Shown here: piece by piece, positions 1 to 64,000 of the stretch
How positions within the stretch are numbered: the first letter of the stretch is position 1
How the letters are laid out: each line of letters starts with the position of its first letter
Assembly: GCA_963932905.1 (NCBI GenBank)
Contig: CAWVRN010000004.1
Coordinates: 1 to 64,000 of the forward strand
DNA from: an uncultured Bdellovibrio sp.
GTDB taxonomy: Bacteria > Bdellovibrionota > Bdellovibrionia > Bdellovibrionales > Bdellovibrionaceae
Length of the DNA stretch: 64,000 nt
Direction of reading: 5' to 3'
Notes under the pieces: generated by a model
The model's input: the letters and a program-made list of their open reading frames with translations, nothing else
Databases searched by the model: none
What the model was told of the DNA's origin: nothing
Made by a program: the position numbers and the translations under genes

Positions 1-450
1 TATTGCTCTCAGTGCAGGAAGTATTTCTCGTCAGCCACGTTTGGAGATTGTTTCACGCAAAAGAAGCGACACATGAACTCTAAGATAGCCCGTCTTCTTG
101 CCTTATGGCCGAAGAAGAGACTCGACGTATTTTAGGGTATAACGTGGCTCGCATGCCATAAATATATCAATAGGCATTTTCCAAAAGCAGGTCACATAAA
201 ATATAAAGGTCGAGCAAGCGCCATCGTGGGTCAGGGTGAGTTGAAGAAGGTTGGGTTTGACCCGTTGTTTGCGATTAACCATACGTGCGCGACTTTAAGA
301 GCTAGGACTTGTAGATTGATCCGAAGAACTTGGTGTACTACGAAGAAGCCGGAAATGCTTAATTTACATTTGGCGATAGTGTGTCTTCATCATAATTTGA
401 ATTTAAAGAAATTAAATCGCCCCTTAGCTGCACGCTAAGGGGCCAGTTCT
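1..450 (+). mobile_element. Degenerate IS1-like transposase remnant with right terminal inverted repeat (runs off window start)
   Basis: Frame 1 reads YCSQCRKYFSSATF (Zn-ribbon-like), TAG at 133-135, then in the same frame HFPKAGH..GQGELKKVGFDPLFAINHTCATLRARTCRLIRRTWCTTKK, similar to the IS1-family C-terminal 'LRxRxxRLxRRTxCxxK' motif. The central catalytic region appears deleted. Ends in GCCCCTTAGC-TGCAC-GCTAAGGGGC-CAGTTCT, shared with the MITEs at 43.5 and 51.9 kb. Confidence 0.7.
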
Positions 451-1887
451 TTATTGATTGGTTGTTGCAGGAGCTTGCTCAGCCGCGGGCGCTGGTGCTG
501 CGCTGGCTGTTTGCGATGGCTTGATAATGATATCTACACGACGATTCATTTCACGACCTGCTTTACTTTTATTAGTCGCAATTGGTTTTTCAAAACCATA
601 ACCAACAGCCTCTACTTTATCTGAAGCCACCGACTTGTCGGCCACGAAAAAGTCCGCAACTGCCGAGGCGCGCTCAGACGACAACTTTTTATTTGCCTCT
701 GCTTTACCAGTTGAATCCGTATGACCTTCCACTACGATTTCTTCTGAATCCAATTGACCGATAACACCTTTAACTTTGTTCAACACACCCATCGAAGCCG
801 CTGGCAGATCTGAACGCCCCGGAGAGAACTTCATTGATTTCAGACGAATGATCATATTGTCACCTTGTCTGTATACGTCAGCTTCATTCGGCTTGAATTC
901 AGCGCGTGCCTGTTCAAAAACTTGATTGAACTTTTCACGAGCTTCCAATTTTGCTTTTTCATCTTCAACAGCACCGAACTGAGCGCGCTGCTGAGCCAAC
1001 TGTTGTTCACGAGCTTTCACCTGAGCTTGAGTCTCTGCCACTTGCGCAGCTGTCGCCGCATTCATCGCCGCTGACTGATCCAACATCTTGTTTCTATTTT
1101 CAATTTCGCTAGCGATTTGCTCAGGAGTACGTTTTTTGTTTTCTTTTGCTGTTTGCAATAGAGTCATTGTACGTTGTGCACTTGAAAGCGCAGCACCGGA
1201 TGCCGCATTAACTGCATTTGTATCATGACGATCTGTTTCAATTACTTTAATCGCAATTTCATATTTTTCTTGAGACTCTTTTAGAGCATTGGGCACGGCG
1301 TATTTGGCACCTTGTTTTTCCGCATTCTCAATAAGATTTTTTGATTCACCTAGTTTTACATCTTTGATGCTTTTCAGTTCAAGATCTAAATAATCTTGTT
1401 GCAGTTTCGTTAAACCACTTCGATCAATTTTTTTACCGGCCTCAATTTTATGAGTGTAGTCTTTCAAATTGCTATCTAAGCTAACACGGTCTTTATGATA
1501 TTTAGCGGCACCCGCGGCCATGGCTAGTTCACGCGCTTTGATTACGTCAGCTAACTGTTCGCGAGATTGTTGTGATGCAGATTGTGCGCGATCCAAATAG
1601 GCGCGGCCATAACCAACGGATTCAAGAATTTTTTCACCTTTTTTACCTTTTGCCCGGCGCTCTTGAGCCTCTTTCATACTTTTTTCAGCGCTTTTAAAAT
1701 TTTCAGGGGATAGAACGTCGATATTTTGATTTCTAGCTGCATCCACAGCGGCGGTCAAATTATCCACTTCCACACTTGGATTAGCTGTCATTGGAATTTC
1801 AGCTGGTTTAATATCATGAGCACACGCGCCTATCATGAGTGATAAAGTCGCCGCTGCAATTAATTGAGACATTCGTTTAGATGCCAT
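451..1887 (-). CDS. OmpA-family lipoprotein with long helical/coiled-coil N-terminus
   Basis: Lipobox-like MIGAC; C-terminal OmpA-like motifs EGHTDSTG..N..LS..RA and GREMNRRVDI. Confidence 0.9.
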   Translation of the reverse strand: MASKRMSQLIAAATLSLMIGACAHDIKPAEIPMTANPSVEVDNLTAAVDAARNQNIDVLSPENFKSAEKSMKEAQERRAKGKKGEKILESVGYGRAYLDRAQSASQQSREQLADVIKARELAMAAGAAKYHKDRVSLDSNLKDYTHKIEAGKKIDRSGLTKLQQDYLDLELKSIKDVKLGESKNLIENAEKQGAKYAVPNALKESQEKYEIAIKVIETDRHDTNAVNAASGAALSSAQRTMTLLQTAKENKKRTPEQIASEIENRNKMLDQSAAMNAATAAQVAETQAQVKAREQQLAQQRAQFGAVEDEKAKLEAREKFNQVFEQARAEFKPNEADVYRQGDNMIIRLKSMKFSPGRSDLPAASMGVLNKVKGVIGQLDSEEIVVEGHTDSTGKAEANKKLSSERASAVADFFVADKSVASDKVEAVGYGFEKPIATNKSKAGREMNRRVDIIIKPSQTASAAPAPAAEQAPATTNQ

Positions 1888-1938
1888 AGATCCCCCTTAG
1901 AAGATTTATTTGTTAGTGGTTGTCATTTGACTGAAGAG

Positions 1939-1954
1939 AGCAAAACTGGTGCCC
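1939..1954 (-). promoter_or_regulatory. Putative sigma54 promoter of the OmpA-family gene
   Basis: Minus strand GGGCAC-CAGTT-TTGCT matches -24/-12 consensus TGGCAC-N5-TTGCW. Confidence 0.6.
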
Positions 1955-2063
1955 CAATTTATTTTTTTCTAATGGTATACATAAGAAATGAAATTAAATT
2001 TCAAGAATAGGACGAGGCGAAATGCCCACTTTAAGGAACTTTGCCTGATTTGAAAAATGCCAT

Positions 2064-3023
2064 TTAATGATTTGGCTTAGGTGTCAGCGGCATCGGCGTA
2101 CCAATGCCAACCAGCGCTCCACACGCAGCACCTACAAAGATGCCTAAGGACACACCCACAAGTAGTACCGCCGCATGATTAATTCCCTCTGAAGAATTCA
2201 CTAGTCCTGGCAATGGAATGATTTGCATACTTACCAGGGATGCCAAGAAAAAGAAAAGGACAGCACCAATCGTGGCGCCAATGACACTGCCACTGGCGAC
2301 AGAAGTTCTGCGACGTTTAATAAATGTACGATCTGAGCCAACCCAACGCTGGCGGAAATAAAATGGTAAACTTTGAAAATTCTCTTTGGACATTTTTCTA
2401 ACGGGCTGATGTTTTTCAGCTTTGACCAATTCAGCATGCACGAACGACCAGTTCACTAGTTGCCAAATGTTTTCAACGTATTCTTTTCGTTTGCTTTGAT
2501 AATCCAAATAGTACGCATGTTCCCACAAATCCACAACAAATATAGGGGTATAACCGGAGGCCATTGGATTTTCGTCATTTTTTCCGACCATTATTTCCAA
2601 GGTGTTGTTTTTAGTCAGAACTAACCACAACCATCCTGAACCAAACAATTCCAAAGCCTTTAAATTGAATTGTTCCTGAAATGCTTCAATCGAACCGAAA
2701 TTTTCACAAATACGCTGAGCCAAATAATCTGAAGGTCGCATGTTTCTGGCCGGTGTTAAGCAATTCCAGAAAAAAGTATGATTCCAAGCTTGATCTGCGT
2801 TGTTAAATATTCTGACTTCATGGTCCCATTGAATTTTTTTACCCGACCTCAAAACAATATCTTTTAGTGATAGATCTTCATAAATCGTATCGGGAATAAG
2901 ATCATTCAGTTTGGCCACGTAGCCTTTATAATGTTGCTCATAATGCGTTCGTAATGCTTCTTCCGAGATTACTGGTTCCAGCGCACTAGTGTTGTATGGC
3001 AAGGGGGTTATTTGTATAGCCAT
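2064..3023 (-). CDS. Fe/Mn superoxide dismutase with C-terminal membrane (glycine-zipper-like) extension
   Basis: LPY..ALEP, HYEQH, WNHTFFW, FGSGWLWL, DLWEHAYY motifs; AAGGAG RBS before ATG 3023; ~115 extra residues with two hydrophobic GxxxG helices. Confidence 0.9.
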   Translation of the reverse strand: MAIQITPLPYNTSALEPVISEEALRTHYEQHYKGYVAKLNDLIPDTIYEDLSLKDIVLRSGKKIQWDHEVRIFNNADQAWNHTFFWNCLTPARNMRPSDYLAQRICENFGSIEAFQEQFNLKALELFGSGWLWLVLTKNNTLEIMVGKNDENPMASGYTPIFVVDLWEHAYYLDYQSKRKEYVENIWQLVNWSFVHAELVKAEKHQPVRKMSKENFQSLPFYFRQRWVGSDRTFIKRRRTSVASGSVIGATIGAVLFFFLASLVSMQIIPLPGLVNSSEGINHAAVLLVGVSLGIFVGAACGALVGIGTPMPLTPKPNH

Positions 3024-3786
3024 CTGCAAACTCCTTGAAGCTTAATGATTGATAATTAATAAATGTATCTATTAGGGCATTAAACTTTTCTGGTTGTTCT
3101 CGGTTAACTAAATGACCGGCATCGGCCACTTTAGCAAATTGACAGTTGGTGATTCGTCTTGCCATCGAGTGATTGACACCCCAACTAGTGATCCTATCAT
3201 CGGCTCCAACAATGACCATAGTAGGACAACTGATCTCTTTTAAAATGGGCGTGCTATCTTTTCTAGATGCCATAGCACCAATCACCATCATAACGTCTTC
3301 GATGTCGTTAGATAAGATCATATTCTGAACTGTTTTTTTGAGTTCCTTTTTTTCTTCAGATCTTACGTCAGACAAAACTAACTTTGAAAAGTCATCGGCA
3401 AAATTTTCAAGACCTTCGCTACGGATTTTTTCCAAAGTTTTAAACCGTTGATCTTTCACATCGTTGCTGTCCGCATCGGCACGCGAGCCGACAAGTATTA
3501 ACGATTCAACCAGGTGTGGATATTTATGAATAAATTCTAAGGCGACGTAGCCACCCATCGAATGTCCACACAGAATGACCTTTTCGACTCTAGCTTTCAC
3601 TAAAAGTTCATGAAGATCATCGACGAAATCTAAAATCATCCAGGGCGCATTTCCTTTGGGTCCGCTGCCATGACCGCGTAAATCTGGAGCCAAAACAATT
3701 CTCTTGTTTTGGAAGAATTCAATCTGTGGCTTCCAAAGCGAACCGTTAAAAGGAAATCCATGTAAAAATAAAATAGGTGTATTCAT
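2986..3786 (-). CDS. Alpha/beta-fold hydrolase
   Basis: LHGFP, DLRGHG, nucleophile elbow GHSMGG, catalytic His in AGHL; start chosen at ATG 3786 after a GAGG RBS. Confidence 0.9.
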   Translation of the reverse strand: MNTPILFLHGFPFNGSLWKPQIEFFQNKRIVLAPDLRGHGSGPKGNAPWMILDFVDDLHELLVKARVEKVILCGHSMGGYVALEFIHKYPHLVESLILVGSRADADSNDVKDQRFKTLEKIRSEGLENFADDFSKLVLSDVRSEEKKELKKTVQNMILSNDIEDVMMVIGAMASRKDSTPILKEISCPTMVIVGADDRITSWGVNHSMARRITNCQFAKVADAGHLVNREQPEKFNALIDTFINYQSLSFKEFADGYTNNPLAIQH

Positions 3787-3806
3787 ATGTCCTCGCACCT
3801 CATTGA

Positions 3807-3822
3807 GGCAACCTATGTGCCA
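3807..3822 (-). promoter_or_regulatory. Putative sigma54 promoter of the hydrolase-SOD operon
   Basis: Minus strand TGGCAC-ATAGG-TTGCC, near-perfect -24/-12 consensus. Confidence 0.7.
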
Positions 3823-3854
3823 CGGCGTACAAAATCTGAGCGAGGATAGATAAG

Positions 3855-3892
3855 AAAGAAACTCCCTATTTACCCCGAAGGGCTAGGGAGTT
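3855..3892 (-). terminator. Rho-independent terminator after the DoxX gene
   Basis: AACTCCCTA...TAGGGAGTT stem followed by TTCTTT on the minus strand. Confidence 0.6.
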
Positions 3893-3942
3893 ATGCAACA
3901 TTTTATTCGGCATCAAAAATGTGAACTAACAATAAAAATAGA

Positions 3943-4326
3943 TCATTTTTGTTTCGGTTTCAGCAGCGGTTGATATACGTTTCGGTAGCTTCGAGCCGCA
4001 AGCAGATGCAATACGATCATTGCAATTGGCATAATCAAATTTGATATTCCTGGGGTCATCACCGCGTGAAAGAGGAAAATTTGAATTGTAATCGGCGCTA
4101 AAATAATTAAGGCGAGCGGTGCAAAAAATCCCGCCAACACCAAAGCCCCACACACTGTCTCCGTTATTTTTAAAAATGGAAAGAAGTATCCTGTCGACAT
4201 TAGCCCAGTCATAAACGGAGCAATGGATGCATCTGGCGGGGGCGGAGTTATAAAGAAAAAACTTAATCCAAAAACAAAATAAATAAGACCGATAATATAT
4301 TTTGATACCATTGAAACTTTATCCAC
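3943..4326 (-). CDS. DoxX-family membrane protein
   Basis: Four hydrophobic helices; GYFFPFLKITE..CGALVL..LALIILAPI pattern. Confidence 0.75.
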   Translation of the reverse strand: MDKVSMVSKYIIGLIYFVFGLSFFFITPPPPDASIAPFMTGLMSTGYFFPFLKITETVCGALVLAGFFAPLALIILAPITIQIFLFHAVMTPGISNLIMPIAMIVLHLLAARSYRNVYQPLLKPKQK

Positions 4327-4467
4327 AACAAGCCCCCTTTTTCCAAAATTATTTCACACTCCGCTTCATTTTCAACGAGTTTTTACGCGAATTGACACTG
4401 GTCCTGTTTGATAGTTCTGGACGAAGTAGAAAGTTAAACAGAGAATTTATATAGAGGAAATCCAAAC

Positions 4468-5472
4468 ATGAATAGATTTTTAATCTTGCTATCGGTAGTA
4501 AGCATTTGTCTTGCGTTTAACTCAGCTCACGCTCAGCCATTATTCAACCAACCACAATGGGAAAAAGTCACTATCCCAGAAGCTAAATGTGGCCGTGGTG
4601 CCGATTACACAATCTTTATCAGAAAACACTCAACATCGAAACTATTGGTCGAATTTATGGGTGGAGGGGCATGCTGGAATAAAAAAACCTGCGTAACTTT
4701 GCCTATCACTTGGGTTTATCCAATGGTTGAGCTTCCCTCATTCAGCGTTTTAACATCGGAAACAAACCAAACGAATCCATTTCCGGAACACACAAACGTA
4801 TACCTTCCCTACTGTACAGGCGACGTATTTACTGGTGATCGAGTCAGCATCTATGAGGGGATGACTATATATCACTATGGTTACCGCAACGTTTTGCTTA
4901 CACTTAAATATTTAAAAGAAAAAAATATCATCGCATTTGATCAAGTGAATGACCTTGTGGTTTGGGGTGCATCTGCCGGTGCTATCGGTGCATTAACTCA
5001 CGCTAAAAATGTGGCTGACTATGTTCCTGCGGATGCTAAGAAAACATTGATTTCAGATTCGCCGGGTTTACATTTTGGTCCCACATTTTGGAACAAGTTT
5101 GATACCGATGCCAAACGCGATTTCAAAACGGCATTCAATCAAATTCAATTGGACGTTGATTTCAACGACGGCTTCGTTGCTAAAAAAATCGGCCCGGTGC
5201 TGGACTACTACCGCGAATGGAATATCGGCTTCTTATACAGCCTACGCGATCGTATCATGTCATGGTTCTTCGGTGAAATTTCAAAGAAAGACCACGAAGC
5301 ATTACTACTAAGCTCAGAAGGTCTACCGGCGATAGCAAAAACAAAGCCCAATGTTCAAGTCTGGCTAAACGATTCCGACGTTCATCGCTTTCTATTAAAA
5401 ACAAAACCAAGCCAGATGCAATCCCTAGAAGGCCAAAAAGCCGTCGACTTTGCAGCCCAAGTCCACCAGTAG
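4468..5472 (+). CDS. Secreted pectinacetylesterase-family hydrolase
   Basis: Signal peptide; GGGACW, PYCTGD, GASAGA motifs. Confidence 0.8.
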   Translation: MNRFLILLSVVSICLAFNSAHAQPLFNQPQWEKVTIPEAKCGRGADYTIFIRKHSTSKLLVEFMGGGACWNKKTCVTLPITWVYPMVELPSFSVLTSETNQTNPFPEHTNVYLPYCTGDVFTGDRVSIYEGMTIYHYGYRNVLLTLKYLKEKNIIAFDQVNDLVVWGASAGAIGALTHAKNVADYVPADAKKTLISDSPGLHFGPTFWNKFDTDAKRDFKTAFNQIQLDVDFNDGFVAKKIGPVLDYYREWNIGFLYSLRDRIMSWFFGEISKKDHEALLLSSEGLPAIAKTKPNVQVWLNDSDVHRFLLKTKPSQMQSLEGQKAVDFAAQVHQ

Positions 5473-5487
5473 GTGCTAGGTCCTATT

Positions 5488-7206
5488 TTACTGCTTGAAA
5501 ATGGGGTAGCGGTTGTAGTGGTCGTCCCATGATGTGTGTTTTTGATAAAAGAAACGGAAACGTTTGTTTGGATCTTTGGCGAAGGCTTCGTCTTTTAGTT
5601 TTTCTTGAAACTCTGCCGCGACTTGTTTGCTCGATTCTAGCATTTGTTTCGCAACATCTTCCGCTACGTAGTCTTCCATGTATTCTTTGATTTCGAAAAA
5701 TCGGTTGAAAAAGCCCCAGTACAACAACGAATCCGGTGCTAACGGCTCCAGCAAGTGAACAACCATCATGGCGTTTCTTTGATCGATGGGAACAAAAAAC
5801 ATGTTTTTAGGAAGTTCTATTTTTTCTTCCTTCCATTCGCCCTCTACCGTCAATGTCTGACGACCTTCGAATGAACTTGCGGCCTGTTGGGCTTTGCTGG
5901 CACGGAAAACTTTGACTTTTTCAGGCAATGGCTTTTTCCATTTCAGATATGTCACGCCATGCACATCGAATTTTGATTTAATACTGTCCATTTCCGATGC
6001 CGGGATAAAATATCCTTGCTCGGCGGCAGTAACCGTCACAGAAGGTTGAATCTCTTCATAGAAAGGAACCTTCCACGTCTCTGGTTTATCTGTTTCATAC
6101 CGGATAACATCAGCGCCAGAAATTTTTGATTTACTGATGGTGTATTTATAACCACCAAAATCAATCATCGATGATTTTGGTGTGTGTTTGAATGATACAT
6201 CAATTTTCTTACCCGCAATGCTAACCTTGTCTAATTCACGAGCTTGTTTTGTCCACTCTGCCCCTTTTTGCTGAGCAATTTCTAGTGTGGAAAGAACAGT
6301 GTCGTAGTGAACTTTAACTCGAGTGGCGTAATCTTTCCAAGAATGTGATTCAACTAAAACGCCAATGCGGTTACGTACAAACCAGTAGCCATTGGCAAAT
6401 CGAGGCGGCGATACACCTCGTGAAAATCCCGAGGTAGGTTTATCTTCATTTTCAAAACTAGGGTAAAACGGCAAAGCTAATCGTCCGCGTGCTTTCATTT
6501 TTTCCATCAATTGATTTTCATAGTCTTTGCCTGCCTTGTGCAGTGGGCCCGAACCGTGATAGTCAGTAGGTGTTGTGATAATGCCAACTTCAGGTTGAAA
6601 GTGCGCGCCATCGGTTACGTGCAGATCTAAACTAATGATAGGATCTTGCTTATTCCATAGTTTATTTAAATCACGCATTTCGCTGGCTTCTGATTTTACA
6701 AAATCGCGATTCATATTGTAATTTTGAGCCGTCACTCGCCAGCCCATTTCCTCTGGCCCTATTTGATTCGGTCGATTCCATTTTCCAAATCGTTCGTGAC
6801 CGTCCAAATTTACGATTGGAATAAAAATAACCTTTAATCCTTTGAATGGGTCCGGAGTCAATTTTTTCTCCAAAACATTTTTCATCAATAAAAACACAGC
6901 GTCTTTGCCATCGATTTCACCTGCATGAATTCCCGCTTGTATCCAAACGACCGGTGCGTGGGCACTCGAACTATCGTCATGAATCTGCAGATACCACATC
7001 GTGCGACCTTCAGGAGTGATTCCATATGACTGACATTGAACGCGTTTAGAGTATTTTTTCGCAAAACCTTTACATAGTCGTTCAGTTTCATCAGCCCGGC
7101 CGGTTTTGCTCCACATAGATCGTTCAGCAATAGTAGTTAAATCCACGCCCGCAGAAAAAGACGACAGACCCATCAGCAGTATAAGAAAAAGTAGAATTAT
7201 TTTCAT
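5488..7206 (-). CDS. Secreted M14 zinc carboxypeptidase
   Basis: GIHAGE, NRDF, DLH motifs; signal peptide from ATG 7206 (MKIILLFL). Confidence 0.85.
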   Translation of the reverse strand: MKIILLFLILLMGLSSFSAGVDLTTIAERSMWSKTGRADETERLCKGFAKKYSKRVQCQSYGITPEGRTMWYLQIHDDSSSAHAPVVWIQAGIHAGEIDGKDAVFLLMKNVLEKKLTPDPFKGLKVIFIPIVNLDGHERFGKWNRPNQIGPEEMGWRVTAQNYNMNRDFVKSEASEMRDLNKLWNKQDPIISLDLHVTDGAHFQPEVGIITTPTDYHGSGPLHKAGKDYENQLMEKMKARGRLALPFYPSFENEDKPTSGFSRGVSPPRFANGYWFVRNRIGVLVESHSWKDYATRVKVHYDTVLSTLEIAQQKGAEWTKQARELDKVSIAGKKIDVSFKHTPKSSMIDFGGYKYTISKSKISGADVIRYETDKPETWKVPFYEEIQPSVTVTAAEQGYFIPASEMDSIKSKFDVHGVTYLKWKKPLPEKVKVFRASKAQQAASSFEGRQTLTVEGEWKEEKIELPKNMFFVPIDQRNAMMVVHLLEPLAPDSLLYWGFFNRFFEIKEYMEDYVAEDVAKQMLESSKQVAAEFQEKLKDEAFAKDPNKRFRFFYQKHTSWDDHYNRYPIFKQ

Positions 7207-7372
7207 CCTCTCACCGTAGTTAGGAATACTCCCGTGGTCAACAGGCCTGCCTGATCCCGCTTTTTGCCAAGGCGCTTCCATGAGTAGCGCCTTGATCTAA
7301 GTGGCTAATTTTTCACTACTTAGCCATACGAGGTACCTTTTCGTAGCCATAGAGACATATATTTAATACACA

Positions 7373-7410
7373 GTACTTTACATTACACAGTACCTAGCCT
7401 ACTGTAGTAG
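7373..7410 (+). promoter_or_regulatory. Putative PadR autoregulatory operators
   Basis: GTACT-N11-AGTAC (7373-7393) overlapped by GTACC-N11-AGTAG (7390-7410) just upstream of the PadR gene. Confidence 0.5.
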
Positions 7411-7427
7411 CTAAGAACGAGGGCAGC

Positions 7428-7739
7428 ATGAACGCACAATTTAAAAAAGGGGTTCTTGAACTCTGCGTACTTACGATGATCAGCCGCAAGGATTATTACG
7501 GGTACGAATTGGTTGAAGAAATCTCGAAGGTCCTAGAAATATCAGAAGGAACCCTCTACCCGATTCTAAGACGACTCACCGATGAAAAATATTTTGAGAC
7601 GTATCTTCAAGAATCGTCAGAAGGCCCGCCTAGAAAGTACTATCGCATCACGAAATTAGGCAAGGACTCGCAGAAGGATCTGCTTAAACAGTGGTCGGAA
7701 TTCAATAAGCAAATAGAAAAACTAATAGGTAAAGGTTAA
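7428..7739 (+). CDS. PadR-family transcriptional regulator
   Basis: QFKKGVLELCVL, YGYEL, EGTLYPILRRL, GPPRKYY. Confidence 0.95.
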   Translation: MNAQFKKGVLELCVLTMISRKDYYGYELVEEISKVLEISEGTLYPILRRLTDEKYFETYLQESSEGPPRKYYRITKLGKDSQKDLLKQWSEFNKQIEKLIGKG

Positions 7740-7749
7740 GGAACTGGGT

Positions 7750-8322
7750 ATGACAAAGAATGAATTTTTAAAAACACTGAAAGCCGAGCTAGAGACCAAT
7801 CAAATCCGAAATGTATCTGAAATTTTGCAGGACTATGAAGAGCATTTTAACCATGGTCAGTCTAAGGGAAAATCAGAAAGTGATATCGCGGAATCATTAG
7901 GCTCCCCGATCACGATTGCAAAGGCATACAAAACAGAAAACATGATTGCCGAAGTCAAGAATATTGAAAATGGTTTTCGTTGGGGATTGGCAATTAACGT
8001 GATCTTAAGACTGTTAATCTTGGCCCCATTTAATTTTATCGTGCTTTTCATACCGGGAATATTTATTTTTTCAATGATCATTGCCGGCTGGTCAGTCGCA
8101 ATTGCCTTGGGATCTGCGGGACTTGCAATTCTTTGGAGTATCCCCTCTATGCTTTCGATTTCATCAACAATTTGGATGGCAATAGCCGGAATTAGCAGCA
8201 CGATTGGGCTCATGGGACTGTGTTTAATTGGCATGATGATAATGTTCTTTTTATCAAAACACGTTGTTCTAGCTTTGATCAGCTATCTGCAATGGAATTT
8301 AAAATTCGTAATGGAGAAATAG
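7750..8322 (+). CDS. DUF1700/HAAS-domain membrane protein
   Basis: MTKNEFL..L...EILQDYEEHF..G...GKSE..I..SLGSP followed by TM helices; typical PadR neighbour. Confidence 0.85.
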   Translation: MTKNEFLKTLKAELETNQIRNVSEILQDYEEHFNHGQSKGKSESDIAESLGSPITIAKAYKTENMIAEVKNIENGFRWGLAINVILRLLILAPFNFIVLFIPGIFIFSMIIAGWSVAIALGSAGLAILWSIPSMLSISSTIWMAIAGISSTIGLMGLCLIGMMIMFFLSKHVVLALISYLQWNLKFVMEK

Positions 8323-8331
8323 GAGTTTACT

Positions 8332-9201
8332 ATGAGATCATACAATTTATTTACTCGATTTTTTGTAGCTGTCGTTTTCACAACAATCACCTCCCTTGCC
8401 CTGGCAGGATTTTCTGCCAAACAGGCCTATGATGCGGATCCAGAAATACTGGCAAAAATTGAAAAAAAATATGACATCCAAATCCGCATGACTGGAATGG
8501 GGGTGTCGATTTCTGACGACAACATGCGCGCTACCGTGCAAGACCGCTGGGAACTTTCGGTTCCCACAAAACGGTTGGTCATAAAATCATTCGGCGGCGA
8601 CATTTCGATGAAAAGCACGTCCGATAACAAAATCACTGTAATAGCTACGGGAACATTGAATAAAGACAAAAGCCCAAGATTGCTTGAGATAAACGAAACT
8701 TCAGAAGAAACTACCCTGGCAGAACCAGAAAACGCAGTAAAGAATTTAGAAATTCGAATGGAAATTCCCGCTTCTTTTGCGAAAGATTTAGAAATTATGT
8801 CGGTCAGTGGTGATGTATCATTAGAGAACTTGAAATTAAACTTGGCTGAACTAAAGACAGTGTCTGGTGAAATTACCGTAAACAAGATTGATCTTCCAAA
8901 CTTAAAAATTGAAACCGTTTCAGGTGACACTAAAGTTCATGATTCTAAAATAAAATCCGTGAAAGGAAAATCAGTCAGCGGGGAAATTGAAATTGAAAAC
9001 AAAGACTCAGCTGATACCAGTGTAAATTCAATTTCAGGCGACGTGAAATTGAAAATACCTACCACCACACAGTACGAATTCAAACTTAATTCGATTTCTG
9101 GTGACATAAAAAATCATCACAAAAGTAGCGGCGACAGAAAAAACACCGCAAAACTAAATGTCGAAGTTAATACCACTAGTGGAAATATCGAAATCGAATA
9201 A
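8332..9201 (+). CDS. DUF4097 beta-strand repeat protein
   Basis: Repeated (T/S)VSG(D/E)I motifs; N-terminal anchor; third gene of a PadR-DUF1700-DUF4097 operon. Confidence 0.85.
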   Translation: MRSYNLFTRFFVAVVFTTITSLALAGFSAKQAYDADPEILAKIEKKYDIQIRMTGMGVSISDDNMRATVQDRWELSVPTKRLVIKSFGGDISMKSTSDNKITVIATGTLNKDKSPRLLEINETSEETTLAEPENAVKNLEIRMEIPASFAKDLEIMSVSGDVSLENLKLNLAELKTVSGEITVNKIDLPNLKIETVSGDTKVHDSKIKSVKGKSVSGEIEIENKDSADTSVNSISGDVKLKIPTTTQYEFKLNSISGDIKNHHKSSGDRKNTAKLNVEVNTTSGNIEIE

Positions 9202-9205
9202 AAAA

Positions 9206-9469
9206 CTATTTTTTGATCAGATGCCAACCAAATGCCGTGCGGGTTGGCTTTGAAATTTGCCCTGGTTTTAACGATTCAAAAGCTTCCAAAAAATCGGGGT
9301 CTAATCGTTTTGAATCAACCTCACCTAAAAAACCGCCATTTTGACTACTGCCACAAATAGAAAATTTTTTTGCTAATTCTTCAAATGATTTTCCCGTATC
9401 CAACATACGCTGAATATCTTTTGCTTCATATTCATGTTTCACTAAAATGTGATAAGGCTTAACTTTCAT
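9206..9469 (-). CDS. ppiC: Parvulin-type peptidyl-prolyl isomerase
   Basis: HILVK, FEELAKKFS.C.S...GG.LG, T.FGWHLIK. Confidence 0.85.
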   Translation of the reverse strand: MKVKPYHILVKHEYEAKDIQRMLDTGKSFEELAKKFSICGSSQNGGFLGEVDSKRLDPDFLEAFESLKPGQISKPTRTAFGWHLIKK

Positions 9470-9718
9470 ACACGACAGTATTCACTCCGACTTAAACACT
9501 TGTCTATCATTTTTTAAAAAAATTGGCTTCAACTTAACCAAGCACTATGGACTACGACTGCGCGTTAGCAGGCCCGTGTTCAATAGCACGCCCAATTTTA
9601 ATTTGCATACGTCGGGTTTTACCCGAGACTCCCAAACCATAGTCCTAACTGCAAATTTCCAAGACCTCACTTTCCCAAAACGAGACATACAAACCTTCTA
9701 CTATTTCTTTTTAAAAAT

Positions 9719-9745
9719 TAAGATAGAATAATTGTCCGCCGATAA
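9719..9745 (+). promoter_or_regulatory. Putative sigma28 (FliA) promoter
   Basis: TAAG-N15-GCCGATAA, 8 nt upstream of ATG 9754. Confidence 0.75.
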
Positions 9746-9753
9746 TTATCCTG

Positions 9754-11133
9754 ATGATTATTCACATCTTTTTTTTATTTCTCTCACTGCTAAGTCTGAG
9801 CTTGCGTGCGGACGTGGATTTGAAAAATGGCAACTTTTTCTATTCATGGATCGACGCCGATTTGTCATCAAAAAATTTTTTTTGGCAATTACAACGTACT
9901 TATAATAGCCGTGTAAACCGTGTTGGTTATTTTGGTCAAGGCTGGTGCTCACCTTTAGAAACAAAACTCACACGTTCAGCAGAATTAAAAAAAACGATCG
10001 AAATTCAAAATTGTGGTAGCGGCGAAAGCATTATCTATCAACCCGACGGCATAGAGTGGCGATCTGGCGATCAAGTCATCAGCATGAACGAAGAATTCTA
10101 TATTTTGAAAGTGAAAGGCGTCACTCAGCTACAGTTCAACAAAAATGGGACTTTAGATGCTTTTTGGCTTCGCGATGAAAAAGCTAAACTGAAATATCAG
10201 GACGATCGATTAAATCGTTTGGAAACACTGGCGGGAAATTTCAATTTCGTGTTCGATGAAGATGGCAAAGTAATTGAGATAAACTCAAACGCCGGCAGTA
10301 GTGTAAAGTACTCATATAGTGGCACCGATTTAGTGTCAGTAACTAATGCCTGGGGGAACCAGTTTAGTTATCAATACGACAAATTTGGGAATATGACTTT
10401 AGCAAAATGGCCGGATAAGTCCTTTTTGAAATTGAAATATGATACCCGTCGGGACTGGATCACAAGTCTAACGGACCGAGATGGATGCGCTGAGCACTAT
10501 GAATATGATTCAAAAAAAATCAAAGAGGGCTTGAAGATAACGTCCACCGTTCTTCGCACCTGTAAAAAGAAAACTTTCGATAAAAAAACTATGGAGATTG
10601 TTTTCGATAACCAAAACAATTTAAAAAATGTCAAAAAATCTATTGGTAAATCATGGAAGCAAGTAGAGTACAACTCCCTGGGCAAACCCAAAAAAATTAG
10701 CGACAACTTTGGATTAGCCCAAGTTTTCGACTATGATAAAAATGGAAACTTAATTTTAAAACAAAATGGCTCTGAAAAAACTCAATTCGTTTTAAACGAA
10801 AAAAGCCAGATTACTCAAGTAAACTCAGAAAAAGTAAAACTAAACCTTGACTATGACGACCGCGGTCGCCCGTCTCGTATCATAGCAAGCTATGATGCCA
10901 CATCAAAAGAGTTAGCTATCTCTTATATCGATACGACCGAGAAACTAAAAACACTAGAGCTCAAAGGATCTGGCCGAATTGACTATAGATACGACAATGA
11001 GGGCGCAGTCAGTGATACCACGGTGAAGGCAATTAAAACTTCAGAGCAAGAATTAAAAGCAAATGTAAATAGAGTTTATGGGATCTATACAACTTTGACA
11101 GATGAAGCTGCTATTTTTGGAGGTTTAGATTGA
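9754..11133 (+). CDS. Secreted DUF6531/YD (RHS)-repeat protein without toxin tip, Bd0109-like
   Basis: Signal peptide; VDLKNGNF, RTYNSR, GYFGQGWCS..ET; many YDxxG repeats; no DPxG core/tip boundary. Confidence 0.8.
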   Translation: MIIHIFFLFLSLLSLSLRADVDLKNGNFFYSWIDADLSSKNFFWQLQRTYNSRVNRVGYFGQGWCSPLETKLTRSAELKKTIEIQNCGSGESIIYQPDGIEWRSGDQVISMNEEFYILKVKGVTQLQFNKNGTLDAFWLRDEKAKLKYQDDRLNRLETLAGNFNFVFDEDGKVIEINSNAGSSVKYSYSGTDLVSVTNAWGNQFSYQYDKFGNMTLAKWPDKSFLKLKYDTRRDWITSLTDRDGCAEHYEYDSKKIKEGLKITSTVLRTCKKKTFDKKTMEIVFDNQNNLKNVKKSIGKSWKQVEYNSLGKPKKISDNFGLAQVFDYDKNGNLILKQNGSEKTQFVLNEKSQITQVNSEKVKLNLDYDDRGRPSRIIASYDATSKELAISYIDTTEKLKTLELKGSGRIDYRYDNEGAVSDTTVKAIKTSEQELKANVNRVYGIYTTLTDEAAIFGGLD

Positions 11134-11387
11134 AATCTATTTTAGCACTTGCCACCTGTTTAGTATTTTCATTTTCCGTAAATGCAGCAGAAACAAAGCG
11201 TAAAGATCCAAATTTAAATAAGACAACCAGTAATGCTACAGCTATTGCTCCAGGATGTACCGAATTCGTTCATCCCTGCTCAGGTCAAGCAGCAACTGCC
11301 TTGCTCAATTCGATCACAACTCCGATCAGTAAAGTCTCGCTCCCAATCCCTGCAGCTAGCTCAAGTAAAGGCGGAAGGGTTAAGTGA
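11130..11387 (+). CDS. Small secreted low-complexity protein with two Cys (possibly Bd0108/Hit-like)
   Basis: TTG start with GGAGG RBS overlapping the upstream stop; signal peptide ending VNA; S/T/A/P-rich. Confidence 0.7.
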   Translation: MKSILALATCLVFSFSVNAAETKRKDPNLNKTTSNATAIAPGCTEFVHPCSGQAATALLNSITTPISKVSLPIPAASSSKGGRVK

Positions 11388-14300
11388 TCCGTCTTTACAA
11401 ATTCATCTTATTTTTAATTCTATTCTGCTTGCGACTCTACGCCGCTGGTCCTTTTTGCCCATCTGCGCCTGCGAACTGTTCATTTAAAAATGTAGAAGAA
11501 GGATTGAAGGAACTAAAAGAGGAACGATTTTTTGGTTTACTAAAAAGTCCCAATTCTGTGTGCAAAGGCCACCTTATGCAAGGAATTAAGCCTGAAGCCG
11601 TTCTACCTGAACTCATGGCAGATCCCAGATTCACTGCCTACATTACACCCCAAATTTCACAATGCTGGAAAGAGGGCGGATCCAATTCAGGAAAACTAGA
11701 AGCGTTAAGTCGCTACGCCTACATTCAAAAGCGATTTGATGACAACGCAGACAATCTACTAGATTACCAGGTATTTGCCGATGCTGTTCTTGGTAACGAA
11801 CCACTTTCCGGTCTAGATTGCAAAAAGGAAGCACCCGAATTAGCAAGATTCGTTACTAAATGCCAAGAACTGAAATCAACATGCAAAAAATCCGATATGG
11901 CAAAAACCTTGGCCCAAAGTTTTATTGACGATTACAAATCTCAAGACATCAAAAATATTGAAAATCGTCTTAATGAAGCGAAAAAAATTTGGGATGGATG
12001 TAGTCCTCGCCAAAAAGCAGGAAAAAATTGCCAGGATGCCAAAAAGGAAATGGGACAGACCGCGTTTCGTTTACAAGTTTTCTATGCCAACTATCCTTGG
12101 GCCCAAGAAGACAAATTTTTAGAAGTTACCGGTAAACGTGGATTTGACGATGTCGATCTGGTCACCAAAGCTTTAAAAACACAGGTGGCAGACAATAGTA
12201 AAAATGTTTCTAAGCAATTAAAAGAACTAACGACCGCATCCCAATGTCTTTTAAGAAACAATTGCGATTCCGAAAAAGTAAACGATGTCTTGGAACGCAC
12301 TAAGCCACTCGCCGATCAATATTTCCTGAAAAAAGGCGCATCTAAAGAATCCAATCAGAGTCGTGCAGCGGTTTCACAATTTGTTTCCTACAATAATTGC
12401 CTTGATGACATGGGTGAATCTCAACGAAAAACTTCAACAACATTATGGTCCTCTGGAATTGGTGCTGTGGGTGCGATTGCCACAATGGGCGGAAGTTTAG
12501 TCCTCACCGGATTAACTGCCGGCGGACGAGTGGCGATGGGGGCAGCGGCTGTTGGTAGTCGCACTGCCTCAGTCGGAAAAGCCGCTTTAACGCTAGGACA
12601 AGCCGTCGACGGGACCGTAACTGCTCAATCTGTCTATGAAGCCTCCGGGCATTGCGGCAGCAAGTCTACCGGATATTTTAAACAAGCAGAAAAATCGGCC
12701 GGTCCACAAGCCTGTGGGATACCGACGGCAGGGCAAATGCAGTTTAAGAAAGAATATGACGGTTGTGTTCTAGATATCATTCTTGGTGTCGGTGGTGGTA
12801 GCGGTTTACTGATTGGTTTAAAAAATGCGAACAAGGCAAAACGTTTAGCTGCAGAAGCGGATCAAGCCGCAAGTACCGCTCGCGTGACTTCAAATGTGCC
12901 AACGCCACCCCCTTCTAAACCAACTAATGTAGGATCTGGGACTTCAACCACTACCTCCCAGACCGTCGCAGAGGCAGAAAAAGCAGCTGTCGCATCTACA
13001 GTTGCGGACAAAGTGGAAAAAGCGACAACAAAAGTAACTTCGACTAGCGAGAACGCAGCCAAAGGAACGAACCCCCTTGAATCGATTTCACCAACAACAA
13101 ATACTGAAAAAGCAGCACCGACTAAGCTTGTTACCGATGGCGACTATATTTCTATTCAGTCTGCCGACAATAAAAAACAAGCCGCACTCGTCCTGCAAAC
13201 TCAAGAAAGTGCCACAGGCACTCTTTACCAAGTCGCAACTAAATCAGGTGATGGAAAAATTGTAAAAAAATGGATTGGTCAAAAAGAACTTGAAGGAATG
13301 AAGCCGCGTCTAAGCGATGCTTCTAAAAATATATTTTCGTCATCGAATATTAATAAAGATTTAGCTCAATCTGCGGTTCAAAACATTTCCCGTGGTTCAC
13401 CACCAGAAAAAGTGCGAGCGCTCGTAGGAAAATTAAATGATGTTTATGATGGTGGGGAAGCACGCCTTAAGATTGCTAGCAAACTAATTGGCAGGGAACT
13501 CAACGATGCCGAGAAAAAATGGATTATGGCTGCGCACAATACTCACGCTGATAAGGGGTATGGCAGTATTGGCTCAACACGAGTTCGTGATAAAATCAAT
13601 GCTGGTGAAGGACGTCCAAAATCGTTAGATAACAAAAACACACGCCTATTAATGGAAAATGGAATAATGGGTTCCGAATCAGGCGCCCAGGTGACTAGCC
13701 GAGCACCAATTCCAAATAGTCGACTCAATGGAACAGATAACTATACATTGGTAAACGGAGATAACTCATTAGACGTGCGCATCACTCAATCCGGAGTGAA
13801 AGATGGTGTCATATACCACAGAGTGGAAGTTCCGGGATATCCACCTGATAAAGCTCGCATTATGACAGAAGACCAATTACTAGGATTCATCAAACCAAAA
13901 ACGGAGGCCACAGCCGCCAGAGTAGAATCCACAGCTACCCGAGTGGAATCTGCCGCAGCCCGAGTCGACACCACACCGACGACGCCGCTTCGTCCTGAAT
14001 CACGATCACTCAATGCTTCAGCTGCTAACGACATCGAAGCAATAAATCAGGCTGAAATGAAAACAGTCACTAACCGAAATCGAGTGGAACATCTCAATGG
14101 CCAAGCGACTACTAAGCCAGAGCGCATGCGTGAGGTTTATGGCACCAATTTAGGTATAACCGATGCAAATCGCCGAGCCGCCATTGCGTATGCTCCTGTG
14201 GCCGAAGCCAAAACAATGACCTCTGCCCTACAGAAGGCTCTAGGAGCCGATTCTAAAGTTAACATTAAACAATTGCGACAAACAATGAGTTTCAATCCAT

Positions 14301-15862
14301 CTAGCGGCTATGTTTCGACAAATGAATTCGCAAATGCTGCTAAATTTGTTGAAGAAATTAATGCAAAAGGAGGAGTCAAAGCGCTTGATAAATTACCTCT
14401 CAGCGCGAGCGAACGGGAAGCTCTGAATGCTGTGATGGCTCGAGCTCCCTCCTACGCAAGTTATGTAGACCCAAAAGTTCGGTCTTTGGGCCAAGTTAAA
14501 ATCAGAAAATCACCTGTTGAAGCAACGAATCCAAATCGCGATGTTGTGGTCACGGATGCACAAGGACAAACGGTTCAAGGCAAAGAGACTATTAGACAAT
14601 TGAACGCTGAAGGTGAACAACTATCAACTGTGAGGTACACGAAACCTGACGGCACAGAAACAAGCATCACGGTTCGTACTTCACAAACCATGGATGTTGC
14701 CGAAGCTCAACGATTACAAAACTATGACCGAGCTCTAACCGAAAGAGCCAATGCTAATCGAGCAGCTCGAATTACCGCCAGCGAGCAACCTACGTATGTT
14801 AACCCCCATGGTGTTCCGCGTGCGGATATTAGTCCTACCCGCGAAGTAAAAGTTAAGGTTCAGACACTGGACGGTGTAAAAGAGGTTGAAGCCGTTGTTC
14901 AAGGTGCCCCATTCAAAGGAGTTAAAGGAACTCAAGAAGTCCAAGTTCGTTATCAAGATGGTGTTCTAAATGGCAAACCTGTCATCAAATATGCATCAGT
15001 TGCTATTGACGAGATCGAACAGGTAAAACCGATTGTCAAAGTAGTTGAAACCCCGGCACCCGCCGTTGTTTTCAAACCTATCAATGAAACTATTCTCAGA
15101 CCAGCTGACAAGGCCATAGATGCTGCCTCTCACGAAGGTCAAACATTTAGGCGAGCCGCCGATTCTGAAGGCGCCGATATTTTGTTAGATCGACGTATCG
15201 GAGAACGTGCTCACGTTGAGGCGTTACAAAGATCGGTCAAAGACGATCAACTACTGCTTAGGGAAGCTCAATTGTCTGATCGAAATGCTCAGTATGTTTC
15301 CCAAATAGGAAACACCTCGGATCCGCGTTTTAATCCTCGTGCGTTCTATGCCCATCAATCAAGCGAGTACCAATCGGCCATGAGTGCCCCCAAAGGTAGT
15401 CCGGCTGCTTCGCTTCGAGAACAAGCAGAGATGGCCTTTAAAGGCAGAATAAGTTACGATGCTAGCGGCAACGCTGTCAGAACGGGATCGGCTCGTGACG
15501 TTGCAATCAGAACGGCGCGGGCGCGCGGTATGCCGGAAGAAGAAATTGCGAAATTAGAAAAATGGATGAATGACTACGATCAAGCGGCCCCTCGTGTTCG
15601 TGCCGTTGAACGTGCTGAAGCCGCACAAAAAGAGTACGAGGCACTGAAACCAATTCTGCAAAAAGCCCTAAGAAACGACTCCGGCGTTCAAATTATTCCA
15701 CAATCTACATTTGAAAAAATGGCACAAAGTCTGAACGACATTATGTTAACACCGGAACAGAAAAAAGCGGCAGAAGTGGCTCTTAAAAAAATTCGCTGTG
15801 CCAGGCCCGAGTGGAAAATTCGAGATAATCAGTTCTCAACTTTTAATTTGAAGTGCGATTAG
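11384..15862 (+). CDS. Giant secreted mosaic protein (Cys-rich N-terminus, Gly/Ala hydrophobic segment, multi-module C-terminus)
   Basis: 1492-aa ORF with GTGA overlap to the upstream gene; signal peptide; function unknown. Confidence 0.85.
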   Translation: MIRLYKFILFLILFCLRLYAAGPFCPSAPANCSFKNVEEGLKELKEERFFGLLKSPNSVCKGHLMQGIKPEAVLPELMADPRFTAYITPQISQCWKEGGSNSGKLEALSRYAYIQKRFDDNADNLLDYQVFADAVLGNEPLSGLDCKKEAPELARFVTKCQELKSTCKKSDMAKTLAQSFIDDYKSQDIKNIENRLNEAKKIWDGCSPRQKAGKNCQDAKKEMGQTAFRLQVFYANYPWAQEDKFLEVTGKRGFDDVDLVTKALKTQVADNSKNVSKQLKELTTASQCLLRNNCDSEKVNDVLERTKPLADQYFLKKGASKESNQSRAAVSQFVSYNNCLDDMGESQRKTSTTLWSSGIGAVGAIATMGGSLVLTGLTAGGRVAMGAAAVGSRTASVGKAALTLGQAVDGTVTAQSVYEASGHCGSKSTGYFKQAEKSAGPQACGIPTAGQMQFKKEYDGCVLDIILGVGGGSGLLIGLKNANKAKRLAAEADQAASTARVTSNVPTPPPSKPTNVGSGTSTTTSQTVAEAEKAAVASTVADKVEKATTKVTSTSENAAKGTNPLESISPTTNTEKAAPTKLVTDGDYISIQSADNKKQAALVLQTQESATGTLYQVATKSGDGKIVKKWIGQKELEGMKPRLSDASKNIFSSSNINKDLAQSAVQNISRGSPPEKVRALVGKLNDVYDGGEARLKIASKLIGRELNDAEKKWIMAAHNTHADKGYGSIGSTRVRDKINAGEGRPKSLDNKNTRLLMENGIMGSESGAQVTSRAPIPNSRLNGTDNYTLVNGDNSLDVRITQSGVKDGVIYHRVEVPGYPPDKARIMTEDQLLGFIKPKTEATAARVESTATRVESAAARVDTTPTTPLRPESRSLNASAANDIEAINQAEMKTVTNRNRVEHLNGQATTKPERMREVYGTNLGITDANRRAAIAYAPVAEAKTMTSALQKALGADSKVNIKQLRQTMSFNPSSGYVSTNEFANAAKFVEEINAKGGVKALDKLPLSASEREALNAVMARAPSYASYVDPKVRSLGQVKIRKSPVEATNPNRDVVVTDAQGQTVQGKETIRQLNAEGEQLSTVRYTKPDGTETSITVRTSQTMDVAEAQRLQNYDRALTERANANRAARITASEQPTYVNPHGVPRADISPTREVKVKVQTLDGVKEVEAVVQGAPFKGVKGTQEVQVRYQDGVLNGKPVIKYASVAIDEIEQVKPIVKVVETPAPAVVFKPINETILRPADKAIDAASHEGQTFRRAADSEGADILLDRRIGERAHVEALQRSVKDDQLLLREAQLSDRNAQYVSQIGNTSDPRFNPRAFYAHQSSEYQSAMSAPKGSPAASLREQAEMAFKGRISYDASGNAVRTGSARDVAIRTARARGMPEEEIAKLEKWMNDYDQAAPRVRAVERAEAAQKEYEALKPILQKALRNDSGVQIIPQSTFEKMAQSLNDIMLTPEQKKAAEVALKKIRCARPEWKIRDNQFSTFNLKCD
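13907..13969 (+). repeat. Three imperfect 21-nt tandem repeats in the giant ORF
   Basis: Encodes ATAARVE-STATRVE-SAAARVD. Confidence 0.7.
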
Positions 15863-16790
15863 AACTTTCTAGTCGCCGTTTAACTTGATTCATCTTTTTG
15901 TAAAGTGATCGATACGCCCTACTTTTTCCAAATAGCGAAAATAAAAAACGTTTTGTCCACGGAGTGCGAATTAAATAGAACAGCATAAAAGCGACGGCCA
16001 AACTTCGGCAAACAAACCAAACAATATTCATCGTGGTTGTACCTTGAAAGAAATGAAATAAAACCATCAATACTAAACTAACGAAGAAAAATGGATTCGC
16101 TAGATCTCGGCCGGCTCGCTTAAAACTAGAAACACCGTCCAAACTGGTCGAAGAGATCAGAATCTTCGATCGCCAAAGTGTCAATTTTTCTTCATCCAGA
16201 GACCACTCGATATCTGCATTTTTTTTGAAGGTCAAATACAGCACAATTCCAATCGCAACGATCACCTTTAACAACCAGTATGAAAAGAACACCCAATAGA
16301 TGTTTAAATGTGTATACGCTGTCATTTCTTTCTGAAAAAACTCGATCATTTTAAAAAAATCGAAACCGTAAACCAGTGTAAAGCCAACGGCGACTTGAAA
16401 AATACTCCAACTGACAAACAGAATCGCCCCTATTATCATCCCTGCCATGGTTCCACCTAAAATCACTGTGCCAAACCACAATAAAAACCCCTGCATAAAG
16501 ATAGCAATCATTGGCGTTATCTTTTTACCCATAGGCGAAAGTGTTTTTAGCAGTGCTACAATAACTGCGGTATTAAAAACTTGAACAGCTTTGGCTTTAT
16601 GACGAATCATCATCCCAAGGCAAATATACAGCTGATAGTAAGACAGCAAGGTTCCTGTAAAAGGAATTTTAAAACCATGACCCAAACTACCCACTACGAT
16701 CTCTACCAACGCCAAATGAGTCGCCGAATTGATTTCTAAATCCCTAGAAAATTTGTTGGGGTGAGAGTCTTGACTGTAGCCTGGATTCAT
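15843..16790 (-). CDS. Hypothetical multi-pass membrane protein
   Basis: 315-aa ORF with ~7 hydrophobic segments. Confidence 0.7.
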   Translation of the reverse strand: MNPGYSQDSHPNKFSRDLEINSATHLALVEIVVGSLGHGFKIPFTGTLLSYYQLYICLGMMIRHKAKAVQVFNTAVIVALLKTLSPMGKKITPMIAIFMQGFLLWFGTVILGGTMAGMIIGAILFVSWSIFQVAVGFTLVYGFDFFKMIEFFQKEMTAYTHLNIYWVFFSYWLLKVIVAIGIVLYLTFKKNADIEWSLDEEKLTLWRSKILISSTSLDGVSSFKRAGRDLANPFFFVSLVLMVLFHFFQGTTTMNIVWFVCRSLAVAFMLFYLIRTPWTKRFLFSLFGKSRAYRSLYKKMNQVKRRLESSNRTSN

Positions 16791-16876
16791 ATTTCACTCT
16801 AGGGTAATAATTTATAAGAACTCGGTATAGATGAAGTAATCTCTTTCGTCGAGTTTGTCTAGAGCGAGGACCGCAT

Positions 16877-17530
16877 ATGAAAATTCTTTCTGTAAATGTT
16901 GGCAAACCAAAAAAACATAGCCTAAACGGTCATGAAATTGAAACGTCAATGGTGAAAGAGCCTCAAAGTCAAATACATGTTAACAAGGACGCGATCGAAG
17001 GCGACGAATTCAAAAGTCCAAAGGCTCACGGCACAATCGATGCGGTGGTGTACGCCATGGAAAGTGAACGTTACAACTTTTGGAGCCAACTATGTGGTAA
17101 AAAACTGGCTTTAGGAATGTTAGGTGAAAACCTAAGTGTTGATAAATTGAATGAAGCTGACGTTTTCCTAGGTGATGAATATCAGTGTGGTGGTGTTATT
17201 ATCCGGGCTACAGGAGTACGCTACCCGTGTACACGTTTAAATTTTGTGACCGGTCATACGAATATGCGCGACGAATTTTTAAATCACGATTGGCCAGGTG
17301 TTTATTTCGAAGTCATTCAGCCGGGAACTATAAAGCCGATGGATGATCTAGTTCTAAAAAAACGACATCAAAATGAAATTTCGGTGCTAGACTTATATAA
17401 AACTTTACGAGCCGCCGAAAAAAAGAATTTATCTCAGGCTCAAATGGACAAACTCGTTAAATCCCCGTTCGTACTTGAAAAATACAAAGACAAACTCTAC
17501 AAAATCACTGGCCAAACAAAACCCAGCTAA
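16877..17530 (+). CDS. MOSC-domain protein (YiiM-like)
   Basis: ILSVNVG, GENL, R.PC..L, G.YF.VI.PG.I motifs. Confidence 0.85.
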   Translation: MKILSVNVGKPKKHSLNGHEIETSMVKEPQSQIHVNKDAIEGDEFKSPKAHGTIDAVVYAMESERYNFWSQLCGKKLALGMLGENLSVDKLNEADVFLGDEYQCGGVIIRATGVRYPCTRLNFVTGHTNMRDEFLNHDWPGVYFEVIQPGTIKPMDDLVLKKRHQNEISVLDLYKTLRAAEKKNLSQAQMDKLVKSPFVLEKYKDKLYKITGQTKPS

Positions 17531-18768
17531 ACAGGATTTTGAAATTCGCTGGATAGCGGCTCGTTTTCCCAGCGACTCACCACTACCGTGGCTACCGCAT
17601 TCCCCAAAAGATTCACTGTTGTTCGCGCCATATCCATAAACTCATCTACCCCTAGAATTAAAGGAATCGCTTCCAATGGCAGACCAAACGTCACCAGGGT
17701 ACCAGACAGAACAACTAATGAAGCCCGCGGAACCGCCGCTACACCTTTAGTTGTTAGCATCAAAAGTAACATCATCGAAATCTGCGTTCCAATTGATAAA
17801 TCAATATTCGCCGCTTGCGCTACAAATACCGATGACATCGCTAAATACAGCGTCGACCCATCTAAATTAAAACTATACCCTAATGGTAACACAAAACTGG
17901 ATACGCGATCAGGAACGCCCATTTTAGAAAGTGATTTCAGAGTATCAGGATACGCAGATTCACTAGAAGTCGTGGCAAATGCCAGCACCAGATTAGGACG
18001 AAGTTCGCGAAAGAAGGGCGCCAGTTTTATGCGGCTCCACTTCAATGCAGGTACCAACGCGATCATCACAAACACGATCAGAGCAAAATACAACGTCCCT
18101 ACTAGTTTGGACATTGGGATTAAAACCCCGATACCATGTTCACCGATAGCGGCCGCCATTGCAGCACCAACACCCAGCGGCGCCATCTTCATCACGATAT
18201 CGGTAAATTTAAACATGACTTGGTTCAAGCTTTCACACAACGCTAAAATTGGTTTACCTTTATCACCCGCCATCAATGTAGCAGATCCAAAAATAATAGA
18301 AAAAATTACGATTTGCAGAACATCGCCTTTTGCAATAGCTTCAACAAAGTTACTGGGCAGTAGATGTTCGACAAAAACCGCAAAGCTCATCTCAACTTTG
18401 GGAAGGGCCGCGGTTGCAGTATCGACAGATTTAACTAAGTTGATTCCTTTTCCCGGTTCAAAGTAATTTACAAAGGCAAGTCCAATGAACAATGCGATCG
18501 TAGTTGCCACTTCAAACCACACAATGGATTTGATTCCGATTTTACCCAAATTTTTCATGCTGGTCGCCGACCCAATACCGACTACGATAGATGAGAAAAT
18601 CAAAGGCGCAATAATACATTTTATCCCATGTAGAAACAAAGTTCTGATGGGTTTTAATTCTTTCGCAAATTCAGGGAAATAAACACCAACCACAAAACCT
18701 AAAACTAGAAAAACGAATATCCAAAATGTGATGCTATTGAATTTAAATGCCGACGGTTTTGTCCCCAT
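17527..18768 (-). CDS. Dicarboxylate/amino acid:cation symporter (GltP/DctA family)
   Basis: FATTSSES, VLPLGYSFNLDG, KGVAAVPR, DMARTTVN. Confidence 0.95.
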   Translation of the reverse strand: MGTKPSAFKFNSITFWIFVFLVLGFVVGVYFPEFAKELKPIRTLFLHGIKCIIAPLIFSSIVVGIGSATSMKNLGKIGIKSIVWFEVATTIALFIGLAFVNYFEPGKGINLVKSVDTATAALPKVEMSFAVFVEHLLPSNFVEAIAKGDVLQIVIFSIIFGSATLMAGDKGKPILALCESLNQVMFKFTDIVMKMAPLGVGAAMAAAIGEHGIGVLIPMSKLVGTLYFALIVFVMIALVPALKWSRIKLAPFFRELRPNLVLAFATTSSESAYPDTLKSLSKMGVPDRVSSFVLPLGYSFNLDGSTLYLAMSSVFVAQAANIDLSIGTQISMMLLLMLTTKGVAAVPRASLVVLSGTLVTFGLPLEAIPLILGVDEFMDMARTTVNLLGNAVATVVVSRWENEPLSSEFQNPV

Positions 18769-18837
18769 TGATCCCCCTCGAAATGTCCGGAAAATAGGAT
18801 CTACCCTAGCTTGATAAACAAAGCCAGGGCTATCTAG

Positions 18838-20862
18838 CTAATTAGCCTTAGCGCCGTAGAACTTTTGACAACTGATTTTTGTTTGAATTTTTTGGCGGAA
18901 TTTCAAAACTTCCATCGCCATAGCGCGGTCTCTTGCAGAAACAAACTTGTTTCGCTTTAGAACTTCTATATGAATCGCTTTTTCCGGTCCAGACCAAGTA
19001 TCCCAAAGGTACTTCATCGCGCCACGGAAAGCTTTTGTCACCTTACGGCTCATGGAAATAATAATTTGCTCTTGGTTAGATTCACCCGCATTGCTGAAGT
19101 TGATACTAGAACCCGCATTAGATATCCCCATTTCAGGGATTGCCATACCTTTATAATGCAGTTTCACCTGATTTTCTATCGATTTACCGTCCCATTTAAA
19201 TGCTTGAGGTTTGAACCAATCAGGGCTGATGCGAATTTCACTACGCCATTGAGCCCATTCTTGATCCGTCATCAAATCACGAATTTCTTTTACGATAGGA
19301 TCCTGCAAGTCTTCTACAAACAACTTTACTTTTTTATCACTCGGATCTGTGGGTTCAAATTTCTCTGGATCGCTCAACTTTTCATCACCTGGTATGTGGA
19401 ATGGATCATTTGGATCAAACTCCACCAATCGGTACCCCGATAGTCTTAACGGCACACTAAATCCACGCATCGCAAACTGAGCGTCGCCAATAATAGGGAA
19501 CAAACCTTTCAGCGATTTTCCCGCCAAACGACGACGTTTAATCTCGCGAACAACAGCGTCTTTAGCATCAAGTCCCAATTCATACGATGACATTGAAAAT
19601 ACAGCGCCGGCTAGAGGACCCTTCGCTACTTTGAAGAACAAAGAATAAATATCGCGATTTATATCACCCAAGCCACCATTCGGAGAAAAAACAAGTAATA
19701 CTTTTTCATTATCACGAATCTTAGCCTGTGGCTTTCCATTAAGCATATAAGCGCCACCAATTGGGAAACCGGCTTGACCACGTAATTTGTAAATTACATT
19801 CTTTTTAATTTCAGATGCCACAATTACAGCAGCATACTTGCCATCAACCAGGGTAATGTGATTCGGGTTTGGCTTTGAATAATCAGGACGTAGTTCTTGA
19901 GGTACGGCTTTTAAGTCACCCTCAGGTCCATTGCATGACTGGGTCGCGTTGCCAGATCCAAACATCGCAAATGATTTTCCTCGTTTCTTAATACCAGCGA
20001 TTAATTTTTGATGATTTAATCCTACAGAATCCACAAGTTCGATGAATACCCCAGCATCAATCATCTTCTGAACAACTTCGCGTGCTGCCGCTTTTTCAGT
20101 AAAGACACCCTTATCGATGCCACCAATAATTTCAACGCCGCGATCTTTAGCCGCAATCAGTGAATCAGCCAATTCAACCATATCAAAATCGTAAAAATTG
20201 AAAAATAAACGATCGCCTTTAGACATCGAATTGACTAAATCGACCATGAGTTTTCGTTGATCGTCGGCTGGAATAACTCTGGAATTTTCATCATCCGGAT
20301 CTTCATAACGAGGATGATTTGATGTGAATTTTTCTTCCGTGAAAGTATAATCCAATTTTTCGTCTCTGATTAGTAACGGCTGCGAAATGGAAATATTTGA
20401 ATTTAATTTCTTTACTAACTCGCTATCACTAAGCACCCTTTGAAGGATCGAGTTAAACATCGCCTCATCCAGCGCCTTTTCAAAATGTGGTCTCGGGCGA
20501 CGGACTACCCGTGGCGGTGGCGTACTGTTGGGGTTATCCCCTAAATACTGTTCAACGTCTTTCCAATTATCTTTAAGTTGCGACAATATAAAGATAATCT
20601 TAGTTTGAGACAGTAGCGGAGCAGTAGATTGTGATTTCGTTTTAAAGGCCTGATTCACAAACGAATAAAGAGGTTTATCCTTCATCACACGAAGAGATAA
20701 ATCCAATAAGTACTCAAGCTCTACGGGATTAGTCGTAATCTCCATGCTGGGACGAAAGACTTCGGCATGCTCCTGCCGAAGGTCGTCAGCGTGGGCCATG
20801 AAAACGCAAGACAGCTGTACAATAACAAGACAGATTAGCGTCGTAAGTGCTTTTAAAGTCAT
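18838..20862 (-). CDS. Secreted phospholipase D/nuclease superfamily protein
   Basis: Signal peptide; two HxK-type motifs (NHQK..GSGNAT and LHYK..GSSINFS). Confidence 0.75.
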   Translation of the reverse strand: MTLKALTTLICLVIVQLSCVFMAHADDLRQEHAEVFRPSMEITTNPVELEYLLDLSLRVMKDKPLYSFVNQAFKTKSQSTAPLLSQTKIIFILSQLKDNWKDVEQYLGDNPNSTPPPRVVRRPRPHFEKALDEAMFNSILQRVLSDSELVKKLNSNISISQPLLIRDEKLDYTFTEEKFTSNHPRYEDPDDENSRVIPADDQRKLMVDLVNSMSKGDRLFFNFYDFDMVELADSLIAAKDRGVEIIGGIDKGVFTEKAAAREVVQKMIDAGVFIELVDSVGLNHQKLIAGIKKRGKSFAMFGSGNATQSCNGPEGDLKAVPQELRPDYSKPNPNHITLVDGKYAAVIVASEIKKNVIYKLRGQAGFPIGGAYMLNGKPQAKIRDNEKVLLVFSPNGGLGDINRDIYSLFFKVAKGPLAGAVFSMSSYELGLDAKDAVVREIKRRRLAGKSLKGLFPIIGDAQFAMRGFSVPLRLSGYRLVEFDPNDPFHIPGDEKLSDPEKFEPTDPSDKKVKLFVEDLQDPIVKEIRDLMTDQEWAQWRSEIRISPDWFKPQAFKWDGKSIENQVKLHYKGMAIPEMGISNAGSSINFSNAGESNQEQIIISMSRKVTKAFRGAMKYLWDTWSGPEKAIHIEVLKRNKFVSARDRAMAMEVLKFRQKIQTKISCQKFYGAKAN

Positions 20863-20898
20863 GGCTCTACCTTCCCTAATTTCTAATATATTAAAGAA

Positions 20899-20914
20899 AG
20901 CAATAGGTAAGCCA
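20899..20914 (-). promoter_or_regulatory. Putative sigma54 promoter of the PLD-like gene
   Basis: Minus strand TGGCTT-ACCTA-TTGCT. Confidence 0.6.
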
Positions 20915-20979
20915 TTGGCTTAACAGAGATGAACTTTACTTGGACCCAAATGCATCGGGTTAGTTTTGATAAATTCTAG

Positions 20980-21621
20980 TTACACTTCGATGTTCTTAAA
21001 GCTATCGCTTTTATCATCATACTCAAGAAGCTGACCTTGCTCTAAATCAAAGTAAATTCCCATCAACGCCAGATCACGTTCTTTGATTGCGTCTTCAACG
21101 AATGGAAATGTTCTTAAGTTTTGGATTGATGTCACGATGGATTCTAGTTCTCCATGCCGGCACAGATTATCTTCTGATTCATTACCGTACTTTTCAAACA
21201 CGCGCTGTTTAGCACCTTTTGCGATGCCTACCCAGTTATCCACGAAACTGTTCGAAGCCATATCCTGGTCATTCAGCATCAACGCTCGAATACCTCCGCA
21301 CTGGCGATGACCAAGAACAATGACGTTTTCTACTTTCAAATTTACAACGGCAAATTCGATGGCAGCTGAAACCCCATGGACCCCGCCGCGTTCATACGGA
21401 GGAACCAAGTTCGCAACATTTCGAACGATAAATAATTCACCTGGCAATGCCGACGTGATAATGGCCGGATCAACTCGTGAATCACTGCAACCAATGATTA
21501 AAGTTTTTGGAGTTTGCCCGGCACCGGAAAGACGCTGATACAAGGGATGTTCATTAGCGAAATACTTTTCGCGGAACCGTCTGAAACCAGCCATTAAACG
21601 AAGAATTTCTTTTTTGCTCAT
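20980..21621 (-). CDS. Beta-class carbonic anhydrase (cytoplasmic)
   Basis: CSDSRV, GELFIVRNVAN, GHRQCGG. Confidence 0.95.
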   Translation of the reverse strand: MSKKEILRLMAGFRRFREKYFANEHPLYQRLSGAGQTPKTLIIGCSDSRVDPAIITSALPGELFIVRNVANLVPPYERGGVHGVSAAIEFAVVNLKVENVIVLGHRQCGGIRALMLNDQDMASNSFVDNWVGIAKGAKQRVFEKYGNESEDNLCRHGELESIVTSIQNLRTFPFVEDAIKERDLALMGIYFDLEQGQLLEYDDKSDSFKNIEV

Positions 21622-21773
21622 GATTCACAGTCTTAACCCAGAATTCAGGCAAATAGAACCGATATTTCAATCCGCATTTAACTCCAAATCGAATAAAATA
21701 CGGCTTGGAAGCTATAGCGCCAGCTGCACGTATCAAAAATATAGCTGGTGTACATAAAACTAAAATAACTGAC

Positions 21774-22430
21774 TTAAGCGTGCAGTTTAAATAACTGACG
21801 TACGCGTCGGATCTGATGAGCGATGTCTTCTAGATCTTGATGGAAATTTTCAATACGGTGAAACGCTTGCTTTAATTCCATTTCTTTTTTGTTTTCTTTA
21901 CGTACAAAAGATTTCAAGTTTTTCATCGCAGCACGAGCACCTTCGATCGAAAAACGATCGCGATGCAAAAGTTTTCTAATCAAGAATGCATTCTCTACAT
22001 CTTTTTTTGTGTACAGACGTTGATTGTTGCCAGCTTTCTTAGGTTTTAAAATATCAAATTCACTTTCCCAGTAGCGCAAAACATATTGCTTTACCGCCAG
22101 CATATCCGCAACATCACCGATTTTAAATCCCATTTTATCTGGAATACTTTGAATTTCGCTCAGTAATTGATCGTCGCACAAAGCCGCTGGCAATGATAAT
22201 GGTTCTGATTCTGTCAGTGGTTTTTGAACTGTATCGATGGGCTCCTCCTCAACCGGTGGAGCCATATTGAATTCAACAAAGGCTTCTGGATTTTTTTTAT
22301 CGAAACGAAAAAAATCCATTTGTTCTTCGTGGGATCGTGTATCGACAGGAACATCAGGCAAAGCCCCTTGTGGGTTCGTTGCCGAAATCAATGCTCCTTC
22401 TTTATTATCATTCTCCGTCGTCATCATCAT
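21774..22430 (-). CDS. MerR-family HTH regulator
   Basis: FKIGDVA..L.VK.YVLRYWESEF..LKP.K...NQRLY; conserved position after ihfA. Confidence 0.9.
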   Translation of the reverse strand: MMMTTENDNKEGALISATNPQGALPDVPVDTRSHEEQMDFFRFDKKNPEAFVEFNMAPPVEEEPIDTVQKPLTESEPLSLPAALCDDQLLSEIQSIPDKMGFKIGDVADMLAVKQYVLRYWESEFDILKPKKAGNNQRLYTKKDVENAFLIRKLLHRDRFSIEGARAAMKNLKSFVRKENKKEMELKQAFHRIENFHQDLEDIAHQIRRVRQLFKLHA

Positions 22431-22755
22431 CTTTCAAGTTAGTGTAGTCTTCACCGTTTAACATCGCTCTTAAAACTTGTGACGGCTTGAATGTTAATTT
22501 CTTACGAGCCGAAATCATAATCTGATCCCCAGTCTGAGGATTACGTCCAACACGCTCGTGCTTTTGAGTCACTACGAAGTTACCGAAACCAGAGATCTTG
22601 ATTTTTTCGCCGGTGTGTAATTCGTTTTTGATGGTGTCAAAAACCAATTCTACTAAATCACTGGCTTCCTTCTTAGAGAACCCGATTTTGTCGTAAACTT
22701 TTTCAACGATATCGGCTTTCGTCATCGTTGATTTCCAAACGTTTTGTCCTGCCAT
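22408..22755 (-). CDS. ihfA: Integration host factor subunit alpha
   Basis: MTKADIVE, KISGFGNF, GRNPQTG, FKPS; follows pheT. Confidence 0.9.
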   Translation of the reverse strand: MAGQNVWKSTMTKADIVEKVYDKIGFSKKEASDLVELVFDTIKNELHTGEKIKISGFGNFVVTQKHERVGRNPQTGDQIMISARKKLTFKPSQVLRAMLNGEDYTNLKDDDDDGE

Positions 22756-22864
22756 ATGTGACCTCAATGCTATTTAAAGACCTATTCAGTCTCAAATACT
22801 TATTAAACAAAATCAAGAGCTTAGAAGATCGATTCCACGAATTTACGCAAGCTGTCTATTTTAC

Positions 22865-22894
22865 AAAAGGGCCCCTGACTGGATCAGGGTCCTT
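22865..22894 (-). terminator. Terminator-like hairpin after pheT
   Basis: AAGGACCCTGA-TCCAG-TCAGGGGCCCTTTT on the minus strand. Confidence 0.55.
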
Positions 22895-22930
22895 AGTTTT
22901 CTGAGTTAAAGAATTTTGTCTGAAGGCAAA

Positions 22931-25390
22931 TTACGAACGGATCGTGATACCAAGTTCATCATTCAGTGATTTTAAAATTTGATCTTGAAATCCTTGAACC
23001 GTTGTATCGGCAAGGGCTGCATTCGGATCTTGGTAACGAATGCGTAAAGCAATGCTCTTTTGTCCGACCGGCAGCTTGTCGCCTTCGTACACGTCAAACA
23101 CTTCAAGGTCGAACAGGTTACCACCCACTACTTTGCGCACTGTTTTTAACACATCCCCTACCGATTGTGATTTCTTCATCACAAAGGCAAGGTCGCGATC
23201 TACTACAGGGAAGCGAGAGATATCTTTGATACGAATCGGACGCGCCGTTTGAGGCAAGAACGCTTCTAAATCAAGCTCCGCCACACACATAGGTTCACGA
23301 ATTTTCTCGTTTTCCAAAACTAATGGGCTTAATGACGAAATAAATCCACATTTCTTACCTTCAACCACCAAGACCGCAGTTTGGTAGGGATGAAAGCACG
23401 TAGGAATCGCCGTCAACTTATCGATTTTTTGCTCCCACATATAAGCTTTGATCCCGAATGACTTAGCTAACACTTGTATCGCTTCTTTAACGTGGAAAAT
23501 GATAGGCGCTGTACCTGGCACGTTCCAGTTTGTGTGATCTTGCCCCCAAATAACTAAACCCAAGCTGCTTTTCTCAACGATGCCGCCTTGAGGATTTTTG
23601 CTAAATGTCTTTCCAACTTCAAACAACGACCCACTGTTGTTGCCATATTTAATATTGTTGATCGCATTTTGTACTAAACCAAACGACAACGTCGATCGCA
23701 TCATATTTAAATCTTCGCTTAAAGGATTTCTTAAACCTACGCGATCGTTTGAGGCACGTAAGCCGAGTGAGTTTAATTTTTCAATGTCACCAAAGAACGT
23801 ATCTTCTGCTTTTTTACCTACGAATGAATAGTTGAACGCTTCATCAAAACCAACCCCATTCAACACTTGAGTGATATGAACCGTCTGTTGGTATTTCGGA
23901 TCGTGAGGTACAGGGCGTGACGGCAAGTTCGGCATCGCTTCAGGAATTAAATCATACCCTTGCAGACGGGCATATTCTTCCACCAAATCCATTTCGTGTT
24001 CCATATCGAAACGAAAAGTCGGTGGTGTAATTTTATAATTGTTTTCTTTGATTTTCTCAACTTTGCAGCCCAAGCGAGTCATCCAGTTTTCAAAAATCGG
24101 CGCTGTAGCTTCATAGCCCATACGATCCGAGATAGTTTCGATCGCAATAGAAATAGGTTCGCGACGAATTGGGTTGGGATACACATCGTAATTATCACCA
24201 TACACTTCACCTTCGGCGACCTGGCGAATTAAATCGGCCGCACGTTTAAGCGCAAACAAAGTTAATTCTGGATCAACCCCACGCGCAAAGCGGTAACCTG
24301 ATTCGGTTTCTACACCGAGCGTACGTGATGATTTACGAACAGAATGAGAAATGAAATACGCGGATTCTAAAAAGATATTTTTAGTAGAATCTTTCACACC
24401 AGAATTTTTCCCACCAATTAAACCAGCTAAGCACATGGTTTCGTTCTTACCGTTTTTAATCGATAATTCTTCGCCGCTTAATTTTAATTCTGTTCCGTCT
24501 AGAGTTATGAACTGTGCGCCCTTTTCTGGGTGACCCACGATCAATTTTTTATCTAGAATTTCATCCGCATCAAACGCGTGCAGAGGCTGACCCAATTCTT
24601 GAAGAATATAGTTCGTGATATCCACAACGTTGTTGATTGAATTTATACCCACTGATTCTAAACGTTTTACCAACCAGTCCGGTGATTTTTGAATTTTTAC
24701 ATTGGCAATGTATGTTCCTGTGTAGCGAGGCGCTAATGCAGAATCTTCTACCACTAAAGAAATTTCTTTCTTCGTCGATTTGTCTTTTTTCACATGACTG
24801 TCGTCGATTTTGATTTCTTTCAACGGACGTGACAACAAGCAGGCTAACTCACGCGCTAAACCAAAGTGGCTCAGTACATCGGCGCGATTAGGGGTTACTT
24901 TGATTTCAAAAACTACATCATCGTAGCCATAGTATTCCGCAAAGTCTTTACCCACGGGAGCGGCCTCTGGAAGAATTAATAATCCTTCCGCATCACCCGC
25001 AAGCCCGAGTTCTTTTAATGAACACAACATACCGTACGACTCTACCGAACGAATCACTGATTTTTGAATTGCAAAGTTTCCAGGCAATACAGCGCCTGGC
25101 AGAGCGACAACGACACGGTCACCCGCTTTGTGATTTTTAGCTCCGCATACGATTTGGTGAACAACCCCATTGCCTGTAGTTACACGGCAAAGCGATAATT
25201 TATCGGCGTTTGGATGCTTATCTTTTTCCAAGATCAAACCCACAACTACGTGCTCGAAATTCTTAGCTTTGTTTTCAATACCTTCGATTTCCAAACCCGC
25301 TTTTGTCAGGATTTCTGCCAATGGTTCTGGTTTTTTAATATAATCATCAATTGCGATCAGTTCATTTAGCCATTTTAACGAAATTTTCAT
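22931..25390 (-). CDS. pheT: Phenylalanine--tRNA ligase beta subunit
   Basis: HPNADKL, IVCGA.N, TPNRAD, NNVVDITNY, RFARGVD, SRFP...RDLA. Confidence 0.98.
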   Translation of the reverse strand: MKISLKWLNELIAIDDYIKKPEPLAEILTKAGLEIEGIENKAKNFEHVVVGLILEKDKHPNADKLSLCRVTTGNGVVHQIVCGAKNHKAGDRVVVALPGAVLPGNFAIQKSVIRSVESYGMLCSLKELGLAGDAEGLLILPEAAPVGKDFAEYYGYDDVVFEIKVTPNRADVLSHFGLARELACLLSRPLKEIKIDDSHVKKDKSTKKEISLVVEDSALAPRYTGTYIANVKIQKSPDWLVKRLESVGINSINNVVDITNYILQELGQPLHAFDADEILDKKLIVGHPEKGAQFITLDGTELKLSGEELSIKNGKNETMCLAGLIGGKNSGVKDSTKNIFLESAYFISHSVRKSSRTLGVETESGYRFARGVDPELTLFALKRAADLIRQVAEGEVYGDNYDVYPNPIRREPISIAIETISDRMGYEATAPIFENWMTRLGCKVEKIKENNYKITPPTFRFDMEHEMDLVEEYARLQGYDLIPEAMPNLPSRPVPHDPKYQQTVHITQVLNGVGFDEAFNYSFVGKKAEDTFFGDIEKLNSLGLRASNDRVGLRNPLSEDLNMMRSTLSFGLVQNAINNIKYGNNSGSLFEVGKTFSKNPQGGIVEKSSLGLVIWGQDHTNWNVPGTAPIIFHVKEAIQVLAKSFGIKAYMWEQKIDKLTAIPTCFHPYQTAVLVVEGKKCGFISSLSPLVLENEKIREPMCVAELDLEAFLPQTARPIRIKDISRFPVVDRDLAFVMKKSQSVGDVLKTVRKVVGGNLFDLEVFDVYEGDKLPVGQKSIALRIRYQDPNAALADTTVQGFQDQILKSLNDELGITIRS

Positions 25391-25404
25391 AAGGTCACAC
25401 CACT

Positions 25405-26427
25405 CTAGAATTGTTTCAGGAAGCTTAAATTATTTTCAGGTAGCAAGCGAATATCAGGGATGCCGTATTTAATAATGGCCATACGCTCAAGACCAAAACC
25501 AAACGCAAAACCAGTCCACTCTGGGTATTTAACTTTTGCCGCCAACAACACTTTCGGATTCATTAAACCGGCACCACCGATTTCAATCCAGCCCGTGCTT
25601 TTACACAGACTACAGCCTTTGCCTTTGCAAATTGGGCACTGGCAATCCACTTCGGCTGATGGTTCCGTGAAAGGGAAATAACTGGGACGGAAACGAGTTT
25701 TTAAATCTGACCCGAAAAATTCTTTTACGAAATATGTGATCGTGCCTTTTAAATCGGCCATCGAAATTTTGCGATCCACGCACATGCCTTCGATTTGATG
25801 GAAGTTAGGCAAATGGGAAATATCACTGTCGACGCGGAAAACAGGACCTGTACCGATAATTCGTAACGGCAATGATTCTGATTCTAGACTGCGAATTTGA
25901 ATAGGGCTTGTATGGGTTCTTAAAACGTGCGTCTCATCAACGAAAAACGTATCTTGCATATCGCGAGCCGGGTGATTCTTAGGAATATTTAGGGCTTCGA
26001 AATTGTAATAATCACTCTCTATCGATGGGCCCAACCGTAGCGAATATCCCACACGTGATAAAATTTGCACGACTTCATCACGAACACGATGAACCGGGTG
26101 AGGACTGCCGCGCTGACTTTTTGGTGGCGGCAAGGTTAAGTCCAGTTGCTCGGTACGCATTTTTTCATCCAGTTCTTTTAGCTTTAGGCCTTCGAACATG
26201 TCTGTGTATTTAGCTTCTAGTTCTTGTTTAACAACGTTTATACGGCGGCCGAACTCTTTTTTATCGTCTACAGAGAGCTTGGCCATCTCTTTCATGAGCT
26301 CGGTGACTAGGCCACTTTTGCCCAGATAATTAACTTTGAATTGGTAAAGCTCCTCGCGGTTTTTAGCAGCTCCAAATTCATCAATTGCTTTTTTATGAAT
26401 CCCGTCTAACTTTTCGTAAATAATCAT
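25405..26427 (-). CDS. pheS: Phenylalanine--tRNA ligase alpha subunit
   Basis: [45 protein letters not shown]; start placed at ATG 26427. Confidence 0.97.
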
Positions 26428-26523
26428 ATTTTCAAAATATGCCCGGCCCAGGTTTAGACCGCAAGGTTTTTGAACTCCCGTTTGACTCAGAGCCAAATTC
26501 CACCTAGGATCTGTGCTTAAATT

Positions 26524-27354
26524 ATGGCGCATAAAAACAAATCCAACTACTCAGCTTACAAGGAACGTCAGACTACCAAGTCTCACCCCGCAGCTGCCTC
26601 AAAAACCACCAGTTCTGACGCCCCCAAAAAATTAATGGGAAAACACAAAAAACCTCAAGAGATCTATTCTCTGGAGGAGGCGAATGACCGGCTGTACGAC
26701 GTCTTTCGCAATCACGATTTCAACCTGGTTTCCCATGAAGAACGAAAACAATTTGCTCATTTTTACCGTTTATTAATGGAAAACCAAAAAGGCGAGAATT
26801 TCACTCGACTTTTGACTCTAAAAGATGTGGCAATTAAACACTTTATTGATAGCTTAATTTTTTTAGAATTTTTCAAACCTCAATTCCCCATGTTAGATTT
26901 AGGCACCGGCCCGGGTTTCCCTGGCATTCCGCTAAAAATCATGTACCCAAAAGAAAAAATCTTATTAGGCGAAGGCGTTCAACGCCGAGTGAATTTTCTA
27001 AAAACTGTGCGTGAAGAGATGAAACTAGAAAATCTAGAGATCATCGGTCGCAATATTGATCCTGAATTTGTATACCCCGTAAAATCGGTGATCACGCGCG
27101 CAGTGGAAGACATTGGTAACACTATGAAAAACACGATCAACTGCCTACTGGATGGCGGTCATTTAATTTTCATGAAAGGCCCTAACGCTGACCCAGAGCT
27201 AAAACTAGCCGAAGCTTACAGCGAATTTTATGTACTAGAAAATGATTTTAAATACTCGATTCCAAAGACACCACACGAACGTCGTTTGATCGTTTATCGT
27301 AAAATCAAGTCACCGCCACTGGAAGACTTCGAGGATCTAGACGATGACGAATAG
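26524..27354 (+). CDS. rsmG: 16S rRNA m7G527 methyltransferase
   Basis: [27 protein letters not shown]. Confidence 0.9.
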
Positions 27355-28141
27355 CGAGAGTCCATTTTTCATTTCGTCCGCGCAAAACGCCAAGTTCAAA
27401 ACTTGGGAATCATTGCTATCGAACAAAGGCCGCAAAAAAGAAGGGTTGTTTTTACTGTCAGGCGAGAAAATTCTGAATGACTTCGTGTCCGAAAAAGCAG
27501 CAATGCGTTTTCCTATTAAGTCGATTTTGGTACCGAAAAAATTTAATGGCGATAAATTATCTGCGCTTAAAAAAAAATGGAATCTGGATACCGCAAACCT
27601 GTATTTCACTCTGGATTCTTTGTTATTTAAAGAACTCGATACAGCCGGAACTGACTTCCCCATTTTTGTTTGCGAACGTCCCAAAGATGCGACAACTGAT
27701 CAATTAAAAACTCCGATCGGTTTAGAATTGGTTCTGCCGCTAACAGATCCCGCAAACATGGGCGCATTATGTCGAACAGCCTTGTCATTCAACGTAAACA
27801 CAGTGATTTTAACTCCGGGCGCGTGCGATCCTTACCACCCAAAAGCATTACGAGCGTCTAGCGGTGGCACCTTAAAACTGAATTTCATTCATCTCTCCAC
27901 GAATGATCTAGCGATGAATGAGCATGATTTCGGCTTGGATTTAGACGGTGAAAATATCTATAAATTAGAATGGCCGAAAAACTTACGGATGTGGCTGGGC
28001 GAAGAAGGCCAAGGTCTGAAGAACTCATTCTTGAGCAAGAATAAAATCTATATCCCCATCAACGGAATGGAATCGCTGAATGCCACCGTTGCCGGTAGCA
28101 TCGCGATTTTTTCTTACTCACAACGATTTCACAAAATCTAA
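27344..28141 (+). CDS. TrmH/SpoU-family RNA methyltransferase
   Basis: DPANMGAL.R, K.LRAS.G, GEEG.G, ESLNA. Confidence 0.9.
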   Translation: MTNSESPFFISSAQNAKFKTWESLLSNKGRKKEGLFLLSGEKILNDFVSEKAAMRFPIKSILVPKKFNGDKLSALKKKWNLDTANLYFTLDSLLFKELDTAGTDFPIFVCERPKDATTDQLKTPIGLELVLPLTDPANMGALCRTALSFNVNTVILTPGACDPYHPKALRASSGGTLKLNFIHLSTNDLAMNEHDFGLDLDGENIYKLEWPKNLRMWLGEEGQGLKNSFLSKNKIYIPINGMESLNATVAGSIAIFSYSQRFHKI

Positions 28142-28702
28142 AATTTCTTGCGCGTGACCATCGGGAGATACCTTACGCATTTCTTTGATCACTTTTAAAT
28201 TTTCATCTAACACAAATGTACTGCGCTCGATACCCAAGTATTTACGGCCGTACATGTTTTTCATTTTAATCACGTCAAAGATTTTACACAGAGTTTCGTT
28301 TTCATCTGACAACAAATCGATTTTGAAACCAAATTTGCAAATGAATTTATCGTGTGATTTTGAAGAATCTTTAGATACGCCAAGAACCACTGTGTTGAGT
28401 TTATCAAAATTCGCCTTCAAATTTGAAAACTGCTGACCTTCCATTGTGCATCCCGGAGTGTCGTCTTTAGGATAGAAATAAAGAACGGTCTTGTGACCTT
28501 TTAAATCTTTTTCTGTGTAGACATTGCCCGCCGAATTCAGAACAGAAAAATGACCGATAGTCGTTCCTGTCATTGTTTCAGCAGATGCTTTCGCTGTTTT
28601 TTTAGCGGCTGGTTTTTTCGAAGCTACCTTTTTATTTACTGTTTTTTTCACAGCCGCTTTCTTGGTAACGGCTTTCTTTGTTGTTTTTGCTTTTTTAGCC
28701 AT
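28118..28702 (-). CDS. bcp: BCP-type peroxiredoxin with Lys/Ala-rich N-terminal tail
   Basis: LYFYPKDDTPGCT, GVSKD, ERSTF. Confidence 0.9.
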   Translation of the reverse strand: MAKKAKTTKKAVTKKAAVKKTVNKKVASKKPAAKKTAKASAETMTGTTIGHFSVLNSAGNVYTEKDLKGHKTVLYFYPKDDTPGCTMEGQQFSNLKANFDKLNTVVLGVSKDSSKSHDKFICKFGFKIDLLSDENETLCKIFDVIKMKNMYGRKYLGIERSTFVLDENLKVIKEMRKVSPDGHAQEILDFVKSL

Positions 28703-28722
28703 GATGATATCCTTCTCGCTAA

Positions 28723-29781
28723 TTACCGACTTGGCGGTGGCGGTAATGGTTGCGGTACGGGTTGATTTTCTTGGATTTCAATAACATCAGGCTCGACATT
28801 TTTCAGCAAGGTATTATTTGGATTTTGCTGCGTTGATTCGGAATCGTTCGGCCTTTCACTTTCGCGTGGCGGCGCCGTGACTTTCGCGGGGTCTATATAC
28901 ACAGGCTCAAACTTTTCCACTGGTTTTCTTGGATCCACAGGCGCTGGAGCCTCAGATGGTTTCTTTGCTATCTCTTCGGCTTTTTGCTTCTCTTTTTCTT
29001 TTTGCGCTGGTGTTGTCTCGTCCGCATCAGGGACCTTTTTCTTCTCAAGGACTTGTACTTTTCCTGACAGCGGTACCGAGATCATTAAGTCAGAATAGGG
29101 AAGTAAGTTTTTTAGGACCTCGCCCTTCATGACCATCATAGGGTCCTTGCCCTTTTTATAACCAATACTCGAGAAACGTACGACATTTTCGGCCCGCGTG
29201 ATACGAAACCCAGCGCAATACAGTTCCGACAGGCGAGATTCCCCTTCGATGGTCACTGCGCAATCGATCACGGGGGCTACTAGCGCGGCGGCTCCGCCTA
29301 AAATATCAGCATAATTCTGTCCTTGAAATTGAAACGCCACCCGACTTTGGCTCCAGTCGATTTTAGCTAGCAAGTCTGGATTGCGATGCTTCTGACAATA
29401 TTCAAAAACACGATATTGATACTCAGAAACTTTCTCTAACTGATATTGATCACACGTATGTTTGCTTTTTTCTGTGAGCTTACCGCCCTTCGCCTGCTGA
29501 AGCGCACGATAGACTTTCCCGAACAATGTCTTGTTAGCACTCGGACGCTCAGATCGGATCAACCAGATCATTTCACGCATCACATCGTCTAACTCTTTGA
29601 CCAGTTCCATTTTATTTTTCGAGAAAAAATCCGCTGGTTTTGGCTCGGACTTTTTAACTGTATTTTGTTGTCTCGATTTGGAACCACCCACGAGATTCTG
29701 CGCGCCATTCACAACAATGACAGAAAGGAAAATAGTCGGAGCAAATATTCTAATAAAGTGGTGGACAAAAGGCACTCGCAT
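28723..29781 (-). CDS. Hypothetical exported protein with Pro-rich C-terminal tail
   Basis: ORF with hydrophobic N-terminus from ATG 29781; the upstream ORF extension overlaps fadD and was discarded. Confidence 0.7.
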   Translation of the reverse strand: MRVPFVHHFIRIFAPTIFLSVIVVNGAQNLVGGSKSRQQNTVKKSEPKPADFFSKNKMELVKELDDVMREMIWLIRSERPSANKTLFGKVYRALQQAKGGKLTEKSKHTCDQYQLEKVSEYQYRVFEYCQKHRNPDLLAKIDWSQSRVAFQFQGQNYADILGGAAALVAPVIDCAVTIEGESRLSELYCAGFRITRAENVVRFSSIGYKKGKDPMMVMKGEVLKNLLPYSDLMISVPLSGKVQVLEKKKVPDADETTPAQKEKEKQKAEEIAKKPSEAPAPVDPRKPVEKFEPVYIDPAKVTAPPRESERPNDSESTQQNPNNTLLKNVEPDVIEIQENQPVPQPLPPPPSR

Positions 29782-29826
29782 ATTGATAGTATAACAAAGC
29801 AGACACTCAATTTTAAGGAGTTTTTT

Positions 29827-31536
29827 ATGGATGAAATCAATACGCATTCGACTAGCCCCGTAACCAACAGAAACGATCCTTGGCGCCCGCAGTATCATCC
29901 TTCTATCTCTCCTAAGATCGACATAGACCAGTACAAAAACATTATGGACGTCGTGGACGAGGCTGTTAAGAAATACACTGATAAGAAAGCCATGACGAAC
30001 TATGGTCATTCATTCACCTACGCCCAGCTAAATGAAAAAGTGAATCAATTTGCGGCGTTCTTACAACAAGAGCTAAAATTGAAAAAAGGCGATCGTATCG
30101 CGATCCAAATGCCTAACTTATTGCAATATCCCGTTGTTTTGTTCGGCGCCATCAAAGCGGGCTTAATCATCGTAAACACAAATCCTCTCTACACAGCTCC
30201 TGAAATGAAACATCAATTCAATGATTCAGGCGCTAAATGCATCGTGATTTTGAAAAACTACGCGCATTTACTTGAAAGCATCATCAAAGAAACGAAAATT
30301 GAAAGCGTTATTTTAACTGAAATTGGTGACTTCTTGCCATTTCCAAAAAGCCTGTTGATCAATTTCGTCGTTAAATACATAAAGAAAATGGTTCCGGCCT
30401 ATCACTTGCCGCAAGCTTATGATTTAAATCAGGCACTAGAAATTGGCAATTTAGCAAAGTTCCAAAAAGTAGAAATGAACACGCTCGACATTGCGTTTTT
30501 ACAGTACACAGGCGGAACAACGGGTGTTTCTAAAGGCGCTATCTTAACTCACAGAAATATCATCGCGAACATGCTACAAATTGCAAACTGGATGCGCCCG
30601 AAATTAAAAGAAGGCGAAGAGATTGCGATTACAGCTCTTCCGCTATACCACATTTTCTCTTTAACGGTGAACTGCCTAGCCTTCATGCGCTACGGAGCTC
30701 AAAATATTCTGATTACAAACCCTCGCGATATCCCGGCCTTCATCAAAGATATGAAGAAGAGCAAATTCACCGTGATGTCGGGCGTGAACACGTTGTTCAA
30801 TGCTTTAATGAATCACCCAGATTTCACATCTATTGATTTCAGATCGGTAAAAGTCAGCGTTGCCGGTGCGATGGCCTTACAAAAAGCGGTCAGCGAACGT
30901 TGGGAAAAAATGACGGGAACAAAAATCGTAGAAGGTTATGGTTTAACAGAAACATCACCAGTTGCTTGCTGTAACCCCATCGATGGCACAGATCGCGTAG
31001 GGACCATCGGTCTACCTGTTCCTGAAACATGGATTAAATTCGTAGACGACGATGGCAAAGAAATTACGAATAACGAACCCGGTGAAATCTGCGTCTACGG
31101 CCCACAAGTGATGAAGGGATACTGGGAACGCCCAGACGAAACCGCGAAAGTCATCGATAAAGATGGCTGGCTACACACGGGTGACATCGGTATCATGGAC
31201 GAGAAAAACTACATTAAAATCGTAGACCGCAAAAAAGATATGATTTTGGTTTCTGGCTTCAACGTATACCCTAACGAAGTGGAAGACGCATTAGCATCCC
31301 ATCCTGGCATCCTCGAAGTTGCGGCGATCGGTATCCCTGACACTCATTCTGGTGAAGTGGTTAAAGTTGTGATTGTTAAGAAAGATCCTAACTTAACCGC
31401 GGAAAGTGTGATCGCACATGCTAAGCAGAATTTAACCAATTATAAAGTACCAAAGGTTGTGGAGTTTAGAACTGAGCTTCCGAAGACGAATGTTGGGAAG
31501 ATTCTTCGTCGCGCTTTGAGAACACCGACGGCTTAG
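29827..31536 (+). CDS. fadD: Long-chain-fatty-acid--CoA ligase
   Basis: QYTGGTTGVSKG, EGYGLTE, GWLHTGD, DRKKDMI, PKTNVGKILRR; AAGGAG RBS before ATG 29827. Confidence 0.95.
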   Translation: MDEINTHSTSPVTNRNDPWRPQYHPSISPKIDIDQYKNIMDVVDEAVKKYTDKKAMTNYGHSFTYAQLNEKVNQFAAFLQQELKLKKGDRIAIQMPNLLQYPVVLFGAIKAGLIIVNTNPLYTAPEMKHQFNDSGAKCIVILKNYAHLLESIIKETKIESVILTEIGDFLPFPKSLLINFVVKYIKKMVPAYHLPQAYDLNQALEIGNLAKFQKVEMNTLDIAFLQYTGGTTGVSKGAILTHRNIIANMLQIANWMRPKLKEGEEIAITALPLYHIFSLTVNCLAFMRYGAQNILITNPRDIPAFIKDMKKSKFTVMSGVNTLFNALMNHPDFTSIDFRSVKVSVAGAMALQKAVSERWEKMTGTKIVEGYGLTETSPVACCNPIDGTDRVGTIGLPVPETWIKFVDDDGKEITNNEPGEICVYGPQVMKGYWERPDETAKVIDKDGWLHTGDIGIMDEKNYIKIVDRKKDMILVSGFNVYPNEVEDALASHPGILEVAAIGIPDTHSGEVVKVVIVKKDPNLTAESVIAHAKQNLTNYKVPKVVEFRTELPKTNVGKILRRALRTPTA

Positions 31537-31937
31537 GGACTCATCTTTCGTCGCGGTTTAGGCTGTGTTTTAAAAGTCGTTGATTCAGAACTCCACTGAT
31601 CTAAAACTTGAACTACTCTCGTCTTTCGAGTTTTGGTGGGGCCGAATCCGGCGGATAGGAATTTTTAAGCCCGAATTGTTCAATGCCAGCATATAGTTTT
31701 CACTGGTTGCGTAATTGAAACAAGTCTTTGGAATGAGTTTTACTCATTGTTAAAATTTGTGACCTATTTTTGATTTACTGAGGGTGTTTCTCAAGATTTT
31801 GAATACACGATTCCATTGTAGCTTAGATTCTTAGTCTGCTGATTGATTAAAATTGTCGAAGTTCATCTCGAAGTCCAATTGGTTGAAATGGCACCTCTGA
31901 CGCTGTTGGCGCAATGTGTAATCTAAAAAAACAAAGA

Positions 31938-33635
31938 TCAAATTCCTTCAAAAAAGGACTGCGATAATCGTTGTTCAATCTTTTGACGTAATGGGACAGA
32001 TACTGGCCATTTTTGCAGTTCAAGGAGAGCTGCTTTGTGCTGATTTCCGGCAAGGTTTGATTGTTCTAGTTTTTGGAATACCTCTGTCATGTTGACTGAC
32101 TCTAAAATTAGTTCCTGAGTGCGTTTGAAATCATTATCAGGCATATTTTGTGAGTTACGTTTTATTAATAAACCAGCAACCACGGCAACGGCTTTACCCG
32201 AATTATTTTTTTTGTTTGCAAAAAAATCTTCTAAAATTGATTTTCGTTGTTCAATGCTTATCGGACGAGTCATAATAAGCCTACCCAATTGCAGCGAACT
32301 TGACTCCATAACATATCGATTAGACGGGTTTACTTTTAACAAACGTCGAATAAAATCATCCTCGTTTTCTAGTGGCGTATTAGAAGCTAGGCTTAGCGTC
32401 GACACAAAATCACGATAGGATTGGCTAGCGTTCGCTTCAGAAATCACATTCAACTTATCCGTGGTCATTACGTTCCCTAGGCATGTGGGAATACTTTTTT
32501 GGTTATTCAGTGTAGAAACAAACCCTCTAAAGTCGGCTTCATCAAACGATGCACTTTGCTTTTTAAGCTGTGCACAGACATCGACCTCGGAAAAATCGGC
32601 TGAAATCATTAGCTGGGCAGCCCGAAAAGACCGTGCCGCGGGAAAGTTTTGCGTTGCGGATTTGATAAAATTTTGAATTTCTTTTTTCTTAGCGGAATTC
32701 TCTTTTAAAAATCGGACAAGCTCTTCGTTGAAGATGCGATGCCGAGAAAGATTCAACAATTTCTTTGTTGTTTCATCATTTTCACTGGTCATCAGATCAG
32801 TTAGCATATCTTTATGGACATACATTCTGATAAAGTTCTGCGCCGAGTTTTCGGATAAGCCAGAGGTAAAGGCATGAAAATAAGCAATTCGATCCGTGTC
32901 AAAATCTCCCCGACAGATTTTACAAAAACTTCTCTTGCTCTCTTCGCTAAAGCTAGACTCCACATGTGCGGTAATCTGTGGACCAAAACAACACACGTCA
33001 CATGTCGCTGCATAATCAACCTTAACGTCACGGTAGTTATAAAAATTATGACTGTGACCATGGGCAATTGTATGCATAAACTCATGGAAAAATATAAATT
33101 TCAGTTGGTCGTCAGTGTGTAGAAATTTTCCGTTTCTAATGTCGTTGGGATTCATAAATACAGTTGGATAGTCATTGTCCCCAACCAAAGTCGCTGCTGC
33201 ATAAGTGTTGTCGTTAAAATTTTTCTTTTTTCTTTCGTCATCGATATCACAACGTAATTTTGCAATGTTCGTTTTGTTGGACAAAAGCTTCAATAAGTTT
33301 TTATAGTGCTCGTCTGCTTTGGGTGTACCCAATTTCTTTAAGCATTTTAGCCCCTGATTCATACTTTCTTCCATTAACCTAACAACTCTCTCGGCCCCAA
33401 TACTACTGAAACATGAATCAGAGATCTGAAAGTTTTTATTTTGAAGCAGAACCCACGTAATCGGTTCTTTCTGTTCTTTAGAAGGAATCAGAGGGGTTAA
33501 TACGTTGAAAGCGCCTTCATGAGACGCACATTCGTAACCGGCCCATGACCAAGAGTTAAAAAAAAGTAGTAACAAAATAATGGAAAGCACTCTATTTAGA
33601 ATAGCAAATAAGGGTATATCAGCAAGACCAGACAA
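31938..33635 (-). CDS. Secreted zincin-like metalloprotease-domain protein
   Basis: Signal peptide; HEFMHTIAHGH (HExxH with third His); Cys-rich; start uncertain. Confidence 0.6.
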   Translation of the reverse strand: MSGLADIPLFAILNRVLSIILLLLFFNSWSWAGYECASHEGAFNVLTPLIPSKEQKEPITWVLLQNKNFQISDSCFSSIGAERVVRLMEESMNQGLKCLKKLGTPKADEHYKNLLKLLSNKTNIAKLRCDIDDERKKKNFNDNTYAAATLVGDNDYPTVFMNPNDIRNGKFLHTDDQLKFIFFHEFMHTIAHGHSHNFYNYRDVKVDYAATCDVCCFGPQITAHVESSFSEESKRSFCKICRGDFDTDRIAYFHAFTSGLSENSAQNFIRMYVHKDMLTDLMTSENDETTKKLLNLSRHRIFNEELVRFLKENSAKKKEIQNFIKSATQNFPAARSFRAAQLMISADFSEVDVCAQLKKQSASFDEADFRGFVSTLNNQKSIPTCLGNVMTTDKLNVISEANASQSYRDFVSTLSLASNTPLENEDDFIRRLLKVNPSNRYVMESSSLQLGRLIMTRPISIEQRKSILEDFFANKKNNSGKAVAVVAGLLIKRNSQNMPDNDFKRTQELILESVNMTEVFQKLEQSNLAGNQHKAALLELQKWPVSVPLRQKIEQRLSQSFFEGI

Positions 33636-33935
33636 ACCTTAGCCTGGTAACGAAAACTGCTGTCCCCATGTCCTAGAGCTTGGGGCTTTCAATCGCATTA
33701 TTTTAAATCGCGAAATTCATATATCGTTTATTAGGTTTAAACCGTGTTTCCAGGTCAATTTTTTTTCGCTTTTTCATTAGTACTAATGGCAAACAATTGA
33801 TCAATGATTTCAGGGTCAATACGGCTTTGACTGGCATAACGAACCCAAGCCTTCGCTTGATCAGGATACTGGAATCCTAGCGGCTTTTTAATTTAGTACC
33901 GGACGTTTCATATGCTTCATGCTAAGATGAACTAT

Positions 33936-34445
33936 ATGAAACGAAAAACTCAAACAGAAAAATCTATTAAAAACTTACAAAAGCTATCGTTTTCCATTGG
34001 CGATTTTATTAGATACTGAGGGTTTCGGCGTGTACACGGTGCGATTTGGACGCAGCTGTATTTATCAAAGACGCCACTGAGTTGCACCGACCTGACTATA
34101 CGCCTTGATTTATCAAAAGCGCTTATTAGTCCAGCTCTAGAAGAACTTTGCCACTATAAACTCATTACCGAAGCACCAGCACCTAATGAAAAAACAAAAG
34201 TTTACGAAGCCTGTAAAAATATAAATGAAGTCTTTGTGCATGTATTAAAAACCAGAGAAACCAAAATTATCGAACAAATCAACGGCGATTTTTCGTCGTC
34301 AATAGGACAGAAAATGATTCGATTGCTATCGAAAGTGCTAAGCTCAAAAAATTTAAGAGAAATGATTATCTCTACCAATTTAATGTTAGAAATTAAGCTA
34401 GCACAAAAAAATATTCTTAATTTGCCATTCGAACTTGAAAAATAG
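33936..34445 (+). pseudogene. GbsR/MarR-like HTH regulator interrupted by an in-frame TGA
   Basis: ATG 33936 ... IGDFIRY*GFRRVHGAIWTQLYLSKTPLS...SKALIS; TGA at 34017-34019; the frame continues into the tracked ORF 34236-34445. Confidence 0.75.
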
Positions 34446-34841
34446 CTAAAACGAAAAAATAAAAAACAATTTAATTAAAATTGTTTCCACGGTCTCTCTT
34501 TTTCATTTTCATCTAGTTTATCAATTCCAACACTGTTTTCTGTTCTTGTTTTTGAAGATTGTTTTCCAACACCTCTCATCATCATGCTGGGAACTGCATT
34601 AGCTTCTATTGGCTCAATTGGGGACCTAGGAAAGGCAAAATGCTGTTAATACTAATTATTCATGCATTTTCGTGTTGGTTTATGACAGCTGGTGCATTGG
34701 GCCCGCAGAAATCAGTGGTCCAGTATTCCGCACCGTAAATACTCTTCACCCTCTTAATCACGAAATCTGGCAAATGACCGACCACTGACTGTTAAAGCCA
34801 CTCCCTTCCTTTACATCAGAACCGAGCCGAAGTATCCTTTG

Positions 34842-35228
34842 ATGATGAAACTATTTTTACTAAGCTTTGTATTGGTGGCCCAGCCTGTTTTCGTTTTCGC
34901 CTGTAGTTGCAATTTTGGGAACTTGAATAAAGCTCTTAAATATCCGACAGCAGCTGAAAGTGCATTTATTGCGTTGTACAAGGATGGATACTTTGAAGTG
35001 CGTAAGAATTGGAAACCGGTACCGTCGTTGAAATTCAAAACCGAATCTTCATGGCCAGGCCACACAACAAAATGTGACCTAAATTTGGATTCAGGTCAGG
35101 AGTATCTCATAATTTCAACTGAGAAAGCGAAGGAGCCATTTCAGTTAAACATTTGTTCTTCTTCAGCGTTTAAAGTGAGCGAAGCTAAAGAAATCATTTC
35201 CAAACTTAATAAGAGTACTAAAAGATAA
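34842..35228 (+). CDS. Secreted TIMP/NTR-like protein
   Basis: Signal peptide ending VFA then CSC; C......G.EYLI and L.ICS motifs. Confidence 0.6.
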   Translation: MMKLFLLSFVLVAQPVFVFACSCNFGNLNKALKYPTAAESAFIALYKDGYFEVRKNWKPVPSLKFKTESSWPGHTTKCDLNLDSGQEYLIISTEKAKEPFQLNICSSSAFKVSEAKEIISKLNKSTKR

Positions 35229-35330
35229 CCCTGCCTGCTCAAATACCATTTTTCTAAATTGCCAACGTGAAATCATAAAACCCAGCGATAAAAAGCTGGA
35301 TTTCATTTTTGTTCCGAATAATTCGGAATT

Positions 35331-35354
35331 AAAAAAGGGAGTCTGTCGACTCCC
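35331..35354 (-). terminator. Rho-independent terminator after the HiPIP gene
   Basis: GGGAGTC-GACA-GACTCCC-TTTTTT on the minus strand. Confidence 0.8.
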
Positions 35355-35362
35355 CAATTCAA

Positions 35363-35779
35363 CTAGCCTTTCTTAGCCCAAGAATTACAAATTCCTTGGT
35401 CCGCAACCAGCATTTTTTGGAACAAAGAGCACTTGCCAACTGGTTTACCAGCTTTATCGCCTACTTTAGTGTAGAAGCTGCAGTTATTGCAGAAACGTTT
35501 GTCCCAAGGGACACCCTTGTCTGTTTTTTTATCTGTCTTAGGATCTTTGTCTGCATCCGCGTGCGAGTGGTGATACGCTAACGCGTCCGCAGTTCCTTTT
35601 CCTGGCTCTACCATTGGTAGATCCGTTTCTTTAGCTGGTGAATCTGTTTTAGCGCCACGGCGTTTTTCTTGAGCTCCGGCTTGGCTCTTCAACATTTGAA
35701 CGGCTACAACGGCTGCGCCAGTCACTGTTGCCATGTGAGTTAAGAATTCTCTTTTAGACATTTTGCTATTTGTGTTCAT
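35363..35779 (-). CDS. High-potential iron-sulfur protein (HiPIP)
   Basis: Tat-like SKREFL; CxxC..Y...C.LF....V...G.C..W. Confidence 0.85.
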   Translation of the reverse strand: MNTNSKMSKREFLTHMATVTGAAVVAVQMLKSQAGAQEKRRGAKTDSPAKETDLPMVEPGKGTADALAYHHSHADADKDPKTDKKTDKGVPWDKRFCNNCSFYTKVGDKAGKPVGKCSLFQKMLVADQGICNSWAKKG

Positions 35780-35856
35780 AACGATTTCCTTCCGTTTCGT
35801 GTTCGAATGTTAACAATTTACTTGTTTTCATTTGGTTTTCAATTAAATTTTCACGT

Positions 35857-36564
35857 ATGAGCACAGCAAACCCAAGTCAATTTTGGAATCAGGTGTATCA
35901 ATCTCCTGAGAACAAAAATCCAAACTATCTTCAGTTCTTAAAAAATGCCCCCACGTCCCTATTGGCAGATCATTGGGAGGACCTTAAAAAAGGCAAAACT
36001 CTAGATATCGGTTTTGGCTTAGGCAACGATGCTCTGTTTTTAAGCAAAAAAGGCTTCGACGTTCTTGGGATCGACATCTCCGACACGGCCAAACAAAAAG
36101 CTGAAAAGAACATCTCGGGCCCTGATCAAGTCGTTCAATTCAAAACAGGCGACATCGAGCTTCACCTGTTCGGCTTACTTCAGTACGACACTATTTTAAT
36201 GAATTACTATCGTCCGCAAAATAACCGCCTGTACCAAGAAATCATTAAAAGCTTAAAGTTTGGTGGTACCCTGATGATCGAATCCTATTTGATCGATGAA
36301 GTGAATGAAGTTCTAGGCAAAGAAGATGACTACAAAAACTTCTACTTCAAACACAACGAACTTTTAAAGAACCTTTCTGGCCTGCGCATTCTTTTCTATA
36401 AAGAGGGCATAGTCCAAGGAAAAACCCGAGTTCAGTGTATCGCCCAAAAACCGACGGACAAGGATGTTGAAAAATACAACCTGTTCAATATGGCCGGCGC
36501 CGCCCAAGAGCCAAAAAAATCAGCGCAAATGGAACTGGCTGAATCACTGTTCAAGAAAAAGTAA
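35857..36564 (+). CDS. Class I SAM-dependent methyltransferase (TehB-like)
   Basis: LDIGFGLGNDALFL...GFDV.GID.S. Confidence 0.85.
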   Translation: MSTANPSQFWNQVYQSPENKNPNYLQFLKNAPTSLLADHWEDLKKGKTLDIGFGLGNDALFLSKKGFDVLGIDISDTAKQKAEKNISGPDQVVQFKTGDIELHLFGLLQYDTILMNYYRPQNNRLYQEIIKSLKFGGTLMIESYLIDEVNEVLGKEDDYKNFYFKHNELLKNLSGLRILFYKEGIVQGKTRVQCIAQKPTDKDVEKYNLFNMAGAAQEPKKSAQMELAESLFKKK

Positions 36565-36659
36565 CAAACTCCCGCTATCTAAATTCTACTTAACCAAATG
36601 GTCTAGATAGTGCTACACAAAGAGCTCGAGCAGGCATTTAAGTAGGACCCTGGGGGATT

Positions 36660-37379
36660 TTGACCGTGTTTGAAACACTGAACCGTCGCGAATTTACACT
36701 TTTAATGAGTTTGGGTTTTGCCCAAGTCCTAACGGGCGCTCCACCCCCAGAAACAAATCAACCCGATTACCTGACGTCTCAATACAACAAGTATGCTAGA
36801 CGATATGGCATAACAGATAAAAAATTTTCGTTTAACGACAAAATATTCGAATTTAAGAAAAAACAGTACGCGATTAACACCGAACGGTTTTGTTTTGTGA
36901 ATTACGACTACCCGGCCGCGAAGCAAAGATTTTTTATTTTCAACAAAGACGCAACAGTACAACTCTCATCCCTAGCTTCCCACGGCATCAACACGGGCAA
37001 TGAAACATCATGCCTATTCTCAAACACGGACAGTAGTTATCAAAGCTCGTTGGGAATTTATGTTACAGGCACTCCCTATGTGGGTAATTTTGGACCATCT
37101 ATTAATCTTCACGGCTTAAGCTATGGCAATAACCTCGCATTTGACCGTCGCATCGTTATTCATGGAGCCGACTACTGCAGCACAGATCATATCGCTAAAT
37201 ATGGCTTCCTAGGGCGTAGTTTGGGTTGCATTGCCTTATCCAAAAAGAATATGATTTCAGCATATCAAATACTAACTCCAGGGACGATTGTGATTGCCAA
37301 ACAAGACACTAAAAAAACACTCACGGAAGCATTGATTCCGCCGACCCAGGAAGAAAAAACAGAAAATCGCCTGCCATGA
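36660..37379 (+). CDS. Murein L,D-transpeptidase catalytic-domain protein (YkuD-like)
   Basis: Tat-like NRREF; FSN...S.QSSLG, IVIHGADY, GRSLGC. Confidence 0.85.
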   Translation: MTVFETLNRREFTLLMSLGFAQVLTGAPPPETNQPDYLTSQYNKYARRYGITDKKFSFNDKIFEFKKKQYAINTERFCFVNYDYPAAKQRFFIFNKDATVQLSSLASHGINTGNETSCLFSNTDSSYQSSLGIYVTGTPYVGNFGPSINLHGLSYGNNLAFDRRIVIHGADYCSTDHIAKYGFLGRSLGCIALSKKNMISAYQILTPGTIVIAKQDTKKTLTEALIPPTQEEKTENRLP

Positions 37380-37702
37380 AGTTTTCTATTTATGACCATA
37401 TGATCTTAAATCAACAAAGTATTTCTGTGACGGTTAAACCCGCCTTTACCGCGTACTTCAAGTCTGAATTCGGACTAGACGTTCATATTCACGCAAGCAA
37501 CGTATATCTATTCGCCATCCCTCTGCAAGGGGAATTTACTGAACTATCTGAAGCCCAAAAGAAATTTGTTTTTGAGAAAGAAGTCAGCCTCTATGAGGAG
37601 CAATACGAATTTGATTTCCCTTATGACAAAACCCTGTTTGAACGATTCTTTGAAATCACTTGGCACGGCGTTGTTTATCATGGTGAAATCAAATCACTAT
37701 GA
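37376..37702 (+). CDS. Hypothetical protein
   Basis: ATGA overlaps on both ends with neighbours. Confidence 0.7.
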   Translation: MKFSIYDHMILNQQSISVTVKPAFTAYFKSEFGLDVHIHASNVYLFAIPLQGEFTELSEAQKKFVFEKEVSLYEEQYEFDFPYDKTLFERFFEITWHGVVYHGEIKSL

Positions 37703-38880
37703 AAAGTACATTATTATTTTGCGCCTTATTTTCTTCCGCTGCCTTTGCCATTAATTCACAGTCCTATTTCAAGGATTCTATCACGGCCTACAAAGCTGAT
37801 TTTGAAGGCCGCACAAAATTTTTAATCTCAAACAATAATTTGATTAAAAAAGATATTTCTTCGATAGAATATTTCAACATTGCGGCCAAAGATTTCCAGG
37901 CCAAAATCGACTACGTATTGATACCGTCGCAAATCAAAAAGAATTTAGTTATTATCCAATCAGGAACACATGGTATCGAAGGACTTACCGGCGCAGGAAT
38001 TCAAAATTTCTTGCTTGAATACCTACACGACAAACGATACGCATATACATCGTTCTTATATATTCACCTAATCAATCCTTGGGGAACATTCTACAATCGC
38101 CGAACGAATCCGAACAATGTCGATTTGAATCGTAATTTCGTTGTGACAGAATCTGACTTTGAACAAAAGAACGATGACTACGCTAAAATTAATTCTTTTC
38201 TGAATCCCGAGCAACCCTACGAACATGGTATGTTTAAAAAACTTTCTTTCTATGTCGAGTCTGTAAAGCTAATATTAAGTCATTCCATCGATACATTGCG
38301 ACGTTCTATTTTAAAGGGTCAGTACACTCATCCTAAAGGCATATATTATGGCGGCAATCAATTGCAGCCAGAATTTATAGCATTGAAAAAGATTTGGGAT
38401 CGTGAAGTTCAAGGCTATCAAAAGGTAGTCTACATTGACTTACATACTGGCTACGGAGAAAAAGGCAAACTTCACTTGTTATCGGGGCACTCAAGTTCCG
38501 ATTCGGCCAAGAAGATTTCTGATATGTACGCTCCCACCACAGTAGATTTCGGGAACAACAAGAATTTCTATGAAACCTCGGGCGACATCTTAACTTATTT
38601 TCAAGAAACGCATAAAAAATCCGCCGACATTTACCCTGTCACATTTGAATTTGGGACACTAGATTCACAAACTATCCTAGGATCACTGGATTCACTCTAC
38701 CGAATGGTGGTTGAAAACCAAACATATCAACATAAAGCCGATTCTACAGAATCAGAAAATTATTCAAAGCGCATGTTTAAAGAAATGTTTTATCCGTCTG
38801 ATTTTAATTGGCGCGACAAGGTCCTAGACCAAACTAAAAAAGAAATCGATAAAGTAGTTCGAAAACTAGAAGACCAGTAG
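37699..38880 (+). CDS. Secreted DUF2817/M14-like metallopeptidase
   Basis: SGTHGIEG, RR.N..NVDLNRNF, DLHTGYG, EFGT. Confidence 0.85.
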   Translation: MKSTLLFCALFSSAAFAINSQSYFKDSITAYKADFEGRTKFLISNNNLIKKDISSIEYFNIAAKDFQAKIDYVLIPSQIKKNLVIIQSGTHGIEGLTGAGIQNFLLEYLHDKRYAYTSFLYIHLINPWGTFYNRRTNPNNVDLNRNFVVTESDFEQKNDDYAKINSFLNPEQPYEHGMFKKLSFYVESVKLILSHSIDTLRRSILKGQYTHPKGIYYGGNQLQPEFIALKKIWDREVQGYQKVVYIDLHTGYGEKGKLHLLSGHSSSDSAKKISDMYAPTTVDFGNNKNFYETSGDILTYFQETHKKSADIYPVTFEFGTLDSQTILGSLDSLYRMVVENQTYQHKADSTESENYSKRMFKEMFYPSDFNWRDKVLDQTKKEIDKVVRKLEDQ

Positions 38881-38885
38881 CCAGC

Positions 38886-39734
38886 TTATTTTCCGATCCA
38901 TTCACAGTCTTTAATTATTTTGGTTTTAGGGCAGAACTCATTTTTCATGAAAATCGTTCTTTGCGTCCATTCACCACTCAAATTACACGTGTAACGAACG
39001 CATTGACCAGACTCTTGCACAAAAGCACACGCGCTCAGAACACCATTTGGATTTTTACAGATATATTTACTATTTTCGACAGCGGCTTTTTTAGCCATTT
39101 TCTTTTTCGTTTCGGTCGCCTTCTTTACCGATGCCGTCCATTGATTCGTATCTAGCAAAATCGGTTTATCAATCTTTTGTTTTTCCATTTTTAGCTTTGG
39201 AATTTTACGATCATTTAGCAAAAAATCATACGCTAAATCACCATCTACAGTCTCGGCCTGAATATTTAATCTGGTTCCTTCCTCAGTCGGCATTTCTCGA
39301 TCATCGGAATCAATTTGAATGGATTGAGTTTTAGAAAGCACATCCAGAACCGTGCTTTTGGCTTTTAAATCATGCTCGGCCGCAAAATCTCCGGGTTTAA
39401 TCGTAAACTTAAAAAACGTAGGAATTTGAAAAACTAAATCCGTCTGCGCCTTAATATAAATACGCCCCGACACTAACTGCAAAACGGAGTCATTATAACG
39501 AATTAAGGTGTTTTTAAATACTTTTAAATAGAAATGCCCTGGCAAAAAAATCATGGCCTCAGCATTACCTGTTTCTATTTGACTGAAACGTTCAAACTCC
39601 CAATACGGCGCGGTTTTCAAAGGTGAGCCATTAACCTTGATACCTTTAAACGACGTCGTCGTCATCACCCATGATCCTTCACCAGCGACTACTAAACCGG
39701 CCGTCAACAACAGAACCATGATAATTCGAATCAT
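38886..39734 (-). CDS. Hypothetical exported protein (FecR-like beta N-terminus, Cys-rich C-terminus)
   Basis: Signal peptide from ATG 39734 (ATGA overlap with the upstream gene); six C-terminal Cys. Confidence 0.65.
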   Translation of the reverse strand: MIRIIMVLLLTAGLVVAGEGSWVMTTTSFKGIKVNGSPLKTAPYWEFERFSQIETGNAEAMIFLPGHFYLKVFKNTLIRYNDSVLQLVSGRIYIKAQTDLVFQIPTFFKFTIKPGDFAAEHDLKAKSTVLDVLSKTQSIQIDSDDREMPTEEGTRLNIQAETVDGDLAYDFLLNDRKIPKLKMEKQKIDKPILLDTNQWTASVKKATETKKKMAKKAAVENSKYICKNPNGVLSACAFVQESGQCVRYTCNLSGEWTQRTIFMKNEFCPKTKIIKDCEWIGK

Positions 39735-40498
39735 TTCTCTAGCTCCCATAACTTTGCATGCTTCAAAAAAACAGAATAGGCAGATCCAACGGCAATAATA
39801 AAGCCAGGCAATCCATCCATAAATCCACGTTTGTAGAAATAATTTTCAAAAAATTTCACCCAGGGTTTTGTTAGTAGATTGAAGATAGAAAAACGTGATT
39901 TCTTAGACGCAAATAGATTTTGAGCCTGCAGGCTTGAGTACTTGTCGTTCGTGACGACTTGATGACTGATAGAATTAAAAACATAGTGCTGAATTGGATT
40001 TCTAAATTTTGACGTCTGCGGTGCCAGTACTTTTTCATGAATTTCCGCTTCATCCCATTTCGAATGCTGACGGTTAAACAAACGCAATTGATAGTCAGGA
40101 TACCAACCACCGTAGCGAATCCAGCGCCCTAAATAAAATGAAATCCTAGGCAAAAGGTAGCCTGTTTTTGCGTTCAAACTTTCAAATTGCTCTATGATTT
40201 CAGTTTGCAGTTCTGGCGAGAGTCGTTCATCTGCATCCAAACTCAGCACCCAGTCATATCTAGCCAATTCCACAGCTTTGTTTTTTTGCGGTCCAAATCC
40301 AAGCCAGCTTTGCTCGAAAAAACGAGCCCCAACATCCGCCGCAATCTCTTTAGTTTTGTCTTTAGAAAAACTATCTAAGATAACAATATCACTAGCGAAA
40401 GGGACCGAATCAAGGCAGCCTTTCAGGTTCCTTTCTTCATTTAAAGTAATAACCACTAAACTCAGTGGCAGCTTAACTGTGGGGTTAACTGTGGACAT
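39731..40498 (-). CDS. GT2 glycosyltransferase (WaaE/KdtX-like)
   Basis: ITLNEE, DSFS.D.T, GFG.QKN, WVLSLDADE, WYPD.QLRLF. Confidence 0.9.
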   Translation of the reverse strand: MSTVNPTVKLPLSLVVITLNEERNLKGCLDSVPFASDIVILDSFSKDKTKEIAADVGARFFEQSWLGFGPQKNKAVELARYDWVLSLDADERLSPELQTEIIEQFESLNAKTGYLLPRISFYLGRWIRYGGWYPDYQLRLFNRQHSKWDEAEIHEKVLAPQTSKFRNPIQHYVFNSISHQVVTNDKYSSLQAQNLFASKKSRFSIFNLLTKPWVKFFENYFYKRGFMDGLPGFIIAVGSAYSVFLKHAKLWELEK

Positions 40499-40589
40499 GA
40501 CATCACTGTCTCAACAGTTATTCAGCTTGTCAAATGCACGGCCAGCTATTTATTCTAGTGAGAGCCTACTTTTAGCCTCAAGGAGCCCT

Positions 40590-41204
40590 ATGAAATACTT
40601 ATTACTTTTGCTTGTTCCTATGATTTCGATGGCCAACTATTTATCAATCGGCGAATCGGGGGAACTGATCCACCCCGGATCGTATCGCGTAGGTGGCTCA
40701 CTTCAATCTTTATCGGCCGGTAACGGCGGTGTTAACGTCGGCGGATTTTTAGATGCTGGCTGGAGAGACGATTTATCAAGTCGCTTTTTGTTTGGTGTTG
40801 GCAGTGTTGAATATCAAATGGGAGCGACCTTGAAGTACATTCCTTTTCCCGATGTTGATAATCAACCCGCGCTGGGTATTCGCAGTGCGCTTTGGCTAAG
40901 CCGCTTTGATGACACCAGCGTAACGACGCTACAGTTCGCACCGATGGCCAGCAAAAAAATCAACGTTCAAAAAGGCAACTTGACCAGTTACGTTGCTGTT
41001 CCGATCAACATTGTAGCGATGAAAAATCATAACGAAACAGGAGCGCAATTTACCGTTGGTGCCGAGTACGACCACCCTGAAATTCAAAATGTATTTTTCG
41101 CAGCCGAGTTACAATTAAATTTAAATAAATCTGAATCCGGCCTATGTTTATTTGCTAGTATTCCTTTTGATAACAAATCTGGCTTCAAAAGACGGACTAA
41201 ATAG
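40590..41204 (+). CDS. Hypothetical exported beta-rich (possible outer-membrane barrel) protein
   Basis: AAGGAG RBS before ATG 40590; signal peptide; amphipathic strands. Confidence 0.65.
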   Translation: MKYLLLLLVPMISMANYLSIGESGELIHPGSYRVGGSLQSLSAGNGGVNVGGFLDAGWRDDLSSRFLFGVGSVEYQMGATLKYIPFPDVDNQPALGIRSALWLSRFDDTSVTTLQFAPMASKKINVQKGNLTSYVAVPINIVAMKNHNETGAQFTVGAEYDHPEIQNVFFAAELQLNLNKSESGLCLFASIPFDNKSGFKRRTK

Positions 41205-41212
41205 GAGTTTCT

Positions 41213-42250
41213 ATGTTCTCTTGGTTTAAAGACGATTCCACTGCTGCCGATATTTATATCGATCTTGGCACTGCAAATACAGTCATCAGTGTGCGCGGTA
41301 AAGGCGTTGTCGTTAACGAGCCTAGCATCGTTGCTCAAGTAGTTACTAGCAATCAAAAGAAAAAAATCATTGCGGTCGGCAAAGAGGCAAAAGAAATCGC
41401 CGACAAGCAAACTGGAAATATCGTAATTCAAAAGCCAATCAAAGATGGTGTTATCGCTGACTTTGATTCTGCAGAATATTTATTAAAATATTTTTTAAGC
41501 CATCCACGCGTTAAAGTCCACTACTCGTCACCAAGAGTCGTGATCTCGCTTCCTTTTGGTGTTACCGAGGTAGAAAAGAAAGCCGTCGTCACCGCATGTA
41601 AAAAAGCTGGCGCGAAAAAAGTTTTCTTAATCGACGAACCGATGGCAGCGGCCATCGGCGCCGGTTTAAAAATCAAATCACCTGTGGGATCAATGATCGT
41701 AGACATCGGCGGCGGAACAACTGAAGTCGCCGTGATTGCCTTGGCTGATATTGTATACTGCGAAGCAATTCGAGTCGGTGGACATAAAATCGATGCCGAC
41801 ATCGTTCAATACTTCCGTCGTTACAAAAATATCGTGATTCCTGAAACCCAAGCTGAGTTTTTAAAAATTTCCATTGGAACAGCAGTTCCAAAAAAAGATA
41901 TTCAAACTGCCATGATCACCGGCCGCGATGTAGATACGGGCCTGCCGACTTCGATGGAAATCACTTCGGAACAAGTGGGTTTAGCCATGAATGATTCATT
42001 GCAAGAGATCATCAATGCGATTCACAAAGCGCTAGAAAATACACCGCCAGAACTCGTATCTGATATTATCGATCAAGGTATTTGGTTGGCGGGTGGTGGT
42101 GCTTTGATTCGTGATTTTAATTTACGTATTCAAAACGAAATCAGACTGCCCGTAAATATCGCGGACTCTCCCCTAGTAGCCATCGCTAAGGGCGGCGAGA
42201 AAGTTCTGAACGACCCCACGCTACTAGAAAAAATTCAGTTAGAAATATAA
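41213..42250 (+). CDS. mreB: Rod shape-determining actin-like protein (stand-alone paralogue)
   Basis: IDLGTANT, EPMAAAIGAG, VDIGGGTTEVA, LAGGGAL; no mreC/mreD next to it. Confidence 0.95.
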   Translation: MFSWFKDDSTAADIYIDLGTANTVISVRGKGVVVNEPSIVAQVVTSNQKKKIIAVGKEAKEIADKQTGNIVIQKPIKDGVIADFDSAEYLLKYFLSHPRVKVHYSSPRVVISLPFGVTEVEKKAVVTACKKAGAKKVFLIDEPMAAAIGAGLKIKSPVGSMIVDIGGGTTEVAVIALADIVYCEAIRVGGHKIDADIVQYFRRYKNIVIPETQAEFLKISIGTAVPKKDIQTAMITGRDVDTGLPTSMEITSEQVGLAMNDSLQEIINAIHKALENTPPELVSDIIDQGIWLAGGGALIRDFNLRIQNEIRLPVNIADSPLVAIAKGGEKVLNDPTLLEKIQLEI

Positions 42251-42260
42251 ACCGACAAAA

Positions 42261-43442
42261 TTAAAATGAGCGCTTTTTCAATTCACCTTGAATGATTGAA
42301 AAAGCCTCTTTCGGCTGATTTTCCACATTCCTGATCCCCAAACTTCGAATATATTCTACGAAACTCATATTTCCCGTTAATCCATACGTAGCCGCTGTTT
42401 CGTTTGCTTTACTGGACGTCGTATCCATCATTCTTAGTATAGATAAACTAGGTATAGCAGAAGAATGTTTGTCCCAGGCCTTAAATACTTCACAGAAAAA
42501 TTCCGCCTGTCTTTGATCACTACCGTTCAAGGCCGTTGATGTGGGATAGCCGACCTCTTCGATATGTATGGGTTTCGAAGTAAACGCGGCAAGTGAATCA
42601 AATACACCCGCTACCTGCGAATTTGACTTCACGGTAAAATCTGAATTCAATGGATAATAAGTAATGCCAACGAAATCAATTTTAGTACTTTGCAACCATC
42701 CAGTAAAAATATCAGGAGCCGGCGTATTTCCAAATGTAGGTATCAACAAACTGCGATCGGTAGCTCCGCGATAGGTAATCACAAACCCAAGCTTCAGGCC
42801 ACTATAGGCACCATTTGAATTTAGAAAATCCTTAATGCCTTCTAAAAACGTGACGTAGTCAGGTAACCAGAAATTCGTATCACCTCCTGGATTATAGCCG
42901 TCAATTTCATTACCCACTACAAGCCTGGTCACATTCTGAGGGCTCAAGTGTTGAAACACGTAAGTTAGCATTTGGTTATATCGAGTTATCATGTTGGCGT
43001 GATTAAAACGAAGTGCAACTAAATCACTGGGTACTGATTTTCCTGGAACATCGACCGGATGTATTCTGAGTGTGACTTTCAATCCCGAAGCTGACGCCGT
43101 CGCATTCAAAGCATCTAGATACGCCGTATACGTCGAAGAAAATACCCCGGACGAAGCCCCGCTTCCCGCCCCTTCCAAATCATTCCAATTCAAGTGAAAT
43201 GTCTGAAACTGGGCTCCCATATTTTTTAGCGTTGTTAAACTCTGACTATAAATTCCAGATTTAGGTTCATACAATATATCCATTCCAAACTGACGCTGCC
43301 CTTTAGTCAAAGGAATGGACTGGCATTGATAGGGAGCCGTCCCATTTGCTACTTCATCAGCGGGGGCAGCTAAATCTCCCGAAGAACCTCCCGAACATGA
43401 AATCAAAGAAAGCAGACTAAATAAGACAATTAGACATTTCAT
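42261..43442 (-). CDS. Lipoprotein glycoside hydrolase, clan GH-A-like TIM barrel
   Basis: Lipobox LISC; GNE acid/base and EEVGYP nucleophile-like motifs. Confidence 0.7.
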   Translation of the reverse strand: MKCLIVLFSLLSLISCSGGSSGDLAAPADEVANGTAPYQCQSIPLTKGQRQFGMDILYEPKSGIYSQSLTTLKNMGAQFQTFHLNWNDLEGAGSGASSGVFSSTYTAYLDALNATASASGLKVTLRIHPVDVPGKSVPSDLVALRFNHANMITRYNQMLTYVFQHLSPQNVTRLVVGNEIDGYNPGGDTNFWLPDYVTFLEGIKDFLNSNGAYSGLKLGFVITYRGATDRSLLIPTFGNTPAPDIFTGWLQSTKIDFVGITYYPLNSDFTVKSNSQVAGVFDSLAAFTSKPIHIEEVGYPTSTALNGSDQRQAEFFCEVFKAWDKHSSAIPSLSILRMMDTTSSKANETAATYGLTGNMSFVEYIRSLGIRNVENQPKEAFSIIQGELKKRSF

Positions 43443-43536
43443 AAACGATTCCTCGCTTTAATATAAAACGTTCGAGCGAAATGAAGTGTGCCAAAATTTT
43501 TATGGTATCTAGTCTCAAAACAGGACACTCGAGTTT

Positions 43537-43795
43537 AGAACTGGCTCCTTAGCTTGCGGCTACGAAGCTAAATTCTATTGGAAAGACAGTTGTTTAGTTG
43601 AAATTTAAAAGCGCTGTCTTGAAACAGTTTTTCAAAAAAAACTATTATCCGAATTAATTCGTAATACATTCGAGTTTCGATCCCTCAAAAAAGCGAGCGT
43701 GTTGAATCTTTCTGGATTTTAGATAGCACGTTTTAAATTCACTTGATTTGACGATATTTTACTTGGCCTTAGCCGCAGGCTAAGGGGCCAGTTCA
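43537..43795. mobile_element. MITE/REPIN-like element, copy 1
   Basis: Ends GAACTGGCTCCTTAGC / GCTAAGGGGCCAGTTC (15/16 inverted); near-identical to 51927-52188. Confidence 0.85.
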
Positions 43796-44958
43796 TAATA
43801 AATGGGGCAGAACGGTTGATAGGGTTCAAGCCCCCATCGCTGCAACATATTGGCGTTTGGGTCGGATATGATTTTCCCGTCTTCCATAGCTTTAAATATC
43901 TCGGCCAATCTTAAAAACGGCTTAGCAGGCAAACTCGTTTCCACAGTGCAATCGTTGTCAGGAATTTCCATCAAAAATGTAGATAGTAAACTTTTCTTCG
44001 CTTCTTGCTGAGTTAAAGCCCATACGGGTGATTTAGTCATATTCTTTAGCTCAACAAAATACTTCTTTAATTTTTCATCCCGAATGTAAGTGCTGTAGAC
44101 ATCAAACGCAGCGGCACCAAAACATGAATTCCCAATTTTGTTTTTCGCCACAAACGCATCGGCAACCAACACCGCTCTTTCACGCGAGAAGAAGCACAAA
44201 TTTCCTTTAATGCGAGTGATGCGATGATCAAATGGCTCTGTTTTGATTTGCAATTTTTGAATCATTTTTTCTTGATAGGCAATAAAGTCACCTTTAGCGG
44301 ACTCGCCGATTTTATACTGTTCTAAAGAACTAGGTTGTTGAGTATTCTTCCGACCAGTCTTAAATGCGCGGAAACCATCAGAATACTTTTTAGAATCCTG
44401 AGGAATATAAAATGGAAAACCATAGTGATTAAATAGCAAACGCTGTTCACGAGGAACCGTAGAGCTTAATGTTTTGGTAATGCCGTACTGATCTAGCCCT
44501 GTAATTTGATACGAATGAATACCAGGACTGACGTAGACAATACCGGCCCTGATTGCCTCTCGATTGATATCGATTGGATAAGTATCACGGCTTAAGGTTT
44601 GCGTGTCCGTGACATCAAACACATAATTTAAATAAGCGCGGAAGCGCGCCACCGGATCAGCAATGTGATCAAACGATGACATAGTTTGATCAATCTTAAC
44701 GCCATCATAGCGATGAAAATCGACTGGTAAATTATTTTGAAAGGCATAGAAGGCACGCATCGCATAAGAGGCATCTGCACAATCAGTTTTTAAGCCAAAT
44801 AACGCACTCTCAGGATTCGTAAACACATCATTCGTCCAAGACCGACTGACCCAGTCAGAATACGCCTGTTCTGTACCATCGTCCCAATCGACTTTAGCGG
44901 TCCAAACCGCCGCGGGTAATTGCAATCCTAAAAAAAGAATAACGAATATCCATTTCAC
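43780..44958 (-). CDS. Secreted protein with a possible Cys-His catalytic dyad
   Basis: GTGA overlap start; signal peptide; TDCADA and GIHS motifs; last codons and stop come from the MITE end. Confidence 0.7.
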   Translation of the reverse strand: MKWIFVILFLGLQLPAAVWTAKVDWDDGTEQAYSDWVSRSWTNDVFTNPESALFGLKTDCADASYAMRAFYAFQNNLPVDFHRYDGVKIDQTMSSFDHIADPVARFRAYLNYVFDVTDTQTLSRDTYPIDINREAIRAGIVYVSPGIHSYQITGLDQYGITKTLSSTVPREQRLLFNHYGFPFYIPQDSKKYSDGFRAFKTGRKNTQQPSSLEQYKIGESAKGDFIAYQEKMIQKLQIKTEPFDHRITRIKGNLCFFSRERAVLVADAFVAKNKIGNSCFGAAAFDVYSTYIRDEKLKKYFVELKNMTKSPVWALTQQEAKKSLLSTFLMEIPDNDCTVETSLPAKPFLRLAEIFKAMEDGKIISDPNANMLQRWGLEPYQPFCPIYYELAP

Positions 44959-45533
44959 TGGGCAATCTCGGCGTTCCATTTAGTTTGATACGTGATTTGG
45001 CCGTAAACGCCTTTACAAATATACAGGACAGGATTTAGCTCTGAATCCACAAGGAGAAACGCTTTTTGAGTTTCCGTTGGACAACTACTTAAGAAACGCG
45101 CTCTTGCATTTTCATATTTTTCATCTGACTGAGTATCTTCAAACAAATTCAAAATCGCATTTTCATCGATCAGGCGTAGTTCACTTTTTTTGATACGGCT
45201 AAAAACTTCGGTCCAATCCAGGTTATTTGGAGCCAGCGTGAATAGTTTCGAAAAATCATTGAACAAGGCAAATACGTTTAAGTTTCTAGACGTCACGCAG
45301 CCTTCACACGAATCAGAATTCACAAGGCAAGAATCAGCGCCGCAGTAGTTTTGACACAAACTATTGTGTTCTGCGCGGCAGGTGACAAAGTAGCCAACAT
45401 TCAAATCGCCATTCTCGTTAAAAGATTTTTTCGAAAACGTATAAGGAACGCCGCCATAATTAGTATCTAGTTTCAAAGTTATTCCTGCGAATGAATAGAC
45501 GCCGGCAAGTAACATCATCATTAGATACTTCAT
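44955..45533 (-). CDS. Hypothetical Cys-rich secreted protein
   Basis: Signal peptide; eight Cys; ATGA-coupled to the upstream gene. Confidence 0.75.
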   Translation of the reverse strand: MKYLMMMLLAGVYSFAGITLKLDTNYGGVPYTFSKKSFNENGDLNVGYFVTCRAEHNSLCQNYCGADSCLVNSDSCEGCVTSRNLNVFALFNDFSKLFTLAPNNLDWTEVFSRIKKSELRLIDENAILNLFEDTQSDEKYENARARFLSSCPTETQKAFLLVDSELNPVLYICKGVYGQITYQTKWNAEIAQ

Positions 45534-48055
45534 TTGGCGCTCCGAGCGCAGCTAGGTAGTTTTTTAGGAATACCGACAGAGGTTGGTTTTTTACCTTTTT
45601 GACAAGTGATTGGAATACGCGTTTCGCGCTCACACCCTTCAAATTTCACCCAAGCATCAGTGTACGATTCATTATGCGAAAAGCCTTCGTCATTCGAATT
45701 CCAAAGGCTTCCGTCTTTAACTTTAGCGCCTGTTTTGTTTTCTAGTTCTGAAATTGTGTATGACAAGCAAATATTTTCCATACACTTGGCCCCGTTCATC
45801 AATTCATACATGCAGGAATCCGGAATCGAATTATATTTAACATAGGCATCTTTAACGTACTCTGGATTTACTTTTAATTCGATCGGCTGATTGATCGGAT
45901 TTTCATCGTCTTTAAAGTGACTGACTAAACTGGCGAAAAAACGAATTCCGAAACGAAAGATATTGTAATGATTTGTCACTGCGGTGATAGCTACTTCTTC
46001 AAAGTTCAGCATACACGCACCACACGCTGCCATTTCTTTAGACTGGTTCGTTTGTAGTTCTAGATTATTAGAAACCATCTGACCATCAGCATTTCGGATA
46101 CAACCTTGGAACGTGATGCCTTTGAATAACAATCCCATGTTGGGCGGTTTGATCTTGCTGGCATTCGATACGCTAACATAGCACGGAGCTTTTGCTAGCT
46201 GACCTAAATCTAAGAATACCGTGGTCGACATAGTCTTTTGATCAAACTGTGGATCAAATTTGATTTTTCCATTTTCATACAACTGTGAAAAGCTAACTAG
46301 TTTTTTTGTGTCGAAATCTAAATCCAGGTAAATCGGAAGCATCGTTACGCCCGAAATAACCGAGCTCACTAAATCAGACACTAGGTTTTTCTTGCGAAGC
46401 TGGCTTTGCTGCCAGGGATCGAACAGACCGCAGGCCACATCGGCGCCTAAATAATTTTGCGACACAGTTTCGTTCGCGGACTGGTTTCTAGAAACACCTT
46501 TGTAAAGTGCCACTTGATAGACGTTGACCATGTCTTCCATGATATTACGCGTACAATCAACCGTTGTCGTACAAACCACATCCTCTTTTAAACGCACGTA
46601 AGCATCGCGGCTGGAATACGGGATCTGCGATGAAACTCCGGATGCATCTTGGAACTCAATAGGTAAGGCGTATTGAGTGATCGTCTGGAACCATTTTCTA
46701 GACGGAGCGGGATCGCCTATATCGAACGAATTCGTCGACATCATTTTGGTTTTCAAAATATTTTCCACGCGCTCGCAGTAAGGCGCTAACGATTGAACGT
46801 ACGTTAAGCCTTTAAAAAATAAATCTTCTGGACGTTGATTTAACGCGCTGACTTCATTCAATCCAGAAACTTGGAATTTAGAAATCGAAATCTCTCTAGC
46901 AAATGGACTCAAATCTGGACGTACGATTTTATTTACTTCCGCACACAACGTGTAGACTTCAGGTTTAAGGTTCGCCTCATTGAACGAAGGTGCTAAATCT
47001 TTTAGCAACTGATTCGCATTTTTTTGATTAAAAATAACAGCTAGATTCCGAATTGATTTGTACAATTGAAAATTCGATTGATGACGAATTTTCATCAATG
47101 ACATTAATTCCGCGCGGGTGTTTGTATTTGTAGATGATTTTTGTTCTGGCGGGCGCAGACGCTCATCAAATGTACTTAACTGCCCTTTCATTATTTCATT
47201 CGCCATCAAATACGAACTTTGAAAGCTACCTTTACGCAGCGTCGTTTTTAGCTGCGAGACATTTAAAAAATCAGTGTCGCACTCCGGACGACTGATAGAA
47301 TAACAACCATCAGCCATCAAAGTTACAATTTCATCCACCGCAAAACTGCGTACGATTTCTTGGTTTTGCAAAACGGGATGAGTCCACTTCTGTGCCCAGA
47401 ACAGACTTAAGTAAATCTTAAATGATCTCCAAAATTCAAAACCAGTTTGTTGCCAATTGGCGGTATCTTTCAGATCAAATTTCAAAACTACGTCGGGATT
47501 ATTTTTAGTTTCACCCAAAAAAATCTTTTCGCAGTTATCGATATAGGATCCTTTATCCAAGTACGCTATGGCAAGCTCTTCAAGGTCATTCGCGTTTGGT
47601 GTTTTAGTAGAAAACAACATGGGTAGAGATTTCTTAACCCAGGTACATTGAACCTGTGATTTTTCGGGCGAAACCTGACTAATTTTGTGCTTGTACTGCA
47701 AAATTAGATTTTTATATTCCGGACAGTTTAATGTTTGGCCACAAAATTTAAGCTGAGCTTCAGAAATGATCGGAAGTTCACCTGCCAGCATCAATTCCAT
47801 GATTCGTTTTGAAAGGAAAAAACTACGCGCATGCAGCTGCTGCCAAGTCTTTGTAACCAGCTCTAGATTGTCTATTCCGGCTTCACGTGCCCATTTTGTG
47901 GCAGCACGCCCCGAAGCAAATCCATCCACAAACATATAGGCACTTTTCGTAGGAATGATGGACTGGCGAGCGCATAAATTTGGACTCGAGAAATATAAAT
48001 TGCTGTCAGCAAGGAGGATCAAAGGAAGAAATATCAACATAAACAACGACTTCAT
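45530..48055 (-). CDS. Large hypothetical Cys-rich secreted protein
   Basis: 841 aa; AAGGAGG RBS; signal peptide; many paired Cys. Confidence 0.8.
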   Translation of the reverse strand: MKSLFMLIFLPLILLADSNLYFSSPNLCARQSIIPTKSAYMFVDGFASGRAATKWAREAGIDNLELVTKTWQQLHARSFFLSKRIMELMLAGELPIISEAQLKFCGQTLNCPEYKNLILQYKHKISQVSPEKSQVQCTWVKKSLPMLFSTKTPNANDLEELAIAYLDKGSYIDNCEKIFLGETKNNPDVVLKFDLKDTANWQQTGFEFWRSFKIYLSLFWAQKWTHPVLQNQEIVRSFAVDEIVTLMADGCYSISRPECDTDFLNVSQLKTTLRKGSFQSSYLMANEIMKGQLSTFDERLRPPEQKSSTNTNTRAELMSLMKIRHQSNFQLYKSIRNLAVIFNQKNANQLLKDLAPSFNEANLKPEVYTLCAEVNKIVRPDLSPFAREISISKFQVSGLNEVSALNQRPEDLFFKGLTYVQSLAPYCERVENILKTKMMSTNSFDIGDPAPSRKWFQTITQYALPIEFQDASGVSSQIPYSSRDAYVRLKEDVVCTTTVDCTRNIMEDMVNVYQVALYKGVSRNQSANETVSQNYLGADVACGLFDPWQQSQLRKKNLVSDLVSSVISGVTMLPIYLDLDFDTKKLVSFSQLYENGKIKFDPQFDQKTMSTTVFLDLGQLAKAPCYVSVSNASKIKPPNMGLLFKGITFQGCIRNADGQMVSNNLELQTNQSKEMAACGACMLNFEEVAITAVTNHYNIFRFGIRFFASLVSHFKDDENPINQPIELKVNPEYVKDAYVKYNSIPDSCMYELMNGAKCMENICLSYTISELENKTGAKVKDGSLWNSNDEGFSHNESYTDAWVKFEGCERETRIPITCQKGKKPTSVGIPKKLPSCARSAK

Positions 48056-48086
48056 ATTCCTCCTTTCAAAAGGCTTAAAAAAACAA

Positions 48087-48644
48087 CTAGTTATTTAAAC
48101 GCTGGCCGCAATTGTTTTGGCTAGGTTTGACTGTAGCCAGTACAGCCAAAGCTGTTTTAACCGCGTCCGGAGTCGGCATGTCTTCGCCCTTTTTCCAAGC
48201 TGCAAAAACCTTGCTCACGTACTCTTGCGAAGCCATCAAATGTTGGTAGGTTTCGATCACACGGTAAGTGCCTTCTGGAACGTAGCGGATACATTTGAAG
48301 TTATAGTATGTAAATGTGATTGCTAAACCGTAGTATTGTTCCGAGCTTGAACCACTATAGATATTGATGCCACCGCCATTTGTCCCGTAGTTAGGGCCTT
48401 CGCCAGCGCCAATAGAAACTTTTGGTTCGAAACCTTTCCCCTCATCTATGAAAAGAGCGCAGCCATTGACTGCGTCACATTTCATTTTCACGCCTTCAGT
48501 CACTTTTTGTTCCACTTTAGCGACTGTGCCTAAAGCAGGAGTTGAGGATTGCGAATCACCTAACGTATCGGCACCCAGTGCATCTAACCCAGACGATTGT
48601 GCAAAAGCCGCTGTTGTAATCAAAAGCGCTAACAGAGTTTTCAT
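48087..48644 (-). CDS. Hypothetical secreted protein
   Basis: AAGGAG RBS; signal peptide ending AFA. Confidence 0.8.
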   Translation of the reverse strand: MKTLLALLITTAAFAQSSGLDALGADTLGDSQSSTPALGTVAKVEQKVTEGVKMKCDAVNGCALFIDEGKGFEPKVSIGAGEGPNYGTNGGGINIYSGSSSEQYYGLAITFTYYNFKCIRYVPEGTYRVIETYQHLMASQEYVSKVFAAWKKGEDMPTPDAVKTALAVLATVKPSQNNCGQRLNN

Positions 48645-48654
48645 TGTGGTCTCC

Positions 48655-50202
48655 TTAAAAACATTTTATTCGGCTCATTTCACTGAGATCCGATTTATTA
48701 ATTTGATTCTTAAAATTACGTTTATAAATTTGAATTGGTTTAATCTTTGTACCGATTTCAGCTTCTTCAACCACGAAAGAAACGCGGATTTCAGGCATTT
48801 CATCAATTTCATCAAAATTACGGCACTCACCGTTTAGGCAGTACGCGCGGTAATTAACTGGACTCAATGGAATCATCGCAAACGCTGTTGTTTTTGGATC
48901 GGCCCAGGCTTGATCAAGCTCTGGAAGAACTTTGATATCAGAGATACCGGCAAGAGGTTTTAATTCATCGATCTTGTCGTCGTTCTTAGCTAAATTCGTA
49001 GGCACTGGGTTTGCTTTTCTGTATTTCTTCAGCTGTTCTGTGAAAAAATCCACGAAACGCTGAGGACCACGATTTGGGGATAGTAATTCAGTTTTTAAAA
49101 CCAAAATATCGCCGACTTCAATTTTGGTCGCATTTTCATTTAAAACAAATGAATCAAACGCAGGACCAAAGTTAAATGTTTCTGATAAACCATCCACACC
49201 CATCCATGAGGCCGGAATATTCGCGCCCGAATACCATGACCTTAAAATCACAGGCGTCGCGTAATTTCCATTTTTCACCAAATATAACGAATGATTTAAA
49301 ACGAACGGGCTTTTTTGTTTTGAGAAATTCTTAACCATGTATTCAGATTTCACTCGTAATTGAGTGTGTTTTGAACCAACTAGTGACAAGTTTAAGAAAT
49401 CAAAATCAAATTCGTACTTGCCCGATTTTCTAACTGAATACAGCTGATCACCTAACTTATAACGTGGATCTTCGCTAGTACCATTTTCAAATACGAACTC
49501 TAGTTTTTTATCTAAAATCAATTCCGGAGGTGCTGTATTTTTCTTATCCCTAGCAATCGAAGACGTTCTTAATCGCAAATTTAGGTCCGTCAAATTGGCA
49601 GACGATTTACATGAGTTTAAAACAACCCATTCTACTTTTAAGCTTAGCAATCCCTGGCCTGATACACGGCAGTTTTCACCTTTTAGAAGAAGATTAGAAT
49701 TGGATTTTTTTAAAACCACTTGGCAGTTTAAAGACGAATCTACATTGATTGGTTTTTCACTTGTTTCTTGGACACTCATGCCGATACAAGAATCCGCTAA
49801 CGCCACTAAGGACGCCGTTTGACTACTTGGATCTGTGAATTTGTCATGAGATTGATTACTGGCCGTTATCGCCGCCGAAGGATCTGAATTCAAAGATTCT
49901 ATTTGACAGCTTCGTTTTGTCGTCGCCGTTTGAGTCATCCACGATTCCGTAGAAAAATTCTGTGGTGATGGCAGCTCAACAGTTTTTGAAAGCACTACAT
50001 CTTGAGCGCAGTTCTTTAATTCATACGCGCCGATATTATATTTAGTTAACTTATCATTCAGCGCGTAGAATATTTTCGCATTACGTTTGTTTTCAGCTTC
50101 GACTTGGCAAGCGCCAGCCGTTTGAGCATGAAAATACCCAACTAAGATAATCGCACTTAATACTGTCGATCTCAATGTAGGTATTTTCATCGAATGGCTC
50201 AT
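48655..50202 (-). CDS. Hypothetical secreted beta-rich protein
   Basis: Start placed at ATG 50202 (or 50190); signal peptide; Cys pairs. Confidence 0.75.
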   Translation of the reverse strand: MSHSMKIPTLRSTVLSAIILVGYFHAQTAGACQVEAENKRNAKIFYALNDKLTKYNIGAYELKNCAQDVVLSKTVELPSPQNFSTESWMTQTATTKRSCQIESLNSDPSAAITASNQSHDKFTDPSSQTASLVALADSCIGMSVQETSEKPINVDSSLNCQVVLKKSNSNLLLKGENCRVSGQGLLSLKVEWVVLNSCKSSANLTDLNLRLRTSSIARDKKNTAPPELILDKKLEFVFENGTSEDPRYKLGDQLYSVRKSGKYEFDFDFLNLSLVGSKHTQLRVKSEYMVKNFSKQKSPFVLNHSLYLVKNGNYATPVILRSWYSGANIPASWMGVDGLSETFNFGPAFDSFVLNENATKIEVGDILVLKTELLSPNRGPQRFVDFFTEQLKKYRKANPVPTNLAKNDDKIDELKPLAGISDIKVLPELDQAWADPKTTAFAMIPLSPVNYRAYCLNGECRNFDEIDEMPEIRVSFVVEEAEIGTKIKPIQIYKRNFKNQINKSDLSEMSRIKCF

Positions 50203-50221
50203 TTTATCTCTGTTCCTATAC

Positions 50222-51166
50222 TTAGTCTTGAGATGGATCGCTGATTTTAGTGTAAGTACAAACTTCTGCGCCTTCACCTTGGTTATCACGTTTTAAAGGT
50301 AAAGCTGTTTTCCAGTTAGTTTCACGGAAGATGTAACGTACTTTACAGAACTTAGGATCAATAGTTGAACCATGAGACACTGTTTGAGCTGATGCACGTA
50401 AAGACGCTTCCGCCGAAGAATTGTAGAATGTTGCGCCCGACACTGGACCTGATGGAACACCCGTTGTACCGTTGATTACGAAATCAGATGTAGCCGACGA
50501 AGTACCGCAAACGACGTGACGTTCAACAGTTAAACCTGCTTTTTCTGTGTAGATTTCCCCAACTACGTTGAAATCTAAACCATTACGATTGTTATCAAAT
50601 GAACCATAACCTAATAAGTCAGTTACTAAGAACGGAATAGCTGATGCTTCAGATGACAATACGAAGTATCCACCACCATTTGGAATTTGCGTTCCACGGT
50701 AGCAAATATCAATAAAATATGAACCGGTGTAAGCTTCCGTCATAAAGTGAGTCGCCACGTCAGAGATTTCTCTGTTCCATGAATCTGCTGAAGAAAATAC
50801 TGCTTCGAATTTTGGACCAGCTGCGTTTTTAGTAAACGGAACTGCTGCGGCTGCCGAATTGTATGTTTTGTATTTCAATAACAATTTATTCACGTACGTT
50901 TCGCCTTGGCCACCTTTATCGATACAAATACAGTTTGTGTTACAGTTTTCTTTAGCTGTCGAGCAGCTCGTCGGTGTACAAAAGTTTTTTGTGCCTTTGA
51001 AATAGCAAACCGAATTCTGCATGAATGCCGAGGCCACGCCTGCATTACATGCATAGATGTCTGGACCGCTTGAAAAGATTTTTGATTTAAATCTTAGCGA
51101 GATTGCGTTGGCTTGAACTAGTCCAAGCAATAAAGTCATAATAACAATAAAATTCATTTTTCCCAT
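50222..51166 (-). CDS. Hypothetical Cys-rich secreted protein, first gene of the operon
   Basis: AAGGAG RBS; signal peptide ending ANA; codon usage rich in CGT/TTC/TAC/AAC/GGT. Confidence 0.85.
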   Translation of the reverse strand: MGKMNFIVIMTLLLGLVQANAISLRFKSKIFSSGPDIYACNAGVASAFMQNSVCYFKGTKNFCTPTSCSTAKENCNTNCICIDKGGQGETYVNKLLLKYKTYNSAAAAVPFTKNAAGPKFEAVFSSADSWNREISDVATHFMTEAYTGSYFIDICYRGTQIPNGGGYFVLSSEASAIPFLVTDLLGYGSFDNNRNGLDFNVVGEIYTEKAGLTVERHVVCGTSSATSDFVINGTTGVPSGPVSGATFYNSSAEASLRASAQTVSHGSTIDPKFCKVRYIFRETNWKTALPLKRDNQGEGAEVCTYTKISDPSQD

Positions 51167-51278
51167 TTGGGCTCCTTAAAGTGTTTGGTTAAAAATGTTG
51201 GGCTAGTTATGACAAAATTATTGAACGACTTCAATACATAGATATCGAAAGACCAATTTATACATGGTGTGACCAATT

Positions 51279-51455
51279 ATGTTTACACTTCAAGAAGTGT
51301 TGAATGAAATTTTTGGGACAAAAAGCCCCGAACCTGCGACAGAACCAGGTTTTATCGAAATGATTTTGCGTAGTTTTAAAACGAAAAAAATTGCAGTCAC
51401 AGATTTTCAATCAAGTGAAATAGAGGAATCAACGACGTTCAACAAATATTACTGA
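51279..51455 (+). CDS. Small hypothetical protein (58 aa, below the ORF-track cut-off)
   Basis: MFTLQEVLNEIFGTKSPEP...FNKYY; GGTG upstream and a weak hairpin plus T-run downstream. Confidence 0.4.
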   Translation: MFTLQEVLNEIFGTKSPEPATEPGFIEMILRSFKTKKIAVTDFQSSEIEESTTFNKYY

Positions 51456-51926
51456 GTTATAAAAAGGATGTGTTTGGATCACACATTTTTTAATGAAAAT
51501 TTAAAACCAAAAAATTTTTGACCCGCCTGCGATCTTTGACATCTGTAAACAGAATACTGGATGTCTAAATACCGGTTGTGGTTGAGATAGACGTCAAGTG
51601 CCATAGGCGGATCAAACCCTAAATAAAAGCTCGGACCAGAGTACGTACCATATGTTGAAAACTTACCGAGTAACGTGCCGTTGTTTTCAATGTCCGTTTA
51701 AGGGTATTACAAATACCCGGCCAAAGCTATAAAGAATCCTTAACATATAAAGATTTTTTGTTGACCAAAAACAAGGCAGCAAGACGATTTTCGCCGCCAC
51801 TTTCGTCGGTATGTAATTTATAACTGTCTAATATCATTACAGTTTTAAGATTTTATCTTGGTCTCTCTATATATAGAGCATTCATAGACGATTACCCGCA
51901 GCCAGCGGCGATGGGCATTCCCTGTT

Positions 51927-52188
51927 AGAACTGGCTCCTTAGCTTGCGGCTAAGAAGCTAAAATCTACTGGAAAGACAGTCGTTTAGTTGAAATTTAAAA
52001 GCGCTGTCTTGAAACAGTTTTTCAAAAGAAAAATTATTATCCGAATTAACTCGGAATACATTCGAATTTCGATCCCTCAAAAAAAGCGAGCGTGTTGAAT
52101 CTTTCTGGATTTTAGATAGCACGTTTTAAATTCACTTGATTTGACAATATTTTACTTGGCCTTAGCCGCAGGCTAAGGGGCCAGTTCA
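51927..52188. mobile_element. MITE/REPIN-like element, copy 2
   Basis: Same ends and same orientation as 43537-43795; about a dozen substitutions/indels by eye. Confidence 0.85.
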
Positions 52189-52190
52189 GA

Positions 52191-53072
52191 CTATTTTTGA
52201 TCGGCCTGCAGCACACTTCTCAGCCACAATGACTTTTCTGTTTGTAGCTTAGCTAAATCACCGATACGAGTCACCGGCATAACATCTAAAGTTGTGCCGA
52301 CAAGAAATACTTCGTCCGCTTGAATCAACTCTTCATATGAAAAATTTCTTTGTTGCCAAGTCATACCCAAGTTTTTTGGCAATAGTTCTGTCAAACGAAT
52401 CAGTGATGTTCCTCGCAGCGTGGAATCAAACAAAGGACTAACCATAGTATTGCCTTTGATAAAACTCAAATTTTCTGTCGAACTTTCTAAAACTTCACCA
52501 TTTTCACCAATACCGAAAGCGAAATCAAATCCGCTATCAATGGCTTCCTTTTTCATCAATACGTTCGGCAAATAGTTTAACGATTTCACTTGAGCAAAGA
52601 GACCTTTTTTCGGAGCAACCTCAGACTTTCTAATCGCGACGCCTTTTTGTACTTTGTCAGCGGGCCAATCTTTTAATTCTGTTGTGACGATATACATTTG
52701 CGAAGCTATACTTTCGTAGGGGCTAATACCAAAGCTGCCAGGGCCGCGGGTGACAAAAACTCGAATAATTCCTTGCGACGCTTTTGAAATCGACACAAGT
52801 TCAGCAATTTTATTTTTTATTTCCGAAATCGAAAGAGGTAAAGAAATCTTAATCTTGTCACAGCTTTTTTCAAGTCGTGAAAGATGAGGATCCAACAGCC
52901 AAATTTTATTTCCAATCCACTTAATGGCTTCAAACACACCATCACCGCGGTGAAACCCGTGATCATCAATTGGCACAACCATTTGCTTAGGATCAGTCGT
53001 TACTTGATTGTCGTAGGTAGAAAAGAAACTATAGAAACTGCGTTGATGATCTCTATTTGCCATATACAGCAT
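52191..53072 (-). CDS. Class IV PLP aminotransferase (IlvE/Dat/PabC family)
   Basis: DHGFHRGDGVFE, HL.RL..S, VKSLNYL.NV, ESSTEN, L.GT. Confidence 0.9.
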   Translation of the reverse strand: MLYMANRDHQRSFYSFFSTYDNQVTTDPKQMVVPIDDHGFHRGDGVFEAIKWIGNKIWLLDPHLSRLEKSCDKIKISLPLSISEIKNKIAELVSISKASQGIIRVFVTRGPGSFGISPYESIASQMYIVTTELKDWPADKVQKGVAIRKSEVAPKKGLFAQVKSLNYLPNVLMKKEAIDSGFDFAFGIGENGEVLESSTENLSFIKGNTMVSPLFDSTLRGTSLIRLTELLPKNLGMTWQQRNFSYEELIQADEVFLVGTTLDVMPVTRIGDLAKLQTEKSLWLRSVLQADQK

Positions 53073-53194
53073 TTTACTTTAACTCCAGTCGAAAGTCACT
53101 AGCCCTCGCTGCTGTTGACGAAAATATAAGACAACGCCAAAATTAACTAATCAGAAAAAAATAAAAGCCCACTGAAGGGATTTTGGAGAAGAAA

Positions 53195-54100
53195 ATGAAC
53201 TTTGTTAAAATTACGCTGCTAGGACTTTTGTCTGTAGCACTTGTTAACTGCGCCGACATGAAGAAACGAGAAGAGCAACAAAAAGCCACCTCTGCCATAG
53301 CGACTCCGGCACAAGCGACAGTAGCCGTTGTTGAACCGAAAAAAGAAGCCTCGTCAAAAGAACTAGAAGATCTAAAAGTATCTCTTAAAAAAGCAGAAGC
53401 GATCGCTAAGAAAGATGATCACACTGCGGCCCATGCGACCGAACATGCAGAACATGCTCGCAAAGCTGGCCCAGTACCGTCAGATAAAGCGCTCGGTTGG
53501 CTAAAAAATGGAAACGTACGTTACCTAAAAGGTTTCTTGCGTAGAGATGGCGCCTCTCAAAAAGATGTGGCTCGTTTGTCAACCGGACAAACCCCCCACA
53601 CGATTGTATTGTCATGCAGTGATTCACGTGTTCCACCAGAAGTGGTATTCGATCAAAAATTGGGCGAAATATTCGTAGTTAGAACAGCCGGCGAAATGGT
53701 CGATGATTCTGTGTTAGCTAGTATCGAATACGGAGTCGAGCATCTGGGTGCAAACTTAATCTTGGTGATGGGACACTCATCTTGCGGCGCTGTTAAGGCG
53801 GCGTTCACAACACCTCCCGGCACAGATACTGGCAGCCCTTATATCAATGCATTGGTTGCAGAAGTTCAACCACGCATCGAAAAACGTATGAGAAATCCCG
53901 CTTCACCGGGTTTCGTTGCTGAAGGTTGGGAGAACGCTCGCGGTGTTTCGATCAAACTGATGGAAAAATCAAAAATCATCCGCGACGCTGTTAAATCGGG
54001 ATCTCTTCGTGTTGAAACAGCTCTTTACCACTTGGATTCAGGAAAAGTAGAATGGAATGATGCTGCAGACACTAAAGAAGCAAAAAAAGACGCTAAATAA
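53195..54100 (+). CDS. Beta-class carbonic anhydrase, lipoprotein
   Basis: Lipobox LVNC; CSDSRVPPE.VFD..LGE.FVVR.AG, GHSSCGAV. Confidence 0.9.
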   Translation: MNFVKITLLGLLSVALVNCADMKKREEQQKATSAIATPAQATVAVVEPKKEASSKELEDLKVSLKKAEAIAKKDDHTAAHATEHAEHARKAGPVPSDKALGWLKNGNVRYLKGFLRRDGASQKDVARLSTGQTPHTIVLSCSDSRVPPEVVFDQKLGEIFVVRTAGEMVDDSVLASIEYGVEHLGANLILVMGHSSCGAVKAAFTTPPGTDTGSPYINALVAEVQPRIEKRMRNPASPGFVAEGWENARGVSIKLMEKSKIIRDAVKSGSLRVETALYHLDSGKVEWNDAADTKEAKKDAK

Positions 54101-54171
54101 GTGCTTTCAAAGTAGCATTTTAGTTATTTAAATTTACATACGCGATACTTTTTGTGTACTCTGTACCTGTT

Positions 54172-54200
54172 AAAGGCGCTCCATTGGCGCCTTTTTCTTT
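54172..54200 (+). terminator. Rho-independent terminator
   Basis: AAAGGCGCT-CCAT-TGGCGCCTTTTTCTTT. Confidence 0.75.
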
Positions 54201-54275
54201 TACACGTTTAACTTGTCCGCTGAGCGTGTCAGCTTAGCTGGTCCGTTTAACATTGGAACGGAAAAGAGGTATCAG

Positions 54276-56348
54276 ATGAAAACGAAAAAGATATTAGCTA
54301 CCGCCGCCCTACCCTATGCCAACGGTGAAGTTCACTTAGGCCATTTACTGGAACACTTACAAGTCGACATTTGGTGCCGCTCGCAAAGAATGAGTGGCCA
54401 TGATTGTATTTTTATTTGCGCTGACGACACGCACGGCACTCCCATCATGATTCGCGCACGTGAAGAAGGTATTACCCCCGAGCAATTAATAGCACGCGCT
54501 CACCAAGAACATGAAAAAGATTTCAAAGATTTATTAATCAACCATAGCGTTTATGCTTCAACCAACTCGCCTGAAAACAAAGAACTGTGCGAAGAATTCT
54601 ATGGCAAAATGAAAGCAAAAGGCCACATCACGACTCGTCCAGTGGAACAACAATACTGTACCCACGATAAAATGTTTCTACCCGATCGTTTCGTTAAAGG
54701 CACCTGCCCGAACTGCGGCGCTTTAGATCAATACGGGGATTCGTGTGAAGTGTGCGGTGCTACCTACAACCCAAGCGAATTAAAAAATCCACATTGTTAC
54801 CTGTGTGGCACAGAGCCGGTCAAAAAGTCGTCGGATCACTATTTCTTTAAATTAAATGATTTCAAAGATTACTTAATCGATTGGTTGCCTAAACACACGC
54901 AATCTGAAGTTGGCGCAAAAATGATGGAATGGTTCAATGAACCACTTCGCGATTGGGATATTTCGCGCGATGCCCCTTATTTTGGTTTTGCGATTCCAGG
55001 TGCCCCCGACAAATTCTTTTACGTCTGGGTGGATGCTCCGATGGGGTATGTGTCTTCAACAAAAATATACTGTAAACAAAATAACGTCTCGTTTGATGAC
55101 TATTGGAAAACCGACTCGAAAGCGGAAGTTTACCATTTCATCGGTAAAGACATTACATACTTCCACACGTTGTTCTGGCCCGCATTGTTGAAAAGCGCAG
55201 ATTTTAGAACACCGACGGCGGTTCATGCCCATGGCTTCATTACTTTAAATGGCGAACGCATGAGCAAATCACGCGGTAATTTTATCTCTATCCGCACGTA
55301 TCTAAATCACTTAGCACCAGAGTACGCTCGCTATTATCTAGCGACGAAATTAAACTCTAAGGTTGAAGACATGGATTTCAATTTGGAAGACTTCCAAGGC
55401 AAAGTGAATTCAGACCTCGTGGGTAAGATCACAAACTTAGGTTCGCGTGGTGCTTCGATGATTAACAAAAACTTCGAATCTAAATTATCGGAACCAGATG
55501 CCGCGGGCGCGCAGTTATTAAAAGAAGCGCAAATGGCCAGTGAAGTGATTGAAAAACACTATGCTGAACGCGAATTTTCAAAGGTGACGAATGAAATTCG
55601 ATTGATAACAGATAAAGCGAATAAATACTTTGACGACAATGCCCCTTGGAAACTGGTTTCAACTGATCCGGTGCTGACTCAAAAAGTATTAACGACCACG
55701 TTAAACTTGTTCCGTATGATTTCGATTTATTTGACTCCGGTACTACCATCGTTCAGCGAAAAGGTAGCGGCGCTATTTAATGAAAAACCGTACACTGAAT
55801 TTGGGTCGGCAACAAACGTGTTGAAAAATACGCAAATCCAAACGTACCAACACTTAATGACTCGTATCGATCCTAAAAACGTAGCGGCGATGATGGCCGA
55901 AGCTAAAAGCGTTGCCGAAAAATTGCAGGCATTGAAAGCCAAAGCAAAAACAGGAACGAAAGCCGCAACGACAGGAACACCGGCAAAGACAGACGCTAAA
56001 GCGGCAACCGCTGAAGGTACGGGAAAAATTACCATCGATGATTTCATGAAAGTCGATTTGCGTGTGGCTCAAATTATCGAAGCTGAAATTATACCGGAAG
56101 CCGACAAATTGTTGCGATTAAAAGTCAGTCTCGGTGAAGAAACCCGTCAGATCATTGCAGGCATTCGTTCCGCCTATAAACCTGAAGATTTAAAAGGTCG
56201 CCTAACCGTGATCGTTGCCAATCTTGAGCCGCGCAAAATGAAGTTCGGCATGTCGGAAGGTATGGTTTTAGCCGCTGGTGCCGGTGGATCTGATTTATTT
56301 ATCCTAAGCCCTGATTCCGGCGCTAAACCAGGTCAAAAGATCAAGTAG
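54276..56348 (+). CDS. metG: Methionine--tRNA ligase
   Basis: ALPYANG.VHLGH, zinc-knuckle CxxC motifs, RMSKSRG, C-terminal tRNA-binding domain; GAGG RBS before ATG 54276. Confidence 0.98.
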   Translation: MKTKKILATAALPYANGEVHLGHLLEHLQVDIWCRSQRMSGHDCIFICADDTHGTPIMIRAREEGITPEQLIARAHQEHEKDFKDLLINHSVYASTNSPENKELCEEFYGKMKAKGHITTRPVEQQYCTHDKMFLPDRFVKGTCPNCGALDQYGDSCEVCGATYNPSELKNPHCYLCGTEPVKKSSDHYFFKLNDFKDYLIDWLPKHTQSEVGAKMMEWFNEPLRDWDISRDAPYFGFAIPGAPDKFFYVWVDAPMGYVSSTKIYCKQNNVSFDDYWKTDSKAEVYHFIGKDITYFHTLFWPALLKSADFRTPTAVHAHGFITLNGERMSKSRGNFISIRTYLNHLAPEYARYYLATKLNSKVEDMDFNLEDFQGKVNSDLVGKITNLGSRGASMINKNFESKLSEPDAAGAQLLKEAQMASEVIEKHYAEREFSKVTNEIRLITDKANKYFDDNAPWKLVSTDPVLTQKVLTTTLNLFRMISIYLTPVLPSFSEKVAALFNEKPYTEFGSATNVLKNTQIQTYQHLMTRIDPKNVAAMMAEAKSVAEKLQALKAKAKTGTKAATTGTPAKTDAKAATAEGTGKITIDDFMKVDLRVAQIIEAEIIPEADKLLRLKVSLGEETRQIIAGIRSAYKPEDLKGRLTVIVANLEPRKMKFGMSEGMVLAAGAGGSDLFILSPDSGAKPGQKIK

Positions 56349-56357
56349 ACAAGCGAT

Positions 56358-57146
56358 ATGAGCCATAAAGCAGAACGTGCTGTAAAATTTATCCATGAGC
56401 TTTTCTTAGAGATTGAGAAAAGCCATCCTGAAACCGGATTTAATACGCCTCTTTTTGATCAACTGATCGAGGCTCTGTATGTTTACCGCGATCATAAAGA
56501 CGTCGAGCTTTTTAAAATCTATTCGATCAGTCAGCATTTAAAAAAAGATATGACTCTACGGGATTTTCTATATTGGATAGTCCCGGTGGAACGCTACTTA
56601 AATAAAAATCTTAAGGACGAAGATTTTATCATCTACAACAAAGATGATAAATCGATGGAAAAAAAGAAAAATACGATTCCGCTCACAATTATTTTAGATA
56701 ATATCCGCAGCAGTTTTAACGTGGGATCTGTATTTAGAACCAGTGAAGCATTCAACGTTGAGAAAATTTTTCTAGCCGGCTATTCACCCGATCCTTCCAA
56801 TCCAAAAACTCAAAAAACAACACTGGGTAGTCACGAATATGTTGCTTGGGAAAACCATGCGAAGTGCTTGGATTTGATTACCGATTTAAAAGTGCAAGGC
56901 TACTGGGTGATCGCTGCAGAAACGACCAACCATGCTATTTCTTTAGAGAAGCCATTTAAGTTCGATAAAAGAACAGCGTTTGTTTTTGGTAACGAACGTT
57001 TCGGTATGGATCCTCAAGTGATTGAAGCGTGCCATGAAACACGTAAAGTACCTCTTGGAGGGATTAAAAATTCTTTGAACATTGCCAACGCCGCTAGCAT
57101 CTGTATCTACGAATTTGCAAAGCAGTATCATGCATGGAAAGTTTAA
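56358..57146 (+). CDS. TrmH/SpoU-family RNA methyltransferase
   Basis: LDNIRS.FNVGS.FRT, FGNE.FG, KNSLN. Confidence 0.9.
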   Translation: MSHKAERAVKFIHELFLEIEKSHPETGFNTPLFDQLIEALYVYRDHKDVELFKIYSISQHLKKDMTLRDFLYWIVPVERYLNKNLKDEDFIIYNKDDKSMEKKKNTIPLTIILDNIRSSFNVGSVFRTSEAFNVEKIFLAGYSPDPSNPKTQKTTLGSHEYVAWENHAKCLDLITDLKVQGYWVIAAETTNHAISLEKPFKFDKRTAFVFGNERFGMDPQVIEACHETRKVPLGGIKNSLNIANAASICIYEFAKQYHAWKV

Positions 57147-57916
57147 ACTTTAAACCCATTGGTTATTTCCGCAATTCGATGGACAACCCTAATGAGGCTC
57201 CACGTCAGCCCAATCCAGATTTAATTGAAACAGCGGGATACATTGAACTCTCTTCAGGTCAGCACTTCGAAGATGCACTTCGTGATCTGGATGGCTTCAC
57301 AAAAATCTGGGTTATTTTTCAATTCCACAAAAATGATCACTGGAATCCGTTGGTGCAACCTCCCCGAGGCAGCGATAAAAAACGCGGCGTGTTTGCAACA
57401 CGTTCACCTCATCGCCCCAACCCGATCGGCATGAGTGTCCTAGATTTAATCTCAATTGATGGATTAAAAATTACTACGGGTCCAACTGATTTACTCAACG
57501 GCACTCCGATACTGGATATCAAACCGTACCTACCCTACGTTGATGCTCATCCTGGTGAAAAAATCGGTTGGCTAGAAGAATCGTCCGGCGAAAAATATTC
57601 GGTCTTATGGAGTTTACACGCGCAAAATCAATTAGATTTTTTGGAAAACCAAGGTTTAACTCAGTTGCGTGGTTTTGCCCTCAACCAACTTGAATACGAT
57701 CCCACAGATCCAAAGAAGAAACGACTTTATTTCGTGCAAGATAAGATATTATTGGCGTATCGAACTTGGCGCGTTCATATTAAGGTCGATAAAGCGACCA
57801 AGACAGTGGTTATACAATCTATTCAAAGTGGTTATTCCACCGACGAGCTTATGTCCCTAGATGACCCGTACAATGATAAAACTTTACATAGACTCTACAC
57901 AAAGATAACGATCTAG
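57134..57916 (+). CDS. trmO: tRNA m6t6A37 methyltransferase TrmO/TsaA
   Basis: PRQP, GVFATRSPHRPNPIG, DL.NGTPILDIKPY. Confidence 0.92.
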   Translation: MESLNFKPIGYFRNSMDNPNEAPRQPNPDLIETAGYIELSSGQHFEDALRDLDGFTKIWVIFQFHKNDHWNPLVQPPRGSDKKRGVFATRSPHRPNPIGMSVLDLISIDGLKITTGPTDLLNGTPILDIKPYLPYVDAHPGEKIGWLEESSGEKYSVLWSLHAQNQLDFLENQGLTQLRGFALNQLEYDPTDPKKKRLYFVQDKILLAYRTWRVHIKVDKATKTVVIQSIQSGYSTDELMSLDDPYNDKTLHRLYTKITI

Positions 57917-58299
57917 TTTTTCTCATCGTCCACAAAAGAAAACACTATGTTTTTTCGACTAATGTATACTTTATCCTCACTATATTTCAGTGGCGGTGGG
58001 TCTAACTTCATGCTTTTTAAGTTACTTAGATAGCATTCATCAATTTCTGGAACACCAAAACTACCGGAGACTACTTTGGATGCATGAGTCGAACCACTTT
58101 CATCGACTACAATGTCGAAAATAACTGAAGATTCTTTTTTCAAGTACTTTTCAGAACACTTTCGAGCTTCTTTAAGAGCTAAATGAACTTGTTTCGATAA
58201 ATATTGATCATATTTATAGCGTGGCCAGCTCTCACAGCCAGTGATCACAAAAACAGCCGTTAACACACTCACTAACGATAAATAGTTCTTTCCAAACAT
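57913..58299 (-). CDS. Lipoprotein with TonB-C/AgmX-PglI-like C-terminal domain
   Basis: Lipobox ITGC; C...Y, V...G....KV, .D.C....LK.M...PP pattern. Confidence 0.55.
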   Translation of the reverse strand: MFGKNYLSLVSVLTAVFVITGCESWPRYKYDQYLSKQVHLALKEARKCSEKYLKKESSVIFDIVVDESGSTHASKVVSGSFGVPEIDECYLSNLKSMKLDPPPLKYSEDKVYISRKNIVFSFVDDEKN

Positions 58300-58347
58300 A
58301 AATGATTCTCCTAGCCTGTTGGTCGACAGTAACAAGGGGATAAATAA

Positions 58348-58686
58348 ATGAAAACATTATTTGCAACATTTACCGTACTTTTCGTAACAGCATCCGGTTA
58401 CGGTATCACTTTGGATTGTTCGGCCAGCCACAATACTAAAGTAATCTACACTCAACGAATCAATATCGACACACGTTCTCGTGGTGAAGTAAAATTGCCT
58501 CAGGTAGACTACATCACTCCGAAATTAAAATCGATGGGCAACAACCAATATGAAATCGAAGTTTTCAATCCGAATGTACCTGCTCGCTACTATTCAACCG
58601 CGGTGCTAAAAACAGCCGGTGACTTTGTAAAATGGGCCAGCTGGGACAGAGACGCCATTTTTGAAATCGGTTGTGTTCAAAGATAG
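58348..58686 (+). CDS. Hypothetical secreted protein
   Basis: Signal peptide; one Cys near each end. Confidence 0.7.
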   Translation: MKTLFATFTVLFVTASGYGITLDCSASHNTKVIYTQRINIDTRSRGEVKLPQVDYITPKLKSMGNNQYEIEVFNPNVPARYYSTAVLKTAGDFVKWASWDRDAIFEIGCVQR

Positions 58687-58689
58687 AAA

Positions 58690-59967
58690 TTAGGTGGCTG
58701 CCTGAGGGTTTTGAATGTCATCATCTTTAGGCTTAATAACTCGATTTAAAAGAACGGCGCTAAAGACAACACGCAAAAATCCGCCTAACAAGAACAAGGT
58801 CACAAAGTTCTGATACGTTGGCGAAAAGTTTCGAATGAAGCTGGCCCCCAGAAATGTTCCCACAATCACCGCACACGACATCACAAAATTATAAAGTGAA
58901 ACGAACGATATTCGATTTTTAATATTTTGATTTTTAAACAACAAAAGCTGCGTCCCTACTTCGTAAAAAGCCCAAGCAAAACCGCTAAAAAACTGTAGCA
59001 GCAAAATAAAAATATAGTCCTTCGACAACCCCCAAAACATGGGACCTGGAGAAATCAGAAATACTCCCCAGAAGAAAATCTGATTCGGCGACATCATTTT
59101 TCCTTTAATTTCTAAAAAGATAGCCCCTAATATTTTTCCGGCGAGCAAGGCAATCAAAGCACCCATGTAGTCAGAATAATCCATCTTCACCTGCGATAAT
59201 AAAAATGGGCTTACAAAAGGCGCTGAAATATACACACAGGCATAGAACGGAAATAAACCCAAGATAAATTTACTCGCATCCGATCCTGAGGTTAGAAACT
59301 TTAAGTACTCTCTAAATGAGACCTTTTCGGTAGCCACATTATTATCCCACTCAACGACATATTCTTTCTGACTCAAAATCACGCTTGAAATCATTCGACA
59401 CACAAACGCAATCAAAAAAAGTAAAGTAAAGAATCCCGAGAAAGGGCCGATCTCAACTTTATAGTGCAGTGATAAACCACCGCCCACAAGACCTATAAAA
59501 ACACCCAATTGAGCCACCCGTGAACGCAAAGAAAAATATTGATTCTTGATATCATCTGGCACCAAATGATTCATCCAATGCGTCCAATAAGGATTGATTG
59601 AAAAACCACTCGTCCAATACAAAGTAAATATCAAAATCAGAATCCAAAAATTTGGTTTATGGTGAGTTTCAAAATAGATTAACGGTAAAAACACCATCGC
59701 CTGCAAAGCGGCCGATAGAACCATCCAACGTTTTGGTTTCCTGGTTTTCTGAATAATGGTAGGAGTGAACAATTGCAAGAACGCACCCGTAATTAATGGC
59801 AAACTAGTCAGTACGCCCGCGGCGACATCACTGTAACCTAACGCCAGTGCGTACGCCGGCAAATAAGACTCACCGGCACCCACCATGATCGAATATAGAA
59901 GTGCATCTATCAAACTGAGCTTCAGTGATTTACCAAACTTCTGATCTTTGTAAAAATCGTTTCCCAT
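58690..59967 (-). CDS. MFS transporter
   Basis: About 12 hydrophobic helices; W..WM..LVP......YFS.R loop. Confidence 0.85.
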   Translation of the reverse strand: MGNDFYKDQKFGKSLKLSLIDALLYSIMVGAGESYLPAYALALGYSDVAAGVLTSLPLITGAFLQLFTPTIIQKTRKPKRWMVLSAALQAMVFLPLIYFETHHKPNFWILILIFTLYWTSGFSINPYWTHWMNHLVPDDIKNQYFSLRSRVAQLGVFIGLVGGGLSLHYKVEIGPFSGFFTLLFLIAFVCRMISSVILSQKEYVVEWDNNVATEKVSFREYLKFLTSGSDASKFILGLFPFYACVYISAPFVSPFLLSQVKMDYSDYMGALIALLAGKILGAIFLEIKGKMMSPNQIFFWGVFLISPGPMFWGLSKDYIFILLLQFFSGFAWAFYEVGTQLLLFKNQNIKNRISFVSLYNFVMSCAVIVGTFLGASFIRNFSPTYQNFVTLFLLGGFLRVVFSAVLLNRVIKPKDDDIQNPQAAT

Positions 59968-60018
59968 GGGTCTTTTATGAAGAGGATTGCAATAAGGCTC
60001 TTATATTTAAAGTATAAA

Positions 60019-60648
60019 TTAAAAACCGAAAAGAGGTAATAGTTTGTCGTAATACTTATCAATACCAATGATAACACCAGCCCCAAGGCTGGCAAAGAAA
60101 ACGATAGCAAATAGAAACGAAAAGAAACTCAAACAAATAATCACTCCATCTTCCTCCAGTTGGCCGATGGTATTTAGGACAATCGGTACAGTCGGGATCG
60201 TATTTGAAAATGGAATTGGCAACGGCAAGGCTAGCAAAATAGCCGAGATCGCCACAAGAAAAAAATTTATCACTCGAAATGTATGAGAATCATGAAGCCT
60301 AGGCCAGCGAGGTTCTATAACTTTTTCAAAAAAACCCCATATCTTTTGTATCAATTCGATAGTTTTAGTCAATATAGGCTTAGGAACAACTAAATGAGAA
60401 AATCGCTTTGGCAACCAAGGCGGTTTCTCACGCATGAAATAGAAAGCGACGATTATAATTAACGCCCCCAGCGGCGTCGATAACCCGACCAAAGGTACTG
60501 GTTGTAGAAAAGGCACACTGAAAAATAGTATAAGGATCAGATGACCTTTCTCACCCAACATCAGAAATATATCATTGATCGTCACGTCCGATGCGTCGGC
60601 AGATGCGCTGACTTTTTCCAGTGCTTCGATAAAATGACTTTTAGGCAA
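60019..60648 (-). CDS. exoD: ExoD-family membrane protein
   Basis: P.P..GLSTPLG, PWLP, LPLPIPFSNTIP, EEDG. Confidence 0.85.
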   Translation of the reverse strand: MPKSHFIEALEKVSASADASDVTINDIFLMLGEKGHLILILFFSVPFLQPVPLVGLSTPLGALIIIVAFYFMREKPPWLPKRFSHLVVPKPILTKTIELIQKIWGFFEKVIEPRWPRLHDSHTFRVINFFLVAISAILLALPLPIPFSNTIPTVPIVLNTIGQLEEDGVIICLSFFSFLFAIVFFASLGAGVIIGIDKYYDKLLPLFGF

Positions 60649-60777
60649 ACGCTTTACCTTTACGACGTAAAAATTTTAGATTTAGATCCACTTATGTAAC
60701 TTTAAATGAACTCATAGGGATTGGAAGATATTTTTTAGCGACATTCTTTTAGTCATGCTATTCGGCACAAAATATTA

Positions 60778-61305
60778 TCATAGCGCACTAATAATTTCAG
60801 AGGTAGTGAAACCACGGCGCAAACCATCCACGAGTCTTTCTCTGACTTGGCGATAGAGTTCAGCCTCTGGTTTATCCGCATTTTTGTTTAGGACATTCGC
60901 CAATGCTTGTACATTATTTAGTGTGATTTCTGAAGATCCAGATGATTTTAATAGTCGACGAGAAACTACTAGCCGAGTCGGTGTATAATTCGAGTAAAAC
61001 TGAGAGCGCGGAGAATTTACACCTTTGGTGCTAATTTGAGTATATGTCATCCCCCCGGGTCTCATTATAGCCATTAACATAATCATTTCGACATCACTAA
61101 ACTCAGGGAAAAGCTTGCTTAAATACGGATAATAACTCTCAACTGAAAAAGTAATATTATCTGTCGCCTGTTTTTTAATAATATCAAGAACAGTAACAGC
61201 TCGATCATTAAGGTAGAATTGCTTACACAAAGCACTTTCAACCACACCGGCCGGACTTATAGACTGCATTAACAAAACAAATAAAAATAAAATTTTAGTC
61301 TTCAT
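60778..61305 (-). CDS. Hypothetical secreted protein
   Basis: Signal peptide from ATG 61305 followed by LCKQFY. Confidence 0.7.
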   Translation of the reverse strand: MKTKILFLFVLLMQSISPAGVVESALCKQFYLNDRAVTVLDIIKKQATDNITFSVESYYPYLSKLFPEFSDVEMIMLMAIMRPGGMTYTQISTKGVNSPRSQFYSNYTPTRLVVSRRLLKSSGSSEITLNNVQALANVLNKNADKPEAELYRQVRERLVDGLRRGFTTSEIISAL

Positions 61306-63310
61306 AGTTACCGGCTGGTCTTTGTGTCGAAGCGGCCTCATAAGCAGCAAGTCCATCTTCACCCATATGCTTGATTAATTCCTGTCGGCCTTCCGACGAC
61401 TCAAGAAGTTTAACCAAATCCACAATGATAACTCCATCAACCGTGTTAAATTCACGATCAAAACTGAAATCAATATACTTAGCACCCAATTTTTCATAGC
61501 TGATCAACAACGAAGGAATTCCCTTACCTTCAATATCATTGATGATGCTATTCAACTCAGTGAGCGATTTGATGCTGTTTACAATTTGCTCGATCTCTCT
61601 GTCCATATGAGTAACTAGTTGGGGTTTGTTATAGGCGCGAACCTTTTGACTCAATTTCGAAGGATATGTCTTCTTCAAGTAACCTACAATAATTGCTTTT
61701 GAAACATCGGAGTACGAATTCGAAATACTCACTTGCCCCATCATATAGCGATATCTTGGATTATCTACCAAAAACTTACCGATTCCTTTCCAAACAGCAC
61801 TTAAACCACGGATAGAATTTTTACCGGCTTCAGTAAAATTCGCAAATGAACGACTCGCTTCAATAGTATGCCTTAACATCTCGAGAGGCATAGCGGACAG
61901 ATCCGCAAAACGGTTTAAGTAAAAAGATTCTTTTCCTGGTCCGCGTGCCAGTAACTCACCACCCATTCCCAAACGGTAAGCGGCGGTTATCTTCTGTTCT
62001 AAATCGCGTGCTATGAAATGGTGATGGAATAAATCGAATGCACCCGTTTTTGGATCGATATCGGTATCAGAACTTTTACCAGAACCTTCTTGAGCTGCAC
62101 GAAAATTTTCCTCACGTAATTGGCCTAACTTCAACAAAGTTTGCGGAGCCTGCTCGCCCGTCACATTATATATTTTCATCGAGGAAGACTTGCCAAAAAC
62201 AACTTCAGTGATAGGCCCAGCAGCATCTAATTCATTTTGTACCAATTTATCGTTATTAACTTTAATAATCGGTTCGTCAACGCGATCCATTTTAACTTGT
62301 GCGAAGCGACCTTTTAAAGCGTAGGTACGAGCACGAAGATACTGAGCCATTCCCACTAAATCGCCTTTATATACGTCTACTAACTCTTGCCCTTTGATTG
62401 GCGTACCCATGTTAATAGCAATTGGGCGCTTAGCGTTTTTTGCAATTTGCCTAACGTGCGCAACTGCACTTAAGACACCTTTAGCTACTGGATTTTTCAA
62501 ATGCTTAACTCTATGAAATTCTTGAGTCGCCATCCCGTCTACGAACAAAGGCATGACTTGAACCGATGGATTGTTTGTAATGATATTTGAAATTCCTTTT
62601 TTCCATTCTGGATCAAACGCGAAATTATCCGATAGATTTTGTTTAACAGATACCTCGCCTGACGGGAAAATTACCAAAACACCGCCATCAGCGATGTGCT
62701 GATTCATCTGCCTAATTCCATTTTGGTTAAATCGAGCTGCCTCGGCACCACCATAAGGATTTAAAAATATAGCGTTGTCGGACATGCCGGGAAGGCCCTG
62801 TAACAATGTCGTCAAAGCCACTCGCACATCCGGCCGCACTAAAGAAATAGCCGCCGCGATCGCAATGCCATCAGATCCATTTTTGGGATGATTCGCAACG
62901 ATCAACAAAGGACCGGTTTTAGGAACTCGTTTTTCCAACTCAGCACGATCGAACTGCACTTCGATTTCAAACGCGCGCGCCAGTTTCTGAAAGTACGGCT
63001 CAGTAGATTTATCATTCAGGAACGATTTAACGATTCGGCGCAACTCTGGCAGATGAAGCGTACGTCCCAATAGAAACTGAGCGAGTTCATTGATGCTCTT
63101 TTCAAGAATGACGTTATCCGACTTAACGATATGTATAGATAGCTTATCTTTTTTATTTACAGAGATCCCGGGACTAAACTTTAAACCCGATTTAGGACTT
63201 GAACCTAGGATAGGTTTTGTCGAATAGAACTCCCGACAACTATCTAATGCGAATACAGTTTGAACAGAAAGAACGCCAATAATACTCGAGTAAAGAATAA
63301 TTCTCTTCAT
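61295..63310 (-). CDS. Acyltransferase + GNAT fusion (OlsF-like) with signal peptide
   Basis: ANHP..G.DG, IFPSGEVS, WK.G; LG.LRE..FR...EG.GK..D.D, AYRLG, E..RSF, W.GI, G.VSIS. Confidence 0.85.
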   Translation of the reverse strand: MKRIILYSSIIGVLSVQTVFALDSCREFYSTKPILGSSPKSGLKFSPGISVNKKDKLSIHIVKSDNVILEKSINELAQFLLGRTLHLPELRRIVKSFLNDKSTEPYFQKLARAFEIEVQFDRAELEKRVPKTGPLLIVANHPKNGSDGIAIAAAISLVRPDVRVALTTLLQGLPGMSDNAIFLNPYGGAEAARFNQNGIRQMNQHIADGGVLVIFPSGEVSVKQNLSDNFAFDPEWKKGISNIITNNPSVQVMPLFVDGMATQEFHRVKHLKNPVAKGVLSAVAHVRQIAKNAKRPIAINMGTPIKGQELVDVYKGDLVGMAQYLRARTYALKGRFAQVKMDRVDEPIIKVNNDKLVQNELDAAGPITEVVFGKSSSMKIYNVTGEQAPQTLLKLGQLREENFRAAQEGSGKSSDTDIDPKTGAFDLFHHHFIARDLEQKITAAYRLGMGGELLARGPGKESFYLNRFADLSAMPLEMLRHTIEASRSFANFTEAGKNSIRGLSAVWKGIGKFLVDNPRYRYMMGQVSISNSYSDVSKAIIVGYLKKTYPSKLSQKVRAYNKPQLVTHMDREIEQIVNSIKSLTELNSIINDIEGKGIPSLLISYEKLGAKYIDFSFDREFNTVDGVIIVDLVKLLESSEGRQELIKHMGEDGLAAYEAASTQRPAGNYED

Positions 63311-63427
63311 ATAATAGGAGTTATTTCAATTAGCTAGCCACCCTCGTTAACCAAAACCTAACCCTATCTTTGATTTGGTAAAATATACCTGTATCAAAAG
63401 TAGACAGTGGACAAAACAGGTAGGACA

Positions 63428-63709
63428 CTATGGCCAGAACCAGCCACTACCAGCATAATGCTTCGATATATGCTCGTCTATCGATTGCCCCATTTCTCGG
63501 GTAGGTAAATTTCGAGGTTTTAATCTGAACCCGATGTTAACAGCAATAACGATTAAAGATCCTAAGACAGGAATTAGAAAAGCCAATACCAATTGCCGCC
63601 GTTTCTGTTGTCGACTGATATATTTATCTGTGAGTAAAAAAATGTAAGTTGCAAGCCATATAGTTAAGTGAACAATAAAAACAGTGGAGATCAAACTTTC
63701 AATTAACAT
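63428..63709 (-). CDS. Small hypothetical membrane protein
   Basis: Two hydrophobic helices; FLIPVLG motif. Confidence 0.55.
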   Translation of the reverse strand: MLIESLISTVFIVHLTIWLATYIFLLTDKYISRQQKRRQLVLAFLIPVLGSLIVIAVNIGFRLKPRNLPTREMGQSIDEHISKHYAGSGWFWP

Positions 63710-63742
63710 AACTACAATCTAACACCGCATCTGATTGCACTC

Positions 63743-63772
63743 AAAAAAAAACGGCGAGTACAAACTCGCCGT
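63743..63772 (-). terminator. Rho-independent terminator after hppA
   Basis: ACGGCGAGT-TTGT-ACTCGCCGT followed by a poly-T run on the minus strand. Confidence 0.85.
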
Positions 63773-63810
63773 CATTATTAGCGTTTCAAAATTTGAAACA
63801 ACCGTAATAT

Positions 63811-64000
63811 CTAGCCACCAATCGTAGCTACAAGTTGTGCGATCAATAACGATACGACACCCATAACTTTGATCAAGATAGCGATACCAGGACCCGATGT
63901 ATCTTTGAACGGGTCACCGACAGTGTCACCAACAACGGCCGCTTTGTGCAGATCAGATCCTTTTGGATGACCAGGCATTCCGCCTTTTTCGATAAATTTC
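63811..64000 (-). CDS. hppA: Membrane H+/Na+-translocating pyrophosphatase, 3' end (partial)
   Basis: [25 protein letters not shown]...LIK. Confidence 0.95.

Follow-up and report, generated by a model that had tools for sequence, protein, structure and literature searches.

A Bd0109/Bd0108-like gene pair coupled to a large modular, probably exported protein in an uncultured Bdellovibrionaceae predator

Three overlapping genes within a 64,000-nucleotide stretch of DNA from an uncultured Bdellovibrio sp. (the window) are best explained as a single accessory operon, carried by an uncultured predator of the Bdellovibrionaceae. The first two encode a short YD-repeat protein and a small exported protein resembling the Bd0109/Bd0108 pair of the hit locus, and the third encodes a modular protein of 1492 residues. 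Our leading reading, to which we give a probability of roughly 0.4, is that the large protein is fully exported, disulfide-stabilised and membrane-inserting, is aimed at prey and is handled by the hit-like pair. The hit-type gene pair is the known part of this arrangement; the large protein belongs to an unnamed family without a Pfam, PDB or fold match.

The hit-like pair and its operon

The first gene (9754..11133, plus strand) encodes a 459-aa Sec-exported protein that matches Pfam DUF6531 (44.8 bits) and RHS_repeat (54.6 bits) as well as TIGR01643 (38.4 bits). It aligns end to end, at 29% identity, with Bd0109-type hit-locus proteins; the references were a 553-aa protein from the hit locus of this genome and its 550-aa counterpart in the Bdellovibrio-type genome G017, which adjoin Tad genes or Bd0108. 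The protein is ~90 residues shorter than these and carries two deletions relative to them. It has no RHS core end and no toxin tip, and its C-terminus lies within the Bd0109-type sequence. Judged by these alignments, the 459-aa protein is a full-length Bd0109 paralogue.

The second gene (11130..11387, plus strand) occupies the place of Bd0108 and by its sequence encodes a small exported protein of 85 residues, in which a conserved Cys pair (CTEFVHPC) is combined with a low-complexity tail. The NCBIfam model NF053838 (hit_Bd0108) gave 16.1 bits for this protein and 18.4 bits for its G006 orthologue, against a cut-off of 40. This model misses accepted counterparts, because the small protein of the genome's own hit locus and that of G062 both gave zero match. 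An hhalign comparison of the small protein with Bd0108-type proteins yielded an E value of 3e-5 with the signal peptides included and just 0.049 without them. Three of its orthologues could be aligned. G017, which is Bd0108-positive, shows the same order, an RHS gene and then a small gene, as does the Tad locus of the window's own genome, G000.

According to PMC3818213 and PMC4267844, both Bd0108 and Bd0109 leave the cytoplasm through Sec, and the two proteins bind one another; the former source also links Bd0109 to pilus behaviour. Compared with the hit (host-interaction) locus of Bdellovibrio bacteriovorus HD100 as portrayed in those passages, the window pair is alike in pairing a short Sec-exported DUF6531 and YD protein, lacking a protease or toxin tip, with a same-strand small exported protein that has two Cys residues and a low-complexity tail. 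It differs in lying away from the Tad pilus operon and in having the 1492-aa gene translationally coupled downstream. The genome's true hit/Tad locus, with its Tad-linked YD copy, is on another contig (C1), and the 459-aa gene is not the last structural gene of a Tad (Kil-like) pilus operon.

The three genes overlap by 4 nt at both junctions (11130-11133 and 11384-11387), as the preliminary description had it. Both overlaps are repeated in G006, and the overlap between the small and large genes is also present in G007. Upstream sequence is available for five orthologous loci (the window, G006, G007, L086 and L087), and all five keep the order RHS-small-large. They span three different genomic contexts, the flanks being different in G007 and L086. 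Orthologues of the 459-aa protein at 76% identity were found, among the 10 genomes of the genus, in G006 and G007 only, so that the gene is present in exactly the 3/10 genomes carrying the large gene. These data support a functional link between the YD gene and the large gene within this orthologue group (5/5 loci).

Upstream of the trio lie PadR, HAAS, DUF4097 and a PpiC gene. The next gene 3′ of the large gene (15843-16790, minus strand) is convergent, and thus no immunity-type gene follows the operon, a point on which the preliminary description was correct. At ≤2 mismatches, no sigma-54 promoter was detected upstream of or within the operon, the counts being at chance, and scans of the operon for sigma-70 promoters and terminators were not above shuffles. 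In sister species, the same site holds a different secreted-protein cassette with an NttA-like small protein.

Architecture of the 1492-aa protein

The large gene (11384..15862, plus strand, stop codon included) begins with a GTG. Purifying selection acts along its whole length, with a dN/dS of 0.11 across the gene in four orthologues, and thus the reading frame is more than a chance ORF. The features that the preliminary description had picked out, namely the ORF, export signal, Cys-rich helical head, Gly/Ala stretch, P/T linker and Cys-free run, are all real. Residues 1-21 (11384..11446) are hydrophobic (Kyte-Doolittle 2.11) and end in LYA/AG, consistent with a Sec signal that is probably cleaved after LYA. 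The motif A-x-GP(Y/F)CPSAP follows the signal peptide in 7/7 orthologues.

The head, residues 22-350 (11447..12433), is a predicted all-alpha, disulfide-framed region under strong constraint (dN/dS 0.06). AF2 modelled residues ~25-355 as all-alpha, with block pLDDT values of 61-94, mostly 74-90. Cys residues are located at positions 25, 32, 60, 94, 146, 160, 167, 206, 216, 288, 294 and 339; those at 60, 146, 160, 167, 288, 294 and 339 are shared without exception by 17 distant relatives. A known fold for the head, sought with Foldseek on the AF2 model as had been proposed, was not found, and the best ESM Atlas scores for the head (≤0.83) fell in the chance range. The head is followed by Gly/Ala-rich, weakly hydrophobic helices at residues 351-485 (12434..12838), which are equally constrained (dN/dS 0.06), contain three invariant Cys residues (424, 444 and 461) and include hydrophobic windows at residues 356-390 and 459-480. 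The AF2 pLDDT was below 50 for most of this segment. Beyond it, the only Cys residues are 1472 and 1491, leaving a Cys-free run of 1010 residues (461 to 1472), the 13th longest in a genome with a Cys frequency of 0.94%.

The remainder of the protein is a string of modules. Residues 486-655 (12839..13348) comprise a P/T/S/A linker, whose residues 501-600 include 19 T, 12 S, 13 A and 8 P, and a first short module (GDYISIQ...), a putative beta module. This portion is variable in the alignment (dN/dS 0.24-0.27), and part or all of it is missing in 4/6 orthologues (P0004-P0007). Module H (RLKIASK...AAHN...LMENGIMG) spans residues 656-775 (13349..13708). A second short module and a further linker occupy residues 776-880 (13709..14023). 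The 7-aa tandem repeat described earlier is located here and is genuine, if tiny (21-nt period, 2.0 copies, 13908-13950, score 58), and it sits in the least constrained segment of the protein (dN/dS 0.38). Module R, residues 881-1045 (14024..14518), precedes a C-terminal portion, residues 1046-1492 (14519..15859), that is composed of short modules and a conserved block (~1135-1492) ending in a Cys-x18-Cys loop. The dN/dS of this C-module is 0.14, and its last 21 residues are near-invariant among orthologues.

Self-BLAST detected no internal repeats in the protein. Neither the whole protein nor any of nine separate segments matched a Pfam, NCBIfam or PHROG entry, and no toxin domain was recognised. 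Sequence and profile searches of the PDB with the whole protein, the H-module profile and the tail profile returned nothing relevant, and the ESM Atlas gave no usable match for the tail.

A head-defined family and a second case

Orthologues of the 1492-aa protein share 56-80% identity and are conserved end to end, seven of them being collinear up to the final residue. The head also defines a wider, unnamed family, found in 47/401 sampled genomes of the phylum, with members of 552-3790 aa. These share the Sec signal, the disulfide-framed all-alpha head and the weakly hydrophobic, Gly/Ala-rich helices bearing three invariant Cys residues, behind which comes a lineage-specific string of modules. 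The C-terminal modules are shuffled across the distant family, and this swapping is confined to relatives of ~20% identity. Thus, the suggestion that homologues might keep the N-terminus and swap C-termini holds at the deep family level but fails among orthologues, whose C-termini are kept, and uniform conservation, named beforehand as an argument against a split RHS delivery system, is a property of the orthologues and not of the distant members.

Module H is found behind the heads of other family members. Relatives 2400-3700 aa long carry 2-3 copies of module R, the end of which corresponds there to Pfam T2SSK, with 28.3 and 30.9 bits in P0016 and P0041 (cut-off 24.2); the copy in the 1492-aa protein itself had no Pfam match. 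T2SSK is the helix-hairpin-helix-like part of GspK. The C-terminal conserved block is always at the extreme C-terminus in relatives. In some relatives the head or R modules are followed by enzyme domains (Methyltransf_11, 26.8 bits; Gln_deamidase_2, 26.5 bits), and in one head-bearing relative a SAM-methyltransferase domain directly follows the hydrophobic region.

The linkage to an RHS gene, which holds at 5/5 orthologous loci, does not extend to the distant family: an RHS gene was near none of 28 distant loci, and none of 48 relatives scanned contained RHS repeats. No neighbour was specific to the distant loci, the sole recurring neighbour family being histidine kinases of varied architectures (5/16 loci). 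In the model genus, 1/26 genomes had a match and that match lay outside the head. The family is therefore nearly absent there, which would explain why it has so far gone unstudied. No title on the head family appeared among the literature listed on Bd0108/Bd0109 or on Bdellovibrio polymorphic toxins, and the family has no searchable name, so that earlier descriptions of it may exist.

A comparable arrangement occurs in G062, where the genes for a Bd0109 paralogue and an 85-aa small protein, away from Tad, precede a 233-aa gene and a gene for a 984-aa protein on the same strand. Like the window's protein, the 984-aa protein is an exported protein with a helical head that contains Cys residues, a hydrophobic Ala/Gly region that has three, a low-complexity linker and a Cys-poor tail. 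The G062 locus differs in the interposed 233-aa gene and in the size and C-terminal domain of the large protein. Directly compared by hhalign, the profiles of the two large proteins are weakly alike (P 0.0034, probability 9.6%), and the 984-aa protein connects to the head family via the 1211-aa protein of G101. RHS genes were near none of 10 loci encoding relatives of the 984-aa protein. The pair A11Q_2207/2208 of B. exovorus JSS, which PMC4267844 presents as a second one of the Bd0109/Bd0108 kind, apparently corresponds to this G062 locus (L088).

Export, membrane insertion and competing readings

The Cys residues of the tail bear on where it resides. Tails of 35 relatives contain 0.20% Cys in 37,931 residues, compared to 0.94% for the genome, and 70 of their 75 Cys residues have a partner ≤35 residues away (15 expected). 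A terminal C-x16-21-C pair is kept in eight C-module proteins and is C-x18-C in the window's protein. Such depletion and local pairing form a pattern more typical of exported proteins. The Cys-free region had previously been taken to suggest a cytoplasm-type payload; the run itself stands, but the export-like Cys pattern makes that conclusion doubtful. The hydrophobic segments would be marginal stop-transfer anchors (+2.3 and +3.5 kcal/mol, versus +1.0 for the signal peptide, on the Hessa scale). A GspG gene was found in the genome, which indicates that a type II system is present.

Under our leading reading, the whole 1492-aa protein would be exported via Sec and oxidised in the periplasm, where the YD protein and its small partner may hold or release it, in analogy to the mutual binding of Bd0108 and Bd0109. 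It would then act outside the predator cytoplasm, at the predator's own surface or in the prey envelope, where the Gly/Ala helices may enter a membrane to present the C-terminal modules or hand them on. Alpha-helical pore-forming and translocation domains are known from the ClyA/XaxA/Smh family and the diphtheria-toxin T domain. The likeness would be one of working principle, a soluble helical bundle joined to a weakly hydrophobic helical segment able to enter a membrane; we claim no membership. Foldseek gave no significant structural match, retrieving ClyA, XaxA, SmhB and Cry6Aa just at E values of 0.2-0.7 with TM-scores ≤0.15, and the ClyA type was absent from the VIA rows.

A possible though less probable reading is an inner-membrane signal transducer or scaffold, with a periplasmic head and a tail of ~1000 residues in the predator's own cytoplasm. 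The signal peptide would be cleaved, residues 356-392 would form a re-entrant hairpin and residues 459-480 would span the membrane, so that the head could sense the periplasmic YD and small proteins and relay their state inward. Residues 459-480 have a Kyte-Doolittle value of 1.93 and are followed immediately by the K/R-rich KNANKAKR; 3-4 K/R residues occur there in the three members of the orthologue group scanned, versus 0-3 in the other relatives scanned. This topology would place the invariant C339 and C461 both on the periplasmic side, and it would suit the SAM-methyltransferase domain that directly follows this region in one head-bearing relative. It would also let a signal pass "back into the cytoplasm", as the published hit model set out in PMC3818213 requires. 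Against it, however, stand the Cys-depleted tail with its locally paired residues and conserved terminal C-x18-C, the marginal hydrophobicity of segments that AF2 rendered partly as coil at pLDDT 23-45, and the lack of any known signalling domain in the tail in family-library scans.

Rather unlikely is a surface adhesin or fibre-like protein, anchored by the head and hydrophobic region, with small modules that bind the prey envelope or pili and the YD protein as a carbohydrate-binding partner. The Sec signal, the P/T linker and the string of short modules are in keeping with such a role, as are the match of the relatives' R module to the T2SSK domain of GspK, a pseudopilus tip protein, and the tie of Bd0109 to pilus behaviour in the passages of PMC3818213 noted above. 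However, no adhesin-typical repeats, internal sequence repeats or adhesin family match were found, and the enzyme domains of relatives point beyond adhesion.

The 1492-aa protein is not an exchangeable-tip polymorphic toxin, nor is it RHS cocoon cargo. Polymorphic toxin systems combine a conserved N-terminal delivery part, a variable C-terminal toxin and an immunity gene. The head family resembles them at the deep level, in its conserved head, its differing C-terminal modules and the few relatives with enzyme or toxin-type domains, but the orthologues of the 1492-aa protein show no variation of the tip, no immunity gene accompanies it, and it contains no recognised toxin domain. With the RHS/YD cocoon toxins (T6SS Rhs effectors and Tc BC; PDB 8h8a, 7q97, 7pq5 and 8cp6), the 459-aa protein shares YD repeats and ~200 residues that align with the middle of the solved cores. 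It would, however, supply a shell of about one third of full length with no core-end motif and no tip, in a genome with no PAAR/T6SS match and with no immunity gene at the locus. The two genes that come after it are conserved and not variable.

The preliminary description had proposed a split RHS delivery system, with the 459-aa protein as shell and the 1492-aa protein as separately encoded cargo or toxin; despite the translational coupling, the strict co-occurrence of both genes and the YD repeats, this proposal is largely refuted and now very improbable, given a full-length Bd0109 paralogue of 459 residues where every solved RHS core matched has at least 1065, an NF041261 RHS_core score of 29.6 bits where the cut-off is 2000, neither a VipB/TssC (PF05943) nor a PAAR (PF05488) match in the 98.6%-complete genome G000, no RHS repeats in any of the 48 relatives, no tip polymorphism, no immunity gene, and a YD sheet that, from the sizes of solved cocoons, would be too short to enclose a folded protein of 1492 residues.

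A bolder extension of the exported, membrane-inserting reading, which we regard as improbable, is that Bdellovibrionota possess an unnamed Sec-exported, self-inserting delivery class, for which Bd0109/Bd0108-type pairs would be general periplasmic gatekeepers and not pilus-specific regulators. In it, the disulfide-framed helical head and the Gly/Ala region would be the carrier that brings exchangeable cargo modules (0.5-3.3 kb-scale proteins) onto or into prey. If so, the long-unexplained hit-locus proteins would gain a concrete client. A Bd0108/Bd0109-like pair coupled to a large client, not to pilus genes, bears on the unexplained control of the predatory switch, and a second, independent case of a pair with a large protein appears in a B. 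exovorus-like genome. For short tip-less YD proteins, the arrangement offers a testable idea of their possible role, the binding or gating of an exported partner. Finally, a widespread giant modular family of predatory bacteria is now delimited as a candidate for prey-directed functions.

The operon and its likeness to the hit locus

Three ORFs called on the plus strand (9754-15862) encode proteins of 459, 85 and 1492 residues, with 4-nt overlaps between adjacent ORFs (11130-11133 and 11384-11387), a 285-nt non-coding stretch directly upstream of the operon and a convergent minus-strand gene (15843-16790) downstream. Also upstream is a compact three-gene module (7428-9201, plus strand) that encodes a PadR regulator, a HAAS-domain membrane protein and a DUF4097 "toastrack" protein, next to a minus-strand gene for a PpiC-type rotamase (9206-9469). 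G+C content is 0.44-0.47 in the large gene (12001-16000) versus 0.37-0.43 in the YD gene and flanks, a difference that could reflect amino-acid composition or foreign origin. DNA nearly identical to the window is present in groundwater and biofilm metagenome runs.

The 459-aa protein contains a signal peptide, DUF6531 and RHS repeats. Its best match in the Bdellovibrio-type genome G017 is a 550-aa YD protein encoded on the same strand, directly upstream of a Bd0108-type gene. The curated Bd0108 model scores 123.7 bits in G017, which belongs to the same GTDB family as the window; the window's host is therefore a Bdellovibrionaceae predator of a genus differing from that of G017. The host genome carries its own canonical hit/Tad locus outside the window on contig C1 (L033, 2535-10255), where RcpC/CpaB, a secretin, a TadZ/TadA fusion and a TadB/C-type (T2SSF-type) gene are followed by genes for a 553-aa DUF6531 and RHS protein and a 117-aa small protein. 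Two deletions aside, the 459-aa protein aligns over its full length with the 553-aa and 550-aa YD proteins (29% identity), and the gene described earlier as a "tip-less RHS" is a Bd0109 paralogue. Bd0109 itself is portrayed in PMC3818213 and PMC4267844 as a Sec-exported RHS-repeat protein, in those accounts without a protease or toxin end, that binds Bd0108 with a Kd of 45 μM.

The preliminary description had cast the 459-aa protein as an RHS shell for a separately encoded cargo, the large protein. Homology, size and machinery argue against this cocoon reading: only about 200 residues of the 459-aa protein match solved RHS cores, every one of which has at least 1065 residues; the RHS_core model reaches 29.6 bits where 2000 are required; and searches of the host genome for VipB and PAAR returned no match. 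GspG, of type II secretion, is present in that genome. A third DUF6531 paralogue (299 aa) is found there on contig C26 (L034, 6377-8234), overlapping the start of a 324-aa subtilase gene and close to a divergent gene for a 1048-aa subtilase with a PA domain. All three short DUF6531 proteins of the genome sit ahead of an exported protein.

The 85-aa protein has a signal peptide, a DPNLNK motif, APG-C-x6-C, LN..TT and an Ala/Ser tail. It resembles Bd0108-type proteins at the motif level, but the likeness is statistically weak, with hhalign E values of 3e-5 with signal peptides and 0.049 without them. The hit_Bd0108 model (cut-off 40) gives 16.1 bits for this protein and 18.4 bits for its orthologue in the genus genome G006, and also fails on the host's own hit-locus small protein and on that of the B. 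exovorus-like genome G062. We call the 85-aa protein Bd0108-like in position and build, and a putative homologue at most.

Conservation of the operon and its site

Among 5.8 billion clustered proteins, the large protein has six other full-length orthologues (56-79% identity). The large gene occurs in three of ten genomes of the genus, and YD orthologues (76% identity) occur in exactly the same three; the hit-locus YD copy (554-573 aa) and a third paralogue (about 310-370 aa) are kept in all ten. The order YD-small-large is found in all five orthologous loci with upstream sequence (the window, G006, G007, L086 and L087; L085 repeats the window's own sequence and so lies outside the five), and the flanks of the operon are different in G007 and L086. 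By gene content and order, the operon is a unit. The seven orthologous large proteins stay collinear right to the C-terminus, where the final 21 residues are nearly invariant, and variation and deletion are confined to the linker and the first short module. These C-termini rule out a polymorphic toxin at the orthologue level.

At the site equivalent to window 9470-15843, three sister species (G003, G008 and G009; L082, L083 and L084) carry another cassette, in which the gene for a 126-146-aa protein is joined by a co-oriented one for a 568-680-aa orphan. Two of the three small proteins are NttA-like (30.1 and 24.6 bits), NttA being a type II secretion substrate. The site is a variable slot for exported-protein cassettes.

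The large protein and its modular family

Every sequence feature that had been listed for the large protein was found again. The N-terminus is hydrophobic and closes with LYA/AG; 15 Cys residues lie within residues 25-461 and the next only at 1472 and 1491; Gly/Ala-rich hydrophobic windows span 356-390 and 459-480; the linker abounds in T, S, A and P; and a tandem repeat lies at 13908-13950 (21-nt period, 2.0 copies). The listed short segments are putative beta modules. The Cys-free run of 1010 residues ranks 13th by length in a genome with 0.94% Cys. Four orthologues give dN/dS values of 0.11 (large gene) and 0.10 (YD gene), both rough since dS is close to saturation; among segments of the large gene, the head and hydrophobic region stand at 0.06 and linkers alone reach 0.24-0.38. 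On these comparisons the large gene is genuine and constrained along its full length. An AF2 model of residues 1-500 (17 sequences, mean pLDDT 69.6) has an all-alpha domain at residues ~25-355 (block pLDDT 61-94, mostly 74-90) and pLDDT <50 at 358-414, 428-443 and 469-500; a fold search with this N-terminal model gave no convincing match.

A full HMMER scan with residues 293-1492 gave 31 representatives, each with E <= 1e-10, and named family members come from Bdellovibrio sp. qaytius, Pseudobdellovibrio sp. and Bdellovibrio sp. MAGs. BLAST and HMM maps resolved four modules: H (residues ~657-765), R (~880-1040; two to three copies in proteins of 2400-3700 aa), a short module (~1100-1228; four copies in the relative P0014) and a C-terminal block (~1135-1492), always at the extreme end and closed by a Cys pair. 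A profile including distant heads matched 47 of 401 genomes sampled across the phylum (23 of 203 genera), in open frames of 552-3790 aa; in the qaytius genus the head profile matched 8 of 14 genomes and in the G017 genus 1 of 26, there outside the head. Ten Cys residues are invariant across 17 heads (60, 146, 160, 167, 288, 294, 339, 424, 444 and 461). Behind the head come no tail at all, H, R repeats, C or a SAM-methyltransferase domain (26.8 bits). R-module proteins in which no head was detected carry a glutaminase-type domain (26.5 bits in P0022 and 24.3 in P0046; cut-off 25), other relatives show a below-threshold PI3/PI4-kinase match (22.9-23.3 bits; cut-off 27.1), and in some a T2SSK match falls inside R (28.3-30.9 bits; cut-off 24.2). 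The expectation that homologues keep the N-terminus and swap C-termini thus holds at the deep family level only, but not among the collinear orthologues. In P0010, P0011, P0018, P0019, P0033, P0041 and L080 (4658-8590), these H, R and C modules stand behind a second type of head, which has a signal peptide and a different conserved Cys pattern with a CC doublet; some members add a hydrophobic stretch around residues 300-335.

Of the 31 representatives, 28 were scanned (all but the orthologue P0007 and two fragments, 54-68 aa long), together with 20 further relatives, and none has RHS repeats; nor was an RHS match seen in the 1.5-kb flanks of 28 distant family loci. Sixteen family loci with 10-20 kb of sequence had no specific recurrent neighbour. 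The one family that recurs at five of the 16 (L066, L068, L070, L076 and L079) is that of histidine kinases, which differ in architecture and are encoded a few kb or less from the head-family gene, probably by chance because this kinase family is very common.

G062 provides one independent recurrence of the YD/small pair with a large protein. PMC4267844 names A11Q_2207 and A11Q_2375 as Bd0109-type genes of B. exovorus JSS, and the fitting positions suggest that these are the two of G062. In its non-Tad cluster (L088, 6899-13541), a 570-aa Bd0109 paralogue is followed by 85-aa, 233-aa and 984-aa genes; a DsbA-like thioredoxin gene is divergent from the cluster's end. The 984-aa protein has a signal peptide, a Cys-bearing helical N-terminal part and an Ala/Gly hydrophobic region with three Cys, then a low-complexity linker and a Cys-poor tail. 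Its three Cys align weakly with C424, C444 and C461 (hhalign P 0.0034, probability 9.6%). A 1211-aa protein of genome G101 matches both the head profile and the hydrophobic region and C-domain of the G062 protein, which ties the latter to the head family. The C-domain, the C-terminal half of the protein (P0048, residues about 490-980), is a domain in its own right that lacks a Pfam match and is widespread: it occurs in 80 of the 151 genomes of the family, and within it in 27 of 32 of the G017 genus, mostly in frames of 740-1050 aa; none of ten loci of its relatives has RHS nearby.

Location of the tail and role of the large protein

Across 35 family tails (37,931 residues), Cys makes up 0.20%. 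A partner lies within 35 residues for 70 of 75 tail Cys, versus 15 expected at random placement, although the tails are kin and their independence is overstated. Eight C-block proteins retain the terminal Cys pair (spacing 16-21 residues), and the hydrophobic segments score only marginally on a position-independent Hessa scale (+2.3 and +3.5 kcal/mol versus +1.0 for the signal peptide). This Cys depletion, local pairing, kept terminal pair and marginal hydrophobicity favor an exported tail. The mechanism of the operon is inferred: we put at about 40% the reading that the large protein is fully exported, has a latent membrane-inserting region and acts on prey or envelope. It is less probable that the protein is an inner-membrane transducer with its tail in the cytoplasm, a topology favored by three to four K/R in the 15 residues behind the last hydrophobic segment and by the methyltransferase and kinase-like domains of relatives, which require cytoplasmic cofactors. 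An adhesin-like structural protein is unlikely, and split-RHS delivery highly improbable.

The original observation was sound, but its RHS-cocoon interpretation was not. The locus is a variant hit-type YD and small protein pair coupled to a member of an unnamed, widespread, modular exported-protein family of predatory bacteria.
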